A DNA stretch of 64,000 nucleotides from the human T2T-CHM13v2.0 reference genome, Homo sapiens. This document shows, piece by piece, positions 1 to 64,000 of the stretch. The first letter of the stretch is position 1. The number at the start of each line of letters is the position of its first letter. The stretch lies in assembly GCF_009914755.1 (NCBI RefSeq), contig NC_060929.1; one strand, given 5' to 3'. A program made the translations under genes and the position numbers. The notes beneath the pieces were generated by a model. That model worked only from the letters and a program-made list of their open reading frames with translations, made no database searches and was not told the DNA's origin.

Positions 1-2029
1 ATTCATAGTCTGGGAATTATGTCATGTTGCTTATATAGAATTTATTTATTTATTTATTTACCTACCTATATGGGGAAACAGGATATAATTCACTTTTGAA
101 AAATATATTACTGCCATCTGCCTCACAATATAATTTCTTTTTGATGGCTAGAAATACTAAAGAAGAAGAAAAAGCATGATACACATCAGTGATTTTTAAA
201 GCAGTCTTTTGTCTGCCCCATGGTCATACATACCTGAGTGTTGAGTAGCTATAAATGAATTCCCATGGTTGGTTTAAAGATAGAGTCCCCAGTAACTAAA
301 TAACTGAGCTAATATAATTTGCCAGTTTTGGCTTCTGATATAACAGAGGCAATTGTTTAAGAAAGCGTAATGTGAAAATGTTTTAATTAAAAATAGCTGC
401 AAAGACAATTTAATTTGGTCATTGTGCTATATGTATACACATATATTATATAACATATACAATCTTTTATGTATAAAAATATATAGACAAATATCAATGG
501 ATCATTTTATTTATATTCATTATAAGTACTTAAGTAACTTGATAATTTTAACACTTATAAGTGTTACCTATATAGTAACAAGAGTGATTCTTCAAACATG
601 TATACCATATGCAAATTCAAACCAATGTTTCCTAAATATTTATTTCAATGAAAAAAATATAGTGAATTCTATTAGGATTAAAGACATTTTTGACATTCTC
701 TTTGGGAATTATCATTACAGGGCACTTCCAGTGTGCATAAGAAAACTGCCTCTTAATTTTATAGTTACTTCTCATTTTGACTCAAAATAGCATTCGCTAA
801 CTGGATCATCAACTTTAATCATCAGGCTTAATGCCAAAGGACTTTTGGCAGCTTCATAGAACTAGATAAACCTTCAACAGATGGAGATTTGTCATCAATG
901 AATTTCAAAAACATGTAGCAAAGGCTCTTTTGAAGGTAAGTTCAAGAGGGGAATCCCTGAAATGTTTGAACAATGGCAATATCCTTGAGATATTACTAGT
1001 ACGGAGCTCCCCACAGGCATCATTGAGAAAGGCTCAAACTCCATTACATTAATGGGTAAGTTCTGCTGTGTTCTAGCCAGTCTTTCTGCCTCTTTTCTCT
1101 TCGGTTCATGTGTGTTTTTAAAATAGTAAAACAAAATGTGTGTAATTTCCAGAGTCAATGTCAGAGGTTCACGCTCTGTTTAGACTTTTTGGTTGTGCAG
1201 ATTTTAACATAATTGCTAAAATGTCTCATCAGAAATAATGAAAAATAGTTATCGCTTTCACATTCCTTTAGTGCACATTCCTTTGCAGCATCCATGCAGG
1301 TGCATTAGAGATTTGATTTTTGGGGAACCTAATGAGGGTCAGACTGGTCAGCCTGTGGGTGCTACATCTGCAGTTTACTACCCCAATCCTCTGGTGCTGT
1401 GAGATGGGTCAGACTTGGCAGTGGCCAAGATTGATGTTATGTAGACTTTCGAGTTCATGAAGCAAAATCCAAGAATCTTACCTTCACTCAACATGGCTAC
1501 AACTGAATCTATCAGCTGTTCTTCCCTGATTTACCTCCCTGTACTTTCTCATCTGGTAACCTTCTAGTTATTCTTCAAGATTCCACTGTGATTTCTACTC
1601 CATGTGCAAGATTGCTTGCTGGAATGGAGAAAAGGTGAGTGTAGGGAAGGTAAAGAAAACACTCCCTCATTTAGCTATTAATTCATTAATTATCAATAAA
1701 CACTTTTTAGGGTGTCCATTGTGCACCAATCACACACTTGGGTCTCATGGATGAATATCACATTGCTCCTGCCCTCCAAGGGCCCACCACTGAGGGAAGG
1801 AGAGAGACAAGTAAACCAAGCACAATACAGTGTACAAATTATCACAGGATAGATGTATGGGCTTTTAAACACAGCTAAGAAGAAAAGGAATAGTAATTCA
1901 TCGGAATGAGGAAGTAACATTAGATATAGCTTTGGGACAGTGCACAGAATGTATGTAAAAAACTTTAAGTACTTTTGTAATTAATTTGAAAGAATCTGAT
2001 TGTGTTATTGTAAAAATGTTTAACAGCTT

Positions 2030-2365
2030 TCCAAGCCCATTATTGTGCCAGGATTATACTTCCTGCCCCACTGACACCAAGCTGATCTTGCAACCCACTT
2101 TGGCCAATGGCATGTGCATGGAAGAGATCTGTGGCATTTCTAAACAGAAGTTTTAAAAAATCACTGTGTGCCCCTGCCATCTCCCAATTTCTTCTGCCTT
2201 CTCAGGATGGGCAGCTCATTTAGGGTTGGTTCCAGAACAAAACGAACATATCAATATCATCCAGCCAAGAACAAGTAATGAGAGCAAGAAATAAGACTGT
2301 GGCTGTAGCAACTGAAATATCAGGGTGGTTTGTAACCTCAGCCTAATTAGTCAAAATAAGCTGAA
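2030..2365 (+). mobile_element. Old MaLR LTR (MLT1J/I-like), degraded
   Basis: MLT1-like motifs 'cacttt ggccaatggcatgtg', 'agcaagaaataag' and 'tttgtaacctcagcctaa'. Boundaries are approximate. Confidence 0.55.
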
Positions 2366-2979
2366 ACAAAGAAGCTCATCGTAGTCAGGGGCAGATTTTA
2401 AGAAGACGTGTATTTCTTTATTCAAAGCAGGCTGACACACGGATGTTGAGCTGGTAAAGGCTAAAGTATTTTGTAAAATAAAATGGTACCTTCTCTAACC
2501 TTTCATAAGGTTTTTGACAATAAGCTTTAAGATTCTCTGGCTGCCAAGTGAGGTGGGACTCTCCATGCCATGCCCCAATATTCCCTCAACCACACTGATG
2601 AGGAGATTTTGCCTATTTCCCTTCTCCATGTTCATTTCCCTGGCTCTGGGGTCTGTTCTCACACCTGTCTCTTCCCATTGTTACTCCCTTAGTAAGCAGT
2701 GCTTGAGAGTGCAGGTTGAGCTGGCAATGAAGTCTTTTGAATTTTCAATACATCTGGGTATTACTTCAAGTATCATTATAACAATAATACACTAAAGTTT
2801 GCAACAGAAATAATTGCAGCCACAATTCAAAGAACACTCTTTTGCAGTGGTAAGTCTCAAATGTGTTTTGTTTTGTTTCTGTATCAATATGGAGAGTAAA
2901 AAGGAAGAATGTAGAATAATGTAGTAGAATGTTGTAGTTTTGGAATATCCCTTTTTGGCGGGGGAGGTGGAAGGACATC

Positions 2980-3231
2980 CAGGCTAGAGTGCAGTGGCAC
3001 AATCGCTGCAACCTTGACTTCAGGACTCACACGATCCTCCCATTTCAGCCTCCTGAGTAGCTGATACTACAGGTGTATGCCACCATGCCCAGCTAATATT
3101 TTTTTAAATTTTGTAGAGATGGGGTCTTGCTAAGTTGCCTAGGCTAGTCTTGAACTTCTGGGCTCAAGTGATCCTCCCGCCTTGGCCTCCCAAAGCACTG
3201 GGATTACAGGAGTGAGCCACCATTCCCAGCA
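2980..3231 (-). mobile_element. Alu (AluJ-like), lacking its poly(A) end
   Basis: Antisense Alu: 'caggctagagtgcagtggc...ggctcaagtgatcctcccgccttggcctcccaaagcactgggattacagg'. Confidence 0.9.
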
Positions 3232-5249
3232 GCTAGGGAATATCAACAACAACAAAAAACTGCTCCCCAGGTGAGTCTGTTATAATTTTCTGCCTCCCAT
3301 CCACATGTTGTCTTCTGACCCCAAATCCAGATTGAAAGGCCCTGCTTCACATATGTGAGAGATTACAAATCAAAGAACAATGCTTTTGATGCATAAAAGC
3401 ATAAAAATACCATTAGCAGTCCTGTGTTCCACTGTGAACAGCATTAATGCCCTTCACCCAGAGTGTTCCAGCATCTTCCTGAGTTACCTGAGATCATCCT
3501 GCTTTGTACATGTTGCTGGGTTTATGCCTGTCTTCTTGTGAAGTTAGTAATAGTCCCCCTTTTACTACTTGAGACAGCAAATTATTTGATCACTCCAAAT
3601 CTAGGTTCATTACCAAGAAATGTTGAGGCCCAGGAAAAGTTTGTGCTGGAAATTTTCCACAGTGCTCCCTCACATTAAGCAGATATAGTTTTTCTCCCAA
3701 ATCGATTCCTTCTAACGTCGTTATAAAACTTTAAAAATGCTCTACCCAGTAAAACCTTGAACCCATTGTGCAAAAGTATTCCTTATTTAACCTTGGAGCC
3801 TTTATATGAATTTTTCATATTAAACTCCCTTACTTAACTCCCTCTTCTTACCTGCCACAAATATCTTTACTCATAGCATTCATGGCTTCCTTCATAGGAC
3901 AGAGAAATGTATCAAATGATTTTAGTTTAGGAACCAAAAGAACAACACTGTTTTCAGCACGTTAAAAATGCCTATATTCTAACATTGGTTAAATTATGTA
4001 GGTTTTCTCAGTCTGAAGTCTTATGTTGGTGGGGGATATGGCAGGGTGTGTAATTAGTTAAGAGTGGCAGGAAAAAAAAAACCACCTACTTTATGGTCCA
4101 CCCCCATTCCCAATCTCCACTACAAAACAGGGAGGAAGCTCCACAGAACTATGATTTCCTTGAATCACTTCAATTTGTACAACACTATATGCAGAACTTT
4201 TATGAAGCAAAGATTTGAACTATTAATAATAGCTAACATTGCAGCTACCCAAGGGCACACATATCTCTACCAAATGGAAGCTGACTAGCAGAATTCAGTT
4301 TCTATGTGTTTGCCATTTAGCAGTTATTTTTCCACCACTTGGGTTATAATGCACCATACTGACATCCAGAGCAATGCCATTTCTGCCTTATTTTAAGATA
4401 AAATGCTAAACCAAAAGCTCTATTCTGACTATGTAAATGATCGCCTTGTGCCAACTGATTAGCATTTTTAAGGCAAAAAATTTCAAAGAGATAGCATGTT
4501 ACACACATTACACTTAGCGTGAAAGCAAATAATATATTGGCTAATGTTTTTGTAGCACCACAGTCTTTCTCTGACCTATGAACTATAAGTAAGATGGAAT
4601 GTGTTATTTAAGATTTTTTCTCTAAAATAAGTTTCAATTCATAACAATAAGTTCACAACTCAATCACTCTGTCAGTATTGGCTGGTAACAAAAGGAACCT
4701 GGTGGGTCAGCAGTTTAGCACTGAGTACACTGTGTCCATCTAGTGGCCAAAAGGTGACTGAGTGCTCTAAAGAGGTTTCACAGCATAAAGAATAAAAGGC
4801 AAGGTGGCTGGTTTTTTAAAAACAACTTTAACCCAAACACTGTGCACACATTTTTAAATTCTAACAACTATTAATCAAATCACTTTCATTTTCTGCAAAG
4901 ACTACAGCAAACGTCCTTCTTCTTTCTTCTCAAATACTTGAGTCCCCACTTCCCACACACAGCAGATGATATTCCTACTCAAAGAGAAAATAGTAACCAT
5001 CAAAAAGGAACATTCTCCATGTCCAGCCATCAAAATGACAAACACATCTACTCCCACAGTCATCATTTCCATTTTCCCTCCTGTTACCAACTCGGGCAAA
5101 TCCTTCCACCTGTGCTTTGGTTCTTTGTCCTTCTCACATTCTCTGATACGCAGCTTCATCCATTTTTCCCTTACTCTTTTCCTCCTCTTTACCAAATCTT
5201 TTCCATAAGCACTTATTTTTCACTGTACAAAATAAGATCCCTCTCAATT

Positions 5250-6560
5250 CCTACTTCCCTATCCAGATACTTCTTACCTCCTCCTCACTCTGAGCATAAT
5301 TTCTTGAAATAATTTTGTTTATATTCACTATCTTGATTCTCCCTTTGTACTTACACCTCAACCCACTTCAATCTGGTTTATGCTCCTACTATATGGAAAT
5401 TTCTCCCATTGGGTCACCAACTGACTTGTGTTTCACTAAACCAATGAACATTTCTGAAGCTATTGGCCACTCCCTCCTTTCTGAAACACTCCTTTCCTTT
5501 GGCTTCCATAGCACCTAACTTTCTTGGTTTTCTTCTTAAGTCTCTGTTCATGTCTTTCATTTCAGCTTTGTCTTCAAATATTGGCAGTTCTTAGGCTTGA
5601 GACAGGACTCTCTTGTTCTCCTAATCTTGCACCCCCTTTAGTTGATTTTATTGACTCAAATAACTTCTATGACCATCTGTAGATGGATAGCTCCCCATCA
5701 ATTTCTTTGGTCTGCATCTGCCTCCTGAGCTCCAGACACATACAGCACACCTGACTCCTGGACAGCTCTCCCTGGGGATAACCGACATATACCTGAAGTT
5801 CAACCATGGAACTCTTCCTTCTCCAATATTCCTTCTCACTGTGATTAGAACCTCAGCTACCCAGTTGCTCTGTTTTGAATCCTGAAAATAATCCTAACCC
5901 TTTCCTCAATCTTGTTTCACAGAGTCTCTCAATTACCAAGACATGCAGACTCCACCTCCTACCTCTATCTCTCAGATAAGCTCACTTTCCTCCATTGCCT
6001 CTGCTATCATTCTGCTCCATACCAACACCACTGTCTGTAATAATCTTCTAAATGGTTCCCTGCTTGCATCCCAAGTAATTCTATACAATGCAGCCACTGA
6101 CTTTAAAAAACACAAATGCCCATGTCATTCCACTGTAATGTCTTCCAATGAGCTTGACAGCCCTCAAACATTCTTGACCTTCTTTCTCTTGTATGTCACA
6201 TTCCAGTTGTCTACATCTTTAGTTTCTAAAATATGCCTCATTTTCCTTCCCATTGCACATGATCTAGAAAAACCTTGTCCAATCCATGAGGCCCAGGACG
6301 GCCTTGAATGTGGCCCAACACAAACTGGTAAACTTTCTTAAAACATTGAGATTTTTTGTTTGTGATTCTTTTTTTTAGTTCATCAGCTATTGTTAGTGTA
6401 TTTTCTGTGTAGCCCAAGACAATTCTTCCATTGTGGCCCAGGGAAGACAGAAGATTGGACACTTCTGATCTAGAATATTCTTCCCCTCTCCATTGATACA
6501 TTTATATTCACACTTGAGGTTTTAGCCTAAATTTTACTTTCTCAGTAAACCTTCATTGAC
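5250..6560 (+). mobile_element. L2 LINE 3' fragment (RT remnant), interrupted by MER30
   Basis: 'ctcaacccacttcaatctggttt' reads LNPLQSG, the CR1/L2 RT 'PLQSGF' motif. It is followed by typical L2 sequence ('ggtcaccaactgac', 'cactccctcctttctgaaacact', 'ctcctgagctccagac'). Confidence 0.75.
6270..6467 (-). mobile_element. MER30 (hAT-Charlie MITE) with 8-bp TSD
   Basis: Matches recalled MER30 consensus ('ttgtccaa...tggcccaacacaaa...tggcccagggaag...agattggacac'). Perfect TSD ATCTAGAA at 6262-6269 and 6468-6475, the Charlie-type NTCTAGAN target. Confidence 0.9.
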
Positions 6561-6609
6561 TACTTCTAACATAAGATCCGCCTCTGCCACTCCTATCAAG
6601 GCTTTATCA

Positions 6610-7085
6610 AACAGCTTCCGACTAAGCTAAAAGAAACACTCTATGCATTTTAAAAGTAGTGTATTTAATAGATCTGATTCATTGCACTGGTGATGGAAGA
6701 GTTGAAATGCCAAATAGGGGACTGTGAGGCAACTTAGGGGTTAGAAACAACAGGAAGCAACTACCGCCCCTGGACTAGAGCTAAAAAGGAGGGCTGATGT
6801 ATGCAAGGATTAGGGTCACCTAGCTAAGGGTGAAGCCATGGAGGAGACACAGCTACTGCCTGAGGTGCTGCCTCAGGTAGAGAGAGTAAAACACTCTGGC
6901 TTCTCTCTTTCTGCCTCTCCCCAAATGTCCACCAGTGCCTCCAATGTGCTACATCTATCTAACAAAGGACATGGAAGTCTTGAGACCACAGCCTTCAGAG
7001 CGTAGCCTCCAACTATAAAGGGCAGAGAAAGGGCAATATGTGGTCTGAGAATAAATAGGTAAAAGGCCAACACAAAAACATTCAT
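6610..7085. mobile_element. Probable ancient LTR fragment (family unresolved)
   Basis: 'aaagaaacactcta...caacaggaagcaactaccgcccctgga' resembles old mammalian LTR consensus sequences. Recalled similarity only. Confidence 0.35.
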
Positions 7086-7199
7086 CACATTTAATGTCTT
7101 TACTCCTAAAGATTTTCTTCCAGTCCAAACTGTAAGAATCATGAGGACAAGGACTATGGCTTAACAGATTTTCTCTTTTAAATAGCAAAGTGACTGAAA

Positions 7200-8522
7200 C
7201 AGGCATATCTCATTTTATTGTGCTTTGTTTTGTTGTGCTTTGCAGAGATGGCTTTTTTTTTTTTTTAACAAAATGGTTTGTGGCAACCTTGTGTAGAGCA
7301 AGTCTATGGGTACCATTTTTCTAACAGCATGTGCTCACTTCATGTCTCTGTATCACATTTTGATAATTCTTGCAATATTTCAAACTTTTAAAATTATTTT
7401 AATACCTATTATGGTGATCTGTAATTGCTGATTGTTGATGTTACTATTGTAATTGTTTAGGAGTACCATAAGCCATGCCTATATAAGATGGCAAACTCAA
7501 TTAATGGGTGTTCTGACTGCTCCACCAACTGGCCATTCCCTATCTCTCTCTTTCTCCTCAGTCCTCCCCATCCCTGAGACACAGCAATATTGAGATTAGG
7601 TCAATTAATACAATGACCTCTAAGTGTTCAAGTGAGGTGAAGAGCAGCACATCTCTTACTTTAAATAAAAAGCTAGAAAAGATTAAGCTTGCTTAGTAAG
7701 GCATGTCAAAAGTCAAGACAGACAGAAAGCTAGGCCTCTTGTACCAAACAGCCAAGTTGTGAATGCAAAAGTAATATTCTTGAAGGAAATAAAAAGTGCT
7801 ACTCCAGTGAATACAAATGATAAGAAATTGAAACAGCCTTGTTGCTGAAGTGGAGAAAGTTTGAGTAGTCTGGATAGAAGATCAAACCAGCCACAACATT
7901 CCCTTAAGAAAAGCCTAATTCAGAACAAGGCCTTAACTCTCTTCAATTCTATAAAGATTGATAGAGATGAGGAAGCTGCAGAAGAAAAGGTTGAAGCCAG
8001 CAGAGACTGTCTCATGAGGTTTAAGGAAAATGCCATCTCCACAACACAAAAATGCAAAGTGAAGCAGCAAGTGCTGATATCAAAGCTATAGGAAGTTATC
8101 CAGAAGATCATTGAAACTACATTAAACAACAAATTTCAAATGTAGACAAAACAAACTTTTATTGGAAGAAGATGCCATTTAGCACTTTCACAACTAGAAA
8201 GAATAAGTCAATGTTTGGCTTCAAAGATTCAAAAGACAGGCTGATCCTCTTGTTAGGGGCTAATGCAGCTGAGGGCTTTAAGTTGAAGCCAATGTTCATT
8301 TACCAGTCTAATAATCCTGGGGCCATTCAGAATTACACCAAATCTATTCTGCCTGTGCTTGTGCCTGAAACAGCAAAGCCTAGATGGCAGCACATCTGTT
8401 GACAGCATGATTTACTAGATATTTTAAGCACACTGTTGAGAACTACTGCTCTTATATAAAGATTTTTAAAAATATATTACTGCTCATTGACAGTGCACCT
8501 GGTCATCCAAGAGTTCTGATGG
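7200..8522 (+). mobile_element. Tigger1 DNA transposon, 5' part
   Basis: Starts with the TIR 'caggcatatctcattttattgtgcttt'. ORF fragments 7861-8091 and 8172-8402 ([24 protein letters not shown]) are pogo/CENP-B-like transposase remnants. Confidence 0.92.
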
Positions 8523-8527
8523 ATACA

Positions 8528-10821
8528 TGATATGGTTTGGCTGTGTCGCCACCCAAATCTCATCTTGATTGTAACTCCCACAATTCCCACATGTCGTGGG
8601 AGAAACCTGGTAGGAGGTGATTGAATTATGGGGGACAGGTCTTTCCTGCAGCATTCTCATGATAGTAAATGAGTCTTACAAAATCTGATGGTTTTAAAAA
8701 CAGAAGTTTCCCTGCATAAGCTCTCTCTTTGCCTGCCGCCATCCATGTAAGACGTGACTTGCTCCTCCTAGCCTTCCGCCATGATTGTGAGGCCTCCCCA
8801 GCCCTGTGGAATTGTAAGCCTATTAAACCTCTTTTTCTCCCCAGTCTCAGGTATGTCTTTATCAGGAGCATGAAAACAGACTAATAGAGTAAACTGGTAC
8901 CAGTAGAGTGGTGCAGTGCCGAAAAGATACCTGAAAGTGTGGAAGTGACTTTGGAACTGGATAACAGGCAGAGGTTGGAACAGTTAGGAGGGCTTAGAAG
9001 AAGACAGGAAAATGTGGGAAAGTTTGAAACTTCCTAGAGACATGTTGAGTGGCTTTGACAAAAATGCTGACAGTGATATGAACAATAAGGTCCAGGCTGA
9101 GGTGGTCTCAGATGGAGATGAGGAACTTTTTGGGAACTGGAGCAAAAGTGACTCTTGTTATGTTTTAGCAAACAGACTGCTGGCATTTTACCCCTGCCCT
9201 AGAGATCTGTGGAACTTTGAACTTGAGGGAGGTGACTTAGGGTATTTGGTGGAAGAAATTTCTAAGCAGCAAAGCATTCAAGAGGTGACTTGGGTGCCGT
9301 TAAAGGCATTCAGTTTTATAAGGGAAGCAGAGCACAAAAGTTTGGAAAATTTGCAGCCTGACAATGCGATAGAAAAGAAAATCCCATTTTCTGTGGAGAA
9401 ATTCAAGCCAGCTGCAGAAATCTGCACAAGTAACGGGGAACCAATTGTTAACCCCAAGACAACGAGGAAAATGTCTCCAGAGCATGTCTGAGGTCTTCAT
9501 GGCAGCCCCTCTCATCACAGGCCTGGAGGCCTAGGAGGAAAAAAATGGTTTCATGGGTCAGGCCCAGGGTCACCATGCTGTGTACAGGCTAGGGACTTGG
9601 TGCCCTGTGTCCCAGCCACTTCAGCTGTGACTAAAAGTGGCCAAGGTACAGCTCAGGCCATGGATTCAGAGGGTGCAAACCCCAAGCTTGGCAACTTCCA
9701 TGTGGTGTTGAGCCTGCAGGTGCACAGAAGTCAAGAATTGAGGTTTGGGAACCTCTGCCTAGATTTCATAGGATGTATGGAAATGCCAGGATGCTCAGGC
9801 AAAAGTTTGCTGCAGTGGCAGGGCCCTCATGGAGAACCTCTGCTATGGCACTGTGGAAGGGAAATGTGGGGTTGGAGCCCCCACACAGAGTCCCTACTAG
9901 GGCACTGTCTAGTGGAGCTGTTAGAAGAGGGCTACCATCCTCCAGATGCCAGAATGGTAGGTCCACTGACAGTTTGCGCCATGTGTGGAAAAGCAGCAGA
10001 CACTCAACACCAGCCTGTGAAAACAGCCAGGAAGGAGGCTGCACCCTGCAGAGCCACAGGGGTGGAGCCGCCCAAGACCATGGGAACCCACCCTTTGCGT
10101 TAACATGACCCAAATGTGAGACATGGAGTTAAAGGAGATCATTTTGGAGCTTTAAGATTTGACTGCCCTGCTGGATTTTGGACTTGCATGGGGCCTATGG
10201 CCCCTTTGTTTTGGCCAATTTCTTCCATTTGGAATGGTATTTACCCAATGCCTGTACCCCCATTGTATCTAGGAAGTAACTAACTTACTTTTGATTTTAC
10301 AGGCTCATAGGTAGAAGGGACTCCCCTTGTCTCAGATGAGATGTAGGACTGTGGACTTTTGAGATAATGCTGAAATGAGTTAAGACTTTGGGAGACTGTT
10401 GGGGAGGCATGATTGGTTTTGAAATGTGAGGATATGAGATTTGGGAGGTACCAGGGGTGGAATGATATGGTTTGGCTCTGTCCCCATCCAAATCTCATCC
10501 TGAATTATAACTCCAACAATTCCCATGTGTCGTGGGGGAAACCCAGTGGGAGGTGATTCAATTATGGGGGCAGCTCTTTCCTGTGCTATTCTCCTGATAG
10601 TAAATGAGTCTCATAAGATCTGATGGCTTTAAAAATGGGAGTTTCCCTGCACAAGCTCTCTCTTTGCTTGCTGCCATCCATGTAAGATGTGACTTGCTCC
10701 TCCTTGCCCTCCGCCATGACTGTGAGTCCTTCCTAGCCATGTGGAGCTGAGTCCATTAAACCTCTTTTTCTTCCCAGTCTCGGGTATTTCTTTATCAACA
10801 GCATGAAAACAGACTAATACA
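8528..10821 (+). mobile_element. Full-length THE1 (THE1A/B-type MaLR): LTR 8528-8888, internal 8889-10462, LTR 10463-10821
   Basis: Two ~360-bp LTRs ('tgatatggtttggct...gactaata(c/g)a'). The internal part begins 'gtaaactggtaccagtagagtgg'. 5-bp TSD ATACA at 8523-8527 and 10822-10826. ORF 9012-9491 (MWESLKLPRD...) is a THE1-int ORF remnant. Confidence 0.95.
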
Positions 10822-10826
10822 ATACA

Positions 10827-11824
10827 CAAGATTCATGTTGTTTTTATGCTTAACACAACATTCTTTCTGCAGCCATGATTCAAAGAGTATTTCAAGTCTT
10901 ATTATTTAAGAAATACATTTGGGAAGGCTACTTTCTACAGTGATTCTTCTGATGTATATGGATAAAGAAAATTAAAAATCTGGATAGGAGTCACCATTCT
11001 AGATGCCATTAAGAACATTCATGATTCATGGGAGGAGGTCAAAATATCAACATTACCAGGAGTTTGAGAAAAGTTGATTCCAACCCTCATGGATAACTTT
11101 GAAGGGTTCAAGTGAAGGAATTAACTGCAGATATGGTAGAAATAGCAAGAGAACAAGCATTGGAAGTGGAGCCTGAAGATGTGACTGAATTGCTGCAATC
11201 TCAGCAACAAAGAGATGAGCAGTTACTTCTTATAGATGAGCAAAGAAAGTGGTTTCTCAAGATGAAATCTACTAATGGTAAAGATGCTATAAAAATTGTT
11301 GAAATGACAATAAAAGATTTAAAATATTATATAAACTTAGCTGATACAGCAGCAGTTGGGTTTCAGAGGATTGTCTCCAATTTTGAAAGTTCTACATTCG
11401 GTAAAATCCTATCAAACAGTATATTACATGTTGCAGAGAAGTCTTTTATGAAGAGAAAAGTCAATAAATGTGGTAAACTTTATTGTTGCCTGGTTTTAAG
11501 AAATTGCTACAGCTTCTCTGACCTTCAGCAACCGCCACCCTGATCAATCAGTAGCCATCAACGTCAAGGCAAGACTTCCCACCAGCAAAAAGATTACTAC
11601 TTGCTGAAGGCTCAGATGATCATAAGCACTTTTTAGCAAGGCAATATTTTAAAATTAAGGTATGCACGTTGTCTTCTAGACATGCTATTGAATACTTAAT
11701 AGACTATAGTGTAAACATAACTTTTGTATGTACTGGGAAACCAAAATGTGTGTGACTCACTTTATTGGAATATTCACTTTATTTTGGTCATCTGAAACCC
11801 AACCTACCATATCTCTGAACCCTA
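10827..11824 (+). mobile_element. Tigger1 DNA transposon, 3' part
   Basis: Continues the transposase (ORF 11112-11543 'ELTADMVEIAREQALEVEPEDVTELLQS'). Ends in a degraded TIR 'tgaaacccaacctaccatatctctga'. Confidence 0.9.
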
Positions 11825-11920
11825 TACTTAAGAGATGTTCAGGAAAAGTTGGCTGAATGGGTAAATGAACACAATACCATTGTTCACATTTGCAGATGGT
11901 GCAAATGAGACCTATAGAAT

Positions 11921-12230
11921 TCACGTCTGTAATCCCAGCACTTTGGGAGGCCGAGGCAGGTGGATCACCTGAGGTCAGAAGCTCAAGACCAGCCTGGCCA
12001 ACATGGTGAAACCCCATCTCAAGTAAAAATACAAAATAAAAATGGCTGGGCATGGTGGTGGGCGCTTGTAATCCCAGCTACTTTGGGAGGCTGAGGCAGG
12101 AAAATCGCTTGAACCCAGGAAACGGAGTTTGCAGTGAGCTGAGTTTGTGCCATTGCATTCCAGCCTGGGCAACAAGAGTGAAACTCTGTCTAAAAAAAAA
12201 GAAAAAGAAAAGAAAGAAAGAAAAACAGAA
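11921..12230 (+). mobile_element. Alu (AluSq/Sp-like), slightly 5'-truncated, within a MIR remnant
   Basis: 'tcacgtctgtaatcccagcactttgggaggccgagg...gggcaacaagagtgaaactctgtct' plus an A-rich tail. Confidence 0.93.
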
Positions 12231-13714
12231 AGACAAAATAAGACAAGAAAATAACGACCTACAGTCCCACAGCTAGGAAAATGTGAACCGTTAATGTGAC
12301 TCTAATCTGACTCCTTATTCTTGTTACTGGACCATATTGACTTCTGATCTGCTTTCTTATTATTTTGCCTTCTAATACACTATGATACATGGATTTAAAA
12401 AGAACACTCAGCCATTCTGTGGTTTTGATACATAGTGCTGAAATCACATCTTTGATTCTTTTACTATTTATGCACTTAATGAACATTTATTAAACATGTA
12501 ATAAATTTGATAAACCAAAAACTGTGTAGAAAGAAACTATTAATTTTGTTCATCATTGTATTACCAGAACTTGGGACATGTCTTGCACATCATAAGCCTT
12601 CAATACATATTTGGTGAAAGAATCATTGCATAAGTAAATTTCAATGACACTAACTGCTTAAGATACAGAGAGAGCTCTTGACATTAAGGAATTCTCAGTG
12701 AAACCTCACTGGAAATAGTCTATGAATTAATTAAGAGATACTGAAGGATTTTGAACTGCAGAGGACATACCACTGAAACAAAGTAGGCGCTACTTGCCTG
12801 CTTTCTGAATCTGCTTTGTTTGTTCTCTCAGGCTCTGTCTGTGGCTGGAATCCCTACACCTTCTATCGTTGTTGAACTGCTTTGCATGTTAAAAAATAAC
12901 ACATTTTGGGAATTAACTGTACGATTGGTTAAGCAAGGGGATAAAAACAAACCCAGATTGGTACCTTGTTAACCTACAACGATTTCTGGACCAGGTAAAT
13001 CCTCAATCTCTCCTCTGCCAAAAGAAAATGACAACGCATAAAAATAATGCAGAAAGCTTAACTGACATAGTTCTGTCAGTGTTACTACTCTGGATCTGCA
13101 ATGAAATCTGATTGCTTGCACTTACATGAAACTTTCTCATGGATATTGCAGCATCCTTCCCCAATCTCATATTTTATTGGCAATGCAAGAAGACATAATT
13201 TGCATGAGATGCAGAAAGTGGTAAATTAGAAAAATTAACTACGAAGTTGTTTGCCAATAGAGGTTTATATTTATCTTAGTATAAATAATTTAATGTGTAT
13301 TTTCCTTCATGATTGAATTTATAATGAATATTCGATGATTAATTTATTTTTATAGAATAAAAACTGTTTTTAATGGCCCTTTTAACTGTACTCTCTAGCT
13401 TTGGTTTCAGTGTTATCAAAGCAGAAACATTTACTCCATTTCTAAGTATTTTGAGAAGATAATTCTGTTAAAGTTTAAACAATAGTGTTTTTAAAAACCA
13501 GGTGAACTTTTTCTCCTTACCCTGTCTTATGTACTGAAAAAACCAGGTTAATTTTTAAAAGTATTCATTTGGGAAGCAACTTTCTGAGAGGCGAAATATT
13601 CTTACATCAGAAAAGACAGAAGCAGAGGCTAGTGCCTGGAATGTGTTTGTCTCTATCTCGGTAGTTCCAACAGTGCTTACCTGTTTCACATTCTATACAT
13701 TTTGGCTTCAAATC

Positions 13715-13855
13715 CAGTGGTTGTCAACTCTGGATGTACCTTGCCTTGAACCCTAACTCTGGCAATTTAATAGAATCAAAATCTCTCCAGGCTGGGGCCA
13801 GGTATCAGTATTTTAATATTACCCAGGTGAAGCTAATGTCCAGCCAAGGTTTCAC
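13715..13855. mobile_element. MER5-like hAT-Charlie MITE
   Basis: 'cagtggttgtcaac...gaatcaaaatctct...ggggccaggtatcagtatttt...ccaggtga..ctaatgtccagccaagg'. Confidence 0.65.
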
Positions 13856-16800
13856 TCTAACAGGAATTTGAGACAGCTTGTTTGGTCAGATGATCCTATG
13901 ATACTGAAATCATCCCAAAGGTAGCTAGCAGATATTAGTAGTCCAAAGCCCTGTATTAGATTTTGACTCTAATTCTAATAAACTTTGTGGAGCTAATGAG
14001 GCATCCACTTAATTTACTCAATCTGTTCAATTCTTTTAGTTACGGAAGGAAGCTAATTCAGTCCTGTGTGGTTGTTAACTAATCACAGATCTCTAATCAT
14101 CTGACAAAGTTAGAGACACACATGCCAGAATACTAAACATTTCTACAAAATTTTACATGGCATCCCCTAGAGCATGTGAAGTCAGATATCAATTCCTCTA
14201 AGGTTCGAGGAGGGGATGCCTTGTTAAGACATAAAACCAAGAACAATAACTGACTTTATAATGAGTCAAACTAGCCATCAGTATAAGGAGGCCTTCTAAC
14301 AATTAGAACTGCCCTGTAATGTTAAGAAGACATTAAATGTGAAAAATGATGTCCATATGGAAAAAATACAGAAAATAGACATAAGTAGAAAGAAAGTAGA
14401 AAACAGACAAAATTATAGTATATATACCATATATGCTTGATATATATTGTATATACTTTTATTAAATGTATATGTTATATGATTATAAATGGGAAAGAAA
14501 TATTACAAAATGAAAAATCCATAGGAAAATGGATTAAAACTTTACTGTGAAAGTATTTTAATAAAAGTATAACAAATTTTTAATGTAAAATTAAAGTAGA
14601 CAAACATTATGCTAATTAAAAAGATTTTATCATCTTCCCTTTGTGGAAGACATAGCAGGATAAGACAATACTAAATTACTTGGGAAAAGGCATTGCAGAA
14701 ACCAACTGTGTTAGAAAATTAAACAGTTGTCACCCAACCACCAGATGATGTCAAGATATCACATTTGTTACTATTCAAGGCTACTCAGGAACAATGATTT
14801 AAGCAAGAGAACACCATGAGTGGTACTGTCTGAACATGACCTAGATAGCTCATGCTGGGTCGTCTGGACAATATGCTAACAGTTGGCAGTGTCCCCCAGC
14901 CCATCTGGAGAGGCCTCCCTGAAATACAGCTTCCAAGAAGACGGGTGACTGCCTTTTCCTGGAAAAAGGGAGCTGCAGCTTTCCATGCTTCCTTAAGGTC
15001 TCCAAGCCTGGACAGCTGACTTTCCTAGACAATTCCTATAAAGAGTTGACATCTAAACCCCAACAGTCTGGTAACCAAAAGGTTTATCTGTACCCCAACT
15101 GGGCAGATTCCCCTTTACATTCACCCTAAAGAGGAGAGCAAGAGGCATGATGCAGGGTCGGGGTGGTACAAGTCTCCTCTCTTCTAGCCAACACTTGATT
15201 AGTAAATCACTCAAATCCTGTTCCTACCCCATACTGTGTGCTGTTGCAGCACATGTGCTCTGCCAAGATATGTGTCAGCCATGAAGGAACACACTTGTCC
15301 TCAAGGCAGGATGGAGAGGATGTTAGTTTCCTCAAGCAAAGTCAGGAATGAATTTACTTTACCATTATGGGCTACTTTCAAATATCTAAGAGTCCTCTTG
15401 GGGAGCACGCTGCTTTGTTCTGTTTACAACTTCATAGAGCAACATGTACTGACATAAATAGCTAAGAAATTTTAGGTAAAAAAAAAAGTTTGTTTAAAAG
15501 CATGTTGTAAATTACCATTTTAGTAAAAAAGATTATATATATTTACATGTATCAAAAATCTAAATATGTATACAAAAACTCTTAGAAATAGTTATCTAAG
15601 AGAGAAGCGAAGATTATAAACATCTAAGTTATATTTCTGTAGTGTTTGGATTTTTTTTTACAAAATGATTATAATATATAATCAAGCAAAAATAAAAGAA
15701 ACATCAAAAAATTAAATCAGGTTCTCTTTAGACACAGTTTTAAAACTTGGTTTCCTAAGGGACACTATAAAACACAGTCATTTGGTAATTAAGAAATTAT
15801 CTCTAGACCATCTGGCTACCTAGGTAGGCCAAAATGTTTTGACCTTTTTGCCTGTAATCAGTTAAGAACAATGCAAGTTAATAAAAGCCTAGACAGCTTA
15901 CAGCCTGAACTTCATAATTTTTCCCCAGGAGTTGACTACCAGTGTAATTATTCTCAGTTCAGTCAAAATGTTGTAATTGGTTTATTTGTGTAGGCTTCAA
16001 CTAATCATTGCCTCAAAGAAAACCAGATTTTTTTCCTGCTTATTACTCTTTAGACCCCCAATTTATTTCTCCTAGTATGCCATCCTGGAAGTTGAACAGA
16101 TTTTTCTGGAATCTAGTTGTCCTTTCCATAGGCTCTCAGTAGAAAGGGACTCCTTCTACTCATGATATATCTGGCCCTTACTTATTGTCCATTTTAATAG
16201 GTCTTAATGCAATAATAGATTTAATGTTTAAAATTTAATGAACAAAATTACTAGCATTTTGTTAACAGATACTGGCCTATGTGACTGGTGGTTGCAAACT
16301 CTCATTCTTAAGAAGTATTCTTAGCTATTCTATGATAGTCAGATTAAGTAATGGAGGCAAATAACATAAGACAATATTCATCACCTGTTTAGAATGATCA
16401 AATTAATGCATCAAAGCAGTGATTTTATAATCAATTGTTCTTCTTCTAAATGTGAAGAAAACACTTCTAAGAATAGCAAATAGAACAACTTAGCCTAAAT
16501 TATCTCCATTTCCCTTCTTCAAATTATTTTAGTCTTCATTATCTTATTATATCATCCACCAATTGTGTCACTTGCAAAACTATTTCCTTGGATTCTACCA
16601 ATCCACCCTGGCAAAATTAGCTAGGGTCTCTAGGTAGTACCAAGATACCCCAGGTGTGTCTTGGCTCAAGTTGTTGGCCAAGCAGATGATAGGGTGGCAT
16701 ACATCATTCCAAAGGACATGCATGCTGGTCCTCTAATTTCCTAAGTAGCATCTCCAACACATCAGTATAGTTCTGAGCACCCTGGGGTTTTGTGAGAATC

Positions 16801-17752
16801 AGATGAGTACAACCCCATATTATCTTATGACCATCTTAGTTAAGCAGATCAATATTTCTTCCTAAACATCAAAAATATACCACCAGCAACACTTTTCTGG
16901 CCACAGATGGAGGGCCCTTGCAGGTGTTTGACTTGTTTAGTCCAGCAACCAGCATGAAATCTACTAAATGGAGCAGAGAGCAAATAGGAAGTTGGGCTGG
17001 GCTGGTAAATCAAAGATACGTCTTAGGATTTAAACCCTTCAATGATGTAATATTTAACAGTAGAATGAACTGTGTCTTTCATATGTACTATTTTCTGACA
17101 TTCCATTACTGACAGTAGTATGTCATAACAGTGTTTCAAAACAAAGGGAGCAGAATGGAATGAGCCTAAGGGGATAATAACTTGTAAAAAGTTAATTGTA
17201 AAAAAAAAAACTGCAGACAAATTTTTCTTTTATCATTAAGTATTTATTTAAACTTCATACTGAGAGACCCCTCTATTTATTCCTGAATCCTTTACATATA
17301 ATCTTGTAAGCAGTTGCAATGACTAAAATGTCCTTGGTTAGTCATTAAATTCAATTATTGACTGTATATTGAGAAGGTGTAAATCATAGTTCAAGGTTAA
17401 TTTAGGGGTCTCTTATTAGGAGTTGGATGAAATGAAATATATGTGTTACATAAATTGCTGACTGAGGGAAAAATATACAGTTAAAATAATAATTTGGATG
17501 GAGATGCATTCATATCATATTGAAACATGACGTTTGTTTGTGAGGACACACCATATGGAAATTCCCCAATTCCTTATACTTTGGTTATAAATCTTTACTG
17601 ATTATAGTAACCACTGTTTCAGGTGGTTAACCTAGAAAGCTTCAAGAAGGAATGGAAAATGAGATTAAACTCACATACATAGCATCTCCAAATAAGGTTT
17701 CTTACCAGCGAAAGAAAATCAAAGATTCACATTATAAAAATTCATTACTGAT

Positions 17753-17849
17753 GCAAACCTGGTTCCCATGATGTTTCTAGGATTAAGAGAGGTAACAGTC
17801 CCCGCACTGAATCACATGCTCATTAAGCTTTCCCTTAAAGCCAGGTGGC
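17753..17849 (+). repeat. Copy 1 of a ~97-bp local direct repeat
   Basis: Aligns by eye at ~80% with 19249-19347 ('aacctggtt...aggattaagag.ggta.cagtccc.gcactgaatcaca...cattaagctttc.cttaaa...aggtggc'). Confidence 0.85.
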
Positions 17850-18081
17850 CAAGGTTTCATCTCTGCTAACAAAGGTATTCAAAGGAATTTATGATAATCA
17901 TTCTATTGTTTGAATTTTCCATTGCTAGATAATGCAAGTGCTCAGTGCAGAGAGATTTCCTTAAAAAATGTTTCTGCTAGGTCAAATTAGCACCTGTACT
18001 TGGATGTTCAAGTCAACATTTCTTTCTAAGTGTCACTGATTTAGAACATAAGAGTATGTTAGAATATTAAAAGATCTCGGG

Positions 18082-19050
18082 TGTGGGGAAAAGCAAGAGA
18101 GATCAGATTGTCACTGTGTCTGTGTAGAAAGAAGTAGACATAGGAGACTCCATTTTGTTCTGCACTAAGAAAAATTCTTCTGCCTTGAGATTCTGTTAAT
18201 CTGTGACCTTACCCCCAACCCCGTGCTCTCTGAAATATGTGCTGTGTCAAACTCAGGGTTGAATGGATTAAGGGTTGTGCAAGATGTGCTTTGTTAAACA
18301 GATGCTTGAAGGCAGCATGCTCCTTAAGAGTCATCACCACTCCCTAATCTCAAGTACCCAGGGACACAAAAACTGCGGAAGGCTGCAGGGACCTCTGCCT
18401 AGGAAAGCCAGGTATTGTTCAAGGTTTCTCCCCATGTGATAGTCTGAAATATGGCCTCGTGGGAAGGGAAAGACCTGACCGTCCCCCAGCCCGACACCCG
18501 TAAAGGGTCTGTGCTGAGGAGGATTAGTATAAGAGGAAGGCATGCCTCTTGCAGTTGAGACAAGAGGAAGGCATCTGTCTCCTGCCCCTCCCTGGGCAAT
18601 GGAATGTCTCACTATAAAACCCGATTGTACGTTCCATCTACTGAGATAGGGAAAAACCGCCTTAAGGCTGGAGGTGGGACATGCGGGCAGCAATACTGCT
18701 TTGTAAAGCATTGAGATGTTTATGTGTATGCATATCTAAAAGCACAGCACTTGATTCTTTACCTTGTCTATGATGCAAAGACCTTTGTTCACGTGTTTGT
18801 CTGCTGACCCTCTCCCCACTATTGCCTTGTGACCCTGACACATCCCCCTCTCAGAGAAACACCCACGAATGATCAATAAATACTAAGGGAACTCAGAGGC
18901 TGGCGGGATCCTCCATACGCTGAACGCTGGTTCCCTGGGTCCCCTTATTTCTTTCTCTATACTTTGTCTCTGTGTCTTTTTCTTTTCCAAGTCTCTCGTT
19001 CCACCTAATGAGAAACACCCACAGGTGTGGAGGGGCAACCCACCCCTTCA
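18082..19050 (+). mobile_element. HERV-K(HML-2) solo LTR, LTR5_Hs type
   Basis: 969 bp, TG...CA ends ('tgtggggaaaagcaagagagatcagattg'...'ggggcaacccaccccttca'). Perfect 6-bp TSD CTCGGG at 18076-18081 and 19051-19056. Close match to recalled LTR5_Hs consensus. Confidence 0.97.
18773..18780 (+). promoter_or_regulatory. OCT4-type octamer-like motif (ATGCAAAG) in LTR5_Hs
   Basis: Lies at LTR positions 692-699, where the OCT4 motif has been described in LTR5_Hs. Confidence 0.7.
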
Positions 19051-19248
19051 CTCGGGTCATGCAGGAATCATATGTGCAAAAATAATGTGATAAAAACACA
19101 CCTATAAGGTGAAAAACATCTACGTATTTGCTATAAATACACATACTTTGAATTTCTATATTCTGGCAAAAGCATTGGAGGACAAAAAAAAAATCTTTTC
19201 AAAATACAAATTTGAATATGTATGGGCCTCACTTTTCCACCCACTAAA

Positions 19249-19347
19249 GCCAACCTGGTTAGCAGGATATTTCGAGGATTAAGAGCGGTAGCAGTCCCTG
19301 CACTGAATCACACACATCCATTAAGCTTTCTCTTAAAATTAGGTGGC
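19249..19347 (+). repeat. Copy 2 of the ~97-bp local direct repeat
   Basis: See 17753-17849. Directly abuts an L2 fragment. Confidence 0.85.
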
Positions 19348-19349
19348 TT

Positions 19350-19990
19350 CCCATTGTTCTTAGGGTAGAAGACCTAATATGTCTATAAGGTTTTGCTCCA
19401 GTTGGCCTCTGCTCTCCTCTCTAGCCTCATCTCAAGTTACTGGCTTCCTGTTAGCTCTCTTCATCTCAGCCTCACCAGCCCTCCCTTGGTAAACCGTACT
19501 GTCCATTCAGTACTGTTTCCTACATCAGGACTTTGCACATGCTGTTCCCAGACACTCATCTTTTTATTTATTTCATTCTCTTGCTTCTCCTACCACCATC
19601 ACCACCTACACCACCACTACCATCACCACCTTAACCACTATTACTTTTGGAACACATATCCATACATGTGCACATACACATATGTGCACACATGCATACT
19701 CTGAAACTCTCCTCATTGTTACATCCTAGGAGAAATATTTCCTGACATTTTACACATACCCTCCCTGTTATAAAATCTCCTGGTACTGTGTATATTTACT
19801 ACACAACACTGATTTTTTAAAATTTTATACATATTTTTAGACTTTTAATGTCAATTTCTCCATTAAAGTTGGAGTTGTCTGTTTCTTCTCATCATTATTT
19901 ACCCAACATCCAGCATGAAACCAGGATACAGTGGATAATAATACCTAAACATTGTTTAAATGGGGCAATGAATGTTTCAATCAATGAATC
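19350..19990 (+). mobile_element. L2 3' fragment with internal (CAC)n / CA-rich low-complexity tract
   Basis: 'caggactttgcacatgctgttccc' and 'acccaacatccagcatg...aaacattgtttaaatg' are L2 3'-end motifs. CAC-rich tract at 19590-19640. Confidence 0.6.
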
Positions 19991-21145
19991 AGTCACATCT
20001 GCACACCTCTGTGATAGATGGATTATCTACTGTGCAAAATTCAACCTGAAGAGAGATAAAGAAAAAGACCATTCATTGGGCTCAACTATTTTGACATGAC
20101 TGGGCTAACTGCTTTGCTTATTTAAATTTAATATCAGCAACTGCCCAAAGTAGGTATTCTGATTCCTTTTTTACAGATGGAGAATCTCAGACTCAGGTGG
20201 ACTTAGTAACCCACCCAAAGACACGTTTGGTACGAGAGCAACATGGTTATTCTGTTTTGTTTTGTTTTTTTAGAATTTTCTATAAAATTGTGGCACCATG
20301 TTTATATCTGCATTCAATGACATTTACATATAATTTGAATTTAGGATGATCCTATTTTGAAGCACAGAAATTACTTTTGAATGCTGGCTCTAGAAATTAT
20401 GAAAAATAGAATATAACAAAACCTGAAGAAAGTAATACAACAAACTGAACCAGCATTTTAGTGTTGAAATTTTAATGAAGTAAACATCTTCCATTTAAAT
20501 TAGCGTGTGTACAATTAGAATTATTAAGAATTAAGTATGACTTCAGAACTTAAAATACAATTTCTTAAACCAAAATTTGTTTTAGTTTCAGCTCACCCAA
20601 TCTGCTACCTTGCAACCACAAATGTGTTTATGATTTCCCCCTCCAAAAACCTGCCTCTAGTTCAGAAGACTCTTCACTGGGTAATTATTTTCCACAAGCC
20701 CAAATTGTTTTCTGTGGTATGAGGCTGGGTTCAATGCTCTTTACACTTTTGCCCATTTGCAGAGATCAGCATTTCCTTTCGCCAGAATGCTCCTGCTGAC
20801 GAGAATGCTGTTGGGCCTCCCAGAAAGAAAGCAGAGACAGTTCATTTGACCACTGCCTGACTCAAACCTCTGCTACTGTTTTTTTCTGTCCAGATAAGGG
20901 AGCTAAAGTCAGCAATAATTGGAAAAAGAGGCTCTCATTTGGTCCTGTTATGCTACTTTTTCCAGTAATTTCAAACAACAAATATGTAGCATTTAATATT
21001 ATATGCCAGCCCTCTAGGAACTGTGAATGAAGTAAACAAAACTTGAAATATGATCAATCCTTATCCTTGATGAACTTGTTAGGGAAGATAGAACCAATAT
21101 ACATGGAAGAATCAGAGAATAATGAAGTGAGAAACTAACATGGGC

Positions 21146-21546
21146 TGTTACGGGGTGAATCCTATACCCAAAATTCATACATTGAAGTCCTCGTACATAT
21201 ACCTCCAAAATTTGTACGTTGAAGTCCTCGTACCTCAGAATATGACTATATTTGGAGACAGGGTTTAAAGGAGGTGATTAAGTTGAGGTCATAAGTGTGG
21301 GCCCTAATCAAATGTGACGTTGTTATAAGAGGAGCTAAGGACACAGACACATACAGAGGAAAGACCCCGTGAAGGAATAGAGAGAAGTCAGCCATCTACA
21401 AGCTGAGGAGAGAGGCCTCAGAAGAAACCAACCCTGCTCTCTTGACTTCAGACTTCCAGCCTCCAGAACTATCAGTAAATCAATTCCTACTATTTACGCT
21501 TGCAGTCTGTGGCACTTTGTTATGGCAGCCTCAGAAAATTAACACA
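21146..21546 (+). mobile_element. MLT1A/B-type MaLR solo LTR with internal ~37-bp tandem duplication
   Basis: 'tgttacggggtgaat...ccaaaattcatacattgaagtcct...ggcactttgttatggcagcc...aattaacaca'. The block 'ccaaaatt..tac.ttgaagtcctcgtac' occurs twice (21168-21233). Confidence 0.85.
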
Positions 21547-22591
21547 TGGATTCTATTAAAAAATGATTTTAGGGCAGGAATAAACCAGTCTGTGTTCAAA
21601 GACTTGAGGAAAGCTTTGTACATGATATAGGGTCTGAGTTGAATATAGACAAAAACTAAATAAAGCAGAGACAGAGGGATGACATTCTAGGACAGCAGGA
21701 AACTCAATGAGATAAGACTAGTAAATGGGAGAGAGAAATGATTTAGTAACAGGTAATGGTCTCTGAAACCTTTTAACCTTTGCTATTTGTTCATCTTAAA
21801 TGTTAATGTATTTTTAATAATATATTTACTCACATTGGATAGATAATCTCAATTTATAGTAAACAATGTCTTGTTACTAAAAGGGCTATGCTGAAGTTAA
21901 CAGAAACATACTATTTACCATATATGTTTAAATCTCGAAATCCACGGCCATATAAAAAAGGACTATGAATTTGGGCAAAATGCCATTGAAGCATACGTAC
22001 AATTGTATTTTGTATGTTATTTCATATGTACACAGGAATTGTACATGGAAAATGAGAAAGAGAAGACATAAAACATGAAATAAATTATGTTTGAGTTCAC
22101 TGGTATTTCATTTATCCAGATTATACACATTTATTGTCAAAAGCTTTATGGATTTTTCTGGGTGAAGTTTATACATATATTCATGATCATATGTTACAAA
22201 GCATTTAAGTATATAGCTTCATAGCTATACACATGAAATTAAATATTAAAAATACTGGTTTTTTTTTCTAATTTAACCCTCTTCTAGAAAAAGATCAAAA
22301 AAAAGTTCCCTCAGCATGTGCACATCTGTTTCCATTGAGGATTTTAAGAAAATGTTTAAAAGCTGCATTTAAGTGAATAATTTCCAGCCTGGGAATGGTG
22401 AGCCAGCTCAGAACCAAAGGCTGTTCATCTAACCAATAAGCAGGTGTAAATGAATATTTCATGAACACTGTCTGTAATTTTCTTTTTACTTGCACGGCAA
22501 CAATCCCTCCCCACCCTCCCCGCATCTTCCTGTACTGTTAGTCCTCTCTCCAAAAAGAGAGGGGTGTTTGAATGCCACTTAAAATTCTTAC

Positions 22592-22770
22592 CAGTATCTG
22601 GTATGGTGTCATTCTTTACTGTTCACATTATTTTTTATCTTTTGGATTTTGCTTTCAAAAGCCATTTGTTCTACATCAGGCAGCTGCATTTTCTTTCAGC
22701 ATTAAGGAAGAAGAATACCAAAAGTACTTACCTAAAAAACAAAACACAAAAAAGGGAAAGATTAAAGTAT
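22592..22770 (-). other. Candidate recursive splice site (AG|GTAAGT) with 140-nt RS-exon (22731-22592)
   Basis: Minus strand reads 'atactttaatctttccc...ttgtgttttgttttttAG|GTAAGTacttttgg...cagatactg|GTAAGA'. AG is at 22733-22732 and GTAAGT at 22731-22726. The downstream donor GT is at 22591-22590. Confidence 0.65.
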
Positions 22771-23099
22771 ATTCATGGAGATGCTTGATGTCTTGACAAA
22801 GCACCAAAGTGGGGATGAAAACACCCATAGCACCTAATGGCCCATGGCAAATAAAGCATGTAAAGCCACCAAGGAATGACTGTAGAAGTTGCACCCTTGT
22901 CTGAAACTTAAGACAGCAAAAGGGGTATGCCTTGGTTATTTTAAAAATGAATAGGTAAAGCAAAGTTTTGATTTTCTTTTATTTTCACTTTTTTAAACAA
23001 CTTACATTATCTCAGACTGTAATCCATCACGTCTCTGTCCTTCAACAGGTTCTAACTGCCTACAATAATGGCTTTTATCATTATGAGCCAGAAGACTTT

Positions 23100-23153
23100 A
23101 ATCATAGGCCTAACTTAGAGCTTCAATGCAACCATAGGCCTAACTTAGAGCTT
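23100..23153 (+). repeat. 30-bp-period tandem duplication
   Basis: 'aa(t/c)cataggcctaacttagagctt' occurs twice. Confidence 0.85.
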
Positions 23154-23341
23154 AGAGCATCATGAAGAGTGCATTGAGATATGCCAGACACTGGTGGCTC
23201 ATGAGAGAAACAAGGGCTTTGCTAACAGTTGTCTTCCTAACTATGAGGCCTCCTGCAATATGAGACATTGTAGTGTTGGTAGAAGGGTCTGCTTTCTTAG
23301 ACATTTTTGCGGTACTAACATAGATATAAAAACTAACACAC

Positions 23342-23658
<317 letters not shown>

Positions 23659-24159
23659 CTAACACACATAGTCAGATGTGGCATACAAAAGAGAAAAGTA
23701 ATTTTTGTAAATATTTAGGAAAAAAGAATAAATAATAAGTGGCAAACATCAGTAGTTTTCATCAATGTGCCATCTGTGTATAGATACGATGTCTTTGACT
23801 GTCTGCTGGTCACAGAAAGCCCTCTACACAAGGAAGGCAGGGGATGGCCTTGAACAGTGCTCCTGAGTGACAGCTCTGGAATAGGTGGGAGAAGGCACAG
23901 TGCATACCCAGCGAAGAAATCTGTTCACTCTGTCAGTTACCAAAAGCCAAAGAAAAACTTCCTCCATAGGAAATGATTTCCCCATTCCATTCTTGACAAG
24001 CAAGAGCTAACAAAAGAAAGAGTCCCAAAAGAATATGGGACTTTTGGGAGAGTAGAGGAGATCTCATTTACGAAGAGGAGAGAACATCCACGTGCTGATA
24101 GCAGCAGCTAATAGAGCTGCCTGATCTGGTGCTGGCTGGGCAAACCAGCGCTAAAGGCA

Positions 24160-24284
24160 GAAGCACAAAAAGGCATTGCACCACAATCATCTGGGTGACT
24201 TGGTCAAAACCAAGAAGCACAAAAAGGCATTGTGCTTCTTGCTTTTGACCACGCCAGAAAGGCATTGGGCGACTTCGTCAAAAA
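24160..24284. repeat. Mosaic of short direct and inverted repeats containing a 21-bp hairpin
   Basis: 24201-24221 pairs with 24231-24251 (20/21, 9-nt loop). 'gaagcacaaaaaggcattg' occurs twice, 'aaaggcattg' three times, and 'ggg(t/c)gactt(g/c)gtcaaaa' twice. Confidence 0.85.
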
Positions 24285-24289
24285 CATGA

Positions 24290-24425
24290 TGTTCTCAGGG
24301 CCCACCAAGATAGCATCTCTGGAGGTAAGATTTTGGAATTTCCATTTTTAATAAGCACCCCTGGTAAATTTTATGTGGTTAGCTGGGCACCAGTCTGCAC
24401 ACAGAGTTTTAAGAATCACATGCTA
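24290..24425. mobile_element. MER5-like fragment
   Basis: 'ctcagggcccacc...catctctggagg...catttttaataagcacccctggtaaatt...tttaagaatcac'. Confidence 0.5.
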
Positions 24426-25247
24426 GAAGGTGTGGGTCTGTCTCCTGTAAGTGCTACCTGTCAGAGACTATTCTCTGAGAATGCTGAGTCACATAATTTG
24501 GTCAGAATTTAATGAAACTGCAGGGACAGAGATAGGGAATGTGCATTTCTCTTCCCTATTTAATTCTGCCTCACCAACAAACTGCTGGTAAGGAAAAAAA
24601 AAATCACACAAAATATATTATTTGAATTGGTCTGTGCCACTAACCAATGCTGTTGTCCATTCCTACTGTCCCCTGGTTCTTGTTAATAAGATAACATTCT
24701 GTACTCCTACTCATAGAGGGCACTATTTTCTTGTCAGTTCATGCTGTTGCAGACAGTTGGTAATTCCAACTACCAAAATACCATAATTTCATCAGTGAAT
24801 TAAGCCGAGAAATAGTTTTGAATATTACAGAGTATATAGTAAGATCTTCCATAAACCTGAGTTGACTAATTTCTAGCATCTCTTGACCTTCAATTTCACT
24901 AATACTGTTTAGCTAGTTCTTGAGCTATTTTTATCTGAATAATGTAAATTGAGAAATTGATTTACTTTGTTTTTCAGGAAATATTTTAATTAATTTATAA
25001 TATTTCTCTGCTTTAGACATTTAGAAATATTTATTTTACTTACAGGATAGATGTTGTGGCATATTTAAAAGGATAAAAATGTACTTCAGAAAAGTTCACA
25101 AATTTAATTCTATATATAAAGAGATTTGTTTTTTCCTAAGGTGCTCCACTATTAAATGAAATATAACTTAAAAAAAATCAGTCCTAATATCAGCAAACTG
25201 TGAACTGACCTCAAAGTTAATATTTACACTCATCAGAAGCTAAATGG

Positions 25248-25581
<334 letters not shown>

Positions 25582-27649
25582 TTAATTGCAGGTGAGCCTG
25601 TATTGCCATTTTAAAAGATTTTTCCAAGTCTGTCTTGACATAGCATTCATTTTGTATTTCATAAATGAGAAGACTGTGAAGATTAAATCAAAAAAGCTAA
25701 CAGTGCTGGTCAGGAGCTAGAAAACTTGGGGTGGAGCTTGAGGAAAGAAGACTATGAGAATGATTTTTAAAACATCATCTATATCTTAGAGCATAAAATG
25801 GGGTAAAGATAAACTATTAACTGACACAGGGTGCAAAGCACCACAAAGCAGCACAAATAGCTTTATAGCTTCTGTAAATCCTAAGGATCTTCCTAAGACT
25901 CACATCCCTCTACACCCCTTCAAATCAGATTATTCATTTCCTTTTCCCTCTCTGCTGTACAAGTGACAACAGCTACAAAATGCATCACCCAAAGGGAAGG
26001 TCGTTAAAAAGGCCTGAAGAATATAAAGTGTCAAGCAGTTTGGCTTTAACTGTGGCCTTTGTCTAGCAGCACATAGAGTGTTGTCTTTTTGTTTTCTTCA
26101 TTTTTAAGGTTGTAGTATAATATATTACAGCCCAAGACCAACAGTTACAGCTTCCAGAGGTAGCTACTCCGTGATTAAGAGAACTCATTTACAGTATATT
26201 CCATATTTTTTATATAAAAAAATTAAACTGTACTTGCCTTATTCCACATTCAAATGGTTAATATATAACAATTATGGATATGACATAAATAGCCCTACCA
26301 GAGGCAGGTCAGAATATATATGACAGTAGGGAGATGTGAAAAACACAGAGAAAGAGAAGGGAAGAGCCAATTTATGCAAAAAGAGAAATCACACCTTCTG
26401 CTATTACTACATACGGTCTTGGAAATATAATATTTTATTAAAGTCAAATGAAGCATACTTTGTTAGAGTTTAGCCAGTTCAACTACAAAGAGTAAATACA
26501 AATCTAAAGTAAATATGCTTGCTGACCAAAGCATCCAATGACAATCTTATTTGAAATCATACCACATATTCGTATGACTGGAAGCCAACTTGCATAGCGC
26601 TCTTTATACGCAAAGACTGATTTTATGCTGGGCACAGGAAAGAAGAGAGAGTGGAAAGGCTGGAAGAGAGGTATGTCACATCAACCAACCTCCTAAACCC
26701 AGATGGTTTTCATCATCATAAATCATTTCCCCAAAGGCAGCAACCCATTTCATTTGCTAACATTGCTCTTGAACAACTTGCCTGGCAAGTAGCTTTCTCA
26801 TTAACTTTCAAAGACATCCTATCCATGTCATTCATCTCCTGCGAATATACGAATATAACATTTCCATTACCTTGACTTTTAATTTCCCCTTCAAAATAGG
26901 AATTTTATGAATTGATTTGACAGGTCATATAAGTCTCTTTATACTATTCATAAAACTTGCCTTCCAATATGCTTTGAAATTAAGATTATAAGCCAGTTCC
27001 ATATTAACATACTAATGCCTACCCAAAATTATGCTGGAGACAGCTGGCTAGGCACACCAAGCCTAATTAAAGAGCTAATATTTTTACAAAGGGATTAAAA
27101 GTTACTTGAGATTGAATAATACATCTTAATGACTTAAAAAAAAGAACTTTGGACTAGAAATGCTCTCAACATAGGAGGAAAGTAAGGGCTAAAAGCAGAT
27201 TGTAGGAAAAAGATTACTTTCTTACTTACATAAGATCCTCTCTCTTTAATCCCATCAGACACTATAAACAGGAGGAAGTTTAATCTAGCAATAAGAGCAT
27301 GACTTTTATTGTCAGACAAAGCTAGGTTCATGGCCTTTAATATAGTTATACCCAGTTTGAATCATTCTGCTTTCTCATGAAAAAAAAAAAAAAAAAAGAG
27401 AAAATATGGAAAGAAAGAATGACCTAGAAAAAAGTCTAGAATACAATACATACTGAAAAAAGACTGTTTCAGGTCTTTTGCTTTCTCACATAAACTAGCT
27501 CAGTAAACCAAAATACTCTCATAGTTTCAACTATACTCATGCCTCTCAAATATATAGTTTAGACTCTAATTTCTAATCAAAGCTTTAATTCTTAATTTCG
27601 AGTGGTCAGAATAGAGAAATCACATAACTTATCACATTATTACAATAAT

Positions 27650-28460
27650 GTTTACAATTCACCTGGGAATTTTAAAATGATATATACACTAATAATTATA
27701 TCTAAAGCCTGTACTTAATTATGTCATTTAGAAGACTGTAGACAACACCAAGCCACTCCATATAATCCACCAAAGGTACTTTTCCTTCCTATAAAAAATG
27801 ATCAGGAAGATTTGATCAATAATTCTTTTATTTTTCAAGGAGGAGAATTTCTTGTTTGTTGTGGCTACCATCTCAAAATGCCTTATAGTGTCTCTACTTC
27901 AACAAGAACATCCCTGTACCAATGATTTTCAATGTCCAGATTCCCAGATGTTATTATTCCTGACAATGAATCTGCATTTGTTTCAGATGCATTTAAGAAA
28001 TTTGTGAAGCTAGAGCTCATCTAACCTGTCATCATTACTCTTCATCACCCTCAAGCAAATGGTCAGGCTGAAAGAATGATGCAGACCACTAAGGAAGCCA
28101 TAAAGTAAACTATCAGAAGAAAGTGACTGAGGAGATTTGCCCAGCTTTTCATCACTCAACATATCAGTCCAAGTGGGACAACAGAAGTCAGTTCTCCTGA
28201 ATAAAAAAGGCAGCAACATTGCAACTGTGCCTTTGACAGTTCCCATATAAAGCTTAGCTTAGAATTTATAGACAAACCAGAATGTACTCTGGGAATAGTA
28301 CTCATTCTTAATTCATTTTTCTAGAAGAATTTGTGTTGACTAGAATTTTAAATGAAACAGAAAGGGGCATGTTCCTATTTAACTAAAATCACGGTGTGTG
28401 TGTTATTACAAGGGCTAGACTGTAGATGGAACTAAGTGGCATAACACTAACAAGAGCAAT
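27650..28460 (+). mobile_element. Fossil Ty3/Gypsy-type integrase coding sequence (multiple stops and frameshifts)
   Basis: The frame from 27938 reads RFPDVIIPDNESAFVSDAFKKFVKLELI*PVIITLHHPQANGQAERMMQTTKEAIK*TIRRK*LRRFAQLFITQHISPSGTTEVSSPE. D (27962) and E (28070) are separated by exactly 35 codons. Upstream fragments read HLGI, DCRQHQATPYNPPK and FQG/FLFVVATISKCLIV; a downstream fragment reads TVDGTKWH. Confidence 0.85.
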
Positions 28461-28684
28461 TCAGTGTTATGTTCAGGTTTTTTACATTCCTGCTAGTATT
28501 TTATTTCTTTTAAGTTCATTATATGCCACTGTGTACTTATTTTAAGTTCAGATATATTATATGACAAAGTTAACCAAGAATATTTTCTTTCACCAAAAAT
28601 AAGACTCAAACCCTCTTTTTCTGCTTAACATCAATCAAATCTCCAAAAAGTTAGGAGAATTTGGAAAGGAGTACAGAAAAGAGT

Positions 28685-29059
28685 GAATGTGTCTACCAAA
28701 TACTTCTAGCTTTCCTTTTTCTGGTCACATGGTAAGATTGCCCTTAGCCTCCCCTTTGGTATCCTACATGAACATGGGATATACTTTGACCAATTATTTT
28801 AAGCAAAAGTGGTATGTGTCACTTCTAGGTGAAAGTTCAGGCAACCTGTGACGGATTCATTACATCATTTTTCCCTGGTGAAGAAGCCTGAGTTGAGATA
28901 AAGCATCAATCATCTTGGGTCCCAGGTTTACTACAATAAGTAGAGCCTCTTGCCAATCCCTCTTGGGTATGTATGAAGAGAACAAGAAATAAAATTTGTT
29001 ATATTAAGCCACTTAGATTTTGGATTACTGCAGAATAACCTAGACTATCTTGACTTACA
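28685..29059 (+). mobile_element. MLT1J/I-like MaLR LTR
   Basis: 'ctttgaccaat...gcaaaagtggtatgtgtcacttctagg' and 'caagaaataaaatttgttatattaagccact...cctagactatcttgact'. Confidence 0.7.
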
Positions 29060-29504
29060 TAAAATTAATCAAAATAATAAAATATTAATAACTGAAGTCA
29101 TAAAAAGTTTTATGCAAAAAAGTTAATTTTTTGCAGTATTAAATTCAAAAATGAAAACCAACTAAGGGTTTGACTTAATTATTATCTACAACTGTAGGAA
29201 CAGTGTTGGTTGGGTTTTTTTTCCCCCTAAAAAGGTGTTTACCATTTTGCAAAAGGAATATTTCTGTTAAACAAAGGAAACCAGCATGAACCAATATAAT
29301 TTTGAGTTGGAAGTAAGAGAAAATAAAGGAATCTTCAAGTCATGAAGGAAGAAGGTGAAACCAAGGAAGGGTAAAGGATGAAGACAGTGTGGTCTCCTTC
29401 CTAAATAACTGTAATAAGGACCATACTTCTATCACTCCTGGATTATTTCCACTGGCAACCGTTAGAGAATTTTAGACTTTAGAATAAAGAATTTTAGAAT
29501 AAAG

Positions 29505-29670
29505 CTGAGGGATCCTCAGAGGGAACTGTGCATTAGCTTACGGGGCCTGCAAACGGACAAGGCCAGTGGCTAAATTATGTGTACCTAGGTACACCTTTCA
29601 GAGAAGACATATAGCTTTATTCAGATTCTCAAAGGGGTCTCTAACCCCAAATAAGGCTAAGAACCATGGT
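29505..29670. mobile_element. hAT-Charlie-type MITE fragment
   Basis: Typical terminus 'agctttattcagattctcaaaggggtct...aaggctaagaacca'. Confidence 0.5.
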
Positions 29671-30559
29671 TATATATTAACCCCACTTGAAATAGGGTAT
29701 TATAAAGCATAATCTCAGTTTTCTACAACTGTCTTGGGGATAACAAATCTGTAGTCTTACTTTCACTCTCAAGTCAATGTAGGAGATGGCAAGAATTTTT
29801 ACTTTTCCCACCTTAAACTACCTATTAGTTTTGCAGAGCAGGAACCATAACTTGAATTCTAACCAAGAAATTAATCAGAGTTAACTTTAAGAGGTTTAGA
29901 GAAAATATCTTAAAGGGGCTGGGGGCTCTCAGTTTTTTACCCTATCCCTAAGGTCCATTCTTGTCTCCCAGTAAAAAGATTAACAACAACAAAAAGGTTG
30001 GCTTAGCCTCTTACACAGTGCTTTTTTAGGCTTTCAGAATCTAAACTTTCCAGACTCAGTCGTTGTAGGGCTCAGGCTTGTTGACTGCTGTATGCCTCAA
30101 TGTCCCCAAGCTCCCAGAGTCTTCCCACTGACTACTCATGGCAAAAAGGAAATTAGAGGGCAAGCTTGTCTTTAAAATTTCTCTTTTTTTCCCCTCCACA
30201 ATTCTGTTTGTTTCCATTTTATTATTAATACCATATAAAATAGAGTTATACAATGAATATGTAAAGAACACAAACTGATGTTTTCAAAAACTTTTCCAAG
30301 CATGTCACTCAAAGACAGAAAGCAAGGTTCTTAAGGCATGATTATGTTGATCATAGGCTAGGGAAAGAATCAGAAGCACGAGTTTCCTCCCACCAACCTA
30401 TTCTCCCTTCCCTCTATTTTATGAAGAAAATAGTGGCCTTAAAATTTAACTGAGTTCTGTTTCTGGATACAGTGAAATTGCTTATGGAAAAGCAGCACTC
30501 TCACCAAGAACACAAAATGGTAAAAAAACAAAACAGACAAAACCTAATCTTATGTGATG

Positions 30560-30740
30560 TGGTGGGAGGGGACTGGGGTATGGTACCAGGGACTTCTGGG
30601 AGAATTGACAATGTTCTATTTCCTGATCAGGATGGAGATTACATAGATGTGTTCACTTTGCAGGAATTCATCAAACTGTAAACCTATAATTTGGTACTTT
30701 ATGTAGGATATATTTCAGTAACATATTTATCTTTAAAAAA
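30560..30740 (+). mobile_element. Old L1M(E/C) 3' UTR fragment
   Basis: 'gggacttctggg...aatgttctatttcctgatc...gattacatagatgtgttcactttg..aattcatcaa'. Confidence 0.65.
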
Positions 30741-31613
30741 TGCTAACTTATTTTAGCAGGCCTAGTGAATACCTGGAAATACATCATTTGTAAAATCCAA
30801 GCATATGTACATTTTCTCTGAGAAGCTTAACTTTTAGACATTCTACTGCATGTGTTCAAATTTACTCCCACTGTAATTATTCTCTCCTGGCAGTTTTACA
30901 TAAGCCTTAGTGAGAGATAGTCTCCTTTGGCTGGTAAGTTCATGAGCAACACAATCTTGCATAAAGTAATGCCCATCTGACACTGCATTTACCTTTAATA
31001 TAGATTATGGTTATATACTTTGGAAAACTGCATTGCATGTGGTCAAATGTCCATCTCCTCCCATCCCTATAACTCATTTATCAGTTTCATGATGGCAGAA
31101 AGGAGATTTTCTATCTATCCAAAAATTACAAAATAAATATCCTGTTCTAAATTTTAAGTAGACAAAATTTTGAAACATTGCTTGCAAACTACACTTATTA
31201 ATAGCATTACAGCACGTAACAATAAATCACTTTGGAAGGTAATTGAATCTCATAAGTTTCAATAATTTATAAGAAAATATCCAGAGATAATAGTAACACA
31301 TGAAAAAGAACAATAGGACCAACAGTCTACAAATAAAAGCTAGGGAACACAAAAATGACACAATTATCAAATTCAAGAATTTGAATTTCTATTCACAATT
31401 GACAGAATATATAAAGGCAACTGTAAAAACCACCTACAAAAAATTAAAATGAGAATATTAGAAAAAATTTGGTAGTGATACTGAGTAAAGGATTTCTGTA
31501 ACTTGTTTAATTGTACTGAGCAGCAGCAGCTATTACATTGATTTTACTCTTATAAAACAATTTATAAATTTTATTCTTAAAAAACAAAAGGACATATTAG
31601 TGCTATAAAATAT

Positions 31614-31681
31614 TAACTAACCTGCACAATGTGCACATGTACCCTAAAACTTAGAGTATAATAAAAAAAAAAAAAAAAAAA
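31614..31681 (+). mobile_element. Extremely 5'-truncated L1HS (3' terminal ~50 nt plus poly-A)
   Basis: Matches 'taactaacctgcacaatgtgcacatgtaccctaaaacttaGagtataat' followed by a pure A tail, with the L1HS-diagnostic G at 31654. Flanking ATATTAA repeat at 31610-31616 and 31683-31689. Confidence 0.88.
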
Positions 31682-31832
31682 TATATTAAAGAATCTCTAC
31701 AAAATATGCTTACTTATATACCTAATAAATCAATGAGGGCTAAAATAAAAGTGTATGTAATTTAATAAGATGAAAAAATACATTGGCTAGGTTCAGGTAA
31801 GAAACTCTTAGATATTTTAAAATACTACATTT

Positions 31833-32522
31833 AGGCTATTATTAAAAAGTTAAAAAACAACAGATACTGGCAGGATTGTGGAGGAAATTGACTGCTTATA
31901 CGCTGTTGGTGGACATGTAAATTACTTCAGCCACTGTGAAAAGTAGTTTGGAGATTTCTCAAAGAACTTAAAACAGAGGTACCATTCAACCTAGCAATCC
32001 CATTACTGGGTATATGCCCAAAGAATATAAATCATTCCACCAAAAAGACACATGCACTCATATGTTCATCTCCACACTGTTCACAATAGCAAAGACATGA
32101 AACCCACCCTATCAGTGGTGGTTTGGATAAAGAAAATGTGGTACAAATACACCATGAAATACTATGCAGCCATAAAAAAGAGCAAAATCATGTCCTCTGC
32201 AGCAACATGGATGCAACTGGAGGCCATAATCCTAAGCAAATTAATGCTGGAACATAAAACCAAATACCACACGCTCTCACTTGTAAGTGGGAGCTAAACA
32301 CCGAGTACACATGGACGGAAACATGGGAACAACAGATACTGCAGACTACTAGAAGGGGAAGGGAGGGAGGAGAGTTTGGGTGGAAAAACTACTTATTGGA
32401 TGCTATGCTCACTATCTGGGTGACAGAGTCCATACTCCAAATCTCAGCATCATACAATATACCCATGTAACAAACCTGCACATGTGCCCCCTGTATCTAA
32501 AATAAAAGTTAAAATTAAAACA
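31833..32522 (+). mobile_element. Old primate L1 3' end (L1PB/L1PA15-16 class)
   Basis: ORF2 C-terminal and 3' UTR motifs ('agcaatcccattactgggtat', 'gcagcaacatggatgcaactggaggccat', 'catgtaacaaacctgcacatgt...aataaaagtt'). Confidence 0.9.
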
Positions 32523-33444
32523 AAACACTATACTTAGTTGATAACATTTAATAATTACCATCATATGGGAATATTTACATCTATTTTTTCAGGCATTAGT
32601 AATTCTTGCCAGAGTATTATCTAATTGGAAATGGTAAGAATTTGTATGAGCACGGATTTGAGGTTTATAACAACATTACTTTTTTCAGATAGATTGTAAA
32701 CATCTAGACTTAATTCAGAAATAAGATTTCAGAGGAAATGTAGAAATTATCTAAAAGGACAACCTGTTTTTAAGAACTTCTGAAGTTTCTGTTTATGTTT
32801 GAAAAATGGATACACTAACCACAAATCATTGTATCTTCTTTTTAAATTGGGTACAGAAAGATCCTCTATTTGTCAATAATTTAAATATCTTAATTAGTTT
32901 TCTAAACGTTCAAAATCCTTTTAGAAAACAGTTCATCAATTACATACCACAGACACTAAATCTACAGTTTTTGTGTATGTGTGCATATGTTCACCAATTT
33001 CAATTAAAATCTATGACAAAATTAAAGAAATTATTTTTGTTTTTGGAAGACATAAAATAACTGAGGATTATGGAAGTCTACTATTTAAATAAATATAAGT
33101 ATTAAAAACTATCTATTTGACTTAGTTAACTAGATTTCTCCTGAGCCACATTCAACTAGAAAAGTAGCACTTAACATATAACCTGCTCCTGTCAATGAAT
33201 TCTTCATAAAATTTTCAATAAACAAATCACAGTATAACATTTTAGTAATAAGTATCTTAAAATTTGAGGTTCAATGATGTGCATAACTGTATGCTCATAG
33301 TAACCTCTGTTATTCAAAAATATCTGTTGCTTTTGGGTGATACACAAGAAACACGTCATAAAATATGACAAAAAAGCATTGTTAACATGACAAAAGTATT
33401 CAGTGCACAAGGCAAAGGCATCTACTCAGAGTTGCTATTGATGG

Positions 33445-33610
33445 TTTGGTTCCTAGCTTCATATTACAATTACCTGGGGAGTTTCTTAAAAATACTGATG
33501 CTCAGGCCCCATGCTCAGAGATTCTAAATCACTTGGCCTAGAGTTTCCAGGACTTTTGCATACTTTACAATGCTCCCTGGAGAGTTCCTAAGCACCGTCA
33601 TGGTTGGGAG
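33445..33610. mobile_element. MER5A-like MITE
   Basis: 'aattacctggggagtttcttaaaaatactgatgctcaggcccca...agagattct'. Confidence 0.7.
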
Positions 33611-33874
33611 GCTCATGACATAACAGCTTTTAAGTAGCTACTGTACTACATCCACAGTCTACCCTTACTAGCTATGGTTAACCCTAAACAATTCCAGATA
33701 AATAAATAACTAGATTTCAGACTAGTTACCTTTATCTGGCCTCAGAAGAAAGAAAGGTGAAATCATACGTATTTTCTATTTTTTAATCCTTCCAACCTGG
33801 ATAATAATTCCAAATTTCCCATTTACATTTTTGCCTTGAGTCTGCATATTTCAAACAGAGCTCATGACCAACAG

Positions 33875-34070
33875 GAAGGTTGTGAAACAAATTTCATGTG
33901 TTGTGACAAACTTTAAAACAAACAGAATAGAGTATATCAGAGATCATCACATGTAGTAAGAGTAAGCAGGATTTTGTGAAACTTTTGTCTCAGTTGAATA
34001 TACATATATGTGTATGAATACATATGCCGAGTGGTAAAATAAACCGTATTTTTACAATAGATTGTTGGGT
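33875..34070. mobile_element. hAT-Charlie-like fragment
   Basis: 'gtgaaacaaatttcatgtg...atcagag..catcacatgtagtaag...gtgaaacttttgtctcagtt'. Recalled similarity. Confidence 0.45.
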
Positions 34071-34231
34071 TCTCAGCTGATTCCAGCTGCTTGTCCTTTT
34101 CTCACTGTCTGAAAACTGATACTCTTCGACAATGTCATGAAAAGAAGTTTATTTAGTCATAAGCTTAATCAAGACAGTACTGAACTCATAAAAAATCTTC
34201 TGAGAGAATAATCATGGCATATATCTTGTAA

Positions 34232-34426
34232 ATTCAGACTACAGTGGGGAGAGTATGCACATTAACTTATAATTTCTATGCCAAGCATTTTTTTTTGGCT
34301 CTTTCTCCAAACATTTTACTAATATCTTACGGCATACAGATTGGTCTCTTGGTCTCCCAACTTACAGGAGACATTTTTTGGAGGTTGTATTTTTAATTTT
34401 TTTTCAATATTGAAAAATTTTATAGG
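34232..34426 (+). repeat. Left arm of a ~190-bp inverted repeat
   Basis: Reverse complement of 36096-36283. About 10 substitutions plus an 8-bp tandem duplication (ttggtctc) present only in this arm. Confidence 0.95.
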
Positions 34427-36095
34427 CATGAGCATTTCAATAACTTCATTAAAGAAGAAATTCTCCAAGATTTTTGTTCATGAATATTATAGTACTCCAA
34501 GCTTTTTTTTTTAATTCAAACTGTTCAGTAATAGTTTTCAGTTTGCAAAGTTATCAAAAAGGATAGAATAGTTTACATTAGAATAAATGTAACATTAGAA
34601 TAAATGCAACATTATTGTTCATATACATGGAAAGTATATATTTTTATTTGAATAACTATCCTTTCAAGAAGATCATATTACAATGAAGATAATGTTCCCA
34701 CATACTCTCTGAATAGTCTGAGATTTAATAAAAATGCCATCTGCCAATGTCACAGATTACCTCCCTTATCTATTTCCCACTACCACCCAACACCCAGGTT
34801 CTGGTCCAACCCAGACCACTCAAGAGTGCTTCTGCTTCCCTTCATTCACGATGGGCACTGTAGTCACATCATCATGGCATGTGGCCATGTTGGGTCACTG
34901 AGATTCACTGAGAGGTTAATGGGTCCAATATGCCAGGATGGGAATACCCCATGAAGCCAGGCATTATTTTCCAATATGACATTTTTCTTAAATTACTTTG
35001 TATCTTTCCAATAAGTCTCTTTTTACTTGATCCAATTAATAGGTTTCTGTTCACTCATTCATTTATTGAGCAGTTACTGTGTGCCAGACAGGTGATAATA
35101 ACCAATAGGGCAGTGTAGTTCCTGCCTTTGTGTCATTTACTTTATTACAATAAAACTTGCCCTGATTAAAACAATTTATGTTATTCTCCTCCCTTGAAAT
35201 GGATTTTAAGTCAAGGCCAATCGGCTTTAGTGTTTGCAGAGTAACCAGGACAGCAATGACCAGGGCAGTGTCATGCACATGAACTTGGTGACCACTTGCA
35301 CAGCAGAATGTTCCTGAAGGCTCTTTGTCTCTATTTGCAGTAGAAGTCCTAACAAGGCCAAGGACAAAACAATAGATGGCAAATATTCCTACACTCTGGA
35401 GTTGCTGCAACATCTGGTAGGACTTGCAAAGGCGCAGCTATTCTGACCGTTAGCTTATACCCCACATACAGCCTTTAAAAGAGGTCAAAGGGAGACAAAA
35501 AATCCTAGAGAGGATTTCTTTTTAGAGTCCCATTGGCATGCTAAGACCTAACTCTTTATTGGATTTTAATGACAGTGGAGGGAAAGGCAAATGTTTTCTG
35601 ACTTTGCTGTATGAGTCTTGCTTGTTCAATATGGCAGTTAAACTTTTTAATAGACTGGGGAGTAATACAATGTAGTCCAAAAAAAAAAAAAAGTTCGAGT
35701 CAAGAAGCCTAGTCTGCAGTTGGTCACCCCTTAGCCATATGTCCTGAATATATCATTCACTTCTCTGAGACTCACCTGCTTCATCTCTAAAATGGGAGTT
35801 GAATTAGACCCATGGAACCCTTCAAGTGGAAATCTCCATAATTTCTGACCCCTATTCCCTGCTCTATGGGTGCATTTGGGTGGTGGTAAGGAAAGGCTGC
35901 TCCAGCGGTAGAGTTTTAAAATCCCGGAACCTGCCTGAGTCTCCACACTTCTGTGGTCTCCTCCAACATGAAGCCTTCATGATTTGACTTTTCTTGGAAA
36001 TCAAGACCTTTGGTCATTTCGTTGTTCCCATCACTGTCATTATTGACCACAGTCCCTTTGTTGAAGCCATTCATCATCTGGCTCTTCTCATTTCC

Positions 36096-36283
36096 CCTAT
36101 AAAATTTTTCAGTATTGAAAAAAAAATTAAAAATACAACCTCCAAAAAATGTCTCCTGCAAGTTGGGAGACCAATCTGTATGCCGTAAGATATTAGTAAA
36201 ATATTTAGAGAAAGAGCCAAAAAAAAATCTTTGGCATAGAAATTATAAGTTAATTTGCATACCTTCCCCACTGCAGTCTGAAT
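36096..36283 (-). repeat. Right arm of the ~190-bp inverted repeat
   Basis: For example, 'ccaatctgtatgccgtaagatattagtaaaat' is the exact reverse complement of 'attttactaatatcttacggcatacagattgg' in the left arm. Confidence 0.95.
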
Positions 36284-37148
36284 CAAAAAGCATGGTTTTT
36301 CTCTACATCCTTTGTGCTTACAAAACCCACTTCTTCAGGAAAAAAGAAAAATAATAAAAAAAAATTTCTTTTCAACTCTCACATTTTAAGTACCTGCCTT
36401 AGACCTAAGAGTAAGTCTCTAGGCTAGCTACAACATCCCCTTAACATTCATACCCTCTCCAGCTTGTGAATTAACAAAATGACAGATATTTTTTCATAGT
36501 TGAACTTATTTGGCTTATTAGGCTTCTCCTATTCTAGAGCATTACATATTTTAATTCCTTAATACTTTTGGAAAGTTGCTTCAATTAATTAAGTGATGAT
36601 GTGTTTGTTGAAACATGCTGGTTTAACCATTGTCTACTGGTCTCTTCTTTTTAAAAGAATGTAAGGGCAATGAGAAGAGCCACTTATTGTGGCATTGTTC
36701 TTTTAAATACTGCCTTTAAAATGACCTTCTTTTACAGTTGTAAAGTGCTAAAGAAAATCATTTTGCAATGCTATTTCAGATATTCAGGCAAAATCATCCC
36801 TGTAGTGATAAAAGAATATGCCCTTAGAAATTCAAGATTTTTCATAAAAAATATTCAACAGAAGTCAAAGAAATAAAAGGAAAAAGGTGATTCGCCCTTG
36901 TTGTGTCTGAAATGGACCCATAGAAGTTATTGTGATGCCTTAGTAAATAAGGATTATTTTTAGAATGGTGTACACATCATTATCATAACAGGGCAAAATT
37001 TTTTGATTCTTGCTTAATGGTCATTAGCAATAATGGACTCTAAATCTTCAAATCACAAATTTCCTTCTTATGCTCCTCTCTAATAATAACCATCATTTTT
37101 CTATTTCCTACATAAATCTACTATTTTACATATGAATAAATATACATG

Positions 37149-37640
37149 GTGGGATGATTGATTTTATGTGTCAATTTGACTGGGTCACTGGGTGCCCAGA
37201 TATTTAATTAACATCATCTGGGGTATGTGTGTGAGGGTGTTTTTGGATAAGAGTAACATTTGAACTGGTAGACTGAGGAAAGCGGTTACTCTCCTACATT
37301 TGGATGGCCCTCATCCAATCAGCTGAAGGCCTGCATAGAACATAAAGGCTGAACCTTCCACAAGTAAGAGAGGATTCCTCCTGCCTGCCTGAGCTGGGAG
37401 GTTGGTTTTTTCCTGCCTTTGGACATGAACTGAAACATTTGCTCCTTTTGGGTATCAAGCCTGCCAGCTTTCAGACTGGAACTTATACCAGCAGCTCTCC
37501 TGGGTCTCCAGCTTATTGGCTGCAGATCTTGGAACTTCTCAGTCTCTGTAGCTGTGGGAGTAAATTCCTTAAAATAAATCTCTTTCTATGTATGCATATA
37601 TCATATAGGTTCTGTCCTTTGAAGAACCCTGACTAATAAA
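37149..37640 (+). mobile_element. MLT2-type (ERVL) solo LTR
   Basis: 'gattgattttatgtgtcaatttgactggg...tgcccagatattt' through 'ttctgtcctttgaagaaccctgactaata'. Confidence 0.88.
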
Positions 37641-38030
37641 CATAGAAATAAATTTTCAAATCTATTAAATAAGTAAATATGTATCTCACATATAAACTTG
37701 AGCCCATCCCCCTCTCTGGAATTCCATAAAAAATAATTTTCATAGCCTTTAAAATCCTCTACAGTTCCAAGGACCTGCCCAGGGCAAGGAGACTGAAACT
37801 TTTTATTTTTAACTCTTTTTTTCTTACAATTTTATTTTTTAGGGGTGTATTTTTAGGAGGAGCTACCAGCAGAACTATATCCCAGCATTGCTGATACTAA
37901 GGTAATGCCCGTTTACTTTCCTCTGTTTTGTGTGGCTCATTGCAACCAGGGACTGGAGGTGGTGGTGGAGGAGCAGGAGAGTAAGTGGGGGTTCTGGATG
38001 GTACCAAAATGACCACATACAAAGACAGCA

Positions 38031-38062
38031 CAACCTGCTAAGGCTGCAACCTGCTAAGGCTG
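38031..38062 (+). repeat. Perfect 16-bp tandem duplication
   Basis: 'caacctgctaaggctg' occurs twice. Confidence 0.9.
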
Positions 38063-40789
38063 GATGTCTGGCAACAGTGGCCTCTATCCACACAGTGCTC
38101 AGGATGCAAGTTGCTTTTTAGGGACACCTTTGCTGCTCCCTTTACCTTTAAGGCTGAGTGTTACATTTCCAGAAAGAGGTATACCCTCTTCTTCCATATT
38201 AAAGCTAATTTTAACTAAGTGACAAACATCACTAGCATAAACATAAAACTGAATAAATGCAGCAAAGATTATTATGGTCTCTGTTTGAAGAGACAGTGTA
38301 ACTACAACTTAGCAGAACACAATTTATTGTGACTTGGGGAAAGGCAGAGTATGGTTTTTGCTTGGGCCCCACCTGGGCAGGGCTGACTCCCAGCTCCTCT
38401 GGTTATGTTCTGCTTCCCAATATCATCAACTACTGAGAATCCCAACTATGTAAAACATCCCTGGGGAATTCCACTAGGGTCTAGGCTTTTCCATGACAGG
38501 CAGGTTCTTAGAAACAAGTCAAAACTATGGTTTTTGAGGGGCTTCCCCTCCAAGCCAAATGTTTTCATCTAAATACCAGCACTAACTGGTGATTCAGTAT
38601 CTGATGAATAATGCTTATGTTTTTATGCTCAACTTGTAATGGACTATAATTGTCTACAGACAACCACTTAGCATATCTTTATCTTTGCAGACTGGCTCTG
38701 TAAATGTCATATCTTTGTGAATACTTGACTCCCCTATCATTTGAGTGTCTGTGCCTATTAAGTTCTGTATATTGAAAAATTCTAGATAATCTAGACCAGT
38801 TAAAGCCCCCACTGAAACACTGTGTGGAGCCAGACCTCATTTCCTTATTTTCCTTCTAGAACAAACAAATGAAGCAGGTGCAATGATGTCCGTTCCCCTT
38901 CTTTCATCCCACCCTGAGTCAATGGCAGCAGCAAACCCAAAGTTACTGCACCTTCATTCCTGTGATACCGATTTTAATCTCACTACATTTAATTTCACTA
39001 CATTTCTGAGACAAAGTAACATACATACTAGCAAAAGCTGCAGACTACAAGTTAGCAGCCTGTAGTTTAAGCTTCAATTCTGACAGTAACTGTCTGGCTC
39101 TAGTGAAACCATTTAGTCATTTGTTTCACATTTTCTCATCTGTAAAATGTAATGTGGGTCAACTCTGAATTTCTCTGAGAGTTCTAAAAGTCTACGATTC
39201 ACCAACCACAACTTGACAACCAGTAATATCCACCATGATGCATGAGACTCAAGCTAATAAACCAATTAGTTAAGCAATCCCCATGGCAAAATCAGATCCA
39301 GTTTTGGATCACTTTTTTAAAATAATTCCAAGAAACCCCAGTCTCCTAGGGAAGACTAGGATGTAATAGATTCTGAAGGTCATAGAGATTAAAGCAAATT
39401 ATATTGTGGTACTATCTGCAATATCTGGTGGGTTTTTATAACCTACCTAGCCACTAGCACAGTGGCTTTTAGAAGACACAGTAAGTAGTTACTTGTTATT
39501 TGACTGAGGAACAGATAAAAAGATGATGACTCTATCATCTATTAGTATTCAGGAAACTATGAAATGAATATACAGTGCATCCAGTGATTTGTGCAATGTG
39601 TCAGCCATCTGGGCTTTATTTTCACTGTACGCCACCGTTATTTATTAAAGAGTAGAAATGATTAACACAGAGACATCTGGCCCTGCTTATATACCCACAC
39701 TGCAAGTTTTTAAAAAAAGATATACCCAGGAAATTAACATTCATATTTGGATACAAAAGTCTGGATTGAATTTTGTTTTTTAGATTTATGTCTCTACCAG
39801 TAAGGTTTTACAAAATAAACTCTCTTCTCAAGAATGATGCTTTGAAGAAAGGCTACTACCAAACTTAGCAGTTACATATTTTTAGGTTTATTATATAAAT
39901 ATAAATATATATAAACATATACAAATGTAAAATAAGTTATACACAATCTTACTGCAGAATAGTTTTTCTAGAAGAAATGCCCTGATTGGAACCAAGAAGG
40001 TAAAATCTCTAAATGCTTTCATTTTGCATAAGATTAGAGCCTACACTGTCAGAAAATGATTAACACTCAGACATTCTCACTACTGTCAAAATACTGCACA
40101 AAGAGAGAGAATGCAGGATTGCCTGGGGCATTCCCAGCTCCCTGACGTCAATTCAGATCAAATTCAGATAACTTACTATGCCAGCTGCTTGATTTTTCCG
40201 TTTTGTGAAAATCCTATTCTCTTTAAAATGAGTTTGCTATCTAAATACCGTCAAAGCTACTTTGAAATATTGGGAAAAGGGTTTAAGCTTTTTTTTAATG
40301 CTTTTCACCTCCCTCCTCATGACAACAAGCTTGTAGAGAATGATCAACTCCTTCTGATTCCTTCAATTATTATCACTATCATGATATAAAATATTTTTTC
40401 TGGACTCTATAGTTTGATGTAGAGTGAAAGACAATCTGCACTCTGTTAAAATTTATCTTGTATAGGTTCATGGATATGGTTTGGTTAGAGACTTTGTAAT
40501 AGATGTGGCACCTCTGGGCTTCTGAAAAGAATGTCATCTAGGAAACCACATTATTTGATTCCTTGGCTCCACCCTCCCAACTCCTGTCCTCACCATCCTG
40601 TTGTCTTTTCTCTGTGGCACTATCTAATGCCACAATAGACTTCCCATGGTTGCTCTCCAGAAATAGAAGAAGCTTTTGGATATTTGAAATACATACCATC
40701 TTAACTACTCCTGCTCTAACAGCAACAAACTTTTCATCTTAGTTGCAATTGATGTTTTTCTGTGCCTTCTTGTATGAATTCTTTACAGG

Positions 40790-41040
40790 TTAATAATAAC
40801 ATACAACACTTATAAAATACTTCCCATGTGCCCTATTGCATGCTTTATACATGTTTTATTTCAGTTAACTATCACAATACATTTATTAAATAGACATTAT
40901 TATTATCCCCATTTTACAGGTGAAGAAATGTAGACCCATAGCTGTTAAATGACTCGCCAATGTCATACAACATGCAAGGAGTGGAGCTGAGGTTTAAAGA
41001 TGTACTCAGGTTAATATGTTCTTAACCACCAGTATACATT
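40790..41040 (-). mobile_element. MIR SINE
   Basis: MIR core 'ttattatccccattttacaggtgaagaaa...gttaaatgactcgccaatgtcatac'. Confidence 0.75.
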
Positions 41041-43306
41041 ACTTCCCTTTCTGAGCATACAAAGTACATAGGAGACATGGCCTATGGAGCGTTAATGCAT
41101 TAAATATACAATGCCCTGTTAAAGTGACTGAAAAATACTAGGTTTTTGTTAAGCATTTATTGTAGGTCAATACTTGACATGCTTGTATTATTGTGGGAAG
41201 TAAAATGAAAATCATAAAATGTTTTCTCCCTGCATCAAGAACTTAACTTTAAGAATACAATTTTATTTTGCAAAAATAGTTAATAGGCCTTCTTGTTTTA
41301 GTTTCCAGCCTAAGAGTTGCCTATCAGGAATGCATAGAAGTAGAAGATAATAGGAATCATATGTCCATCATTTAAATATGTAAGATCATCTTTTTAACAC
41401 CTGTGATCTAAACTGAAACAAGCAAACAAAATCCTAGTCAGTATGGAGATGGGGGAGAAACAAATTTCTAGATTGAAAACAGAAGGCAAAGGAGCGTCTA
41501 AGAAGAGATGTAACAATGATGCTTTTTCAGGATAAGAAATGCTTCATGAGAAGGTATTTCAAGCATCCTGGGAAAGGTGAGCGAAACTTCTACTGGGAGT
41601 GAAAGGCAGGGGAGGAATTTCAAGTTGATAGGACATTAACTGCAGAGAAATAGAAATAGCTAAAGAAATAAGCATTTGAGGTTTTTTTCGTGTTCAGTTA
41701 AGAGGAAATAAGTAGGTAAAACTTGAAAATACTGACTGAAAGCCAAGAACCAGACTCACAGCACAAGGGACTTGCTGAGTGACCTTGGACAAGCTACTTA
41801 AATTCAGCTTCCTCATGGGTCAGACGATGCTATCAGCCCTATCATTTTCCTAGTTAGTTATTAGTCTATTTGATTAAATGCACAGTGGTTCCAGAAAGCA
41901 TTTAAGGCAGTTTATAAAAATACATAAACTAAGATAGCACTAATAAAAAGTAATCAGGAAGGAGAGCAACACAAAAAACATGCCGGAAAGGAGGCTAAAA
42001 CAAAAAGGCACATCATGAAGACTTAGTCCCTGGCTATGAATTTGACTCTGAGTTTCAAAGCAACCTCTGAATTAGTGAAATCTGGTGAGTTACAGACGTT
42101 AGGAGGAGAAATAGCTCCCTTCTAGCACTGAAAGCATCCAGTGAGATCCCGCATGTAACAAATGCTTATTTCCTTCTCATTCCTCTTTTCCATGAAATGG
42201 CAGGAAGTGCCAGATCCCTTTAGAGAGCTACCACAAGTGACTGTCTGCCATAGTATTTCTTCCCTGCCTTCCCCTCTGCACATCAGACACACAGTGTGTA
42301 CACAGAGACACAGAGACACCACACTCACACCCCACACTGCAGGGAGCATTCCAGAGCTGACTACTAAGGCTTGGGGTCTAGGTGCTCCCTAGTTCCCTCA
42401 GTTTTCACCCCGGTCACTATTTACCCGTGGAGACAGACATCCCAGATAAATCTTCTGACATCATCAAGAGCCAAAAAAAAAAAAAAAATGTGTAACTGTT
42501 GAAGCAATGTAAAATATAATGAATTTTAAAGTGTTGCCATTTCTAAGGCCTGTAGGCCACTCAGGCTGTAGCTTCGTTTCCTTTTTTATCTCACATTTTC
42601 ATGCTTTACCAGTGCCAAACAATTTGAGCTATTCAGCTGAAGCAAGCCGAGAAAGAAATAGAGGAGAGATGTGCATCTTGTAAGATTTGGAATACAGCTA
42701 TTTAATCTATCAGAAATTAGTTTGGAGTAGATAAGCTGTTTAAATACGCATTTGAAATACCATTAATAGGGACACTTCTCTTTTTCTCTTTGCTCTGTAT
42801 TGTGGTTCTTTTAATAAAATTGGCAATGGTGATATCAGTGTGTGCATAGCTGTGCACACTGTGCTTAGCAAACAGTTACTTAAAGCCAGGATATTCATTT
42901 TTATGAAAAAGAACTAGATATATATTCAATAGAACAATAAACCTTTCAAAAAATATAACCACTAGAGATAATCTTCTTTTTTTTTTTTTTTGAGGGGGGG
43001 ATCTTCAGAGAGCTTTCCAAGTACAGTTGGAATATTTCACAATTTCAGGAGACTTGTATGCATCTAAATACAAAAATTGAATGTATTTTCATGGTAAAAT
43101 ATTGTTGGATGTATTAGGATTGGCGGTTTAGCTGGTAAGTAAAATTTTAGGGAGAGTGGGAGCAAGGCAGACGCATAAAACATCTGTGCTTTCCAACTGA
43201 GATGAGTCAAATAAGGAGAAAAATGACAAAGTTCTGTGGTAAATGAGCTTTGAAGTGTTCTCCAGTTCAAGCCAATTTTTAAATTTTAATATTAATAAGG
43301 ATTGTT

Positions 43307-43667
<361 letters not shown>

Positions 43668-46229
43668 TTACAAAAGCACAAGCATCTAGAAGACAGTAAT
43701 TAGTTTCTTTCTTGATATATCAGAATTATTCCCTAATTAAATGAGATTTAAGGTGATAAATGGAATTACTTTGTCTTTTAGACCTCCATATTTCTCTGGA
43801 GAATTACCTTACAAGGTTTAAAATATGTATATTAAGGAAGCCCACTTGGAAAATACAGAATTGTTTGGCTATTTAAATGAAAGCAGATACATGGTGTTTC
43901 AGTATTCTTATTGTCTTTATGGCTTCAATGCTCTCAACATTTGAATTAATAAGATTTGGGGTGCCTTAGCTGCATGGAAGAATCCTTATTTGTTTCCTTG
44001 TGCCCACATTAAAAAGAACTCAAAATGACTCATTAAGGAAAAAAGAAACTTGCAATGAAAGAACTGTTGTGTGGGTGAGTCCCAAGGGAGACTTGACAAT
44101 ATCATGCAATTTTCAGTTTTCTCCCTATTTCTTTATATTTTAATAACCTACCAGTTTTCTATAGAGCACATCTTTCTCCATGCCGTTGTTTTCTTACACA
44201 TATAGTAATGATAATAGTTATCTAAGATTTCAACTTTAAAAAAGCATGTGTTTAATAAGATCTCTGGTATTCCTCTAGAGATAGTAAAATTATAATATCA
44301 GCACTGCCTTAATAACAACATTTTAATTGTTTATTACTTCCAGTATAGTAAAAATATCATTTCGCAAATATTTGCTTAGCTCTTTGGACTCTCTCATATG
44401 GCTACAAAGATGAGATACCCTTACAATTATCTCATTTTACAAACTGATTTTCTTTTTCTTTCTTCTAAAGCAACTGTGGAGTAAGTATCCTCTTAAAATA
44501 AATTTCATATGCTAAGTGATTTTCTAAAAAGTAGGTGGTTGAACTTAAACAAAAATATTTTAAAATATTTAATATATTGGCTGTTTCTCAACCCTACCAC
44601 TGCATGCAAAATAGCTTTTCTTTTCAGGTGACCATAGCAAATAAGTACTAAGTAGCTTCTTTATACTAATTGCTCAGTCAAATGCTTTCATATGCTTTCA
44701 TCAAATGCTTTTATCTCATTTTTTAAGAGTCTTATGAGATAAATATTATGATCTCCACTTTGAAGATGAAGCTGGAGACATAAATAACAGCTATAGAAAA
44801 GAAAGAAAACCAACTAAAAACAGTTTCTGAACTTAAAAATAATCCATGCAGGTAATTCATGTTCATACACATAATGTAAACCACTTAGAAATGTAGTATT
44901 TCTTTATATGTTACATGCCACATTTGTCATCTTTGTGCATCCATTCAGACATCTGCATTTGTGTACTGCAATGACTAATAATAGTAAATTAAAGTAAAAT
45001 AAACTATTATAACCAAATTTATCTTGTTCCTTTGATGTGGTACAGAAAATAATTAAACAGGTAAAGATATAATACATTTTTATGTGCCAGAATCAATTGG
45101 CAACTGACGTGGTACCACGAAAGTAAAAGGCTCATTTCTCCCACTATAGAGAAACTCTAGGCAATGTATCTCTATCCAGATTAAGTCTTCAGGGAGTACA
45201 GAGGAAGTATACATAGTGGAGGGAAAGAACATGAGTTCCACGATCCACGTATAGACGATCAAATCTTAGCCCTACTTACTAGCAGAGTGAGATTGGCCAA
45301 GATTATTTCTCTCTGAACCTACCTTTCCTCAGCTTGAACACATATGGCCTAACATATATTTCAAGCATATCTGCAATATTTATATTTAAAATGATATGAA
45401 GCAAACTTTACCTATAATGACATTAGTTACTCTTGGGAGATGATTATGTATGTGATTTTATATTGCCCTGTGCACTTTTCTCTATGTTTAAAACATCTCA
45501 TTATTCTTTTTAAAAAGAATAAAATGAGTAAGTAAATAACATAAAGTTGATAATAGCTACTTCCAGGGGAGGGTTCAGATAAACTGAAATCAGATACCAT
45601 ATATAAAGCAGATACTGCAAAGTAGGTAACTCTCAATTTTTAGCTCCCTTCTTTCTTGTTTTCTTGGCAATGCACCATTACCTTCTACCTCATCAATTTC
45701 ATTCATGAGATTGAGCAGTGACTTTCCAGTAAAGCAAGTTATCATATTTGATGTCAGTGGTGATTGATACAATGCTAATTAAGTAGCTACATCACAGGAA
45801 AACCACATAACATTGAAAGCATATTTCATTTAAACATTTTGGAAAGCTTTCTCTGTAGTCTCATTGTGAATAGTAACTGATGCCTTGGTTATGCAAAATT
45901 CAAGTATTTTCCTCAGTATTTCTCCAGAAAGATGATATAAAAATTCACCATACTTTCAATGTCACTATTTAACTATATGTATATTCACACAGATTCAAAA
46001 GAATCATGAATACCTTATTTCTTACTTAATCTAACTATCTAATAACAATAAATGTTATAGTTAAATATAATGTATAAGATATAGAAATTGCTCTTTATCG
46101 CTATACTCTTCCTGGTGAGATAGCAGGGATAATGGATAAATTTTAGGTTGCCCAGGCAAGAAGCAGATAGGAGAAATAAGAAAAAGCTGTAGCTTTATTT
46201 ACTAAAGTTAGGATGTTTTGCTCAAATAT

Positions 46230-46442
46230 GCAACCCAGATACCCATTCAGGATTGAGGCATTCATTCCCCCAGCAGCTGGGAGTCTTCTCAGCTAAGTCT
46301 CTCTCCTGGAATTGCCTTTATCCAAAGAGAGCGAAATCTACTGCACACAGGTGTTGATCTTAAGAGAACCCCACCCCCAAACAAATTTCTTGGGCCTAAA
46401 TCTCTGCCTCCAAGTCTGTTTTCTAGAGAATCTGGCTTACGG
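46230..46442 (+). mobile_element. Ancient ERVL-type LTR fragment
   Basis: 'cattcattcccccagcagctgggagt' and the end 'aaatctctgcctccaagtctgttttctagagaa'. Family uncertain. Confidence 0.45.
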
Positions 46443-47000
46443 CATGTTGCATCACCTCTTTCTTCCTTGAATGCCCATGAAAACCTTGAATACAAGTATC
46501 CATGATCCTGAACATGGTTTGGTTTTCTAAAAAAATTTACTGGGACTATCCCATCTGTACATTCACTGACAATAAATGATGTAGAACATTCACTAGAGAA
46601 TTTATTCAAGATTACCTACTTATATTAATCCAGAAATAATATAAGAAATGCTGTCTGATTAGGGAGAGTGAGGTTGCTCACACTTGGCACCTGACCCAAT
46701 TTCTACAACATTTTACTTGTGCCAGTACAGACCTATGTTGTTCTTTTTGAAGAGTTAAGTGTATATACATAGGAACATTGCTCATTTCTATTTACTCAGA
46801 AAATCTAATTTTCCTCCAATGCACTAAAAACAAACAGGAGGCCCAGTGAGATTAAACCCTCAAATTAGTGTGAGAATACCTGGTTTCTTTTTTACTGCCC
46901 TCAACTGAATTTCTCATCACCTGGAGCTAATTTTCCAGGGTACATGTGCTGTGGAAATAATACCAGGGAAGTTTATTAGTGTAGGGAACTGATAGGTCTA

Positions 47001-47346
47001 TTATATGTTTAGGCTGTGTCCCCACCCAAATCTCATCTTGGATTGTAGCTCCCACAATTCCCATGTGTCCTGGGAGGCAATCGAATTATGGGGTGGGTCT
47101 TTCTCGTGCTGTTCTCATGATAGTGAATAAGTCTCACAAGATCTGATGGTTTTATAAAGAGGAGTTCCCCTGCACAAGCTCTCTCTTTTTGCCTGCCACC
47201 ATCCATATAAGACGCGACTTGCTCCTCCTTGCCTTTTGCCATGATTGTGAGGTCTCCCCAGCCATGTGGAACTGAGTCCCTTAAACCTCTTTTTCTTCCT
47301 AGTGTCAAGGGTGTCTTTATCAGCAGTGTGAAAATGGACTAATATG
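47001..47346 (+). mobile_element. THE1 (A/B-type) solo LTR
   Basis: Homologous to the LTRs at 8528 and 10463. Near-perfect 5-bp TSD GTCTA/ATCTA. Confidence 0.93.
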
Positions 47347-50027
47347 ATCTATATGGTCAATTCAGTGAGAGGTGTCCATTGGCTAAAATTGTTTATATAC
47401 TTTTAAAGGCTTAAAAAAATTAATTGTCAGATTGGTACCAAACTCTGAGTTTTTTTATTGCAATATTTTAGGCATTTTGGCAAAATATACACTGGGGACC
47501 CAGAAAAAAGACTATTCTAAAAAGAATGAAAACCTCTTATTTTGCAGGTGGCCAAAATCCTTTGTTAAGATTCAAAAATCCGTGTACTAAAGCAGTTCAT
47601 AACACATCTCTGCAGAAACATGATCAGATACAGCTTCTCAATGTATATACGTAAATGCCTTGCAATAAGGCAAAATGGTTAAGAATGTCATTTTAAAAAA
47701 GCATGTTCTAAACACTGGAATCGAGTTTACTATTTGGTAAACAGTTCAATATACTGTAATAAACTAGCTCACAATGAACCAACAAATTAATGTAAAGTTG
47801 TTAAAGCACAGTAAGTTCTCATTTTTCCCATCTACTCTGTTTCTCAAGTTAAACTGCCTATTAAATAACCAGAATCTCATCCAGTTATATTCATAAATAC
47901 AAGTTAAATACATTTTTCTCTAACAACCAGCAACTCAGTTTTAGAGACCAAATGATAGGTGTCCTGGTGATTTAAATACATAATTACAATGTTTTAATGT
48001 ATAGGTAAATTACTAAGATCAGAAACTGAATGAATAACGAGAGAGATGTGGCAGGATATTTTAAGATCCATCATAATAGGTAGGAAGAGTGATTCTATTT
48101 ATTTGTGAAAATGCATTACTGTTTAAGTTCGATTCATGAAGCTATACAAACCCCAAATGTCACAGCATTATGGGAAAAGGTGGAACATACGTCTGAGCAT
48201 AAAACAGTGATCTAATCACATCTGACCACATTACGAAATAGTTTTTTTCCAAGTTATAATAAGGATTGCTTCAAAAAATAAATGGCTTACTATAAATGCA
48301 TGATAATAAGATAAAAACAAAATGAGCTTTGGAAACTTGGCTTTGACCCTAGTAACCCCAATTAAAATTAGAGAAATACTTCCTTTGACAGTTTATGCTG
48401 TGATATCAAAAATACAATGCAACTCAGGGAGACAGAATGTAATGCTTTGGGTGTTGCTACCTGGTGAGTTCAGACCACTGGCAGGAAGGAAAATGTCATC
48501 TAAGCTGCTGAAATTGTTTGTACTCCACTTGTGAATTTGCAATGTGTCAGATATGTAATAAAGGCACTTTCTAGAAGTCGTATAGCCATTAAACTTCCTA
48601 GGCATTGCCATGTTAGTATAATGATGGATTGCAGGTCTCAAAAATAAATACTAGCAAGACTAGAATTAGGATACAAATTCAGCTCCTGAACATCTGTTAG
48701 GGAAAGTCAGTGTCCTAATTTGACATGAAAATTAGATCTGTCAACCTAAGCAAACAAAACAAAACAAAACAAACAAACAAACAAAAAACACCTAGAAATT
48801 TATTTTCTGGTCTACATCAGTTCTCACAAAAGTGAGACATCAGGAGAAAGTTGAACTGTTAGTCATAACTTTCATTTATTTTATATGCCCAAACTTTTGC
48901 AAAAATTTTCCTTGTGATTTTAATTAATTATTGCAAAGAAATGTTACTAAGGTTGCACAGTCTTTTAAACTACTATTAACTATCCCTAATCTTTCTCTTT
49001 CAAAAAACCAAGAAAATTCTAAATGTCTAGCAATAGACCTGAGGCACTTGCATTAAGACTTTGAAACAATCCCACCAGCAACGTACCTTCCCCGTAAACA
49101 TGCCCCTCAAAATAATACTCAGTGATTGGTGCGGACTACAAGCTGAGCCCAAACCTTATTCCTCACTTGGAGTGTTGGAATAAATGGATGTGTTCTATAC
49201 ATTTCTAAGAAAAAAAGCAAGAAAAGAAAAAGCTAGTTTTTAACACAGGCTCCTGTATTCAAATCCCCTTCAAGTTACCCCCTACAATTCCCACCTAAGG
49301 CTGTTATTTTCATCAATATGCTCTTTCTACCTTATCCAGCCCAGTTTGGCCTTGACTTCCCCACCAGTTTCCTCCCTAGGAATCTTCCTTGAGTCTTGTC
49401 CTGCCTTTATGATATTGTAAGCAAACTCACAAATATCCTTGATCACTTCTGGATATAACTTGCTCAGCTCCTTGACCACACTGAAGTCGGGCTTTCTCCT
49501 GATGGCACACTCTTCCAAAATGTTTACTATCAGAAGTAGTCTCCCCACTTGCATGCTTCTCTTAGTCCATTAGCTCACGTCTGCTCTTCAACAAGGTTTT
49601 TTCTTTGCAAGTCCATCATATCTACTTACTCCATTCTCTTTGTGTCTCTCATTTATTACCCCCTGGCCCTGTTTCTAAGTTTCTTAGTGAAATTATCATC
49701 AAATTTCAACAAGCCTCATCATCAATCCTCAATCTCCATGTCTCCATTCCATTTTCATCCTTCATAAATAGAGACATGAAAGGGATCAAGATGGCTGAGC
49801 AGAAGCAGGTAGTGTGTGGCTCCCCAACAGAGAAACGCCAGAATAGTAAGTGGACACCTTCTGAGCAGATAGTCTAGGAGAGAATGCTTGGATGCGATAG
49901 AGAAGAGACATAAAGCATTAGAAGACTGCAGGGGCAGGAGAGTTCCCGAAGCCAGGTTTCTTCTGGGTGGCAAGACATGCAGCTAGGGGCAGCTTTGAGA
50001 CCTGGAACCAGTCTGCGTGTGTTGCTA

Positions 50028-50799
50028 CGAAATGAGAAAGGTTCCCTTGTCCCCCTTGCGAGGTGTGCAACTGGAGAAGTGGCTCGCTTCTTCAGTGCCC
50101 TGCTGCTCGTACCTCTAGGGGAGCATGCAGGTTGTGGGGGTCGATCCCACGGCAGCATCTAGGGGTGGATGTTTACAGCTCCCAAAGCCCCAGTGGGCAT
50201 GTGCTACCATGGGCTCTTTCAGTTTTGCCGTCTATAGGCAGCTTGTGTTAACCAGCTCAATTAGACCCTCCACCTTACCACAAGGACGAGGGCTTTCTGT
50301 ATCCCGGGTTCTTGCCTTGGCGTGAGGGAAGAATTGAATCACACCTGGGCTTGGAGAATGAGTACAAGGTTTTACTGAGTGGAAGTAGCTATCAGCAGAT
50401 GGGGGAGCCAGAAGGGAGATGGTTTCCCCCTGGAGTCCAGCCGCTCAGCAGCCCGGGCTCTCCTATGACTGCCACGACCAAACTCCGCGTCATTCCTCTG
50501 CTGGACGGCCTGCCAGGTGGCAGCATCTGTTGGTGTGCTCTTCCACCAGCGTGCTCCCCTCGATGTCCTCTCCACTTTCAGCTGCTTGTGTCTCTACCCG
50601 CTAGGGTCTTGGGGTTTTTATAGGCACAGGATGGTAGGGGGCATGGTAGGCTAGGTTGGTCTTGGGAAATGCAACATTTGGGCCCAAAGGCTGGAGTGCC
50701 TGTCCTCACCTAGGTCCGTGGGCACAGGCCTGGGGGTGGAGCCCTCGCCAGGGACTCACCCTTCTTTACCCAGCACTTCCCAGCATCCCTTACATATCA
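50028..50799 (-). mobile_element. ERV1-class solo LTR (LTR1-family-like) inserted in the L1 5' UTR
   Basis: Minus strand starts 'tgatatgtaaggg...gggctccacccccaggcctgtgcccacggacctaggtgaggacaggca' and has a TATA-like 'cctataaaaacccc'. GC-rich, 772 bp, with a near 4-bp TSD GCTA/ACTA. Confidence 0.75.
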
Positions 50800-52593
50800 A
50801 CTACTGGGTTCCCCAGTCGGCTTCCTTGTTCAGTTGGGGGACAGTAACCCACCAGCTCTGAAAAGTGGTAAGGGAAGGGACCCACTCCCCTAGAAATCTA
50901 GCCCTCGGTTCAGTCGGCCCCTAAGGGAGGGGGATGTAGCCGGCTAAAGCCCCTCTTGGGTCAAAGGTTGGGTCAAAGGAAACAGGAGCACTGCGCTAGC
51001 CACTGAAGGGGGCGCCACCAAAGCCAGGGAATGGTTGTCGAGAAGGGGTCATCGCTCACCTCTCTCATCCCTCTTCAGTGTACTGTTGCGGACTCGAAGG
51101 TGGCTCTCCCCAGCGGAACCGAGAGAGTGTGGGCTGAAAGAGACCACTTTTGGGGCTTCTCCAGCAATTCCACTCCCACTGAAGGCAAACGCGCTGAAGG
51201 AGGGCACTTTGCAGACTTTTCCATTGCTTCTGCCCTTGCCCCTACCTTCTGGCGCTCACTCTTAAGTGCCACCTACTGGGCTGCAGCCTGAATTACACTA
51301 CAAAACAAAATTACATCACTACAAGAAGCAACGTCTCAGCCACCGCACAAACTTATCTGCAACCAAGGAACCCATACAGAGCCTTGGCGCCCTGAAAGCA
51401 CTCAGAAATGAAGCTGATCCACCCATACACATTTTACACCACAGTCATACCCACAAGGGAAAAAAGAATTTAAAATCAACAAGCTCCATCCAAACAATAG
51501 CAAATTCAAAAAAGAAAAGAAAAAAGCATCAGCTCTCTCAGATGAGAAGGAACCAGCACAAGAACTCTGGCAATACAAAATGTCAGAGTGTTTTACCACC
51601 TCCAGAGAATCTCACTAGCTCCCAAGCAATGAACCCTAACCAGAATGAAATGTCTGAAATGACAGATATAGAATTCAGAATCTAGATGGCAAAGAAACTC
51701 AATGAGATCCAAGAGAAAGTTGAAATCCAACACAAAGAAGCCAGAAAAATGATCCAAGATTTGAAAGACAACATAGCTATATTAAGAAAGAACCAAACAC
51801 AACTTCTGGAATTGAAAAATTAACTATGGGAATTTCAAAATACAGTTGGAAGCCTTAACAACAGACTATACCAAGCAGAAGAATGAATTTCAGGGCTCGA
51901 AGACTAGCTTTCTGAATCAACCCAGGCAGGCAAAAATAAAGAAAAAAATAATTTTAAACAATTAATAAAACCTTCAATAAATATGGGGTTATGTAAAGTG
52001 ACATTGGCATTTCTGAGATAAGAGAAACTAAGCAACTTGGAACACATATTTGAGGATATAATTCAGGGAAATTTCCTCAATCTTGCCAGAGAAGTCAACA
52101 TGCACATACAAGAAATCCAGAGAATTCCTGGAAGAATACTATATAATATGACCATCTTCAAGGCACACAATCATCAGACTATCCAAGGTCAATGTGAAAG
52201 AAAAAAACTTAACGGCAGCTAGAGAAAACAGTCATATCATCTATAAAGGGAAACCCATCAGACTAACAGCAGGCTTCTCAGCAGAAACCATACAAGCCAG
52301 AAGAGATTGGGGGACTATTTTTAGCATTTTTAAAGAAAAAAAATGCCAACCAATAATTTCATATCCCACCAACTATACTTCATAAATGAAAGAGAAATAA
52401 ATTCTTTCTCAGATAAGCAATTGCTAAAAGAATCCATCACCACCACACTAGACCTACAAGAGATACTTAAGAGAGTTCTAAACATGAAAACAAAAGGAAA
52501 GGATGATCCTTGTTACCATGAAAGCACATGCAAGCAGATAGCCCACAGGCCCTAAGCAGTGACTGAATCAATACTACAAAGCAACCAGATAAT

Positions 52594-52769
52594 AACACTA
52601 TGGCAAGAATAAAACCTCACATATCAATATTAACTTTTGCATAGTCAAAATTAATATTGATATGTGAGGTTTTATTCTTGCCATAGTGTTTTAACATAAA
52701 ATATTAACTTTGGCCATGCAAAGTTAATATTGATATGTAAGGTTTTATTCCTGTCATAGTGTTTTAACA
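52594..52769. repeat. Fold-back palindrome (perfect 40-bp arms) plus a second inverted copy at the L1 ORF2 start
   Basis: 52594-52633 is the exact reverse complement of 52651-52690. A third copy at 52725-52764 carries 3 substitutions. Confidence 0.95.
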
Positions 52770-55624
52770 CTCCATTTAAAAGGCAAAAAGTGGCAAATTA
52801 GACTAAAAACAAGTCTAACTTCAAGATACCCATTTCACTTGTAATGGCACCCATAGGCTAGGCTGCAAGTAAATGGATAGAGAAAGATCTATCATGCAAA
52901 TAGGAAACAAAAAAAGAACAAGGATCACTATTCTAATATCAGAAAAAATAGACATTAAACAACAACAGTAAAAAAGGACCAAGAAAGGCATTACATAATG
53001 ATAAAGTGTTCAATTCAATAAGAAGACTTAACTATCCTAAATATATATATGTTCAACATTGGAGGATACATATTTATAAAATAATTGCTTATAGACCTAT
53101 GAAAAGACTTTCATGGCCACCCAATAATAGTGGGGAACTTCAGCACACGAGTGAAAGCAATAGACAGGCAAAAAACTAACAAAAAATTTTGTATTTAATA
53201 AATTTGATAGTTGGCCAATTGGACCTAATAGACATCTATAGAATACTCCACCCAACAACTACAGAATATGCATTCTTCTCATCTGCACATGATATATATT
53301 CCAAGATTGAACACATAGTCATAAAGCAAGTCTTAATACATTTCAAAAAATCAGAATCATACCAAGCATCTTCTCAGACCACAGTGGAAAAAAAACAGAA
53401 ATCAACAGCAAGAGGAATTCTTAAAACCACACAAATACAGGAAACTAATCAACTTGTTTCTGAATGACTCTAAAATAAACAAAAAATTAAGGCAGAAGTC
53501 AAACTGTTATTTGAAACAAACAAAAATAGAGATACAACATACCAAAACCTCTAGAGTACAGCAATGGCAGCGTTAAGAGGAAAGTTTCTAGCACTGAATG
53601 TCTACATCAAGAAGATACATCTGAAATTAACAACCTAAAATCGCACCTAAAAAAAAAAAAAACAGAAAAACAAGAACAAAACTAAACCTAGAGCTAGCAG
53701 AAAAAAAAGAAATAACTAAAATCAGAACAGAATTAAATGAAATTGAGACCCATAACAACTATACAAAGGATATACAAAATGAGAAGTTTGTTCTTGGAAA
53801 GGATAAAAAAAGATTGATATACTGCTAGCTAGATTAACAAGAAAAGAGAGAAGATCTGAATATGCACAATCAGAAATGACAAAAGTGACATCACAACCAA
53901 TCCCATAGAAACATAAAAGATCCTCAGAGACTACTATGTACATCTCTATGCACAAAAACTAGAAAACCTAGAGGAGATGCATAAATTTCTGGACACACAC
54001 AACCTCCCAAGATTAAACCAGGAAGAAACTGAAATCCTGAACAGACCAATAACAAGTAATGAAATTGAATCAGTAATAAAAAACCTAATGTCCAAAAATA
54101 GCCCTGAACCAAATGGATTCACAGCTGAATTCTACCAGACATACAAATAAGAGCTGATACAGATACTACTGAAAGTATTCAAAAAAAAAAAAAATCAAGG
54201 AGGAGGAACTCCTAATTCAAAACCAGTATCTTTCTGATACCAAAATCTGGCAAAGACACAACAACAAAAACCCTACATGCCAATATCTCTCTGATGAACA
54301 GATGCAAAAGTCCTCCACAAAATATTAGCAAACCACACTCAACCAATGAGATACTATCTCACACCACTCAGAATGGCTAGTATATTAAAAAAATCAAAAA
54401 GTAACAGATGTTGGTGAGACTGTGGAGAAAAGGGAACGCTTGCACACTGTTGGCAGGAATGCAAATTAGTTCAGCCACTGTGGAAAACAGTTTGGAGATT
54501 TCTCAAAGAACTAATAATAGAACCACCATTTGACCCTGCAATCTCACTGCTGAGTGTATACCCAAAGGAAAATAAACCATTCTACCAAAAAGACACCTGC
54601 ACTTATATGTGAATCACAGCACTATTCACAAGAGCAATGACATGGAATCAACCCATATGCCCACCAATGGTGGGCTGGATAAAGAAAATGTGCTACATAT
54701 ATACCAGGAAATACTATACAGCCATAAAAAGATGAAATCATGTTCCTTGCAGCAACATGGATGGAACTGGAGGCCATTATTCTCAGTGAATTGAAACAGA
54801 AACAGAAAACCAAATACCACATGTTCTTACTTATAAGTGGGAGCTAAACACTGGAGGCAACACGGACACAAATATGGAAACACTGAACAACTGAGGATTC
54901 CAAAAGGGTGGGAGGAGGGAGGTGAGCAAGTGTTGAAAAACTCCCTATGGTCCTATGTCACTACGTGGGCAGTGGGATCATTACAAGCCCAAACCTCAGC
55001 TTCACGCAATTTACCCATGTAACAAGCCTGCACGTGTACTCCCTGAATCTAAAATAAAAATAAAATAAGAAAATACAATAAAGAGATCCCTCTACTACCC
55101 TCACAGGACTGGCCATTGTATCATTTCTTTTGGTACAGTTCATAAACTCTAACCCTTTATTTCTTCTTTTTTTCTCCCCTTCTGATCTTCTCTCTTTCCA
55201 CATTTTCACTTTCAGTGCTGTATCCCTTTCTCATTTTTCCATATTATAGCCTCACCTGCTAGACCAACTAATTTTTTTCTTATTTAAATTCCAAAATTGA
55301 ATTTTCTAATCAGATTCACATTATCACTTTTGAATCTCTTATACTTGGTCTTCAGAAGTCCTGAATGTGAAATCCAAACCCTCTCTCCATTCATTGTATT
55401 CTTTTTAACAATAACAAAATTATATCTTTGAATACTTGTTAGAGATATATTCCTCAGTCAGTCTGCCTTCCGATTTTCATTACAATTTATCATGTAGTCA
55501 TTTCTTAGTTTTTAGTTGTTGTGTAGCCTAATCTGTCAGCTGTTTTCTCCCAATAAAACAATTCAAGAGCATATCCTTTATCTGTGCTGGGATATGGAGA
55601 TTACATAATACATTTGGGGTTCAG

Positions 55625-56240
55625 ATTTGTTTACTTCAACAAATATTAAGCATGACTACACTAGGTAGAGTAGATATATTAAAGAACAGCTCCTGACCTT
55701 AAGGAGCTTGCAACTTTTGGAGAAAAACAAAGACATGCACAAATAATTTGGATATTACACAGCAAATACAGCGACAGACATGTATCAGCATATGAGAGCA
55801 CAGAGGAATGTATTAAATACATCTTGGAAGGCAGGAAAATGAGGAAATGCATCCAGAGGCAGAAGAAAGAGGCAGCTGGGGAGGAAAGAGGAAAATAGAC
55901 TTTCCAGACAGAAAAAACCCAGCAGTTGTGTACAATAATATGATGAAGATCTAAACTAGTGTAGTCAATTGATAAAAAGGAAAAAGCTTAAAAAATATTC
56001 AGAATATAAAATCAGCACAGTATGGTGATGGTGACTGATTGGAGACACTACCTAACTACACTGGGGAAAGACTGGCACAGCAAGAGAACAGGGAAGCGAT
56101 GTGCATTCATATTGATAGGCTGAGGCTGAGCTGCTAATTGGAATGTCAAGTGGAATAGATAGTAGAATGTCTAAATTTAATGGGTAAATTTATGGATGAA
56201 GATAAAACCTGAAGATGCATGAGAATGTTTATGATAGCTA
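55625..56240 (-). mobile_element. L2 fragment
   Basis: 'ttcaacaaatattaagc...ctcctgaccttaaggagctt...gagagcacagagga' and 'ggaatgtcaagtgga'. Confidence 0.55.
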
Positions 56241-56960
56241 ACATTTTGCTCTTGCTTGCAGTTTCCCCAGGAATTTTTACAGTGCCTTTGGAGACTCAGA
56301 GAAACTGTCTTGTTCTATTAATTCCTTTGCCTCCTTTCACTAGTGTTCTCCACTAAATTATAATCTCCCTAAAGATTCATGCCATGGTTTCTTTACCTTT
56401 ATATCCCTCCTGTCTCCTAGCATAGTGCATTACTCTTAGAAGAGAGTAAGCACTCAGTAAAGTTTATTATTGAAAGGTCCTCAATAGCATGAACATATAA
56501 CTAATAGGCAGATTAAACTTATGTGGAACACCTGTGGTCAACAAAATACCTATATGCAGATGTTCCATTAATAGATAAGTCTTTCTGAGATGATTAAAGC
56601 AAAGAGAAAGAGGTCTGACATTTATGACATGACTTTCAGATTTAAAGCACTCAAATAGTTGTTTAAAAGAACAGATCTCTGTTTAATTACCTCCAACCAA
56701 TGGAGGTATTAGATCACATTCAGAAAGCTTTAAACATGGTGTCTGAGCAATAGGAATTTCTTCCATATTCTTCTACCCAATTAAAACTTGGGGTGAATAC
56801 TGAAAAGATGGAGATATATCTAATGAAACATAAATTTAAAAAAAGACATTTTATTCACTTTGGGACAAGATCAAAAAGACTTAGATAATTATTTTAATTC
56901 AATTAGGAAAATTGAAAGCACCATTATTTTCCACTCAGATAATTTCTTTATTCCTTAAGG

Positions 56961-56962
<2 letters not shown>

Positions 56963-57010
<48 letters not shown>
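56963..57010. repeat. (GT)24 microsatellite
   Basis: Uninterrupted GT dinucleotide run. Confidence 0.97.
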
Positions 57011-57012
<2 letters not shown>

Positions 57013-58283
57013 TTTGTTTTATCTCTTTTTTTGTAAAACTCTCCTTAGGGAATATTGCAAGAATTGTTTTTCTTGATATAAAAATTAAAGCATGGAGAAA
57101 TTCCAGTGAAAAGGAAAGGACAAACTAACATCTGATTCCACACTATTTCTAATTCTCAATCACAATATCTTGATAGGATAGAGGTGTTTTGTAGGAGATT
57201 AGAAGGCTTTTTTTTTTTTTTTGCTGAAATTGCTTTTACTTGATTTCTTTTGAAGAGTTGATCTCAATTTTTAAAATTGTCATTTAAATGCTAAGTTCTG
57301 TATTAGGAGAAAATAATCTAGAAGAATCTAAAGACAAGTGTATAGCCTTAGGTAAAGCATCAGAAAGCATAATTTAAAGAGGGCTTGCTGTGGAAGACCC
57401 TTCAATTCAGTATTATTCAGAGTAGCAAAAAAGGTTAGGCTACAATATTCCTGAGTGTTAATTTCATGCTCTGGAGCTCTTAGGTAATTTTACAGAGTAT
57501 GGCAAAGTGATAAAAGTTCAGGAGGTCCATCATCTATAACTACTTCTGTAGAAATATAGGGGAAACTGTAATTACATCCTCAGAAACTTATGCTTTCAAG
57601 TAAAAGGCAAATAAAATTAGTAAAATAACTTCATGCAACTCATGGCTATCCAGAGGCAGCTTTATTCAATGGAAGTGCTCTCACTGCTGGTTCACAGCAA
57701 AGGTTCCCATGACAACCAAGAATACACAGTACAGTGGTGATGCTGTTTGCCCAGGGATATCCTGTCATTAATATAAATAAGTAGATAACGATATCTAGTC
57801 TATAGGTATTATGATCCACAGCTGTCTATAAATGACAACTGCAGAGTAGAATGGAATGCTCAGAACTGAGTTTATTCCAAGTTCAATTAAAGTTTTATTT
57901 CCTTACTTTCTAAAAACATCAAAGTATATGCTTCTAAATTATTCTACTGTGTTTCACTATAATTTTCAAGTTTGGTTTCATCCTGGATTATGACCTTTCA
58001 GTGAGCTGGGACAGTAATGTGGCCCCAGGTATGGTGAGTAAGCCCACCTGAAATAGAAGGTGGTTTACTTTCTTGATATGAACAAAGGCTATTTTGGAGT
58101 TGGAACTCTCCAGAACAGTTAAAATGCATTTATATCTAAAGGTTTTTAGGTGTAAAGGAACATACATATGATTTTAAGCATATTTCTCTACTAGAAGTCT
58201 TATATTTCTTATCTGTTATTCTGTATTCCCATGTTTCCTGAAATACTGTGAACTTATTAAGACAAGAACAAAATGTCATTTAC

Positions 58284-58354
58284 TTTTATATATTGGGTCT
58301 AGGATGAGTTGGTTTCTTTTATATATTGGGGTCTAGGATTACTTGATTTCTTTT
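58284..58354 (+). repeat. ~33-bp tandem duplication
   Basis: 'ttttatatattggg(g)tctaggat.a.ttg.tttc' occurs twice. Confidence 0.8.
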
Positions 58355-58984
58355 GAAGAATCCTTGTAGAATGAACCAAAAGATAACAGATAAAAATATG
58401 CAATCAATAAATGTAATAGCATGTGCTAAATGTCATGTGTACCAGAATTAACACTTGGCCTATGAGAGATACAGAGTAATATAGGGCCCATTTGAATCCT
58501 AACACTGATTTGTCATCCTGTTTATTTAAGAAAGTTACATACTATAGTATTTCATAATATAGTTGAACAAAGTATCTGTTATATACATATGCACATTAAG
58601 CCACAATTCATTTTGCATTTGTAAGAAATTCAATATTATTTTGAGTAATTTGAAGGAAACACAATTCTTACAATTTGCATAACTGAGGTTCAAAAGGAAA
58701 GTCCACCATCTCAACCCAGTTAAATTTGGCTAACTAGTATGTACCAATCAATATAAACACGTGCTTTAAAAAAGTTACCCTAGTTCTCATTCCTAGGAAA
58801 CATCAGCTGTGTAGCACCGGGATTCATTTCTGTTCTCATACAATTTAATTTCTGTAATAAAAAATCTATGTCCATTTTTTGATGTGTCATTGCTGATAGC
58901 TTTAAAGTGTTATACCTCTCTCTTCCCCTCTGTCCTACATTTGGGAAAACTGTTAAGAAAGCCCATGTGTTCTCTCCTTTGGTG

Positions 58985-59193
58985 ATGGTGGGAAATTCAA
59001 ACCACACCAGAGTCCACCCACACAAAACTCTCAGCATGGCCTCACCCACTAAAAGTCATAAAATCTCAAACCAGTCATTTTCCCCCTGCTCTCTCAAGCT
59101 ACTTCAGACCTTCTTGGGAGGCCTGCTCTGCTCTCCCCAGAAAAACCTCATAATTTTATAAGTAATACATACTTTCATACTTTCTTGGTAGGG

Positions 59194-59231
<38 letters not shown>

Positions 59232-59340
59232 ATGCGCGTGTGTTTGTGTATGTGTGTGTGTGAAAGTGAGAGAGAGAGAAGTGTAGGGCTGCTCATTAGT
59301 CTTAACATTTGAACCATATTTTGGGTGGAGGCTTATCTGA
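58985..59340 (+). mobile_element. LTR 3' fragment (MER54/MER73/MER74-like) containing an expanded (TG)n/(AG)n tract
   Basis: 'ctgctctgctctccccagaaa.acctca', then after the TG tract (59198-59262) 'cattagtcttaacatttgaaccatattttgggtgg'. Family assignment is from memory. Confidence 0.5.
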
Positions 59341-61339
59341 ATCCACACAATGGATACAACAGTTTCATCTTCTAGATCTTGGCTATTTGGTTCTCCTCTT
59401 CTGCTCCTTTCTTTGGGAGGGAAGTAAAAAGCTAAAATATGCATTCCCAGGTTATGCATAGAAGCTAACCTAAGGGAACTGCAGCTTTAATACAGCAAAA
59501 AGAACCCAGAGGAGAGTACAGAACTGATGTTATTATTAGCAGAAGTTGAAAACATTCACCTGCCTAATTCTGAGTTGGCTCTGGCATCAACAGTCTTTCT
59601 AGAATTTGTTCAAACAGCATTATTAGCAGAGGGTGCTGAGAAGAGCAGATTACCAGATTACTCTTTTTATGCCTACATTAGATTGGCCTCTTGCAGTGCA
59701 TCAATATAAGGGTATGTGGTATCATTTCCAAGATGAATGTTAAGGAAATTCACATGGACAGGGGAAAGCAGGTTTTCTACACTTAAATAGCACATTCTCA
59801 AGAGGGAAAATGTCAACGTATGGCTTATTCATAGCACAATAGCTGTTTAAACTACAGCTTAGAATCTACTATGTGCCAAGCACTGTGCTAAGCATTTTAC
59901 ATTTTGCATATATCATTATTAGTGCCATTTTACTATTGGAAACCAAAAACAGATCCAGCAGTTGTCAGAGATAGAATTTCAACTCAGACTTACCTCATAT
60001 TCAATGTCTATATTCTAATGAACTCATTCTAAGACTTCAGATTTACGTTGTTAAGACTATGAAGCTTTTTGCTTCCTGATAATCTCTGAATGTCTAATAG
60101 GCCTTTATAGCTGGCAAGCTTAGGAAAGAAGCACATTTTTTTTTCTGCTGGAATGTAGGGAGATATCTGTCATAGCTCATAGATGAAATATATAAAAACA
60201 CTACATGGTATCCATTATTCATTTCAGCTCCATTGCCCTAAAGAAACATAACACCATGAATTTAGATGTAGCAAGACAATGGAATAAATGCTTTTAATTT
60301 TTTTTCAATAATTATGTCAAAATAGATATTCTGGGAACCGTGAGAAAGTAGAAAGTGTAGAAGTCATGTTGTTGACTTCAACATGCTTACAATATACCTA
60401 ACATATGGCTCAGTAGTTTGTCTAGTTGTTAATAATTTGAAACATTGATTTGCTAAATTAATATAAATGGTTTCACATTACAAGTAAGGTAAGTATTTTA
60501 AAATACTAACTTTTCAAGACTTCATTTTTTAGAGGAGTGAGATTCACAGTGAAATTATGAAGGTATACAGATTTCCCATATGTAACATACTAGTTTTCAA
60601 GCATTAATTTTAATAATTCTTATATCCTGAGTTAGCATTTAAATTTATTTTATACCCTTAGTCTTTGGCAAAAAAAATGCTTCTGCTTAAAATAGCTTAT
60701 TGGCTAAGAATCCATCATTTTAAAGAAAATTATGCATAATCAACAGGTATATAGTTTAAATAGAAAACAGCAGGGGGAGCTCAAAGACAGGTTGGACAAA
60801 TTAAAAGTTGACTTCAAGAGTACTGAAAAATTATTTTAATAAAAATTTGAAGAGAAGAAGGAATATACTGTTAAATTATGAGATGATATTTTATACAATA
60901 ATTTCCAGCAAAATAGCTAGCTAAATGGAGGAATAGTTTCCCATACAGAACACTTCAAAAGTCCAGAAAAAAAAATTAATGCACAGAATCACTAGACATC
61001 AGTGAAGTGAAAATTAAAATTACAATGAAATAACACTACATATTACTCAACTAGAATGGTTAAAATGAAAAAGATAATACGAAGTGTTGACAAGAATGTG
61101 GAGCTCTTAGAAAATAGAGAATATTGGTTGGAATCTAAATTGAAGAAGCTACTTGAGAAAACTGTCTGTCAGTCTTCAAAAAATGCATGCCTCATAATCA
61201 AGCAATTCCACTTCTGGCTATATACCCATCAGAAATATATATGCATTATACAAAAAGATGTATACAGTAATGTTCATAGCAGCATGATTTGTAATAGTTT
61301 CAAATAAAAATAAAACAAATATTTACCAATAATAAAATG

Positions 61340-61669
<330 letters not shown>

Positions 61670-61735
61670 TTATAACATATTTGTATGAAGATGAAAATGA
61701 ACTACAACTACATATATAAAGACAAATGTTCCTTT

Positions 61736-61955
61736 AGGCCCAGGAGTTTGAGTCTAGCCTGGGCAACAAAGCGAGACCCAGTCTATACAAAAAAATAAAA
61801 TAAAATTAGCCAGGTGTGGTGTCATATGTCTGTAGTCCTAGCTACTTGGGAGGCTGAGGCAGGAGGACTGCTTGAGCCCAGAAGTTTGAGGCTGCAATGA
61901 GTTATGACTATGGTACTGTACTACAGCCTGGGTGACAGAGCAATACCCTGTCTCA

Positions 61956-61998
<43 letters not shown>
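61736..61998 (+). mobile_element. 5'-truncated AluJ-like
   Basis: 'ggcccaggagtttgag...ggaggactgcttgagcccagaagtttgaggctgca' plus an A/AAAAG tail. Confidence 0.88.
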
Positions 61999-62859
61999 GA
62001 TAACTTTTCCAAATACAGTGTTGAGGAAAAGAAGCTAGAGAACAAAGAACACACTCTCTTTGGTAAATAATATGAATATTATCTTAGAAATCACAATAGT
62101 AGTTACTCTGGGGTGGGGGCAGAATCTGAAAGGTACACAAATGGGGGCTTCTACAGCTTAGTAATATACTGCTTATTAATCTAATTGCTGCTTACATGGG
62201 TATGTTATCTTCATGGAAATTTACCACATTTTACATTTAGGTTTGTGTGCTTTTTCCTCTTATGGTATAATTCAACAAAATTTGCTCTAAAATTATACTG
62301 GATGATTGCTTTAAATCATTAAATTAAAAGTTTTTGAGGCTTGAAATTAAGAAAGCTTGGTCCCACAGGGATAACTAAGTACTAGAATTGTTTTTTGCTT
62401 TGTTTGTTTTTTTGTTTTTTTCCTGAAGGCATTTACCAATTCTTTGGGTTCCAGGGCAAGAATCTAAACAAGGGGCCTAAACAGAGAAAGAACTCACATT
62501 CAGACTTCACAGAAAGTCTTATACCCAAAAGTCAATACCTATAACTAGGCATGCTACAATCTTTCATGCAGAACAAGACTTGTCTTGGTTTCAGGCAGCA
62601 TATTTAAAACAAATATTTCTTTCAAAAATTTCTAATCACAAGTGTATACTTGCGATATGTAATATGGCATTGGATATTTGCGTGGCCCAAAAGTTGAACA
62701 TTTCATTTAAAGTAAATCTATAGTTAGCAGACATGCAGTTACTTAAATTATAAGCAAATCCTCTTTCGAAAAATACACTTTCAACACAGATAATTTCCAG
62801 AGATAAAATACTAAAGAGTATGAGCTCACATATGTAAAAAAATATAGAAAATGCATAAA

Positions 62860-64000
62860 AAAAATAAACTTGCCTGAGAGACAATCAGTGGAATAAACTG
62901 CACAGGTAGACCAACAAGATTACAGATATTGGAACTATCAAGGAACTAAAATAAAAAAAAATATTTAAGCTGTTTAAAGAAATGATAAAAAATTTAGTAA
63001 ATGAACAAAAGACAATAAAAATCAACACACATATTTAGAATAAAGACCAATAGAACTTCTAAAATTGAATGTCTAATAACTGAAATTAGAAACTCAACAA
63101 ACAGGTGAAACAACAAATTAGACTCTACTGAAGGTTGAATTAGTGAGCCAGAAAACATATATGAATGAAACATTCAGAATGCAGTAGAAAAAGAAGTGGA
63201 AAATATGAAAGCAAGGTTAAGATAGGTGAATGACAGAGTGGGGCCAACATAAGTCTTACTAGGGTTGGGATAGATTAAAAGGAATGGCAACGAGGCAATA
63301 TTTGAAACAATAATAGCTAAGAATTTTCCAAAATAAATAAAAGACACCAACACTCATATTTAGGAATACCAATACATTTTAAGTAAACTTTTGAAAAACT
63401 CAACTTCTGGATTCATTAGAGTGAAATTGCACAACAACAAAGATAAAAATAAGAATTTCAAAGCACCCAAAAAGAAAAAAGTAACACTGGTCAGACTGAA
63501 AAGTGATTTCTCAAAAGACAAGGTAGTATCGTATTTAAAGAGGTGAAGAGAAGTAGTTGTCAACCCAGTAATGCATACACAACAAAACTACCTTCCAAGT
63601 CTAAGCACAAAATAAGATAGTAAGAAAACCACACATGAAGAGAATTCCCTACTATTGGAGAGTCACTAGAGAAACTTCTAAAAGACATTTTTAAATAAAA
63701 AGGATGGTCTCAGATGCAAAAAAAAAAAAATGCTGAGCAAAGAAAATGGAAAATGTGTTAGAAAATGTTCACCAAAGATGACTTACTACAACTATAATAA
63801 TAATGATAATGTCTACAATGTAACACAAATATGAAGAGAACAAAAATCTATTCTTTTGTATTTTCTCAGGAGGACAGTAAAAGGGTAAAGATATTATTTA
63901 ACTTCAGCCTTAAGTTACATATTTGGAAAATTTTTTAGGGTTATTATTAAAATAATAGAATTAGAGTTTAAAACTTACAAACTAGAAGGAAAAATACAAT
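62860..64000 (+). mobile_element. Ancient L1M ORF1-region fragment
   Basis: A-rich ORF1-like motifs 'tagaacttctaaaattgaa', 'gaattagtgagccagaa', 'gaggcaatatttgaa..aataatagctaagaattttccaaa' and 'tcaacccag'. Confidence 0.7.

What the first reader, a model, noticed from the sequence alone, without database searches (positions are those of the whole stretch)
22592..22790. Candidate recursive-splicing ratchet point with a poison RS-exon on the minus strand
Seen: the minus strand has a possible branch motif (ctttaat), a long U/C-rich tract with no AG for ~50 nt, then tttttAG immediately followed by the consensus donor GTAAGT (22733-22726). A second good donor (CTG|GTAAGA) lies 140 nt downstream and defines an exon 22731-22592. 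That exon is frame-shifting and has stops in all three frames (TAA at codon 10, TAA at nt 2-4, TGA after ...ENAAA). The site lies in ~1.8 kb with no TE I recognise. Known: vertebrate recursive splice sites in very long introns (reported in CADM1/2, ANK3, PDE4D, OPCML, ROBO2, NTM, HS6ST3, NCAM1) have this architecture: 3'ss, regenerated 5'ss, and a PTC-containing RS-exon needed for exon definition. Inference: the host intron is removed in two steps here, and RS-exon inclusion could send alternative-promoter transcripts to NMD. It may be one of the reported sites or a new one.
Basis: partly seen in the sequence, partly recalled or inferred. Interest (0 to 1): 0.85.

Follow-up and report, generated by a model that had tools for sequence, protein, structure and literature searches.

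The report
Known PDE4D recursive splice site
This is a real recursive splice site in a giant intron of the human PDE4D gene, where the intron is cut out in stages, but it was already published in 2018, so the finding is a correct rediscovery rather than a new one.

Summary
On the minus strand a 27-nt pyrimidine tract and a 52-nt AG-free zone lead into AG|GTAAGT (window 22733-22726). A second donor, CTG|GTAAGA, lies 140 nt downstream, and the interval has stops in all three frames.

The site is already published. Seven landmarks fetched from the same assembly lie at distances from it that differ from the hg19 distances in Zhang et al. 2018 (PLoS Genet, PMC6110456) by 13-83 nt over 86-520 kb. 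This places the site at hg19 chr5:58764261.

Zhang's tables give that site:
- MaxEnt 3'ss strength 13.39 and phastCons 1;
- junction reads from two upstream exons;
- a saw-tooth step;
- lariat reads whose 5' end is the site itself, branching just upstream of the next recursive site 86 kb downstream.

New here: all four upstream exons I examined end in phase 2. Including the 140-nt exon would therefore put a TAA stop at its nt 2-4. The regenerated donor also pairs better with U1 than the downstream donor.

Use of the 140-nt exon and its decay by NMD remain inferred. Novelty: already known. Interest: low.

The parts
22761..22767 (-). Candidate branch-point motif CTTTAAT. The likely branch A is at 22762, 31 nt upstream of the first base after the AG.
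   Evidence: Read directly. The position is typical (Zhang et al. report branch points 20-50 nt upstream of RS sites). No lariat read for this branch point was seen in the tables read, so it is inferred.
22734..22760 (-). Polypyrimidine tract (24 of 27 bases C or T) inside a 52-nt AG-free zone.
   Evidence: Zhang et al. S1 Table gives a MaxEnt 3'ss strength of 13.39 for the site.
22732..22733 (-). AG of the recursive 3' splice site.
   Evidence: Mapped to hg19 chr5:58764261 by seven landmarks. Junction reads from upstream exons to this site are in Zhang S2 Table (column names).
22726..22731 (-). GTAAGT, the donor regenerated after the first splicing step.
   Evidence: Lariat reads with their 5' end at hg19 58764261 and branch points at 58678257 and 58678270 are in Zhang S4 Table. 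U1 duplex proxy -10.5 to -10.7 kcal/mol after joining to exon ends ATG or GCG.
22728..22730 (-). TAA, the stop codon actually read if the RS exon is included, because the host intron is phase 2.
   Evidence: All 4 of 4 upstream exons examined end with 2 nt of a codon, and the common exon starts with the third. Phase-2 translation gives W*.
22592..22731 (-). Candidate 140-nt RS exon (GC 33.6%), frame-shifting, with stops in all three frames.
   Evidence: Its use in RNA is not shown by anything read here.
22586..22591 (-). GTAAGA, the downstream donor (CTG|GTAAGA) that would define the RS exon.
   Evidence: It is the only GT within 500 nt downstream that matches at least 7 of 9 consensus positions, apart from the RS site itself. 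U1 duplex proxy -8.0 kcal/mol.

Best explanation
Window 22733-22726 (minus strand) is the published recursive splice site of PDE4D at hg19 chr5:58764261. By gene order and timing it is 'RS2' of Zhang et al. 2018. It lies in the intron, 370 to 773 kb long, that separates the isoform-specific upstream exons from the first common exon.

Step 1 (shown in print): the donor of an upstream exon is spliced to this AG. This removes 118 to 520 kb, depending on the promoter used.

Step 2 (shown in print): the junction regenerates a donor NNG|GTAAGT. That donor is spliced to the next recursive site 86 kb downstream (hg19 58678237), as the lariat reads show.

Step 3 (inferred from the same architecture and the saw-tooth pattern): that next site regenerates a donor, which is spliced to the common exon 166 kb further on.

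Inferred: recognition of the AG is helped by exon definition through the donor CTG|GTAAGA 140 nt downstream. If that donor is used instead of the regenerated one, a 140-nt exon is included. Because the intron is phase 2, the exon then reads xxG-TAA, a premature stop that should trigger NMD. The regenerated donor pairs better with U1, so skipping of the RS exon is the expected main outcome.
For: Identity of the site.
- In the same assembly, AG|GTAAGT sites with strong pyrimidine tracts lie 85,981 nt downstream and 217,463 nt upstream of the site. The hg19 spacings are 86,024 and 217,508. Each was the only AG|GTAAGT among the AGGT sites with at least 15/20 upstream pyrimidines listed for its 10-kb locus.
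- Four upstream exon ends and the common exon start lie at distances that differ from hg19 by -83, -62, -34, +13 and -79 nt (sequences).
- Zhang's S1 Table has no other putative PDE4D site between hg19 58703318 and 58880118.

Function, all from Zhang et al. 2018 supplementary tables.
- 3'ss strength 13.39 and phastCons (100-way, over the AGGT) 1.
- PA1 junction reads, total/unique, from the exon ending at 58882154: 17/15, 41/25, 26/21, 9/7 and 8/8 at 60 min, 120 min, 4 h, 16 h and steady state.
- PA1 junction reads from the exon ending at 59064072: 15/14, 19/15, 5/5 and 5/4 (column names).
- Saw-tooth fold changes of 2.0-3.0 with permutation P of 4e-4 or less.
- Lariat reads 58764261 to 58678257 or 58678270: 23, 30 and 7 reads in three SRR runs, and two rows of 38 in PA1 RNase R 120 min.

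- U1 duplex energies: -10.5 and -10.7 kcal/mol for the regenerated donor, -8.0 for the downstream donor.
- Only one plausible donor lies within 500 nt downstream.
- The phase-2 reading gives W*.
Against: Nothing read here shows the 140-nt exon in RNA. Zhang et al. predict RS exons for only 50% of saw-tooth sites and give no per-site list in the tables I could read.

The same paper states that recursive splicing in human cells is not constitutive and can coexist with one-step removal.

The papers disagree about who reported the site first. The legend of Zhang's S5D Fig calls RS2 novel, while their S4 Table sheet '230 RS sites by Sibley et al.' lists 58764261. My equation RS2 = 58764261 rests on gene order and on the time at which signal first appears, because the figure itself could not be read.

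The U1 duplex energy is a proxy, not MaxEntScan. I could not recompute the 13.39 score or inspect any other species' sequence.
Confidence: 0.9

Rival explanations
1. The recursive site is real, but the 140-nt interval is not its RS exon. Either the site is recognised without exon definition (zero-nucleotide, as in Drosophila), or another donor is used.
For: No RNA evidence for the 140-nt exon was seen. Zhang et al. found junction-supported RS exons at only 50% of saw-tooth sites. The interval's GC content (33.6%) is below that of the next 140 nt (42.9%) and of the window (36.9%), so it does not look like a normal exon.
Against: CTG|GTAAGA is the only GT within 500 nt downstream that matches at least 7 of 9 consensus positions. 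Low GC is what Zhang et al. report for RS exons in general. Papers that cite Sibley et al. describe vertebrate RS sites as using exon definition.
Confidence: 0.25
2. It is only an ordinary poison cassette exon. The AG is a normal acceptor, the 140-nt exon is sometimes included, and no re-splicing takes place at the junction.
For: The architecture (acceptor, 140 nt, donor, stops) is that of any cassette exon.
Against: Published lariat reads begin exactly at the GT that abuts the AG (hg19 58764261) and branch 20 and 33 nt upstream of the next recursive site. This requires that GT to act as a donor. A saw-tooth step is also reported. Zhang's pipeline removed sites that overlap annotated cassette exons.
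Confidence: 0.04
3. It is a chance juxtaposition of splice-like motifs with no function.
For: At 0.007 expected sites per strand per 64 kb, a 3-Gb genome would hold hundreds of such sites by chance. Only 342 of 36,870 putative sites in Zhang et al. had junction reads.
Against: Junction reads, a saw-tooth step, lariat reads and phastCons 1 are all reported for this very position.
Confidence: 0.01

Closest known systems
PDE4D recursive splice site at hg19 chr5:58764261 (Zhang et al. 2018, PLoS Genet 14:e1007579, S1-S4 Tables; also in their sheet '230 RS sites by Sibley et al.')
   Same: It is the same nucleotide position, by seven-landmark registration, in the same host introns and on the same strand.
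   Different: Nothing differs in the site itself. Three points are added here: the T2T and window coordinates, the phase-2 reading that makes the TAA inside GTAAGT the operative stop, and the U1-pairing comparison of the two donors.
Vertebrate RS sites with RS exons (Sibley et al. 2015, Nature 521:371; CADM1/2, ANK3, OPCML, NCAM1 and others). Known to me only through citing papers, because the paper is not held.
   Same: A strong acceptor abuts GTAAGT in an intron of several hundred kb in a long, brain-expressed gene. A downstream donor is present and the intervening exon contains a premature stop. The regenerated donor is predicted to win the competition.
   Different: Exon definition, and RS-exon inclusion after the regenerated donor is blocked, were tested experimentally at some of those sites. 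They were not tested here for this site.
The two sister sites in the same intron: hg19 58981769 and 58678237
   Same: Both are AG|GTAAGT with 17/20 pyrimidines. Both give xxG-TAA in phase 2. Both have saw-tooth and junction support.
   Different: Their candidate downstream donors differ: 38 nt (TGG|GTAAGT) at the upstream site, and 208 nt (ATG|GTAAAT, weak) at the downstream site, against 140 nt here.
Drosophila ratchet points (Ubx; Duff et al. 2015). Recalled and seen through citing papers only.
   Same: Juxtaposed acceptor and donor, with stepwise removal of a long intron.
   Different: The fly sites were first described as zero-nucleotide sites without an RS exon. Vertebrate sites are described as depending on exon definition.

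Membership tests
Vertebrate recursive splice site (RS site with RS exon) | A strong 3' splice site (branch motif, pyrimidine tract, YAG) directly abutting a 5' splice site consensus (GTRAGT). | tested here: met
   TTTTTTAG|GTAAGT, 24/27 pyrimidines, 52-nt AG-free zone. It is the only such site among 217 minus-strand AGGT in the window.
Vertebrate recursive splice site (RS site with RS exon) | Lies deep inside a very long intron, on the sense strand of the host gene. | tested here: met
   The hub annotation puts the window inside PDE4D (minus strand) with no exon in the window. Flanking exons were found 117,810 to 520,066 nt upstream and 252,388 nt downstream in the assembly.
Vertebrate recursive splice site (RS site with RS exon) | RNA-seq junction reads joining the upstream exon to the site. 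| not testable with these tools
   Reported for hg19 58764261 from two upstream exons in PA1 cells (Zhang S2 Table). No read data are available here.
Vertebrate recursive splice site (RS site with RS exon) | A saw-tooth step of nascent or total RNA coverage at the site. | not testable with these tools
   Reported: fold change 2.0-3.0 with P of 4e-4 or less at 60 min, 4 h, 16 h and steady state in PA1 (Zhang S3 Table).
Vertebrate recursive splice site (RS site with RS exon) | The regenerated donor is used (a lariat with its 5' end at the site). | not testable with these tools
   Reported: lariats from 58764261 to branch points 58678257 and 58678270 (Zhang S4 Table).
Vertebrate recursive splice site (RS site with RS exon) | Conservation of the AGGT core across vertebrates. 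| not testable with these tools
   phastCons 100-way over the AGGT = 1 in Zhang S1 Table. No other vertebrate genome is available here.
Vertebrate recursive splice site (RS site with RS exon) | A downstream donor defines a short RS exon that carries a premature stop. | tested here: inconclusive
   The sequence fits: CTG|GTAAGA at 140 nt, stops in all frames, TAA at nt 2-4 in the true phase. Use of that donor in RNA was not seen in any source read.
Vertebrate recursive splice site (RS site with RS exon) | The regenerated donor is at least as strong as the RS-exon donor, so the RS exon is normally skipped. | tested here: met
   U1 5'-end duplex proxy: -10.5 (ATG+site) and -10.7 (GCG+site) against -8.0 kcal/mol. 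This is a proxy, not MaxEntScan.

The most novel reading that the evidence does not exclude
All three PDE4D recursive sites are AG|GTAAGT, and all four upstream exons examined feed them in phase 2. Any failure to re-splice, at any of the three sites, from any of these promoters and whichever downstream donor is used, would therefore place a TAA at the second codon of the retained sequence. The most novel reading not excluded is that this phase-and-motif match is selected as a fail-safe for long-isoform PDE4D output. On that reading, the 140-nt exon at this site would be a regulated NMD switch rather than a mere splicing aid.
Probability: 0.12. Interest if true: 0.4.

Novelty: already known. 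Interest (0 to 1): 0.15.

Why it matters
PDE4D is a drug target and a disease gene, and its long isoforms all have to clear an intron of 0.37 to 0.77 Mb. The recursive sites are where that removal can fail. They are also where an antisense oligonucleotide or a variant could turn the long isoforms off. For the scan, the value lies in calibration. A reader with no tools picked out, from sequence alone, the one site in 64 kb that the literature supports with junction, saw-tooth and lariat evidence. For biology it adds only small points: T2T coordinates, the operative stop codon, and the relative pairing strength of the two donors.

Tried and rejected
- Sibley et al. 2015 and Duff et al. 2015 are not held. 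I could not see which PDE4D sites they named. I rely on what Zhang et al. 2018 and a 2021 review say about them.
Its main text names Pde4d only in the discussion. Whether the orthologous mouse site is used therefore stays open.
- The 2026 preprint shows one PDE4D site with five upstream exons but gives no coordinate in the text. Its overlap table is a bioRxiv supplement, which is closed.
- The figure PDFs of Zhang et al. cannot be read.
- Earlier findings of this scan were not open.
- A script that looked for a coding first exon ending in TG|GT in locus L007 found only a spurious (TG)n reading frame. Reading the sequence directly showed that the exon ends in GCG|GTGAGT.
- Rfam at gathering thresholds found nothing in the window. 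Tandem Repeats Finder found only a (CAAA)9 array at 23623-23656.
- MaxEntScan and SpliceAI are not available, so the published score of 13.39 was not recomputed.
- A second literature search (PDE4D + recursive: 59 papers hold both terms, 30 listed) added no further paper on this site.

Full report
**1. The observation**

- CTTTAAT lies at 22767-22761.
- A pyrimidine tract runs 22760-22734 (24 of 27 bases C or T).
- AG is at 22733-22732 and is followed at once by GTAAGT at 22731-22726.
- A second donor, CTG|GTAAGA, has its GT at 22591-22590.
- The interval 22731-22592 is 140 nt, which is not a multiple of three.

The only slip is that '22733-22726' is the whole AGGTAAGT octamer, not GTAAGT alone.

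The nearest upstream AG is 52 nt away. Of the 4 AGGTAAGT octamers in the window (2 per strand), this is the only one with a pyrimidine tract: 17/20, against 7-10/20 for the others.

Among 4304 minus-strand AGs, 31 have at least 17/20 pyrimidines and at least 30 nt free of AG. Three of those 31 are followed by GT and one by GTAAGT. The chance expectation for the joint feature is 0.007 per strand per 64 kb. That is rare for one window, but across a genome it would still give hundreds of such sites. The motif is therefore a good lead and not proof.

**2. What it is: registration to a published site**

A full-text search for 'recursive splicing' and 'PDE4D' led to Zhang et al. 2018 (PMC6110456). 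I read passages of its main text, its supporting-information captions and its supplementary Tables S1-S4.

These tables list three PDE4D sites that have junction reads and a saw-tooth pattern: hg19 chr5:58981769, 58764261 and 58678237.

The window's own assembly is held, and the 301 nt around the site match it only once. I fetched stretches at the offsets predicted from hg19 and compared the distances.

| Landmark | Distance from window 22731 in the assembly | hg19 distance | Difference |
|---|---|---|---|
| AG\|GTAAGT, 17/20 pyrimidines, downstream | 85,981 | 86,024 | -43 |
| AG\|GTAAGT, 17/20 pyrimidines, upstream | 217,463 | 217,508 | -45 |
| Upstream exon end, hg19 58882154 | 117,810 | 117,893 | -83 |
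| Upstream exon end, hg19 59064072 | 299,749 | 299,811 | -62 |
| Upstream exon end, hg19 59188994 | 424,699 | 424,733 | -34 |
| Upstream exon end, hg19 59284314 | 520,066 | 520,053 | +13 |
| Common exon start, hg19 58511794 | 252,388 | 252,467 | -79 |

Each of the two AG|GTAAGT sites was the only AG|GTAAGT among the AGGT sites with at least 15/20 upstream pyrimidines listed for its 10-kb locus. The exon positions come, with the sequences.

Zhang's S1 Table has no other putative PDE4D site between hg19 58703318 and 58880118. That interval contains the whole window.

The window site is therefore hg19 chr5:58764261. I put the odds of identity at about 97%.

**3. What is published about that position**

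Zhang's tables give the following.
- MaxEnt 3'ss strength 13.39, and phastCons (100-way, over the four AGGT bases) 1.
- PA1 4sUDRB-seq junction reads from the exon ending at 58882154, total/unique: 17/15 at 60 min, 41/25 at 120 min, 26/21 at 4 h, 9/7 at 16 h and 8/8 at steady state.
- Junction reads from the exon ending at 59064072: 15/14, 19/15, 5/5 and 5/4, starting at 120 min (column names).
- A saw-tooth step with fold change 2.0-3.0 and permutation P of 4e-4 or less.
- Lariat reads whose 5' end is 58764261, with branch points at 58678257 and 58678270. These lie 20 and 33 nt upstream of the next recursive site. There are 23, 30 and 7 reads in three public runs, and two rows of 38 in PA1 RNase R at 120 min.

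The lariats are direct evidence that the GT abutting the AG acts as a donor, and that the intron is removed in at least three pieces.

[quoted passage not shown] The 140-nt interval was therefore not an annotated exon in UCSC Known Genes at that time.

Who reported the site first is not clear from what I could read. The legend of S5D Fig says RS1 and RS3 were reported by Sibley et al. and RS2 is novel. By gene order and by the time at which signal first appears, RS2 is 58764261. Yet the S4 Table sheet headed '230 RS sites by Sibley et al.' also lists 58764261. Sibley et al. 2015 and Duff et al. 2015 are not held. Either way the site has been in print since 2018 at the latest.

**4. How it works**

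The following steps are shown in print:
1. An upstream donor is spliced to the AG at 22732.
2. The regenerated donor at 22731 is spliced to the next recursive site 86 kb downstream.

The third step is inferred from the same architecture and from the saw-tooth pattern: that next site is re-spliced to the common exon 166 kb further on.

- **Upstream exons.** Their sequences read MMHVNNFPFRRHSWI-, MAQQTSPDTL...FTVAHT-...SWPSSFQGLR- and ...AITSAESS-. From memory I recognise the first three as the PDE4D3, PDE4D5 and PDE4D4 N-termini. Those names come from no call.
- **Phase.** All 4 of 4 exons end with two bases of a codon, and the common exon supplies the third, giving ...C/R/G-FDVDNG. The host intron is thus phase 2. 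If the 140-nt exon is included, the reading is xxG-TAA. The operative stop is the TAA inside GTAAGT itself, at nt 2-4 of the exon.
- **Regenerated donors.** All four exons end in G (ATG, ATG, GCG, TGG), so each regenerates NNG|GTAAGT.
- **Donor competition.** I used duplex energy with the U1 5' end as a proxy for donor strength. The regenerated donor scores -10.5 (ATG) and -10.7 (GCG) kcal/mol, and the downstream donor -8.0.
- **RS-exon donor.** CTG|GTAAGA is the only GT within 500 nt downstream that matches at least 7 of 9 consensus positions.
- **Composition.** The interval's GC content (33.6%) is not raised over its surroundings. This is what Zhang et al. describe for RS exons in general.

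The expected main outcome is therefore skipping of the RS exon, that is, true recursion. Inclusion would be a minor path that ends in NMD.

I see no sequence basis for a promoter-selective poison effect among these four exons. Other upstream exons were not examined.

**5. What stays open**

No source I could read shows the 140-nt exon in RNA, tests exon definition at this site, or identifies the branch point upstream of 22732. The same paper reports that human recursive splicing is not constitutive. I could not inspect any other species' sequence, and the conservation figure is Zhang's. Mouse usage could not be checked.

**6. Comparison and verdict**

The site meets every sequence-level criterion of a vertebrate recursive splice site that I could test. 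The RNA-level criteria are met in print. It is the known site, not a relative of it.

Novelty: already known. Interest is low. The finding has merit as a correct blind call. The small additions are the T2T and window coordinates, the phase-2 TAA, and the donor comparison. The sister sites share the same AG|GTAAGT and the same in-phase TAA.

Noticed in passing
L004 (G000:C5:60499241-60509240), site at T2T chr5:60,504,195; L002 (G000:C5:60195709-60205708), site at 60,200,751: The two sister recursive sites of PDE4D (hg19 58981769 and 58678237) are also AG|GTAAGT with 17/20 pyrimidines. Both give xxG-TAA in phase 2. Their candidate downstream donors lie at 38 nt (TGG|GTAAGT, as strong as the site's own donor by U1 pairing, -10.3 kcal/mol) and at 208 nt (ATG|GTAAAT, weak, -5.3 kcal/mol) respectively.
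   Followed up: partly
L003 4916, L006 1081, L007 1131, L008 1198 (last exon bases): All four isoform-specific PDE4D exons that splice across this intron end in phase 2 with G at -1 (ATG, ATG, GCG, TGG). All therefore regenerate a similar donor at each recursive site.
   Followed up: yes
window 59995 (minus strand); window 934 and 60487 (plus strand): These are the other three AGGTAAGT octamers in the window. They have only 7-10 of 20 upstream pyrimidines and a nearby upstream AG, so they are not acceptor-like and look like chance octamers.
   Followed up: no
Zhang et al. 2018: S5D Fig legend versus S4 Table sheet 2: The legend calls PDE4D RS2 a novel site, while the lariat table sheet headed '230 RS sites by Sibley et al.' lists the same coordinate, 58764261. 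The two statements cannot be reconciled without Sibley's Table S1.
   Followed up: partly
window 23623-23656: A short (CAAA)9 tandem array about 900 nt upstream (in the sense of transcription) of the recursive site, inside a stretch the hub lists as masked.
   Followed up: no

What the first reader, a model, noticed from the sequence alone, without database searches (positions are those of the whole stretch)
27650..28460. Fossil Ty3/Gypsy integrase missed by the ORF track
Seen: manual translation gives collinear integrase motifs. These are a zinc-finger remnant (HLGI...NYI*..PVLN...CRQHQATPYNPPK, cf. HPGI..SYVWWPGLD..CxxCQ...PPK), FQG/FLFVVATISKCLIV (cf. FQG..FLIVVDAYSKWLEV), and ~88 frameshift-free codons with PDN...HPQANGQAERMMQTTKEAIK at exact D(35)E spacing. 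They continue as RFAQLFITQHISPSGTTEVS (cf. RLARFL.TQH.TP..TTG.SPAEL) and a C-terminal TVDGTKWH. Known: Gypsy elements are extinct in eutherians and survive as a few domesticated genes and rare degraded copies. Inference: the motifs resemble Mag-like ('K02A2.6-like') Gypsy integrases of non-mammalian vertebrates more than ERV integrases. This would be a very old, possibly unannotated relic, and its legibility may reflect constraint, for example exaptation as non-coding DNA.
Basis: partly seen in the sequence, partly recalled or inferred. Interest (0 to 1): 0.7.

Follow-up and report, generated by a model that had tools for sequence, protein, structure and literature searches.

The report
Dead Mag-type integrase fossil in PDE4D
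An intron of the human PDE4D gene holds the broken integrase gene of an ancient jumping element most like a reptile lineage; it is one of at least 12 decayed human copies, likely inserted before placental mammals diversified and likely without function, and human fossils of this general kind are already described.

Summary
Window 27,615-28,290 (+, antisense to PDE4D, intronic) is a broken Ty3/Gypsy integrase. The core frame 27,929-28,204 has D and E 35 residues apart and four stops. It hits 989 proteins at E<=1e-3, with Ty3 best in the PDB. No gag, RT, RNase H or LTR survives in the window, and the claimed C-terminal motif is unsupported.

It is one of at least 12 dispersed human copies. They form a star, lie 0.29-0.55 substitutions/site from their source and show no codon-position bias, as expected of decay after a burst. 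Fourteen short ORFs from unnamed records look like orthologues; 7 end at the same codon as a human stop, so the gene was likely dead before those species split. The nearest other relatives are a loggerhead-turtle relic and, by eye, an alligator Mag/Jule element.

Exaptation is not shown. This is the most legible copy, but not significantly the slowest. Human Gypsy protein fossils missed by RepeatMasker are already catalogued (PMC9004415). Verdict: real, a new member of a known kind, modest interest.

The parts
27615..28290 (+). Extent of the relic: integrase portion of a Mag-type Ty3/Gypsy pol gene, antisense in a PDE4D intron
   Evidence: DNA similarity to sister human copies starts at 27615 (L006) and ends near 28272-28291 (L065, L030); no other pol or gag hit in the 64 kb window
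27633..27677 (+). Remnant of the His half of the HHCC zinc finger (weak)
   Evidence: Aligns to the HPGI region of 3 of 5 intact relatives; summed score reached by 3 of 60 shuffles
27728..27790 (+). Remnant of the Cys half of the zinc finger and PPK linker, in another frame from the His half; second Cys not retained
   Evidence: 2 of 100 shuffles reach the score; collinear in the alignment to P0005
27833..27890 (+). Start of the catalytic core (FQG, then FLFVVATISK), broken by frameshifts; first Asp of DDE not retained
   Evidence: Six-frame translation, frameshift-aware alignments, coordinates
27929..28204 (+). Frameshift-free catalytic core with D(35)E (27962, 28070) and stops at 28022, 28106, 28124 and 28202
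   Evidence: stop at 28106 matched by the ends of 7 of 14 orthologue-like ORFs
28364..28442 (+). Possible C-terminal integrase remnant (GACSY ... TVDGTKWH); unsupported
   Evidence: 22 of 25 shuffles reach the protein score; no DNA match here to sister copy L091, which has a look-alike motif

Best explanation
This is the broken, non-coding integrase remnant of a Ty3/Gypsy element, likely an LTR retrotransposon of the Mag/Jule lineage, which likely inserted antisense into a PDE4D intron before placental mammals diversified and has likely decayed since without a function of its own. Shown: integrase homology, the stops and frameshifts, no gag, RT or LTR nearby, and at least 11 dispersed sister copies. 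Inferred: a Mag-type element copied itself by reverse transcription and integrated with this DDE integrase in one burst in an early mammalian ancestor. This copy then lost everything but about 0.7 kb of pol and was already dead in the ancestor of the species whose orthologues were found. It is the most readable copy mainly because about 90 codons escaped indels.
For: Homology. Family: 7 of 7 family-like loci match the window DNA at E<=7e-7, while 0 of 4 ERV controls match below E 0.7; four more copies were confirmed. Burst and decay: internal branches are 7.6% of tree length; mismatch by codon position is 0.463/0.460/0.464; branches are 0.29-0.55 substitutions/site. Dead early: 14 of 54 hits match the human DNA, several also in its off-frames. 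7 of 14 end at the codon before the human stop at 28106 and 1 before the stop at 28124; D is kept in 12 of 14 and E in 8 of 11 that reach it. LTR type: six sister copies share a 3' block, followed in three by a purine run; the turtle relative carries RNase H upstream. Lineage: in a quick tree the human copies, orthologue-like rows and turtle rows lie on one side of a branch (support 94) and ERVs are a separate starred group. By eye the closest labelled element is 'Alligator mag', Mag/Jule subclade, in PMC3670739 file S2.
Against: Orthologue-like ORFs are 63-84% identical to the human core, which simulates to only about 0.1-0.2 substitutions/site. That is below recalled neutral distances between mammalian orders (0.25-0.4), if they come from other orders. 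The window copy ranks first of 12 against four independent relatives and has a short branch among the human copies in the protein tree. Frith 2022 finds that old fossils of this kind are often constrained. The species behind the orthologue-like ORFs are unknown, orthology rests on protein only, and the Mag/Jule label is by eye, not by tree.
Confidence: 0.65

Rival explanations
1. Same origin, but the DNA was exapted as a conserved non-coding element, for example an intronic enhancer of PDE4D, and evolves at about half the neutral rate; the insertion could then be older than mammals.
For: High identity to orthologue-like ORFs; best-preserved of 12 copies; shortest DNA branch, 0.29; lies in a very large intron, as do the constrained fossils of PMC9004415.
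Against: The branch interval 0.22-0.35 overlaps L003, L065, L070 and L092, and is shortest in only 62% of bootstraps. Between orthologue-like ORFs the core is no more conserved than the upstream part in 8 of 10 pairs. Against human, the upstream part is only 47-65% identical. The ORFs were selected for matching the human core. The supplied annotation lists no RefSeq functional element here.
Confidence: 0.25
2. A relic of a Ginger/GIN-type DNA transposon, or a processed pseudogene of a domesticated integrase gene (GIN1, KRBA2, SCAND3, NYNRIN), rather than an LTR retrotransposon.
For: Only integrase is present in the window, and no LTR could be aligned. GIN1, KRBA2 and SCAND3 were not in the tree.
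Against: The long top relatives that were scanned are gag-RT-RNase H-integrase polyproteins (4 of 11 proteins). No intact human frame outranks the relic copies with the core or turtle query. The copies radiate as a star with no protein constraint.
Confidence: 0.05
3. A still-coding or exonised integrase fragment (a domesticated gene missed by annotation).
For: About 90 codons without frameshift and D(35)E retained.
Against: Four stops in the core; the longest stop-free run inside it is 32 codons. Stops are shared with orthologue-like ORFs and the catalytic residues vary among them. No exon is annotated in the window.
Confidence: 0.02

Closest known systems
Mag/Jule subclade of Ty3/Gypsy (Metaviridae), 'Alligator mag' AKHW01014103 in PMC3670739 supplementary file S2
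   Same: By eye the same integrase motifs in the same order, including features shared with the human copies such as QATHHNP, NLIQTVTIAP and the GDW..RLARFL..QH stretch; a turtle relic of the same type is the closest non-orthologous database hit.
   Different: The reptile element is a full gag-pol; the human locus is a 0.7 kb broken integrase fragment. That paper's Table S2 marks Mag as absent, not as remains, in Prototheria and Theria, though its text allows rare fragmented Metaviridae remains.
Human Gypsy protein fossils of Frith 2022 (PMC9004415)
   Same: Frameshifted Gypsy protein remnants in large introns and gene deserts. The paper lists 83 pre-amniote Gypsy fossils, only 3 of them found by RepeatMasker, plus 4 pre-tetrapod ones.
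   Different: PDE4D is not named in the text or supplement. The online catalogue could not be seen, so this locus may or may not be in it. The passages read give no clade or family assignment.
Repbase human Gypsy internal sequences MamGyp-int and X1_LR to X4_LR (PMC5753468, Table 4); MamGypsy2 (name seen in search listings only)
   Same: Known degraded Gypsy internal portions in the human genome.
   Different: Sequences not held, so membership is untested. MamGyp-int gave rise to PNMA2, and PNMA genes are traced to the Barthez clade, whose integrases look unlike this one, so MamGyp-int is the less likely match.
Domesticated integrase genes GIN1, GIN2, KRBA2, SCAND3, NYNRIN
   Same: Integrase-derived mammalian sequence.
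   Different: Those are intact genes traced to Gmr1/Ginger or ERV sources; this is broken, multi-copy and Mag-like.

Membership tests
Ty3/Gypsy (Metaviridae) integrase | rve-type catalytic core with D(35)E spacing | tested here: met
   35 residues between D 27962 and E 28070; Ty3-G best PDB hit, E 8.8e-4; 989 hits. First Asp not retained.
Ty3/Gypsy (Metaviridae) integrase | N-terminal HHCC zinc finger upstream of the core | tested here: inconclusive
   Collinear remnants; 3 of 60 and 2 of 100 shuffles reach the scores. Sister copy L091 aligns through this part.
Ty3/Gypsy LTR retrotransposon | gag-PR-RT-RNase H-IN order in one element | tested here: not met
   Not retained at this locus: 89 relatives of 250 aa or more hit only 27542-28201 in the window. 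Present in intact relatives. Only 1.5 kb upstream was held for sister copies.
Ty3/Gypsy LTR retrotransposon | Polypurine tract and LTRs | tested here: inconclusive
   None in the window. Six sister copies share a 3' block, followed in three by a purine run, but the DNA beyond aligns poorly and found no further copies.
Interspersed repeat family | Dispersed, mutually similar copies | tested here: met
   12 loci on chr2, 5, 6, 8, 10, 13 and X, 41-62% identical over aligned columns, star-like; a lower bound.
Mag clade, Mag/Jule subclade | Phylogenetic grouping (RT/RNase H) with labelled Mag references | not testable with these tools
   No RT survives here and no labelled reference was in the tree; the assignment is by eye against PMC3670739 file S2.
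Endogenous retrovirus (ERV1/ERVL) | Groups with ERV integrases, or shares DNA similarity with them | tested here: not met
   ERV rows form a separate starred group (98) in the quick tree; one 20-aa ERV row fell among the copies as noise. 0 of 4 ERV loci match the window DNA below E 0.7.
MamGyp-int / MamGypsy2 / X1-X4_LR | Match to the curated family model | not testable with these tools
   No Dfam, Repbase or RepeatMasker track is held.
Domesticated integrase gene | Open frame under purifying selection | tested here: not met
   Stops and frameshifts, shared with orthologue-like ORFs; no codon-position bias among the copies.
Exapted conserved non-coding element | Substitution rate below neutral across named species; regulatory activity | tested here: inconclusive
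   Hints; not significant; species unknown; no activity data.

The most novel reading that the evidence does not exclude
An uncatalogued family of Mag/Jule retrotransposons, a lineage listed as absent from mammals, had a last burst on the mammalian stem and left at least 12 integrase fossils in the human genome. The PDE4D copy is the best-preserved and has been kept by selection as a regulatory element.
Probability: 0.2. Interest if true: 0.55.

Novelty: new member of a known kind. Interest (0 to 1): 0.3.

Why it matters
It gives direct genomic evidence that a Mag-type Gypsy lineage was copying itself in ancestors of mammals, something inferred from reptiles but tabulated as absent from mammalian genomes in PMC3670739. 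The 12 loci are datable markers: their presence or absence in marsupials, monotremes and reptiles would bracket when this lineage died out. If the PDE4D copy proves constrained, it would add a retroelement-derived regulatory candidate in a drug-target gene. The general phenomenon is already published, so the gain is a lineage label and a family, not a new kind of element.

Tried and rejected
Nothing found: word-seeded search of longer proteins with the core (0 of 21 candidates); viral contigs (0 of 9 stretches); phage records (4 weak IS-transposase hits at E 0.2); DNA searches of the human genome with the locus or a sister 3' end (self only; too insensitive for 55-65% identity).

Uninformative: the Integrase_H2C2 genome search listed 150 of 990 candidates, none of them this locus. 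One genome search ran into an Alu in the query. The full-length relative P0060 showed no RT hit above 26% identity under a strict first look (a floor). The bacterial promoter scan does not apply. Direct repeats at 18-38 kb were Alu-like or low-complexity, with no LTR pair.

Rows dropped: of 29 non-self loci, 22 were ERV-like and 7 kept. Of 5 new loci, L066 and L069 were dropped as non-matching and L067 as scoring far below the others.

Rejected: the C-terminal motif as evidence; the ERV origin; the Caretta relic as the orthologue (its record is 353 Mb long; from recall the PDE4D region lies on a smaller turtle chromosome; untested); the NCBI mask as evidence of 'unannotated' (it covers only 12% of the window). 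The careful protein tree did not finish, so the quick tree is cited.

Full report
OBSERVATION. Six-frame translation and a coordinate check place every quoted motif on the + strand, in order, antisense to PDE4D and inside an intron according to the supplied annotation. The core frame 27929-28204 has D at 27962 and E at 28070, 35 residues apart, and stops at 28022, 28106, 28124 and 28202. With X at the stops it hits Pfam rve_3 weakly (E 0.01, under the cut-off), Ty3-G Gag-Pol best among 13 PDB matches (E 8.8e-4), and 989 of 1.84 billion representatives at E<=1e-3, 24 at E<=1e-10. Against intact relative P0005 one frame aligns over 27728-28201, while other relatives place frameshifts near 27890; the first catalytic Asp is not retained. 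The zinc-finger halves are marginal (3 of 60 and 2 of 100 shuffles) and the C-terminal motif is unsupported (22 of 25).

WHAT ELSE IS IN THE WINDOW. Eighty-nine relatives of 250 aa or more, several of them full gag-pol, hit only 27542-28201; the best hit elsewhere in the 64 kb was E 0.02. No LTR pair was found, and the 3' block of the sister copies is absent here. The locus is an isolated integrase fragment, about 27615-28290 by DNA similarity.

A FAMILY. Searching the human genome with the core gave 77 matches among 100 scored candidates. Of 29 non-self loci fetched, 7 looked family-like; all 7 match the window DNA at E<=7e-7, against 0 of 4 ERV controls below E 0.7. A second query added 2 confirmed copies of 5 new loci. 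The turtle relative added 2 more, one of them (L091, chr2:206.05 Mb) aligning from the zinc finger to the C-terminus. That makes 12 copies, a lower bound because only the best candidates are scored. Over 368 columns the copies form a star (internal branches 7.6% of tree length), lie 0.29-0.55 substitutions/site from the centre, and differ equally at the three codon positions (0.463, 0.460, 0.464). This fits a burst from one source followed by decay with no protein constraint; misalignment could dilute a weak codon signal. Six copies share a 3' block, followed in three by a purine run, as expected before a 3' LTR, but the LTR itself could not be established.

ORTHOLOGUES. Fourteen of 54 hits among 6,382 candidates are short ORFs from unnamed records, 63-84% identical to the human core. 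Six of them also match 43-80 codons upstream at 47-65%, partly in frames that are off-frame for the integrase. The human genome has no copy that close, so I infer they are the same locus in other mammals. Seven of 14 end at the codon before the human stop at 28106, across at least four lineages, and one before the stop at 28124; I could not see the DNA to confirm these ends are stops. D is kept in 12 of 14 and E in 8 of the 11 that reach it. The gene was therefore likely dead before these species split.

LINEAGE. The closest non-orthologous relative, P0009, is 95% identical to a protein named from Caretta caretta; the next three named hits are insect 'K02A2.6-like' proteins. The atlas puts intact relative P0015 among eukaryotic rve + H2C2 clusters. 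In a quick tree of 58 rows the human copies, orthologue-like rows and turtle rows lie on one side of a branch with support 94 (not starred), and ERV rows form a starred group; one 20-aa ERV row fell among the copies, and the careful search did not finish. PMC3670739 (passages, section 14, supplementary file S2 part 6 and Table S2 read) prints reptile Metaviridae by clade. By eye the human family matches 'Alligator mag' of the Mag/Jule subclade much better than the Barthez, Gmr1, Cigr2, chromovirus, new Mag or SURL passages I saw. Table S2 marks Mag as absent from mammals.

AGE. From recalled neutral branch lengths (human to placental root about 0.17, to therian root about 0.4, to amniote root about 0.6; no call), 0.3-0.55 points to the early therian or mammalian stem if neutral, and older if the surviving copies are slow.

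CONSTRAINT. For: this copy ranks first in the genome with the turtle query (70.9 bits against 46.7) and first of 12 against four relatives, and identities to the orthologue-like ORFs simulate to about 0.1-0.2 substitutions/site. Against: its DNA branch (0.29; 0.22-0.35) overlaps four others and is shortest in 62% of 300 bootstraps; between orthologue-like ORFs the core is not more conserved than the upstream part in 8 of 10 pairs; the species are unknown; and both the locus and the ORFs were selected for legibility. Inconclusive.

WHAT IS KNOWN. PMC5753468 (passages) lists human Gypsy internals MamGyp-int and X1-X4_LR. PMC9004415 (passages, part 2 of the text, section 10, supplement searched) catalogued 546,821 human TE protein fossils by frameshift alignment, among them 83 pre-amniote Gypsy fossils mostly missed by RepeatMasker; its online catalogue could hold this locus. 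Also seen, as passages only: 10.1101/2023.02.09.527862, PMC3424704, PMC11011659 and PMC3500645 (no mention of Gypsy). I found no paper on this locus or on a human Mag family in the listings. The library lacks most subscription papers and Repbase Reports, and bioRxiv supplements are closed.

VERDICT. A real, dead, Mag-type Gypsy integrase fossil: the most legible of a small ancient human family, most likely decaying without function (0.65), possibly exapted (0.25). New member of a known kind; interest 0.3.

Noticed in passing
L091 (G000:C2:206046300-206047900, - strand): Sister copy that aligns over nearly the whole integrase, zinc finger to C-terminus, with many frameshifts, plus the shared 3' block and a purine run; the most complete copy seen.
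   Followed up: partly
L003, L004, L006, L020, L030, L091, about 300-900 bases downstream of the core: A shared block of about 150-200 bases at the 3' end of the element; possible polypurine tract and LTR start behind it in L003, L030 and L091.
   Followed up: partly
L067 (G000:C3:85544538-85544633, +): Short stretch resembling the family's post-core motif, but scoring far below the 12 copies; possible 13th copy, not counted.
   Followed up: partly
window 31834-32329: Strong DNA match (E 5e-72) to an L1-like 3' end held in L030 (L1 label recalled from its translation); only partly covered by the supplied mask, which shows that mask is incomplete.
   Followed up: no
window 23331-23671 and 25232-25609: Two Alu-like copies on the + strand upstream of the relic.
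   Followed up: no
P0154 and P0155 (unnamed records): Two orthologue-like ORFs 97% alike, of which one ends at the shared stop position and the other runs on to the next shared stop, so the first stop is not universal.
   Followed up: no
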